A stretch of DNA of 23,168 bases from a bacterium (GTDB lineage: Bacteria > Zhuqueibacterota > Zhuqueibacteria > Oceanimicrobiales > Oceanimicrobiaceae), in NCBI GenBank assembly GCA_046757165.1, contig JBHHXT010000065.1, positions 1 to 23,168 on the forward strand, written 5' to 3'. Of this stretch, positions 1 to 23,168 are shown one piece after another (the stretch's first letter is position 1; every line of letters begins with the position of its first letter). The position numbers and the translations under genes are program-made. Below the pieces are notes generated by a model. The model was not told where the DNA came from. It saw only the letters and a program-made list of their open reading frames with translations, and searched no databases.

Positions 1-58
1 CTAAATAGCAACTTAAGTGCTCCGAAATCCCACAACGGCTGAAACGTGTCGTTAGAGC
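1..58 (+). other. Right part of an attC-like recombination site, truncated by the window edge; core GTTAGAG at 51-57
   Basis: GTTAGAGC (51-58) is the exact reverse complement of GCTCTAAC (737-744) downstream of the TA pair, as expected for cassette boundaries. It shares the gtgct..gaaatccc motif with the attC at 1533-1660. Confidence 0.6.
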
Positions 59-71
59 TGAGAAAAATCAG

Positions 72-100
72 TTGAAATAGTCCATATTTTATCCTATATT
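72..100 (+). promoter_or_regulatory. Sigma70-type promoter of the TA operon with probable autorepression operator
   Basis: TTGAAA (72-77), 17 bp spacer, TATATT (95-100). Inverted repeats tccatattt/aaatatgga (81-89/120-128) and tattca..tgaata (97-112) overlap it. Confidence 0.6.
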
Positions 101-135
101 CACACTTGAATAGTGGTTTAAATATGGAGCATAAG

Positions 136-426
136 ATGAAACATCTGAATATCTCAAACGACATTGTCCCCATTGGTGAGTTTAAATCGAGTCTTTCTAA
201 ATGGCTAAAGAATATTCAGAATACTGGACATCCGTTAGTTATTACAAAAAACGGTAGACCTGCCGGTGTTCTGTTATCGCCTACCGAATACGACGAACTC
301 GTCTACAAAAGACATTTTCTTGATTCGGTTAATCGAGGGCTTTCGGATGCTGAATCAGGTAATGTCTATTCGACAAAGGAATTGAAAAAGGAACTCGATA
401 AAAGACGTCAAAGAGGTACTAAGTGA
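136..426 (+). CDS. Type II antitoxin, Phd/YefM family
   Basis: Motif IVPIGEFKSSLSKWLKNIQNTGHPLVITKNGRPAGVLLS is typical of Phd/YefM. GGAG RBS precedes the ATG at 136. It overlaps the toxin start by 4 nt. Confidence 0.92.
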   Translation: MKHLNISNDIVPIGEFKSSLSKWLKNIQNTGHPLVITKNGRPAGVLLSPTEYDELVYKRHFLDSVNRGLSDAESGNVYSTKELKKELDKRRQRGTK

Positions 427-722
427 GGGTCGTATGGACGCAAGAAGCCTTGGATAGATTATCAGACATCGAAGATTTCATTTCGCAAGACAGTCCCCAA
501 CGTGCAGCGAGCTTTGTAAATTACCTGATTCAAAGAGGGGAAGGAGTTTCTAAGAATCCTCGAATAGGGCGAATTGTTCCCGAAATCTCTAATCCTAGTG
601 TCAGAGAAATCATTGCCAAAAAATATAGAATTGTTTATCGAATTCAAGAGAATAAAATCGAAATACTAACGGTCTTCGAAGGACACAAGCTGCTAAGTTT
701 AGAAGAACTGCGCATAGAATAA
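423..722 (+). CDS. Type II toxin, RelE/ParE family
   Basis: VVWTQEALDRLSDIEDFI...NPRIGRIVPE...YRIVYRI...ILTVFEG pattern, 99 aa, translationally coupled to the antitoxin. Confidence 0.92.
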   Translation: MRVVWTQEALDRLSDIEDFISQDSPQRAASFVNYLIQRGEGVSKNPRIGRIVPEISNPSVREIIAKKYRIVYRIQENKIEILTVFEGHKLLSLEELRIE

Positions 723-737
723 CAGCGGCAAATCATG

Positions 738-801
738 CTCTAACGACATAAGAGCTGCAACGGACGCGTTTTTTGCGTCCGCTTGCAGCGAATGGTTGAA
801 C
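738..801. other. attC-like site (64 bp) after the TA cassette
   Basis: CTCTAAC...GTTGAAC cores. Arms gctgcaacggacgc / gcgtccgcttgcagc have one unpaired base in the right arm, so the site may read canonically on the minus strand. Spacers are 9 and 5 nt. Confidence 0.7.
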
Positions 802-1539
802 CCCGACACTCATCATTATGCTCTCAAAAGGAGAGTCGGGGCTGCAGCACCTATTTGGATTTTCAATCAAGATTTTTCGGGAGGAAAACACAGGATATTT
901 GGAGGGAAAGCCAACTTATCTGAGCTGTTTTGCGGGGGGTGCCCAGGCGCTGTGTTTGCCTTGACGATGGTTGACGATGGTTGGGCCACGTTGCACCAGT
1001 TTCCGGGACAGGCCGCACGAGTAGATGGTCAACAGACAGACGCGGTAGCGCTGGAAGCGGACGCAGGAGAGGATGCGACGAATCTCAGAGTGAGTGAGTA
1101 CCACTGGCATGCGCTTTTCCCGGCGGGCGCGCACGAATTTTAGTGTGGGCCAGTCGCGCTTCAGGGTGTTTTCATAGAAGAACTCGATGCCACACAAGGA
1201 GATGGTGCTGGCGGTTCGCGACCACTTCTTGACGTTTTTGACGTAGAGAAAATAATCGCGCAGCTCTTCTTCGGTGATTTGGTCAGGAGACTTGCCGTAG
1301 TGTTCGGCCAGGAGCCGGACGGCACGCACGTACATCTTTTGGGTGCGTTCGGAGTATCCGCGCAGCCCCGAAGGCTTTCGGGGCATGCGCTCTCTGAGTT
1401 TGGTCATAATATACCTCCTTAGAATAAAAGGTGAATATTTGGCATTGGTATATTATGACCTTGAAACCAAAAAAGCCAGCCCTTTTCAGCGGGAGCTGGC
1501 CGTTGAGATAAGCTGCCTGCGCAGCGGGCTCAGTTCAAC
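795..1539 (-). mobile_element. Internally deleted tyrosine-recombinase/IS91-like element bounded by GTTGAAC...GTTCAAC
   Basis: Inverted 7-bp ends, sub-terminal hairpins (ccccgac..gtcgggg at 801-842; gccagc..gctggc at about 1476-1500) and an integrase remnant inside. Confidence 0.6.
916..1407 (-). pseudogene. Truncated tyrosine recombinase (phage-integrase N-terminal SAM-like domain and start of catalytic domain) fused to an unrelated short C-terminus
   Basis: MTKLRERM..LRGYSERTQKMYVRAVRLLAEHYGKSPDQITEEELRDYFLY...PVVLTHSEIRRIL...LLTIYSCGL breaks at the catalytic GLR motif, and no HxxR or catalytic Tyr follows. Strong AGGAGG RBS. Confidence 0.85.
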
Positions 1540-1660
1540 ATGTTCGTGCTCTTGACGGCGGGGCGCCGTGTTTTTATTAAAGTCTGCGCTGGTGCTCAGT
1601 TTTATGCTGTTTGGATAGTCCGTGCTGGAAATCCCGCCGCAAGAGACGATGCCGTTATAC
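1533..1660 (+). other. attC site (128 bp)
   Basis: R'' GTTCAAC (1533-1539) and R' GTTATAC (1654-1660). Arms tcgt(g)ctcttg(a)cggcggg (1544-1562) and cccgccgcaagagacga (1633-1649) pair perfectly except for two extrahelical bases, the attC hallmark. Confidence 0.85.
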
Positions 1661-1692
1661 GGTATAACTTTCCACGCTAATAAGGTAAAAAT

Positions 1693-2898
1693 ATGAGCAA
1701 AAGAATTTTAGTTATGCCTGACGGAAATTGGTTATCGCACACATCGAGACCATTTGAGATAACAAAAGTCCTCAGAGAAATGGGTCACGAAATTGTTTTT
1801 GCCAGTGATGGCGAATATATGAAATTACCAAGAGACGAAGGATTTTCAGTTTTACCTATCAGAACTATTGCGCCAGAACGTGTGTTAGCCTGCTCACGAA
1901 ATGGTAGAGCAAATTGGTTTGACTACGAGCTAATAAAAGAATGCGTAGAACAAGAATTAACCTTGTTCGATCAAGTAAAACCTGATTTGGTTTTAACAGA
2001 TTTCAGGCTACCTTTGAGCACCTCTTGTGAGTTGGCCAATATCCCTTTAGCTGTCATCCTGAATGCCTCCTGGACCGATTATTATTCGGTTAGAGTTAAA
2101 GCGCCTGAACATCTTGGAGTGACACGAATTTTCGGAAAAAGCTTAACAACTTCGTTCTTCCCTTGGGTAAAAGATTTCATCTTAACTTTTGACTCAAAAC
2201 CGTTTAATAAATTCCGGCGTGAAAAGGGATTGAGCCATCGCAAAAATATTTGGGATATCTGGCGGGGAGATTTAAACCTAATTGTGGATATTCCAGAGTA
2301 CGGTCCAACAGAAAATCTTCCCGACAATTTTCATTACATCGGCCCAATAATTTGGGAACCGGAGATGGAATCACCAGATTGGTTAGAAGACTTGGACTCC
2401 GGAAAACCAACGCTCTACTTCACAATGGGAAGTACTGGGCATACCCATTTCTTTGAACAAGCTATCGAAATTTTTGGAGACACGGAATATCAGTGTATAA
2501 TGACGACTGCTGGAATGGCTGCTCTCCATAACATCCCAAATAACTTTTATGTGGTTGACTACGCCCCTGGCAGCAAAATTATGGAAAAGAGTGACCTCGT
2601 GGTTTGCCAGGGTGGGAACGGAACCATTTATCAAGCGATGGCAAAAGGTGTGCCTGTTATCGGTATTGCGACTATGCATGATCAAGAATGGAATCTTGAC
2701 AGAGTTGAGAGCCTGGGAATTGGCATTCATTTAAGTGATTTGAAATTTAAACCTGTCCATCTTGCAGAAGCTGTAGAAAAGATATTGTCGGAAGAAAGTT
2801 ATTTAAAGAATGCACTTCAATATAAAAATATATTGGAAGGATATAACGGGCCTAATCAAGGAGCACAATTAATAGATTCTTATCTAAACAAGACGTGA
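1693..2898 (+). CDS. GT-B fold glycosyltransferase (GT1/MGT or GT28-like), cassette-borne
   Basis: N-terminal SHTSRPFEITKVLREMGHEIVFA. C-terminal LYFTMGSTG...DLVVCQGGNGTIYQAMAKGVPVIGIATMHDQEWN nucleotide-sugar binding motif. AT-rich and flanked by attC-like sites. Confidence 0.88.
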   Translation: MSKRILVMPDGNWLSHTSRPFEITKVLREMGHEIVFASDGEYMKLPRDEGFSVLPIRTIAPERVLACSRNGRANWFDYELIKECVEQELTLFDQVKPDLVLTDFRLPLSTSCELANIPLAVILNASWTDYYSVRVKAPEHLGVTRIFGKSLTTSFFPWVKDFILTFDSKPFNKFRREKGLSHRKNIWDIWRGDLNLIVDIPEYGPTENLPDNFHYIGPIIWEPEMESPDWLEDLDSGKPTLYFTMGSTGHTHFFEQAIEIFGDTEYQCIMTTAGMAALHNIPNNFYVVDYAPGSKIMEKSDLVVCQGGNGTIYQAMAKGVPVIGIATMHDQEWNLDRVESLGIGIHLSDLKFKPVHLAEAVEKILSEESYLKNALQYKNILEGYNGPNQGAQLIDSYLNKT

Positions 2899-2952
2899 AG
2901 AAAGACATCTTAAGTATCATAACATATTGGTGTTTAACTCTACAAAAGTAGC

Positions 2953-3036
2953 GCATAACTTGTGGCTGGTGCCGACGCCTAACTTGGTGCGTTGTGGATA
3001 GATTTCCTGGGCGGCAGACAATTGTTCACGTTAGCA
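2953..3036 (+). other. Degenerate or hybrid attC-like site
   Basis: GCATAAC (2953-2959) is nearly complementary to the cassette-start GTTATAC, and GTTAGCA lies at 3030-3036. The arms pair only partly (tgccgacgcc / gggcggca). Confidence 0.4.
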
Positions 3037-3084
3037 GGTTCAGACGATGAAATCCCCATAGCAATAAGGCGGAGCCGCGGCTTC

Positions 3085-3242
3085 GTCCAACAAAATTTTA
3101 TGCGTAATTGGGCGTGTACGCTTCTTGATTTTGCTGTAGGGTCGCGTTTCGTTCTCCGCTTGAAATCGGATGGTATAGCACGGCTCAACTACGCATCAAG
3201 TCCTTAATGTTTCAACTACGCATAAAATCCTTGATGTTATAT
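3085..3242 (+). other. Long attC-like hairpin with duplicated right arm
   Basis: GTCCAAC (3085-3091). attttatgcgtaattg pairs with caactacgcataaaat. GTTATAT at 3236-3242. The right arm is present twice (3185-3211 and 3212-3238). Confidence 0.55.
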
Positions 3243-3320
3243 TGTTATGTTGTTTATTTTATAGTAGAGTGTTGGCCCTGAGGAACAATTCAACAATAGA
3301 GCAATAGAACAATGGAACAT
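3236..3320. repeat. 8-bp periodic repeat (aacaatag-like) with an inverted counterpart
   Basis: aacaattc aacaatag agcaatag aacaatgg aacat (3284-3320) faces gttatatt gttatgtt gtt (3236-3254). Confidence 0.55.
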
Positions 3321-3328
3321 TTCTTTGC

Positions 3329-4147
3329 CTAGCGACTCCGAAGTTTGTAGAGCATCGGTCTGCTGGGTGCGGCGTCGGCGACAAAGGCAGGAATTTGCAG
3401 ATTTAGGATGTACTGGCCATCCCCAACCTGATCTGGAACAAAGATCATTTCTGTTATCGTCTTCATCGAGTGTGACCGTGGATTTGCGTCATGGCTTTCC
3501 TCAGGCAAATCCCAGAAAATATGATGTGTGGTCATTTTGCCTTCGTCGAGCGTCCGGTCCACGGACGGGATGTCAACCAGAAGATGCTGCACATTCAATG
3601 CACAAACCAGTTGCATGGCTTCGGTTGTAAAATAGGGAGGAGGCGGCTCCGCGTACCGGCGTGACCGCTTGCAGGGGTCGTTGGGCAGGGTGCGCACGAG
3701 CAGTCCCTGCAGAAAGTGCTTGCTGTGTTTAGCAAGTTGACATTCAAGCCGCGCTTTCGTCAGCATCTGGTCTCCCGCTTTTGCCTCCGGACGGCAGGTT
3801 TCCTGACACGTTTCGGCGGGTTCCGGCGCCACCGAAATCAGGGTCGCAGGCATGAAGCTGCTGCGCAGCACCTCGTGGAGTGAGATCCGCTCCAGGGCAA
3901 GATGCCCCACACATTCGGTGTGCGTGCCGTTGCAGTGCGGAATCAGGCGGTACGCCTCAAAATTACAACTGCCCCCCCGTCTGGTGTCGCCAACGAGTGA
4001 ACCGGCCTCGTAGGCTCGGGCGCTGGCAAGCGGGACGTCGTAGGTGTTTGGTTGCTCACCGTTGAAACGCAATGGAATGGAAAGGTCGATAGGGTGGGCT
4101 GCATCGATCTCGTATCGTGTGGTTGAAATTTCGACCTGAATGTTCAT
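3329..4147 (-). CDS. kynB: Cyclase-family protein, probable kynurenine formamidase
   Basis: PIDLSIPL, HCNGTHTE (HxGTHxD/E-like) and HLLVDIPSVDR motifs. The start overlaps the ACMSD stop (TGATG). Kynurenine cluster context. Confidence 0.75.
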   Translation of the reverse strand: MNIQVEISTTRYEIDAAHPIDLSIPLRFNGEQPNTYDVPLASARAYEAGSLVGDTRRGGSCNFEAYRLIPHCNGTHTECVGHLALERISLHEVLRSSFMPATLISVAPEPAETCQETCRPEAKAGDQMLTKARLECQLAKHSKHFLQGLLVRTLPNDPCKRSRRYAEPPPPYFTTEAMQLVCALNVQHLLVDIPSVDRTLDEGKMTTHHIFWDLPEESHDANPRSHSMKTITEMIFVPDQVGDGQYILNLQIPAFVADAAPSRPMLYKLRSR

Positions 4148-5160
4148 CACATAAATCGACTTTTTTCTAAACCGAGCCATGCCAATGCCGAGCCATGCAG
4201 AAGGTTTTCTCTCGTCTGGGTGCTGAGATTCTTCATCGATTCGATCAGTTGACCTGGATGAAGCTCGCCGAGTGGAAACGGATAGTCCGAGCCGAGCGCG
4301 ATCTTGTCCGCGCCGACCAGGTCGATCAAATAGTTGAGCATGGCCGGCTCGTGCACGAGCGAATCCAGATAGAACCTGCCCAGGTAGGTTCTCGGATTGA
4401 CCGGGTTGTCGACAGCGCACAGGTCCGGTCTCACGTTGAAGCCGTGCTCGATTCTACCAATCGTCGCCGGAAATGAACCGCCACCGTGGGCAAACGCGAC
4501 TCTTAGCGCGGGCAACCGCTCGAACACCCCGCCAAAAACCATCGAGCAGATCGCCAGGCTGGTTTCGGCAGGCATGCCCACCAGCCAGGGCAGCCAGTAT
4601 TTTGGCATCTTTTCTTTGCCCATCATGTCCCAGGGGTGCACGAAGACGGCGGCGCCCAGGTCCTCGGCTGCCTGGAAAACTGGAAACAGGGCGGCATCGT
4701 TCAAGTTCCACTCGTTGACGTGGGAGCCGATCTGCACGCCGGCTAACCCCAACTGTTCAACGCACCGCTCCAGCTCTTGTATTGCCAGCTCCGGCGCCTG
4801 CATCGGCAGGGTGCCGAGCCCAATGAACCGCTTTGGCCAATCCGCGACGATAGCCGCGATGTGGTCGTTGAGCCGTCTGGCCAGATCGAGCGTGTCTTCG
4901 GGTTTGGCCCAGTAGCTGAACATGACCGGGACGGTTGAAAGCACCTGCACATTCACGTGGTGCTCATCGCACTCTTGCAGGCGCACGCCGGGGTCCCAGC
5001 AGTTGTGCTGCACCTCGCGGAAGAACTCGCCGTCCCGCATCATTCTTGCGCAAGACGGCTGGTGGTGCTCGAGGCTCACAAAGCCGCCGTAGCCGTATTT
5101 TTCACGCAGGTCGGGCCAGGTTTTGGGCAGGATATGCGTATGAATGTCGATCTTCAGCAC
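4147..5160 (-). CDS. nbaD: 2-amino-3-carboxymuconate-6-semialdehyde decarboxylase (ACMSD, amidohydrolase family)
   Basis: KIDIHTHILP, FVHPWDM, PWLVGMPAET, AHGGGSFP and LGSDYPFPLGE motifs of ACMSD. Confidence 0.93.
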   Translation of the reverse strand: MLKIDIHTHILPKTWPDLREKYGYGGFVSLEHHQPSCARMMRDGEFFREVQHNCWDPGVRLQECDEHHVNVQVLSTVPVMFSYWAKPEDTLDLARRLNDHIAAIVADWPKRFIGLGTLPMQAPELAIQELERCVEQLGLAGVQIGSHVNEWNLNDAALFPVFQAAEDLGAAVFVHPWDMMGKEKMPKYWLPWLVGMPAETSLAICSMVFGGVFERLPALRVAFAHGGGSFPATIGRIEHGFNVRPDLCAVDNPVNPRTYLGRFYLDSLVHEPAMLNYLIDLVGADKIALGSDYPFPLGELHPGQLIESMKNLSTQTRENLLHGSALAWLGLEKSRFM

Positions 5161-5166
5161 AGCCGC

Positions 5167-5703
5167 TCAGCCCTTTTTCATCGGAGGCTGCATCACGCTG
5201 CCACATTTCGCGCAGGTGCGGTACTGGTCGGACTCATGGAATTTCTCCATGACACCGCGCAGTTTGTCGACGATATCGGAAGGTTTGTCCAGGTGAAAAT
5301 ACTCATCGTACAGCTTTTCGCCGCAGTTTTCGCAGAACCACATGCAGCCATCGTTTTCCTCGGAACGACGGCTGCGTTCGATAACCAGCCCGACGGTGTT
5401 TTCCGGACGCTGGGGCGAGTGTGGAACTTTCGCTGGCAGCAGGAAAATCTCGCCCTCCCGGATGGGGATGTCGACTTTTTTGCCATCGTCGATGATCTTC
5501 AGCACCATGTCTCCTTCGATCTGGAAAAAGAACTCCTCCCCTTCGTTGTAGTGGTAGTCTTTACGCTGGTTGGGCCCACCCACTACCATCACGATGAAGT
5601 CCTTTGCTTCATCATAGACACACTTGTTGCCGACCGGCGGTTTCAGCAAGTGGCGATGCTCATCGATCCATTGTGTGAAGTTGAAAGCAGCCAGGTTTGA
5701 CAT
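5167..5703 (-). CDS. nbaC: 3-hydroxyanthranilate 3,4-dioxygenase
   Basis: WIDEHRHLLKPPVGNK, VGGPNQRKDYH, EEFFFQIEGDM, VPHSPQRP and rubredoxin-like CENC/CAKC motifs. GGAGG RBS before the ATG at 5703. Confidence 0.95.
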   Translation of the reverse strand: MSNLAAFNFTQWIDEHRHLLKPPVGNKCVYDEAKDFIVMVVGGPNQRKDYHYNEGEEFFFQIEGDMVLKIIDDGKKVDIPIREGEIFLLPAKVPHSPQRPENTVGLVIERSRRSEENDGCMWFCENCGEKLYDEYFHLDKPSDIVDKLRGVMEKFHESDQYRTCAKCGSVMQPPMKKG

Positions 5704-5812
5704 GTTCGACCTCCCTAAGTTGGTTTTGGTATTGTCAAAAGGTTTCTGACGTTTGTAGTTGACAAGAGCTGTACTTAACATACTTCGTGATTGGCCGCAA
5801 AGCCTAACCCGT

Positions 5813-5894
5813 AACCGCGAATGAGCGCTAATGTACGCGAATGAAAAAAATAGAGTGAAAAACAATTAGCGTGCATTAGCGCTCATTCGCGGTT
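5813..5894. repeat. Long intergenic inverted repeat (REP/MITE-like)
   Basis: 30-bp arms (5813-5842 / 5865-5894), 28/30 complementary, with an internal 10-bp periodicity of cgcgaat/cgctaat. Confidence 0.8.
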
Positions 5895-5968
5895 TGCTAA
5901 AAAACATCGCGGCAGAAACTCTGCATTTTTGTGTAATGACTTCACTTCATTAGGTCAGCTGCCAGAGG

Positions 5969-6376
5969 CTACAGTGTCGCAATGCACTTGAGCTCGATGG
6001 CGATCGGGGTTGGCAAAGCATTGACCCCGACTGTTGTCCGGCACGGCTGATTCTCCTCAAAATACTCGGCGTAGACACGGTTGTAGGCTGCGAAATCATC
6101 CTTGATGTTGGTCAAAAAGACGGTCACATCAACCAGCTTGTCCCAGCTCGACCCGGCTTCCTGCAGAATGATTCGGACGTTCTTGAACACAGCGTGGCAC
6201 TGCGCCTCGATGTCGTAGGCAATCACCTTCCCGTGCTCATCCAGCTCAACTCCTGGAATGGTCTCTGTGCCCCGCTGGCGTGGACCGACGCCTGAAAGGA
6301 AAAGCAGGTTCCCGACTTTGCGGGCATGGGGGTAGAGGCCGACAGGCTCAGGAGCGGCCCTGGAGGTCACGTTCAT
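5969..6376 (-). CDS. RidA/YjgF family protein, probable 2-aminomuconate deaminase
   Basis: APEPVGLYPHARKVGNLLFLSG...PCRTTV..LPTPIAIELKCIA. ATGA overlap with the dehydrogenase stop. Pathway context. Confidence 0.85.
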   Translation of the reverse strand: MNVTSRAAPEPVGLYPHARKVGNLLFLSGVGPRQRGTETIPGVELDEHGKVIAYDIEAQCHAVFKNVRIILQEAGSSWDKLVDVTVFLTNIKDDFAAYNRVYAEYFEENQPCRTTVGVNALPTPIAIELKCIATL

Positions 6377-7815
6377 AGCTTCACGCAGACATTCTTCGGT
6401 TCGGTAAAAAATCGCAGCGCCTCCAGGCCACCTTCCCGTCCCACGCCGGAATGCTTCATGCCGCCAAACGGTGACCGAAGGTCGCGCACCATCCAGCAAT
6501 TGATCCAGATGATGCCTGCCTGCAGTTGGTTGGCGATTCGGTGGGCTCTGCTCAAGTTCTCCGTCCAGATGGTTGCGGCCAACCCGTATTCAGTGGCGTT
6601 TGCCTGCTTCACCACCTCTTCCTCATCGTCGAATGCGATCAAGCTCACGACCGGGCCAAAGATTTCCTCCTGGTTGGTGCGGCACTCATTCGGCAACCCT
6701 TCGAGGATGGTTGGCTCGACAAACCAGCCGTTTCGGCAGCGGCCCTCGACCTCGACTTGTTTGCCGCCACACAACAGTTGTCCCCCTTCTTGCTGCCCGA
6801 GTTTAATGTAGGAAAGGATCTTGTTGCGATGCGTTTCCGAGACCACAGCGCCAAGCTGGCTTTTTTCTGACATCGGATCGCCGACTTTCAGCTCCCGCGC
6901 ACGCCCGACAAAATCCTGCTTGAATTTTTCGTAGAGCGGGCGTTGGACAAAAATCCTGGAACCACAAAGACAAATCTGGCCCTGGTTTGAAAAGGAAGAG
7001 CGCAAGGTGGTGTGCAACATTTCGTCATAATTGCAGTCCGAAAAAATGATGTTCGGATTCTTGCCGCCCATCTCGAGCGAAAGTTTTTTGAAAAGGGGAG
7101 AGGCGGCTCTGGAAATTTCGGCACCTGTTCGTGTGCTCCCGGTGAACGTGATGACAGGAATCCCCGGGTGCGCTGAAATGGCGGCCCCGACTTTGTGGCC
7201 GTAGCCGTGCACAATATTCAGGACCCCAGCCGGCAGACCCGCTTCCATGCAAAGCTTCGACAGCAAGTAGGCCGTCATCGGCGTGATCTCGGATGGCTTG
7301 CTCACAACACAGTTGCCAGCAGCCAGGGCGGGTGCAATTTTCCAGGTCAAAAGATAGAGCGGCAGGTTCCACGGTGAAATGCAACCCACCACCCCGATGG
7401 GATTGCGCACCGTGTAGTTGATGGCCCTCTGCGCCATCATGTGCGCTTCGCTGGCAAACTGCAAAATCGCGCCGGCAAAAAACCGCAGGTTGCTGGCAGC
7501 CCTCGGAATATCGACGGTTCGGGCAAGAGCAAGCGGTTTGCCATTGTCGATGCTCTCTGCAAGTGCCAGGTTATCCAGGTTTTGCTCGATGAGGTCGGCA
7601 ACATCGGTCAGCAGTTTTGCGCGTTTTTCGCCTGGCGTCATCGACCAGCTCGCGAACGCCTTCTGCGCCGCGCTCACGGCCACGTCTACCTCGCGTTCAT
7701 CGGAGTCGGGCACCAGGGAGTAAGTCTCGCCCGTGGCCGGTTCGACGTTGTCGATATATGTGCGAGCATGTGGAGGCGCGAGCTCGCCGTTGATGTAGTT
7801 TTGAATCGTCTCCAT
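6373..7815 (-). CDS. Aldehyde dehydrogenase, probable 2-aminomuconate 6-semialdehyde dehydrogenase (ALDH8-like)
   Basis: ISPWNLPLYLLTWKIAPA, FTGST, SLEMGGKN, NQGQICLCGSR and EEIFGPV motifs; operon context. Confidence 0.9.
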   Translation of the reverse strand: METIQNYINGELAPPHARTYIDNVEPATGETYSLVPDSDEREVDVAVSAAQKAFASWSMTPGEKRAKLLTDVADLIEQNLDNLALAESIDNGKPLALARTVDIPRAASNLRFFAGAILQFASEAHMMAQRAINYTVRNPIGVVGCISPWNLPLYLLTWKIAPALAAGNCVVSKPSEITPMTAYLLSKLCMEAGLPAGVLNIVHGYGHKVGAAISAHPGIPVITFTGSTRTGAEISRAASPLFKKLSLEMGGKNPNIIFSDCNYDEMLHTTLRSSFSNQGQICLCGSRIFVQRPLYEKFKQDFVGRARELKVGDPMSEKSQLGAVVSETHRNKILSYIKLGQQEGGQLLCGGKQVEVEGRCRNGWFVEPTILEGLPNECRTNQEEIFGPVVSLIAFDDEEEVVKQANATEYGLAATIWTENLSRAHRIANQLQAGIIWINCWMVRDLRSPFGGMKHSGVGREGGLEALRFFTEPKNVCVKL

Positions 7816-7908
7816 GCTCTTAGCTGCGTTTCAAAAGTCCATTTTGTTATTTTTGATCTGCGGGAATCAGGGAAAATCAGCGTCCGAAAAAAACAGGTGA
7901 ACTGTGAC

Positions 7909-8697
7909 CTACAGGCAGAGTGTCCTGCCACCATCGACGGGCAAGTTGATGCCATTGATGTAACTCGCTGACGGCGAGGCCAGAAAGGCGACAGCGTAAG
8001 CTAATTCTTCGGGCTCCGCAAATCGTCCCGTTGGAATCGCTGCTTTCCATTCTTCGGCAACCCGATCTGTGGATTGTCCCGTGCTCTCTGCCCGGTCTTC
8101 GATCAGGGCCTGCAGTCGCGCGGTCTTGGTGGCGCCAGGCAAGACATTGTTCACGGTGATGCCGAAGGGTGCCAGCTCCCCGGCCAGGGTCTTGGCCCAA
8201 TGGGCCACCGCACCTCGAATGGTATTCGAAACCCCGAGCCCTTTGATGGGTTGTTTGACCGAGGTCGAGATGATGTTGATAATCCGGCCGTATTTCTCCG
8301 ATTTCATGCCCGGGACCACTGCCCGGGTCAATGTCTGGTTACACAGGAGATGTTGTGAAAAGGCTGCCACAAATTCCTCGGGTTTGGCGTCAAAAACGGC
8401 ACCGGCGGGTGGGCCTCCAGAGTTGTTCACCAGGATGTGAACCGGTGCAGCGCTCTTGACATAGGTCTGGATGTTCTGCTCCAACGCCTCGACATCAGAG
8501 AAATCTACCGCCAGGACTTCATGCGATTGGCCCATGCTCCTGCGCAATTCCTTCTTGACGGTATGCAAAACAACTTCGTTACGTGCCATCAGAATCACCG
8601 TTGCGCCAAGCCGGGCCAGCTCGAGTGCGCAGGCCCGTCCAATGCCTTGCGAGCTGCCACACACAACGGCTCGCTTTCCAGTCAAATCAATCTGCAT
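7909..8697 (-). CDS. Short-chain dehydrogenase/reductase (SDR)
   Basis: GSSQGIG Rossmann motif, ILVNNSGGP and GINLPVDGG. It has SNTIR where the canonical YxxxK would be. The start overlaps the kynA end. Confidence 0.88.
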   Translation of the reverse strand: MQIDLTGKRAVVCGSSQGIGRACALELARLGATVILMARNEVVLHTVKKELRRSMGQSHEVLAVDFSDVEALEQNIQTYVKSAAPVHILVNNSGGPPAGAVFDAKPEEFVAAFSQHLLCNQTLTRAVVPGMKSEKYGRIINIISTSVKQPIKGLGVSNTIRGAVAHWAKTLAGELAPFGITVNNVLPGATKTARLQALIEDRAESTGQSTDRVAEEWKAAIPTGRFAEPEELAYAVAFLASPSASYINGINLPVDGGRTLCL

Positions 8698-9796
8698 GGT
8701 CACTGTAGGTGTAATAGAATCCAAGATTTTTCCGCAGCGTCTCTGGCAGCTCCGGCAGCTCAGAGCGCGGAATCAAGAAGGTCGATAGATTGGTTAGATC
8801 AGCAAATATTTTGTGACTCTCGGCCGTTGCTTTGAGATATTGGTGTCCGGACGAGCCCCCGGTGCCGATCTTGGTGCCAAGCATGCGCTGCACCATCAAC
8901 GCATGGCGGTAGCGCCAGGCGGTGAGCATCTCATCAATTTCAATCAAGGTCGTCAAAAACCTGAAGGGCATGTGTAAAATAGGCTCATCCCGGAACAGGT
9001 TGATCAGCAGCGCGGCCTGAGTTGCTTTGTGCGATAATCTTCGCACGCCTTTCGTCACCAACTGATCGTGTTTTTCAAGATCGAACAAGGCGAGGAAGTT
9101 TTTTTCGGTGCCTGAAAAGACCTCGAGTTCTTGCTCCTTCTCTGCCGCGGATAAAAGGGGATGGGTCTCGATGATCTGCTTGTCCCGCTGCAGCACCCGC
9201 TCGACCGCCCGGCGATAATTTCCCCAAAAATCAAAACCCTGCAAGTTCAGAAAAGGTGTGCGCTCCAGCCAATTTCCAACCAGATCATGCAAAGAAGGGT
9301 CTTGTTCCGACTCGAGGATGAGCTTCTGGTGTTCACTCGAAAGACGGCTGGTATACGCACTTTTGTCAAATAACTTGCGTTGTTCCGCCTTCAACCCCAA
9401 TTTGTTCTCGATCAAGCGGAACTGGTAGCTTTGAAACCCGGAGGCCGGCACCAGGAAATCGCGAAACTCCAGAAAATCCAGCGGGGTCATGGTTTCCAGA
9501 ATGTGCAACTGGTCGATGAGCAGCTTCTGGATTTCTGTGACTCTCGCCAGTCTGGTGACCGCGATGCCGATATTGTGCTCGTTGATATAGTGATGCTTGA
9601 AAATATCGATGACCGAATCGAGCTCGTGCAGGATTTGCTTGAACCAGAGCTCGTACGCCTGGTGCACGATGATAAAGAGCACCTCGTCGTGTGCAAGCGT
9701 GTCGGTGTATTCTTCACTCTTGGGATTCTGGCAGGAAAGGAGCTGATCTAATTTCAGGTAGTCACCGTAGTAGAGTGACGGATAGTTGTTTTTCAT
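8687..9796 (-). CDS. kynA: Tryptophan 2,3-dioxygenase (long form)
   Basis: YGDYLKLDQLL, HDEVLFIIVHQAYELWFKQ, PASGFQSYQFR and WRYRHALMVQRMLGTKIGTGGSSG motifs. Confidence 0.95.
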   Translation of the reverse strand: MKNNYPSLYYGDYLKLDQLLSCQNPKSEEYTDTLAHDEVLFIIVHQAYELWFKQILHELDSVIDIFKHHYINEHNIGIAVTRLARVTEIQKLLIDQLHILETMTPLDFLEFRDFLVPASGFQSYQFRLIENKLGLKAEQRKLFDKSAYTSRLSSEHQKLILESEQDPSLHDLVGNWLERTPFLNLQGFDFWGNYRRAVERVLQRDKQIIETHPLLSAAEKEQELEVFSGTEKNFLALFDLEKHDQLVTKGVRRLSHKATQAALLINLFRDEPILHMPFRFLTTLIEIDEMLTAWRYRHALMVQRMLGTKIGTGGSSGHQYLKATAESHKIFADLTNLSTFLIPRSELPELPETLRKNLGFYYTYSDHAD

Positions 9797-9834
9797 GCAC
9801 GATCCTCGTTTGAGATCTCTAAGCTGAACGACTC

Positions 9835-9863
9835 AGGCTAAACAAATATTCTCAAAAAGTCAA
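9835..9863 (-). promoter_or_regulatory. Putative sigma70 promoter of the kynurenine cluster
   Basis: TTGACT, 17 bp spacer, TAGCCT on the minus strand, about 40 bp upstream of the kynA start. Confidence 0.45.
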
Positions 9864-9895
9864 GTCATTTTTGTCAGGCAAAAGGGGAAAGCAAC

Positions 9896-9931
9896 GCCCG
9901 CTGAGAAGGCTTTCACCTCACTTCAGCGGGC
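9896..9931 (-). terminator. Possible terminator hairpin downstream of the secreted-protein gene
   Basis: gcccgctga / tcagcgggc arms, followed on the minus strand by an interrupted T-rich tract. Confidence 0.35.
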
Positions 9932-9988
9932 TCAGTTGCGGTTCGAGCAGGAGATGGAGAGAGCGTTCCGGCAGGCCAGAAAACGCCC

Positions 9989-10924
9989 TCAAAGATTCTC
10001 TGGCGAGAACTCACTCATGGAGAGCGGGCGGTCGAGGACGGTGAACGCTTTCGAGCTTTCCGTCACCCGGCCGGTATCCTCATCCTCGATTCGGACAATG
10101 AGCGAGTACCGGCCATTGAGAAAATGGCTCACCGGCAGCCTGATGCTGTGGGCCGAGGTGACGCCCGGCTTGGGATGTGACCGCTTGAGATGAGCGAATT
10201 GCTTGCCATCTTGATCTTTGATGATAAAGTGGGCGAGATAATTGGTGCTCTCTTTCAGATCCGGCTCGATCAAATTGTAGATCTCAAAATAAACATAAAT
10301 ATCGGCTAACCCGTGTGCGAAGATTCGAACAGCGTTGGGCTCGATGTAGCGGCGATTCTTGACATACGGCTGGCCATCCTCCCCGGGTTCTATCTTCTGG
10401 CTCAACTGAATGTCGCTGATCTGCAAATCTTTCGAGGTAAAGTTTTGCACAGAGCAGGGTTGGTGGATGCGGGTGGATTTGCGTGTTTCCCGGTCTTTGA
10501 GGGTCGATTTGACCGTATAGCTCCCGGGCTCCACTGTAAATCCCAGCAGCAATATGCGGGCTTTCTGTCTGGAGAGCGTTTGTGCGAATGTGTCGACCTG
10601 GAAGCGGTCATCCGTTTGGTAGCTTTCAACAGACTTGCCTTGTTCATCGAGCAAGGCAAAATCCAGGTCGTAGCCGGCCTCAAACCTCTTGCCGTTTTTG
10701 TAGAATTGTAAGTCCCGATAGCCAACCTGGATATAGAATTCGACGTACGTCTTGTTATCCAATCCCTGAAAGCTGGCATAATCAACATAATAGACAGGAC
10801 CTTCCCCGGTTGATTCGAACGGCGCCGAGGCCTTGACTTCCTTTGCTGCCAAGGTCGGAACAATCGGAACAAGTAGGGCGAATCCTGTGGACAGTAGAAA
10901 CCCGAACAACATATTCTTTTTCAT
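9989..10924 (-). CDS. Secreted hypothetical protein resembling the N-terminal beta-rich region of GWxTD-domain proteins
   Basis: Signal peptide, then YYVDYASF..TYVEFYIQV..L.F, LQISDIQL, YIEPNAVRIF and YVYFEIYNL patterns. No GWxTD motif is present. GGAGG RBS. Confidence 0.6.
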   Translation of the reverse strand: MKKNMLFGFLLSTGFALLVPIVPTLAAKEVKASAPFESTGEGPVYYVDYASFQGLDNKTYVEFYIQVGYRDLQFYKNGKRFEAGYDLDFALLDEQGKSVESYQTDDRFQVDTFAQTLSRQKARILLLGFTVEPGSYTVKSTLKDRETRKSTRIHQPCSVQNFTSKDLQISDIQLSQKIEPGEDGQPYVKNRRYIEPNAVRIFAHGLADIYVYFEIYNLIEPDLKESTNYLAHFIIKDQDGKQFAHLKRSHPKPGVTSAHSIRLPVSHFLNGRYSLIVRIEDEDTGRVTESSKAFTVLDRPLSMSEFSPENL

Positions 10925-11134
10925 GACGCCTCCAGATGTTACTTTATTCTATAGTATCGGGAAAGATTAGCAAGTCATAACAACCCCAAAAAATTTAGAA
11001 TTAAAGATATTGTAAAATATCGTAACCTCTGTTAGGTTTCTTTAAATTAGATGACGGCAATAGGTGAACCCTGAAACCAGAAAGAGGCGGTTTTTCTCAG
11101 GTATTGTTTATAAATGGGTAACTAAACTTTTTGC

Positions 11135-11163
11135 TTGACAGTGGACCTTTTATTTGTTATCTT
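11135..11163 (+). promoter_or_regulatory. Sigma70 promoter upstream of the TonB-dependent receptor
   Basis: Consensus TTGACA (11135-11140), 17 bp spacer, TATCTT (11158-11163) with an extended -10 TG. Confidence 0.65.
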
Positions 11164-11387
11164 ATTGTCACCTTTCAAGAAGAATCACCACTACCGTCGT
11201 TCCAATTTCGCTTAAGCAAGACTTGTTGAGCATTGTAAAGGGCTGGTACGAGTGACCGAATGAATTCGGAGCCAGAATCACAGTGTCACATGAACTTTTG
11301 GTAAGGAGGTGATATCTGCACAGAGTGAAGCTCGGTTTCGGTGTAGGGAAATCAACAAAATCTTTAATGTATAAGGAGGGCAAACAA

Positions 11388-14093
11388 ATGCAGTTGAGAA
11401 AGATCCACCATTTTGCTACGCTGATAGTATCGCTTTGTTTGTTGGTTTCAGCTTCGGACACATTGGCGCAGGGGAAGGGAACGATTACCGGCAAAGTCAT
11501 GTCGGCGGCTCAGGAGGCCCTGCCAGGCGCCAATGTTACCATTGTTGGAACGCTGAGAGGTTCAAGCGTCAGTACTGATGGCACGTATAGTTTTGCTGTT
11601 GAACCTGGCACCTACACGATAAGGGCGAGTTTTATCGGATACAGTGCCGAGGAAAAAGAAGTGCAAGTGGTCGCCGACGAGGCAGTAACGGTTGACTTCC
11701 AGTTGGAAGAAGACGTTTTGTCGATGAGCGAAATCCTGGTCACGGGTTCACGCACCAGAGGCCGCACCGCAATGAAGTCTCCGGTGCCCATTGACACGTT
11801 TCATGGCAAAATTCTGGAACGCCAGGGCAATGGCGAAATGACAGAAACATTAAAGAACGTCGTACCGTCCTTTACAGCGACTCCGCTGACCGGTGACGGT
11901 GCCGCATTCGTACGGCCGACATCGCTGCGCGGCCTGCCGCCGGATGATATTCTGGTTCTGATGAATTCCAAACGCCGGCATCGTTCATCGTTGATCTCCC
12001 ATTTCGGCGCCGCGATGAATGTCGGCGCCCACGCCGTGGACGTTGGTATGATTCCGAGCATTGCCTTAAAGAAGCTTGAAATCTTGCGTGATGGCGCTTC
12101 GGCACAGTACGGTTCGGATGCGATTGCGGGTGTGATGAATTTCATTTTGAAAGACAATTCAAAAGGTATCGAAGTCCAGGCCACAACCAGTCGTTGGTAT
12201 ACAGCCCCCAACGATAGGGGCCGCGAAACCGATGTAAAGCTCGCCGTCAATGCTGGCTTGCCCCTTACTAAAAAGGGCTTTCTGAACCTCAGTGGTGAGT
12301 ATATCAGCAATCCGGAGCTTTCCCGCGGTGTCCAGCATGCATCCGCTGCCGAAGGGTACAAAGGATGGACAGCGGGTGCAGATGTAGATGACTGGGATCC
12401 GGCGATGAATTGGGGCCGTCCGAAGAGTAGCGGTTTTCGTTCTGTGTGGAATGCCGGACTGACAGTGGGCGATCACGCAGAAGCTTATTCCTTTGGTAAT
12501 TATGCGGACACTGAGGGCAATTACAGCTTTTTCTACCGCGCGCCGGGAAGGACCGGCGCCCTGACGCCCATACCGCTTGACCCCACGGATCCGTCCAAAG
12601 GAAACTTTTCCTGGGGCGATACGTTCCCGCTGGGATTTACACCGCGTCTTCAAGGAGACCAAAAGGATTTTAGCGGGGTAGTGGGTCTCAGGGGTAAACT
12701 CGAACTCGGCAACGGTCTGGATTATGACCTGAGCGCCAGCTACGGGTATAACCGCATCTCGTATACGCTCAATGGATCACTGAACCTCTCCTGGGGACCG
12801 GATTCTCCATTCGTTTTCGATATAGGCGATTTGAGGCAAAGCGAAACCAATTACAACGCGGATTTCTCGTATCCTCTCTCCGACAAGTTCAATGTGGCCT
12901 TCGGTGCTGAATGGCGCGAAGAGGTCTACCAGATGTTTGAAGGACAAAAAGAATCGTGGTCGCCCGGACCCTGGGCTAAGGTCCACTTGTTGATCGACCC
13001 GGAAACCGGCGAAAACTATACCCCTCCTGGCCTGGTCGCCAATGGCATGCGCGGCACGAGCCGGGACGAAGCGGGTATCTTTGACCGCCAAAACACGGCA
13101 ATTTATGTTGATGCTGAATGGGATGTCAGTGAAGACTTCCTGATTCAAGCTGCGGGCCGTTTCGAAGATTTTTCCGATTTTGGGACGACCACGAACGGCA
13201 AACTTGCGGCCCGTTTTAGTCTGTCTGACCAATTTGCTCTTCGGGCCGCTGTATCTACAGGTTTCCGGGCGCCCACCCCTGGTCAGGCGAACGTGACGAC
13301 CATCGTTACCTCGTTCGATGGCGTGACCGGCGAACAGATCCAGGAAGGCACTGTGCGTCCGGACGACCCACTGGCTGTTGCCTTGGGCGGCGCGGCTCTA
13401 GAACCGGAAGATGCCTTAAACTTCAGCTTTGGTTTGACAGCACGTCCCTCTATGAACCTGAGTCTGACGGTTGATGCTTACCAAATTGACGTAGACAGCC
13501 GCATCATAAAATCAAGAGCACTTCCCGTCGATCCAGTCCAGCATCCGGACGTTTTTCGGGAATTGCAGGAGCTTGCCTTCTACACCAATGCTCTTGATAC
13601 GCGCACAAAGGGTTTGGATGTCGTCGCGGTCTTTAACCTGAATCAGGGAGAGGTCACCAACACTAATTTCAGCCTGGCCTACAACTACAATGAAACTGAC
13701 GTGCTCAGGCAACGCGAGATTGGCGGTCAATTGCCTGTAACTGAGGGGCATATTAGAAATATCGAGGAGAACCTGCCGAAGCACCGTGCCAATGTAACGG
13801 TGGTTCAAGGACTCACCGACAAGTTCTCTGCCATGCTCCGTGGCAATTACTACGGCTCAACCGTAGACGAGCGCGGCACAAAGGAGGAGGTTGGCTCTGA
13901 AATTCTCGTCGACCTGGAGCTGACCTACCGAGTCAGCAACGCTCTCAGGCTGATCGGCGGTGCGAACAACATTTTCAACAATTATCCGGACGAGATTAGC
14001 ACCCGGTTGTCACAAGGCATGCCTTACCCACGCCGGACACCAATCAGCTATAACGGTGGTCTGGTGTACCTGCGTGCAGTGTATCAGTTCTAG
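11388..14093 (+). CDS. TonB-dependent outer membrane receptor with N-terminal carboxypeptidase-regulatory-like domain
   Basis: Signal peptide, GTITGKV..LPGANVTIVGT domain, ILVTGSR, plug motif LEILRDGASAQYGSDAIAGVMNFILK, STGFRAP and C-terminal YQF. AAGGAGG RBS before the ATG at 11388. Confidence 0.93.
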   Translation: MQLRKIHHFATLIVSLCLLVSASDTLAQGKGTITGKVMSAAQEALPGANVTIVGTLRGSSVSTDGTYSFAVEPGTYTIRASFIGYSAEEKEVQVVADEAVTVDFQLEEDVLSMSEILVTGSRTRGRTAMKSPVPIDTFHGKILERQGNGEMTETLKNVVPSFTATPLTGDGAAFVRPTSLRGLPPDDILVLMNSKRRHRSSLISHFGAAMNVGAHAVDVGMIPSIALKKLEILRDGASAQYGSDAIAGVMNFILKDNSKGIEVQATTSRWYTAPNDRGRETDVKLAVNAGLPLTKKGFLNLSGEYISNPELSRGVQHASAAEGYKGWTAGADVDDWDPAMNWGRPKSSGFRSVWNAGLTVGDHAEAYSFGNYADTEGNYSFFYRAPGRTGALTPIPLDPTDPSKGNFSWGDTFPLGFTPRLQGDQKDFSGVVGLRGKLELGNGLDYDLSASYGYNRISYTLNGSLNLSWGPDSPFVFDIGDLRQSETNYNADFSYPLSDKFNVAFGAEWREEVYQMFEGQKESWSPGPWAKVHLLIDPETGENYTPPGLVANGMRGTSRDEAGIFDRQNTAIYVDAEWDVSEDFLIQAAGRFEDFSDFGTTTNGKLAARFSLSDQFALRAAVSTGFRAPTPGQANVTTIVTSFDGVTGEQIQEGTVRPDDPLAVALGGAALEPEDALNFSFGLTARPSMNLSLTVDAYQIDVDSRIIKSRALPVDPVQHPDVFRELQELAFYTNALDTRTKGLDVVAVFNLNQGEVTNTNFSLAYNYNETDVLRQREIGGQLPVTEGHIRNIEENLPKHRANVTVVQGLTDKFSAMLRGNYYGSTVDERGTKEEVGSEILVDLELTYRVSNALRLIGGANNIFNNYPDEISTRLSQGMPYPRRTPISYNGGLVYLRAVYQF

Positions 14094-14127
14094 TGGTTTG
14101 AATCCTTTTTCAAGTTTTGTTCAAAAG

Positions 14128-14164
14128 AAAACCCCTATCCGAAATTTTCGGGTAGGGGTTTTTT
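14128..14164 (+). terminator. Rho-independent terminator
   Basis: aaaacccctatccgaa / ttcgggtaggggtttt stem with a T-tract directly after the receptor gene. Confidence 0.8.
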
Positions 14165-14235
14165 ATTAGGGCGGTCTTCGGCAATACATCGAGACGACAA
14201 TTGGAGAATGCTAACGCCATAGAAGGAGGGTTGAT

Positions 14236-15375
14236 TTGAAAAAGTATTCACCTAGTACGCTTCTCGCCCAGGCAGGACATTTCGTGGATGGGGTGACCGG
14301 CGCGGTTACGCCGCCGATCCACCCCTCGACAACGTTTGCACGGGGCGATGACTATGAACTCATTGGCAACTATCGCTACAGCCGCTATCAAAATCCTACT
14401 TACGATCAAGTTGAACACCTTGCCGCCGAGCTAGATCGTGGGGCTGAAGCCAAGTTATTCGCGTCCGGAATGGCAGCCATCAGTGCGGTCTTTGCGACTG
14501 TTGACACGGGTCAGCATATTGTGGCGCCTACGATTATGTACCACGGTGCACAGGATTGGCTAAGACGGATCGCCGATAAAAGTGACATCGGACTCACCCT
14601 GTTTGAAGCAACCGACCCAAATGCTCTGCGGCAAGCAATCAAGCCTGGCAAAACAGCCATCGTGTGGATCGAAACACCCGTCAATCCAACGTGGGACGTT
14701 ATTGACATTGCCGACTCGGCGCAAGCTGCCCACGATGCCGGCGCAATCCTTGGGGTGGACTGCACGGTCTCCACGCCAATCACAACGCGGGCTTTGGACC
14801 TGGGCGCTGATCTCGTCTTCCACTCGGCAACGAAGTATCTGAACGGGCACAGTGACGTCACCGCCGGCATTTTGGTGACCAGGAAGACTGACGAGCGTTG
14901 GGAAGAGATTAAGTTCATTCGTAAACATGTTGGCGGAGTTTTGGGGGCATTCGAGTCATGGTTACTACTGCGCGGCATGCGGACGCTTGCGATCAGATTT
15001 GAGCGCGCCTCCAGCAACGCACTGAAAATCGCTCAACACTTCGAGGGCCACAAAAATGTCGAGGCGATGTTGTATCCGGGTCTTGAGAGTCACCCGGGAC
15101 ACGAGATCGCTAAACGCCAGATGACGAATGGCTTTGGGGGTATGTTATCGCTATGCGTGAAGGGGGGTGCAACGGAAGCCAAAGCGGTAGCCACAAAGCT
15201 GAAGTTATTCGTATCTGCAACCTCTCTTGGCGGTGTGGAAAGCCTGGTTGAGCACCGGGCTTCTGTGGAGGGTCCGCTGAGTCAGGTACAGCCGAATCTG
15301 TTGCGACTTTCAGTGGGCATTGAGGAGGTTGACGATCTGATCGCTGACCTTGAGCAAGCTTTTGAAATCATTTGA
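14236..15375 (+). CDS. PLP-dependent trans-sulfuration enzyme (cystathionine gamma-synthase/lyase family)
   Basis: YSRYQNPT, FASGMAA, WIETPVNP, HSATKYLNGHSDV (PLP lysine), SLGGVESL and LRLSVGIE motifs. TTG start with GGAGG RBS. Confidence 0.92.
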   Translation: MKKYSPSTLLAQAGHFVDGVTGAVTPPIHPSTTFARGDDYELIGNYRYSRYQNPTYDQVEHLAAELDRGAEAKLFASGMAAISAVFATVDTGQHIVAPTIMYHGAQDWLRRIADKSDIGLTLFEATDPNALRQAIKPGKTAIVWIETPVNPTWDVIDIADSAQAAHDAGAILGVDCTVSTPITTRALDLGADLVFHSATKYLNGHSDVTAGILVTRKTDERWEEIKFIRKHVGGVLGAFESWLLLRGMRTLAIRFERASSNALKIAQHFEGHKNVEAMLYPGLESHPGHEIAKRQMTNGFGGMLSLCVKGGATEAKAVATKLKLFVSATSLGGVESLVEHRASVEGPLSQVQPNLLRLSVGIEEVDDLIADLEQAFEII

Positions 15376-15442
15376 ACTAGTCTGACACATGGTTGTGTAC
15401 GCGCGGCGGGAGGAAACTCAAGCATATGCCGCCACCAAAGAA

Positions 15443-15743
15443 TCATGCTCTGCAGCGTCGTTCCAACTCCTGAAAGCGAAGCATCTGTTCTTTGGCCAAC
15501 TCATCACATTCCTGCGGTGTGAAAGAGGTGCAGCCAAAATTCAACGTTCGAACAGCAGGTTCGATCAATGCAACATTTCCAATTCCTAGCATTGTTAATC
15601 TTAGCCTCAACATCTTCAAGATGAACATCCGCAGCGACTACATCGATATCAAAATCACTTCGAACAAGAAATTCGAGGAGATAACGTCCGACTTCACCAA
15701 TGCCTATTATCAACACTGTTGGTTTGTCCACAGTCTTATCCAT
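15443..15743 (-). pseudogene. Internally deleted and frameshifted NAD(P)-binding oxidoreductase-like gene
   Basis: Rossmann N-terminus VLIIGIGEVG with a good RBS. The reading frame degenerates after about 53 codons, while a second frame carries protein-like GIGNVALIEPAVR..FGCTSFTPQECDELAKEQMLRFQEL. Confidence 0.6.
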
Positions 15744-15770
15744 CCGCCCTCCGATGTAAGTATTAATGTG

Positions 15771-17906
15771 TTACAGTGTTAAGACGTTACGGTCAACGCA
15801 CAACGCCTCAATCCGAATCCTCACATCCACCGCTACACACTTCTCGGCTTCCGAAAACACAATGAATGGATTCAGATCCAGTTCCTGAATTTGCGGCAAA
15901 TCGATGGCCATTTGCGACAAGCGTAAAAGCGTCTCTTTGAGCACGGGCAGCGCGACCGGCTTTTCTCCGCGGATGCCCGCCAGTATAGGATAGCCTCTAA
16001 TCTCACGCACCATTTGCTCCACATCCAGGTCCGTGGCCGGGGTAATTCGAAAGGTCATATCCTGCAGCACCTCCACGTAAATGCCCCCCATCCCAAAGGC
16101 CAGCAGTGTGCCGAAGCGCTCGGCTTTAGTGAGGCCCATGATCACTTCCCTGCCGCCGGTGACCATTTCCTGCACGACAAAATTCACGGAATCGTCTGCT
16201 ATGCCTTTTTCTGCCAGGGAACGGGTGAGGGCAGCAAATGCGCTTGCCAGGTCGCGGTCGTTGCGCAGGTGCAATTTCACCCCACCGACTTCAGACTTGT
16301 GGACGACTTTATCCGACGCGACTTTCAGCGCCAGAGGGAAACGGAGCCCCCTGGCCACGGACTGGATTTCGGACAAGGATTTGCAGACCTGCGACTTGAC
16401 AAATGGAATGCCATAAAGAGTCGTGAGCGCGAGAGTCTCCTGTGGTGAGAGGTACTCCCGCCCCTCATGCACTGCACTGTGGATGAGTTGCTGTGCACGG
16501 TCCTTATCTATGCGGTATCGAGGCATTCGTCCGGAGCTGCGATTGCGCCACTGGGTGTAATTCACCATGGCGGCCAGGGTTTTGGCAGCAGACTCGGGGA
16601 AGGGAAAGGCGGGGATGCGTTGCCGGTTCAGCTCTGCTATTCCTGTAGCAACCCCTTTGACGCCCATGAAACAGCCGAGCACGGGCTTGTCGAATTCCTG
16701 CGACGCTCGAGCGATCCTCAGGGCCACGTGCTCAGGATTGGTAATAATCGGAGCAACGAAGATGACGATGGCGGCATCGACATTGGCGTCCACCAGAACC
16801 TGGCGCAAGGCAAACTGGAACTCTTCCGGCTGAGCTCCGGCCAGCAGGTCCACGGGGTTGTTGATGCTTGCTTCAGCAAGCAACCGCGCCCGGAGCTGCT
16901 CTTGGGTGGTTTCTGTGAATTGGGCGACGTGCAGTCCACAGCTTTCACAGGCATCCGCTGCCATGATGCCCGGCCCACCAGCATTGGTGATGATGGCGAC
17001 GCGGTTCCCCGCCGGCAGGGGCACATTGGCGAAGCCCATGGCGTAGTCGAACATCTCATTGATGGTGTCAGCCCGAATGACCCCGCACTGCTTGAAGAGG
17101 GCGTCGTAGGCCACATCCATGCCGGCCAGGGCGCCTGTGTGGGAGGTCGCCGCGCGGGCACCGGAGGAGGTTCTGCCGGACTTGACAATGATGATTGGTT
17201 TCTTCCGGCTGACCTTCTTCGCAAGCTGAATGAACCTCCTGGGGTTGCCGAAGCTTTCCAGATACATGAGGATGACCTCGATGGAGGCTTCCTGCCCCCA
17301 GTACTCGAGCAAATCATTGCCGGAAACATCGGCTTTGTTGCCGACCGAAACGAACATCGATATTCCAAGATTCAGCTCTTTGGCATGTTCCAGAATGGTC
17401 TGACCGAGGGCACCGCTCTGTGACGCGAGGGCGATGTTGCCGTCCAACGGCACGATAGGGGCGAAGGTGGCATCGAGCCTAACGTCGGTTTCCAGGTTGA
17501 ACACACCCATACAGTTCGGGCCAACCAGGCGCATGTCGTGCGCCTTGACAATATCGATGATCTCCTGCTCAACCCGGGCACCCTGTTCACCGGTTTCTCG
17601 AAAGCCCGCGGTGAGGACAACCAGCCCCTTGACGCCGTGGCTGGCGCATTCCCGCACGATGGGCAGAACATGCTCCTTTGGCACGATAATCACGGCCAGG
17701 TCCACCGGGTCGGGAATGTCCGCGATACTTGCGTACGCCTTCACGGAATGGATGTAGCGGGCTTTCGGATTGACCGGATAGAGCGGGCCATTGAAGTCGG
17801 TGTTGAGCAGCTTGTCAAAAATTTCGCGCCCCAAACGGCCCGTTCTGGTGGAGGCGCCAACAACGGCTACTGACCGGGGTCTGAGAATGACATCTAAGGA
17901 TTTCAT
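15771..17906 (-). CDS. ADP-forming acetate/acyl-CoA synthetase (fused alpha-beta subunits)
   Basis: PRSVAVVGAS, LVGPNCMG, SQSGA, SVGNKAD, SHTGALAG (phospho-His), TNAGGPG, NNPVDL, HKSEVGGV (ATP-grasp) and ELDLNP motifs. Confidence 0.93.
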   Translation of the reverse strand: MKSLDVILRPRSVAVVGASTRTGRLGREIFDKLLNTDFNGPLYPVNPKARYIHSVKAYASIADIPDPVDLAVIIVPKEHVLPIVRECASHGVKGLVVLTAGFRETGEQGARVEQEIIDIVKAHDMRLVGPNCMGVFNLETDVRLDATFAPIVPLDGNIALASQSGALGQTILEHAKELNLGISMFVSVGNKADVSGNDLLEYWGQEASIEVILMYLESFGNPRRFIQLAKKVSRKKPIIIVKSGRTSSGARAATSHTGALAGMDVAYDALFKQCGVIRADTINEMFDYAMGFANVPLPAGNRVAIITNAGGPGIMAADACESCGLHVAQFTETTQEQLRARLLAEASINNPVDLLAGAQPEEFQFALRQVLVDANVDAAIVIFVAPIITNPEHVALRIARASQEFDKPVLGCFMGVKGVATGIAELNRQRIPAFPFPESAAKTLAAMVNYTQWRNRSSGRMPRYRIDKDRAQQLIHSAVHEGREYLSPQETLALTTLYGIPFVKSQVCKSLSEIQSVARGLRFPLALKVASDKVVHKSEVGGVKLHLRNDRDLASAFAALTRSLAEKGIADDSVNFVVQEMVTGGREVIMGLTKAERFGTLLAFGMGGIYVEVLQDMTFRITPATDLDVEQMVREIRGYPILAGIRGEKPVALPVLKETLLRLSQMAIDLPQIQELDLNPFIVFSEAEKCVAVDVRIRIEALCVDRNVLTL

Positions 17907-18290
17907 CTTGTCTTGCGGTCTGTTGTTTGGGTTTTATATCGTTTCACATCGGTAGATTCAACCCATAACGGGGAATTAACGCTAAGCCACGCGAATGTAA
18001 TAGTTTCATCGGATAAGTACAACCTAAATTGAGCGCTCGCCCTTGCAATAGCTCTTAGCTTTTAGAAGCCAATTAGTTAAACGGGTATCACAAGTCACCT
18101 GACCGGTGAAATGATATTCAAGACCTGGTCCAACACGGTTTGCAACCGTGTTTTAGGGCCAAGCCTAAATGCTCGACATAAATGTCGAGTTACGTCTTTC
18201 CACCCCATCTTTTGTTCTGTAAATCTGTTGCATTCGAGGGCCAGACTTGCTACATTGCGCCTTTGCGGTTCATTCAAGGAAGGGAGCGTC

Positions 18291-19268
18291 ATGCAGAAAA
18301 GACCCATCCGCTGGTGGCCGGCCGCGGGCATCGGGATTCTGAACGCAGGGGCAACGGGTTGGCTGTGGCTCCTGGCCGACACCATTCGACAGAACAAGGT
18401 TGTGAATACCTTCCTGATCGAATTTCTCACGATTTCCTTGCTCGCTGTGTGGCTTCTGTTTTTTTCCCGCGCAAAACTGAAAATACGCTTGTTCACGTTT
18501 GGAAGTGTCCTGGTCGTGGTCGCCCTCTTCTTCGCGTTTTTCAAAGTGCATGAGGTGAGTGGGGACCTGTTTCCGTCCTTCAAGTGGCGCTGGGCACCGG
18601 CCAGTCATGACGATGGGTCCTGGCAGGCAACCAGCACCGTGGATTTGGGAGAGATCGCCGATTTCTCTCGGAACGGCAGCATCTCTACCTATCCACAGTT
18701 TCTGGGCCCGAGCCGAACAGCCGTTCTGGAGGGCGTGCGTCTGAGCCGCGACTGGGAGACAACCCCACCAAAGCTGGTCTGGAAACGGCCGATTGGCGAA
18801 GGGTGGTCTGCGTTCTCTGTTTATGGCAGCTATGCTGTGACTCAAGAGCAAAGTGGTGACCGCGAGCTGGTCGTCGCCTACCAGTTGCTCTCAGGCAAGG
18901 TTTTGTGGCAGCATGGCGACCAGGCGCGCTACCAGACCGTGCTGGGCGGCACCGGACCGAGAGCGACCCCGACGATTGCAGCCGGGCGGGTGTACACCCT
19001 CGGCGCGACCGGTATTCTCAACTGTTTGGAATTGACAACCGGTAGTCGTGTCTGGAGCACGGCCAGTTGATGCTGGTGGCAGACGTGCTGTTGATCTTAT
19101 CGGAGAAAGGGGACCTGGCCCTGGTCGAGACCACACCGGAAGGGTACAATGAGCTGGTACGCGCATGCGATCAAAGGCAAAACATGGAACAACCCGGCAC
19201 TGGCCGGCACCTATTTGCTGGTCAGAAATCATCGGGAGGCAGCTTGTTTTGAGCTGCCACTAGAGTAG
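18291..19268 (+). pseudogene. Membrane-anchored PQQ-like beta-propeller protein, internally deleted and frameshifted
   Basis: Three TM segments, then YPQFLGPSR, GPRATPTI and GILNCLELTTGSRVWS. The C-terminal [23 protein letters not shown] and [31 protein letters not shown] lie in two other frames. Confidence 0.8.
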
Positions 19269-19364
19269 AGCAAGATCGGAACGAGACGCTGTAAAGATAG
19301 CTGTGATGTTCACCACAAGCCGGGTGCGACGACGTACTCCGCAAAACCTGGATGAGGAAACACC

Positions 19365-20714
19365 ATGAGATTGATCTGGCCGTTCATGCTGTCCTTCGGA
19401 CTCAGCATCCTGCCTCCTGCAACTTCTGCCCTGCGCGCGCAAGCCGGAGCTGAAGAGATGAGAATCGCCCGGATACAGTCCGGTCTGGAAGATATCAGGG
19501 GATCGAAGTTCAAACACCCAATCAAGGTGGCGACGCAATCACGAGAAGCATTTGGCCAATATATTGAGCAGGCGCTCGAAAGACAAATCCCGGCCGGTCT
19601 GCTCGAAAACTACGACAAAGTTGTCAGAAAGCTCGGTCTGTACCGGGGGCCTGAGATTGAGGATTTCCGCACGCTGGCCAGGTTGGTTGTGCAAAGTCAG
19701 GCCGCGGCCTACTATGATCCGGAAAAGGAGACCTTCTTTGTCGTCATGCAAGAGCTTCCGGACCAGATGCTGAACGTGGTTTATGCGCACGAGTTGTACC
19801 ATGGTCTGCAAGACCAGAACTTTGATCTCGAAACGTACCTCGTCTCGCCGCCAGAGAGTCTCAACGATGATGAGCTCCTGGCGCGGCAAAGCGTTGTAGA
19901 AGGAGAAGCGACCTATGTTTCACAGCTCTGGGCCATGAAGAATCTGTTCGGCACGGTGCCGGACAGGTCCGCGCTGCAGATCGCGATTCGCATGCAGGCG
20001 CAGATGGGCGTTGCGGAGCTTCTGCAGATGGTGAAAAGCGGCGCGCCATCGATGGTAGATTCGGACCAATTGCAAGACGCGCTTCATTCTCTGGATGACA
20101 TCCCGGGCTTTATGCTCGAAACCATGCTCGGCCCATATTTCAAAGGGATGGGATTCGTTTTTGAGATTCATGCTCTGGGCTGGGAGAAAGTTGAAGCGTT
20201 GTATGGCACGCCACCGATGTCCACTGAACAGATCCTGCATCCAGAGAAATGGCTCAGTAATGAGATACCGATGCGATTGTCCTGGCCCGGCTTCGAGAAG
20301 GAGAGTCTTTTTGTTGGTTGGAACCTGTTGGAAGCGAACACGCTCGGCGAGCTGCGCTGGCGCATCATCTTTGCCGAGCACGACCTGGTGAGCCTGGCAA
20401 CGTCCGCCGCAGCAGGATGGAACGGGGACTCCTACGCGGTCCTGGAACAGGCACAAACCGGTGAGCTGCTACTGCTCATCGCTTCCTCGTGGGATTCCGA
20501 AAAGGAAGCCACTGAGTTTGCACAGGCGTACGAACAACTCCTGAGCTTCAAATATGCCGGCAGGACGGTGAACACCAGGTTGCGGCGAATGGGGACGGAT
20601 GTTTTGATTCTGGAAGGAGGGGAGGAGAGGATGGCCGAGCCGTTGCTCGCGTTCATCAAAAAGATGCAGAAGAAAAAGGAACCGGCTCACGCTCGCCAGC
20701 ATCTGGGAAAATGA
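19365..20714 (+). CDS. Secreted putative zinc metallopeptidase-like protein (HEXXH)
   Basis: Signal peptide, AAYYDPE, AHELYHGLQDQNFDL, VVEGEAT (candidate third ligand), PPMSTEQILHPEK and AAAGWNGD motifs. Confidence 0.7.
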   Translation: MRLIWPFMLSFGLSILPPATSALRAQAGAEEMRIARIQSGLEDIRGSKFKHPIKVATQSREAFGQYIEQALERQIPAGLLENYDKVVRKLGLYRGPEIEDFRTLARLVVQSQAAAYYDPEKETFFVVMQELPDQMLNVVYAHELYHGLQDQNFDLETYLVSPPESLNDDELLARQSVVEGEATYVSQLWAMKNLFGTVPDRSALQIAIRMQAQMGVAELLQMVKSGAPSMVDSDQLQDALHSLDDIPGFMLETMLGPYFKGMGFVFEIHALGWEKVEALYGTPPMSTEQILHPEKWLSNEIPMRLSWPGFEKESLFVGWNLLEANTLGELRWRIIFAEHDLVSLATSAAAGWNGDSYAVLEQAQTGELLLLIASSWDSEKEATEFAQAYEQLLSFKYAGRTVNTRLRRMGTDVLILEGGEERMAEPLLAFIKKMQKKKEPAHARQHLGK

Positions 20715-20781
20715 TCGGCAATCGTTGCCCACAATGAGGGCTGGAGCGGAAAAACGTTCCTACCCGTGAGCTGCCACGTGT

Positions 20782-22086
20782 TCAGAACACTTTTGCATCC
20801 GTCTCGCCACCGCTCCCGAGCACGGATCTGATTTCATCCCAGAGTTTGTACTTCTCGATGTGACTGACATCTGTGACGTAGAGTCCATTACTGAGGTTGA
20901 GCGCAGTTTGGATAGACTGTTTAAACAGCTCCTCGTTATTCTTGAACTGTTCAACCAGAATTGCGGCATACACTGGCGTGGTTTGATTGATGACTTGCAT
21001 TGCAATAATAGCGCTGCCTTCAACACTCATCCACCAATCGGCTCCTGCTTCCTCGGCCTCCTGCATGGTAATCCTGGGAAAAAAGCAGCCCACGACTGAG
21101 TAGTCCAGTTTCTCCGCAATCGCAGTTTTGTTGTATTCCCGCGGAACCCAGTCGCCGTCTGGAATGTTGGTTTCGCTTGCCCAGTTCACACCGTACTCGT
21201 AATAAGTTGGATACCACCCGCCCGTGAAATTGCCAATTGGCAGGGAGGGGTCGAGGCGCTGCACCTCATTGACAAGTCGGGTCAGGAACGTTTGTATCGA
21301 TTTGGCTCTAAACTCGATCCATTGCTCGAATCGTTGCCCGGGGACAGGTTGCCAGGTCTCGTTGTTGAACTGCCACTCGAAAACATCTTCTGGCCACCAA
21401 TCGATCTTCTTTCCCCCCAGAAAAGTTTCGAATTGACCTCGCGTGGCATCTGAAAAATCTGCCTCGATGCCAGAGAATCTTGCTTTATCAAAGATAATCC
21501 CATCTACGCTGTATTGTTGAATAAACTCCTTTACCACCGAGATTTCATAGTCCTGAACAGCTCTCGAGTGCGGGTTGGCAAACGCAACCGGACCATAACC
21601 CCATTGTGAAATCGGGACGATGTGTGGGGTCTCTTCTTCAACCACATAAACCATGGATTGCCACTCTGCACGGTCGGAGTAGAGCGGACCGACTCTCTCG
21701 AGCATGTGACCTGCTGCGAACACCGGGTAGACAGCGTAAACTTGCAGCTTTCTGCGGCGGGCTTGTTCCAGGAAAACGCGAATCGGGTCGAAATCAAGCG
21801 GCACGCGAAAGCCCTTCCATTCCAGCAACCGCGGCGCTATCTTGCTGTCATAGATCACGTGGCCGCTAATGGTTTTGACGCCAAGCGCCACCGCTTGAAA
21901 GCCGGAAGAGCGGGCATTGTTTAGAATTTGCAGGATGCCACGCCGCGTACAAATCTCTTCAATATTCAGAAGCGGATCGCACCATAGCACGGCGACTTTG
22001 TCGTTCGTGTTTTGCGCCCGGGCCGGGCTGCCCAAGCCCGTGAGTAGAACACCGATTAGAAAGAACTGGAGGTGACGTTTCATCAT
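20782..22086 (-). CDS. Secreted glycosyl hydrolase-like (GHL10/YddW-like TIM barrel) protein
   Basis: Signal peptide and FANPHSRAVQDY..YSVDGIIFDKARF..ADFSD, GGWYPTYYEYGVNWAS motifs. Confidence 0.75.
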   Translation of the reverse strand: MMKRHLQFFLIGVLLTGLGSPARAQNTNDKVAVLWCDPLLNIEEICTRRGILQILNNARSSGFQAVALGVKTISGHVIYDSKIAPRLLEWKGFRVPLDFDPIRVFLEQARRRKLQVYAVYPVFAAGHMLERVGPLYSDRAEWQSMVYVVEEETPHIVPISQWGYGPVAFANPHSRAVQDYEISVVKEFIQQYSVDGIIFDKARFSGIEADFSDATRGQFETFLGGKKIDWWPEDVFEWQFNNETWQPVPGQRFEQWIEFRAKSIQTFLTRLVNEVQRLDPSLPIGNFTGGWYPTYYEYGVNWASETNIPDGDWVPREYNKTAIAEKLDYSVVGCFFPRITMQEAEEAGADWWMSVEGSAIIAMQVINQTTPVYAAILVEQFKNNEELFKQSIQTALNLSNGLYVTDVSHIEKYKLWDEIRSVLGSGGETDAKVF

Positions 22087-22322
22087 TATATCAGGAATTT
22101 ACTGAAGACCAGGTTCAATGCTCCAGCAACACACAAGAAGATCGCCAGAACTATGTGTTGCTTCTTAGCGACAAAGGAAATGCCAACCGACAGCAGCATC
22201 AGACCGGCAAATACCGTGAGACGGGACGTGCTCAGGCCAACCAACAGACAAAACACGCCCCAGATAACCCATTTTTCAGGTGTTGTGAAACCGCGTTTGC
22301 TTTCATTTGTTTCTGCTTTCAT
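22086..22322 (-). CDS. Small membrane protein (hypothetical)
   Basis: 78 aa with 2-3 hydrophobic segments, coupled to the downstream gene (TAATG overlap). Confidence 0.6.
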   Translation of the reverse strand: MKAETNESKRGFTTPEKWVIWGVFCLLVGLSTSRLTVFAGLMLLSVGISFVAKKQHIVLAIFLCVAGALNLVFSKFLI

Positions 22323-22391
22323 CCTGCCTTCCGGAGTGAGGTTCTAACCTGGCTAATTCATGAATTTCGCCCAACAAGGGGCAACACGTAA

Positions 22392-22439
22392 GGAGTGAAA
22401 TGCTTTAGCATTTCATGCAACGCTAAAGCGTTGCATTCC
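22392..22439. repeat. Inverted REP-like doublet
   Basis: GGAGTGAAATGCTTTAGCATTTCA abuts an inverted copy GGAATGCAACGCTTTAGCGTTGCA. Each copy is itself a palindrome. Confidence 0.7.
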
Positions 22440-22487
22440 TCTTTGTCCCGTTAAGTTATCCATAATCAAGCGCTCGTTGCGAAAAAA

Positions 22488-22570
22488 GTCATTGGCGCTT
22501 CGCGCCGTCATTTGCCCTGCGGGCGTCATTTGGTCCTTGCTTGCTCAGTGACGCCCGCAGGGCAAATGAC
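22488..22570. repeat. Composite palindromic repeat built of gtcatt plus mini-hairpin units
   Basis: Perfect 22-bp inverted repeat (22507-22528 / 22549-22570) preceded by the related unit gtcattggcgcttcgcgcc. Confidence 0.75.
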
Positions 22571-22605
22571 TTTCTCTGCACAAACCCAAAAAATGCAAAG
22601 GCAGG

Positions 22606-23097
22606 TCAGTGGCGAATAGCTGTGAGCAGATCATTGACCAGATTCTCCAGGATCCGTTCAGTCACGTGAAAGGCGTGCCGTTTTTTCTGTTGTCGCCGGG
22701 GGTCGTACAAAAAACGCTCGAGCACGACGTGGCCGTCGCCGCTCAGAATGACCTCGAAGTAGTCGCTTTCAGATTCCTGCTGCACGTCCGTTCGACTCCG
22801 CAATTGCACTTTGGAACTGTGCGCGTCCAATTCAACCACTTCAAGGGCTTGTGGCAAGTAGGTGATTTTGTTTGCCAGAGTCTCTGCTTTTTGTTTCAGC
22901 TCCTTGTCACTCAATCTGGCCTTAGAGGCGCGGTTGGTGATGCCGATCTTGTGGAAAACAAAGCTGTATTTGTCCACATCCGCAACCACGAACTCAAAGT
23001 CGAACTCCTGGATTCGGGTGTTTAACGTCGCCGCCTCGCCGAGCTCGGTGGGATGATTCTTTTTTATGCTTTGAATGATGAGTTTGCCGAAATTCAT
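22606..23097 (-). CDS. Hypothetical protein
   Basis: 163-aa ORF with AAGGGG RBS and protein-like composition (KITYLPQALEVVELD..VQLRS..YFEV). No family assigned. Confidence 0.7.
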   Translation of the reverse strand: MNFGKLIIQSIKKNHPTELGEAATLNTRIQEFDFEFVVADVDKYSFVFHKIGITNRASKARLSDKELKQKAETLANKITYLPQALEVVELDAHSSKVQLRSRTDVQQESESDYFEVILSGDGHVVLERFLYDPRRQQKKRHAFHVTERILENLVNDLLTAIRH

Positions 23098-23168
23098 GGT
23101 GTCACCCCTTTCTTGTTTGAGATGTTCAAGAATCTTGCTTTATCTCAAAGTTGTTCCAGTTCTGTCTC

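Follow-up and report, generated by a model that had tools for sequence, protein, structure and literature searches.

Organization of the locus

The window, by which we mean the whole stretch of 23,168 nucleotides that was analysed, begins at the start of contig C65 of genome G000, and its first 3 kb hold a cassette array on the plus strand (Table 1). The array comprises, in this order, a cut attC, a Phd/ParE toxin-antitoxin cassette, a mobile element, a second attC, a glycosyltransferase cassette and a degenerate site from 2953 onwards. The weak fold of the first attC is due to its truncation. The toxin-antitoxin cassette is delimited by GTTAGAG (51) and CTCTAAC (738), which are exact complements, and the R' core GTTATAC of the second attC lies at 1654-1660. 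Behind the glycosyltransferase gene, an R''-like GCATAAC at 2953 is followed by a degenerate attC that scores 0 in our attC heuristic. At 1654-1668, GTTATAC, one base and the exact complement GTATAAC succeed each other, an arrangement that resembles an almost empty cassette.

No intI gene was found in the first 3 kb of the window, that is, in the array stretch, and an Rfam search of positions 1-4000 gave no match. The best IntI candidate of the genome, on C78 (19670-20560), remained under the family cut-off; this IntI-like gene has an internal deletion, its middle part is missing, and no array adjoins it. A second IntI-like match, which is split, was seen on C383. The locus is present in contigs of public runs, with zero differences over 662-947 and 1471-3047; the runs that carry it belong to one study and may be the source sample. 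Downstream of the array, a non-coding repeat (3091-3330) has 19 further partial matches in the genome and a high depth in metagenome contigs. The minus-strand genes of 3329-6499 look, by eye from their translations, like a kynurenine pathway cluster (cyclase, ACMSD-like, HAAO-like and RidA-like).

Table 1. Features of the cassette array and of the element within it (arrow, insertion point)
Positions	Strand	Feature	Basis or remark
1..57	+	Upstream attC, 3' part	Cut by contig start; deduced from complementarity to 738-744
51-57	+	R' core GTTAGAG	Opens the toxin-antitoxin cassette
106..722	+	Phd/YefM antitoxin and ParE/RelE toxin	PF02604 and PF05016 above cut-off; attC of this cassette is the insertion target
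738..743	+	Target DNA, left flank of the element	First six bases of R'' core CTCTAA↓C
744..801	-	Ori-side terminal hairpin of the element	90% identical (62 bp) in L091; 93% in contig C58 of genome G000
802..841	.	REP-like hairpin, later insert	Repeat with about 23 occurrences in the genome; takes the place of most of the inner inverted repeat
842..1008	-	Non-coding region, 3' of the transposase in intact elements	842-917 78% like L091
1009..1407	-	Tyrosine recombinase, N-terminal 132 codons	88% to the full-length 290-aa P0007
1366..1383	.	18-nt perfect small hairpin	Replaces a 15-nt stretch of relatives, in frame, changing residues 9-14 (alignment)
1408..1538	-	Ter-side end: ribosome site, putative promoter, terminator-like hairpin, terminal repeat starting TTGAACTGAGCCCG (1538 downwards)	82% to L091, L092 and L115 up to 1539
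1539..1660	+	Rest of target attC (C of R'', L'', L', R' GTTATAC)	13/13 in the attC heuristic
1693..2898	+	Next cassette, glycosyltransferase	PF06722/PF04101; NCBIfam macrolide-family model only below cut-off

Boundaries of the element

A preliminary description of this DNA had taken a 745-bp segment with an integrase remnant, bounded by inverted heptamers, for a mobile element. The heptamers (GTTGAAC at 795-801 and GTTCAAC at 1533-1539) and the remnant are real, but the segment is not the element, which comparison with a complete relative places at 744-1538. Such heptamers by themselves are not rare, as the window holds five GTTGAAC and three GTTCAAC. Their position is nevertheless beyond chance, because TTGAAC together with a conserved tail lies about 40-190 bp before the recombinase gene in 97 of the 122 related loci having 230 bp of upstream DNA. 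A total of 163 related loci were fetched, and L171, which is the window itself, was left out; this tally and that of the transposases given below (139 of 143) include two loci of unpublished genomes (G158 and G162), on which no claim rests. Sorted by recombinase identity, the end in question, designated the ter end, was found in 97 of 114 loci at 52% or more and in none of 8 below 52%. A copy on a Photobacterium plasmid, at 39% identity, has both ends, unlike most relatives below 52%.

Hairpins flank both heptamers (740-801, z -5.0/-5.5 compared to shuffles; 1533-1660, z -2.3/-3.4). To this extent the proposal that each end is the core of an attC-like hairpin was borne out; only the right one, however, is a canonical attC (1539-1660, 13/13), and the hairpin at 744-801 scores 0 as attC in both orientations. 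The complete relative, locus L091, is 2453 bp long and encodes a recombinase 90% identical to that of the window, then a Y2 transposase. It starts with TTGAACTGAGCCCG, and its body ends with the complement of this sequence, followed by the left hairpin of the window. As the similarity to L091 includes the left hairpin and stops at the AAC of 742-744, the element was delimited to 744-1538. The DNA at 918-1016 is 96% like C108, which continues into post-transposase sequence.

Which of the two hairpins belongs to the element could be decided from their distribution. The start of the ori hairpin was found in 15 copies, spread over nine genomes of the window's family among the 167 of the phylum. 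The DNA upstream of these copies is varied, and 14 of the 15 begin at AAC; seven run into element DNA and eight break off, so that none clearly supported the idea, which we dropped, that solo ori hairpins serve as attC for the cassette that follows. The right attC, on the other hand, is another one in the closest relatives: the element of L091 recurs in L092, and the attC-like DNA adjoining it at this end is different. The left hairpin travels with the element and the right one does not, and we conclude that the former is the element's own and the latter its target. The expectation that both ends would be fused to variable attC hairpins thus did not hold, since one is the ori end of the element and only the other is a variable target. 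Nor did we retain a sub-terminal hairpin proper to each end: 802-841 is a later repeat insert, and 1470-1536 folds no better than shuffled sequences (z -1.4/-0.8).

These observations bear on a simpler explanation, in which the region would be an ordinary gene cassette extending from 795 to 1654, with the right attC as its own and a decayed integrase carried in reverse. GTTGAAC and GTTCAAC are indeed complementary, like the two cores of one cassette, and at another locus, L176, a similar ter end adjoins a similar attC (about 72%). Against it, the hairpin that accompanies the element is the left one, identical elements (L091 and L092) have different attC-like flanks, attC sites of the L176 type occur without the element (in L092), and the same ends are found outside arrays. 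The co-travelling left hairpin and the varied right flanks largely refute this explanation, which we consider very improbable; the variant in which the right attC travels with the element, suggested by L176, was rejected because the same attC type occurs without the element and closer relatives have another attC.

Judged from these alignments, 744-1538 (795 bp) is an internally deleted copy of an IS91-family element of about 2.4 kb, made of a tyrosine recombinase gene, then a Y2 HUH transposase gene. By the same comparison it is inserted inverted, without target duplication, at AA↓C of the R'' core of the attC of the toxin-antitoxin cassette. Excision of 744-1538 would rejoin CTCTAA to the C at 1539 and would yield a canonical attC whose R'' is exactly complementary to the opening core of the cassette; the attC at 1539-1660 is most likely the original attC of that cassette. 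As to empty sites, toxin-antitoxin cassette DNA matched 22 of the 167 genomes of the phylum, and none of the nine related cassette loci examined had an intact attC behind it; for the target attC, no real relative was found in the 167 genomes (two matches of 21-22 bases). In contigs of four runs, neither a joint skipping the element nor a ter-ori circle junction was found; contigs drop rare variants, and a missing joint is therefore no evidence of absence.

Three further observations were made on these ends. Locus L176 (1-970, genome G063) contains a 96% identical toxin-antitoxin cassette with the ter end of a related element and an attC upstream, and an ori hairpin start downstream, so that both neighbouring sites have been hit. 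In the window (744-801), the inner half of the ori hairpin, as in its clade, resembles the R''-L'' half of a host attC read in gene direction, unlike the usual stem of the family, and may have been captured from a target. On a Herpetosiphon plasmid (L216, 3390-3600), a distant relative has its ori hairpin in two tandem copies.

Recombinase and transposase genes

The remnant open reading frame, 916-1407 on the minus strand, matched only Phage_int_SAM_4 in Pfam. Its homology to recombinases ends just before the first catalytic arginine, and the frame continues to 916 through non-coding DNA, its last 30 residues being read from DNA that follows the transposase gene in intact elements. All six catalytic residues (R-K-H-R-H-Y) thus fall in the deleted part. 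In 76 full-length homologues (those of fewer than 300 residues among 120 listed), they were kept in 75, 76, 50, 74, 73 and 73 cases, respectively. The exception is the histidine of the HxxR motif, an arginine in 24 of the 76, P0007 among them; the other five are kept in 73 to 76.

The recombinase is not an IntI by the family model, as the remnant scores 65.6 bits where the TIGR02249 cut-off is 265. Its best match among solved structures is VchIntI4, whose insertion region of about 75 residues corresponds to about 43 in P0007; the IntI insertion, which handles folded DNA, is for the most part lacking. No programmed frameshift was seen in the recombinase gene: of 145 full-span genes, 129 consist of a single open frame, and where close relatives have breaks, these fall at differing places.

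The preliminary description stated that integrases of this type are commonly paired with IS91-family Y2 transposases, and this proved to be the case. Of the 143 loci for which 300 bp or more of downstream DNA is available, 139 have a Y2 transposase gene directly downstream of the recombinase gene, duplicates and multi-copy genomes being included in the count. The L091 transposase matches the Pfam families Y2_Tnp (PF04986) and Zn_Tnp_IS91 (PF14319), and the HUH histidines and both tyrosines are present in all of the 83 distinct transposases. Among the homologues, then, the association with IS91 transposases and attC sites and the GTTCAAC boundary were all found, with conserved ends.

Target preference of the family

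We then examined 88 distinct flanks of at least 150 bp, four loci having been dropped first (three duplicates and one partial match). They were scored with a home-made attC heuristic that starts at the junction, and assigned to the attC class at a score of at least 10/13. This class comprised 35 of the 88 flanks, against a background of 1.1% in shuffled sequences and of 1.3% at 9861 other AAC sites. The remaining flanks included 8 attC half-sites (background 1.4%) and 14 attI-like sites, TAA-N5/6-GTT (background 2.5%), two patterns picked after the data were seen; 31 fitted no class. Attack on attC cores, as proposed in the preliminary description, is therefore part of the picture: attC cores are a strongly enriched target of the family, but 45 of the 88 flanks are neither attC nor attC half-site, and attC is not the sole target.

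Around the 35 loci of the attC class, 27 further attC sites were found, all opposed to the element and none in the same direction. In the window and in the 35 flanks alike, the element has entered at R'' and inverted, and not, as a cassette does, at R' or attI and in the direction of the array. On a tree of 67 recombinases, from which the window's own fragment is absent, the attC label takes 11 changes, so that attC targeting is not the property of one clade. On the branch that contains the closest relative, L092, all 10 rows are attC or half-site (support 91/86).

Junctions and terminal fold

At the ori side, 51 of the 68 distinct junctions read G↓TT and the other 17 do not. The tetranucleotides GTTC/CTTG used by IS91 were found at none of the 68, the window having CTAA at this place; a GTTC is present at the ter end, two bases inwards. 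Beyond this end, the first base varies (among 88 flanks, C 74, T 10, G 3 and A 1), even among nine identical copies in one genome. The A next to the C is replaced in three copies (L061, L066 and L085), which favours a cut at AA↓C over one at GTTC↓AAC; L085 may be rearranged, and the AA↓C cut is therefore likely rather than certain. There is no target duplication, as the flanks rejoin to a single attC or to simple sites, and only the core AA is present on both sides. Four relatives (L076, L079, L031 and L110) have an inner GTTCAAG instead of GTTCAAC and, at their end, a C in place of the G; two of them, L076 and L079, lie at AA↓G targets; a compensated shift of the core is possible in these cases.

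The ori hairpin ends in the inner core GTTGAAC, and its outer arm resembles the oriIS of IS91. The consensus of the outer arm, C-GAATT-AAGAATT (47 ends), aligns with two fetched IS91-family ends, and with that of IS91 (CTTG↓ATCGATAGGAATT) at an equal distance from the junction; in the window copy, the match is partial (TAAGA). Terminal inverted repeats measure 15 bp in L091 and about 12 bp in most relatives, with one copy inside the ori hairpin. Beyond the core, the two ends pair at five successive bases in 45, 39, 40, 41 and 41 of 45 elements, compared to permutation means of 37.5, 32.5, 40, 32.6 and 32.6, with compensatory pairs at four of the five positions; these counts are not independent of ancestry.

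When joined, the ends fold with a z of -8.9 for L091 and of about -6 for the window copy. The product is attC-like: the hairpin is long, has an R-box and an L-box as well as an asymmetric spacer, and contains a single bulged base. Hairpins were called in 66 of 89 loci with enough DNA, the window's type, which is the same in L091, being missed by the hairpin script. The 56 distinct hairpins that passed the filter (one 3'-arm bulge or none) all took the bulge, and in most hairpins of the family this is a single bulged G, T or C; in the window hairpin it lies on the arm opposite to the family norm.

Such a fold raises the question of whether the circles are inserted by the host integron integrase, the element being a cassette mimic that borrows IntI by means of a junction resembling attC. 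The crossover triplet is identical to that of IntI, the single bulged base agrees with it, and the copy of L083, in an attI-like site, has a divergent intI upstream of it. This explanation nevertheless appears unlikely. A crossover at R'' amounts to use of the top strand, which IntI strongly disfavours (about 10^4-fold for VCR, in the sections available of PMC2727003), the spacers of 9 and 5 nt are the reverse of those of attC, intI was present in two fetched loci only (flanks of up to 5 kb), and the best IntI candidate of this genome is the one without its middle part.

Possible mode of transposition

The scheme that we favour, with a probability of roughly one half, is that a rolling-circle intermediate formed by the HUH enzyme is integrated by the element's own recombinase. 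By analogy with IS91, the HUH transposase would nick the ori end and release the anti-gene strand as a single-stranded circle. The joined ends of this circle would fold into the long attC-like hairpin and so provide the recombination substrate. The recombinase, a close relative of IntI, would then exchange one strand at AA↓C with a simple site, which may be attI-like or consist of the R''-L'' half of an attC as read on the opposite strand, and replication would resolve the junction.

Circle formation by the HUH enzyme, itself deduced from the IS91 model, is supported by the intact HUH/Y2 motifs of all 83 transposases and by the outer arm, which is in register with the IS91 end. The recombinase step is supported by the covariation of the ends beyond the core, by the fold of the joined ends, by the conservation of the catalytic R, K, R, H and Y and by the match to VchIntI4. 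Other observations count against this scheme, namely the 31 of 88 flanks that fit no class, the 17 of 68 ori junctions that are not G↓TT, the His to Arg change of HxxR in 24 of 76 homologues, the loss of most of the IntI insertion, the bulge of the window hairpin on the unusual arm, and the failure to find an empty site or a circle in the genomes and contigs covered. HUH and tyrosine-recombinase chemistry would break the same bond, and the position of the junction therefore cannot tell them apart.

The transposase might do both, excising and inserting the element as in IS91 by attacking AA↓C at the foot of folded or simple sites, while the recombinase would be an accessory protein (target guide, regulator or dimer resolvase), as Orf121 assists IS91. 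The same transposase motifs and oriIS-like outer arm speak for this, as does the loss of the HxxR histidine; the accessible part of one report states, moreover, that IS91 TnpA alone inserts single-stranded circles (bioRxiv 2025.01.24.634351). In addition, one clade with T-rich non-attC targets is still spreading, with nine copies in one genome. This would leave unexplained why the terminal repeats covary and the bulge is conserved, why the integron triplet has taken the place of GTTC/CTTG, and why the other five catalytic residues of the recombinase are kept. We regard this alternative as a serious one, though doubtful.

Returning to integration by the recombinase, it can tentatively be proposed that the family is a self-mobile cassette uniting two chemistries, in which the ter-ori junction of a circle made by the HUH enzyme is at once oriIS and attC-like fold, and which an IntI-like recombinase devoid of the IntI insertion integrates at R'' or attI-like sites. 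The hairpin that is donated shares, in most relatives, the polarity of the array, and it may therefore serve as a replacement attC. On this proposal, integrons could have arisen through a step of which such elements are living models.

Relation to known systems

Several IS91-type elements with an integron-like recombinase gene are known, among them ISWz1, ISAzo26 and ISSod25. Intact relatives of the window copy share with the IS91 family (IS91, IS801, IS1294, IS1294b and the ISCR relatives) a Y2 HUH transposase with a zinc domain, an oriIS-like end with a sub-terminal palindrome downstream of the transposase gene (here the hairpin 744-801), the absence of a visible target duplication and an extra gene upstream of tnpA. 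They differ in that this gene encodes a tyrosine recombinase and not Orf121, and that the target is AA↓C in simple sites and not GTTC/CTTG/GTCC; the window copy, for its part, has no transposase. The ends also share inverted repeats of 12-15 bp, whereas IS91 is described as having none, in the portion of PMC5714925 at hand. According to the available text of bioRxiv 2025.01.24.634351, only the single-stranded circle of the bottom strand of IS91 inserts.

The closest described group is that of the IS91-type elements with an integron-like recombinase such as ISShvi3, with which we could compare by description only. Their recombinases, like the present one, group with IntI and lack its insertion, and the accessible text of the same source gives no target rule, orientation, crossover point or junction fold (bioRxiv 542381). 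As far as the excerpts at hand show, ISShvi3 adjoins an attC in Shewanella (PMC9229058), and attC sites lie at or after ISCR28 (PMC12772301). No description of R'' targeting of attC by recombinase-bearing IS91 elements was found in the open-access literature.

The likeness to integron cassettes and IntI (attC x attI and attC x attC reactions) lies in the crossover at an AAC triplet, in the R-box, L-box and bulged base of the joined ends, and in VchIntI4 as the closest structure. IntI recombines at the point where A adjoins C in the triplet, normally in the bottom-strand R', and use of R'' inverts the insert (PMC5027507, in the part available). Unlike cassettes, these elements have their own enzymes, enter inverted at R'', have spacers of 9/5 compared to 5/5-8, and possess a hairpin that doubles as oriIS; the canonical attC of 1539-1660 does not travel with the element, and the hairpin that does scores 0. 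The family is thus an attC-homing, recombinase-bearing variant of IS91, IS91-like at the ori end and integron-cassette-like at the crossover, and is a strict member of neither group.

Selfish elements homing to attC are already represented by group IIC-attC introns, which enter attC at R'' opposite to the cassette direction (PMC7923331, accessible part), and by IS1111-attC, named in the available part of PMC9229058. These rely on RNA/reverse-transcriptase or IS110-type chemistry and have neither HUH transposase nor tyrosine recombinase. Strand-biased circularizing elements (SE-6945) and CTX-type single-stranded DNA integration resemble the present scheme in combining a single-stranded circle, a tyrosine recombinase and replicative resolution; in the text of PMC9345347 at hand, the sites of SE elements have no attC-like fold, and these elements no IS91 transposase.

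The frequent use of the same spot by the relatives is a hint that two kinds of mobile DNA are connected in a way not yet described. If true, a DNA transposon that brings its own recombinase would join the few elements that home to attC. The family provides a defined substrate for testing the role of the recombinase in IS91 elements, and makes it possible to ask whether a relative of IntI without the IntI insertion recombines folded single strands, a question that bears on the origin of integrons. In the annotation of arrays, such elements and their remnants can pass for cassettes or attC sites.

Decay of the window copy

By its gene content the window copy is dead: it has lost the catalytic half of the recombinase together with all of the transposase, and it cannot move by itself. 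Its value is that of a pointer to the family. Compared to L091 (2453 bp), about 1.7 kb are missing from its 795 bp. After insertion, it would have lost this DNA and gained the REP-like insert, which makes it now a passenger in the array. Further element remnants lie in the same genome on C58, C164 and C108 and, by their ends, on C401 and C523.

At the place of the 802-841 hairpin, related contigs have eight letters, and the same variant of the hairpin as in the window is present in L207 and L199. The 18-nt hairpin at 1366-1383 has one exact copy in the genome. In both instances, a small stretch was replaced or enlarged by a hairpin of the CCCCGA...TCGGGG type, and L209 has a similar one inside its ori stem; something in this lineage may rewrite hairpins. 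The REP-like hairpin also lies in frame within Ser/Thr kinase-like open reading frames at C523 (1103-1143), where this is clear, and at C314 (3185-3225), adding about 15 residues.
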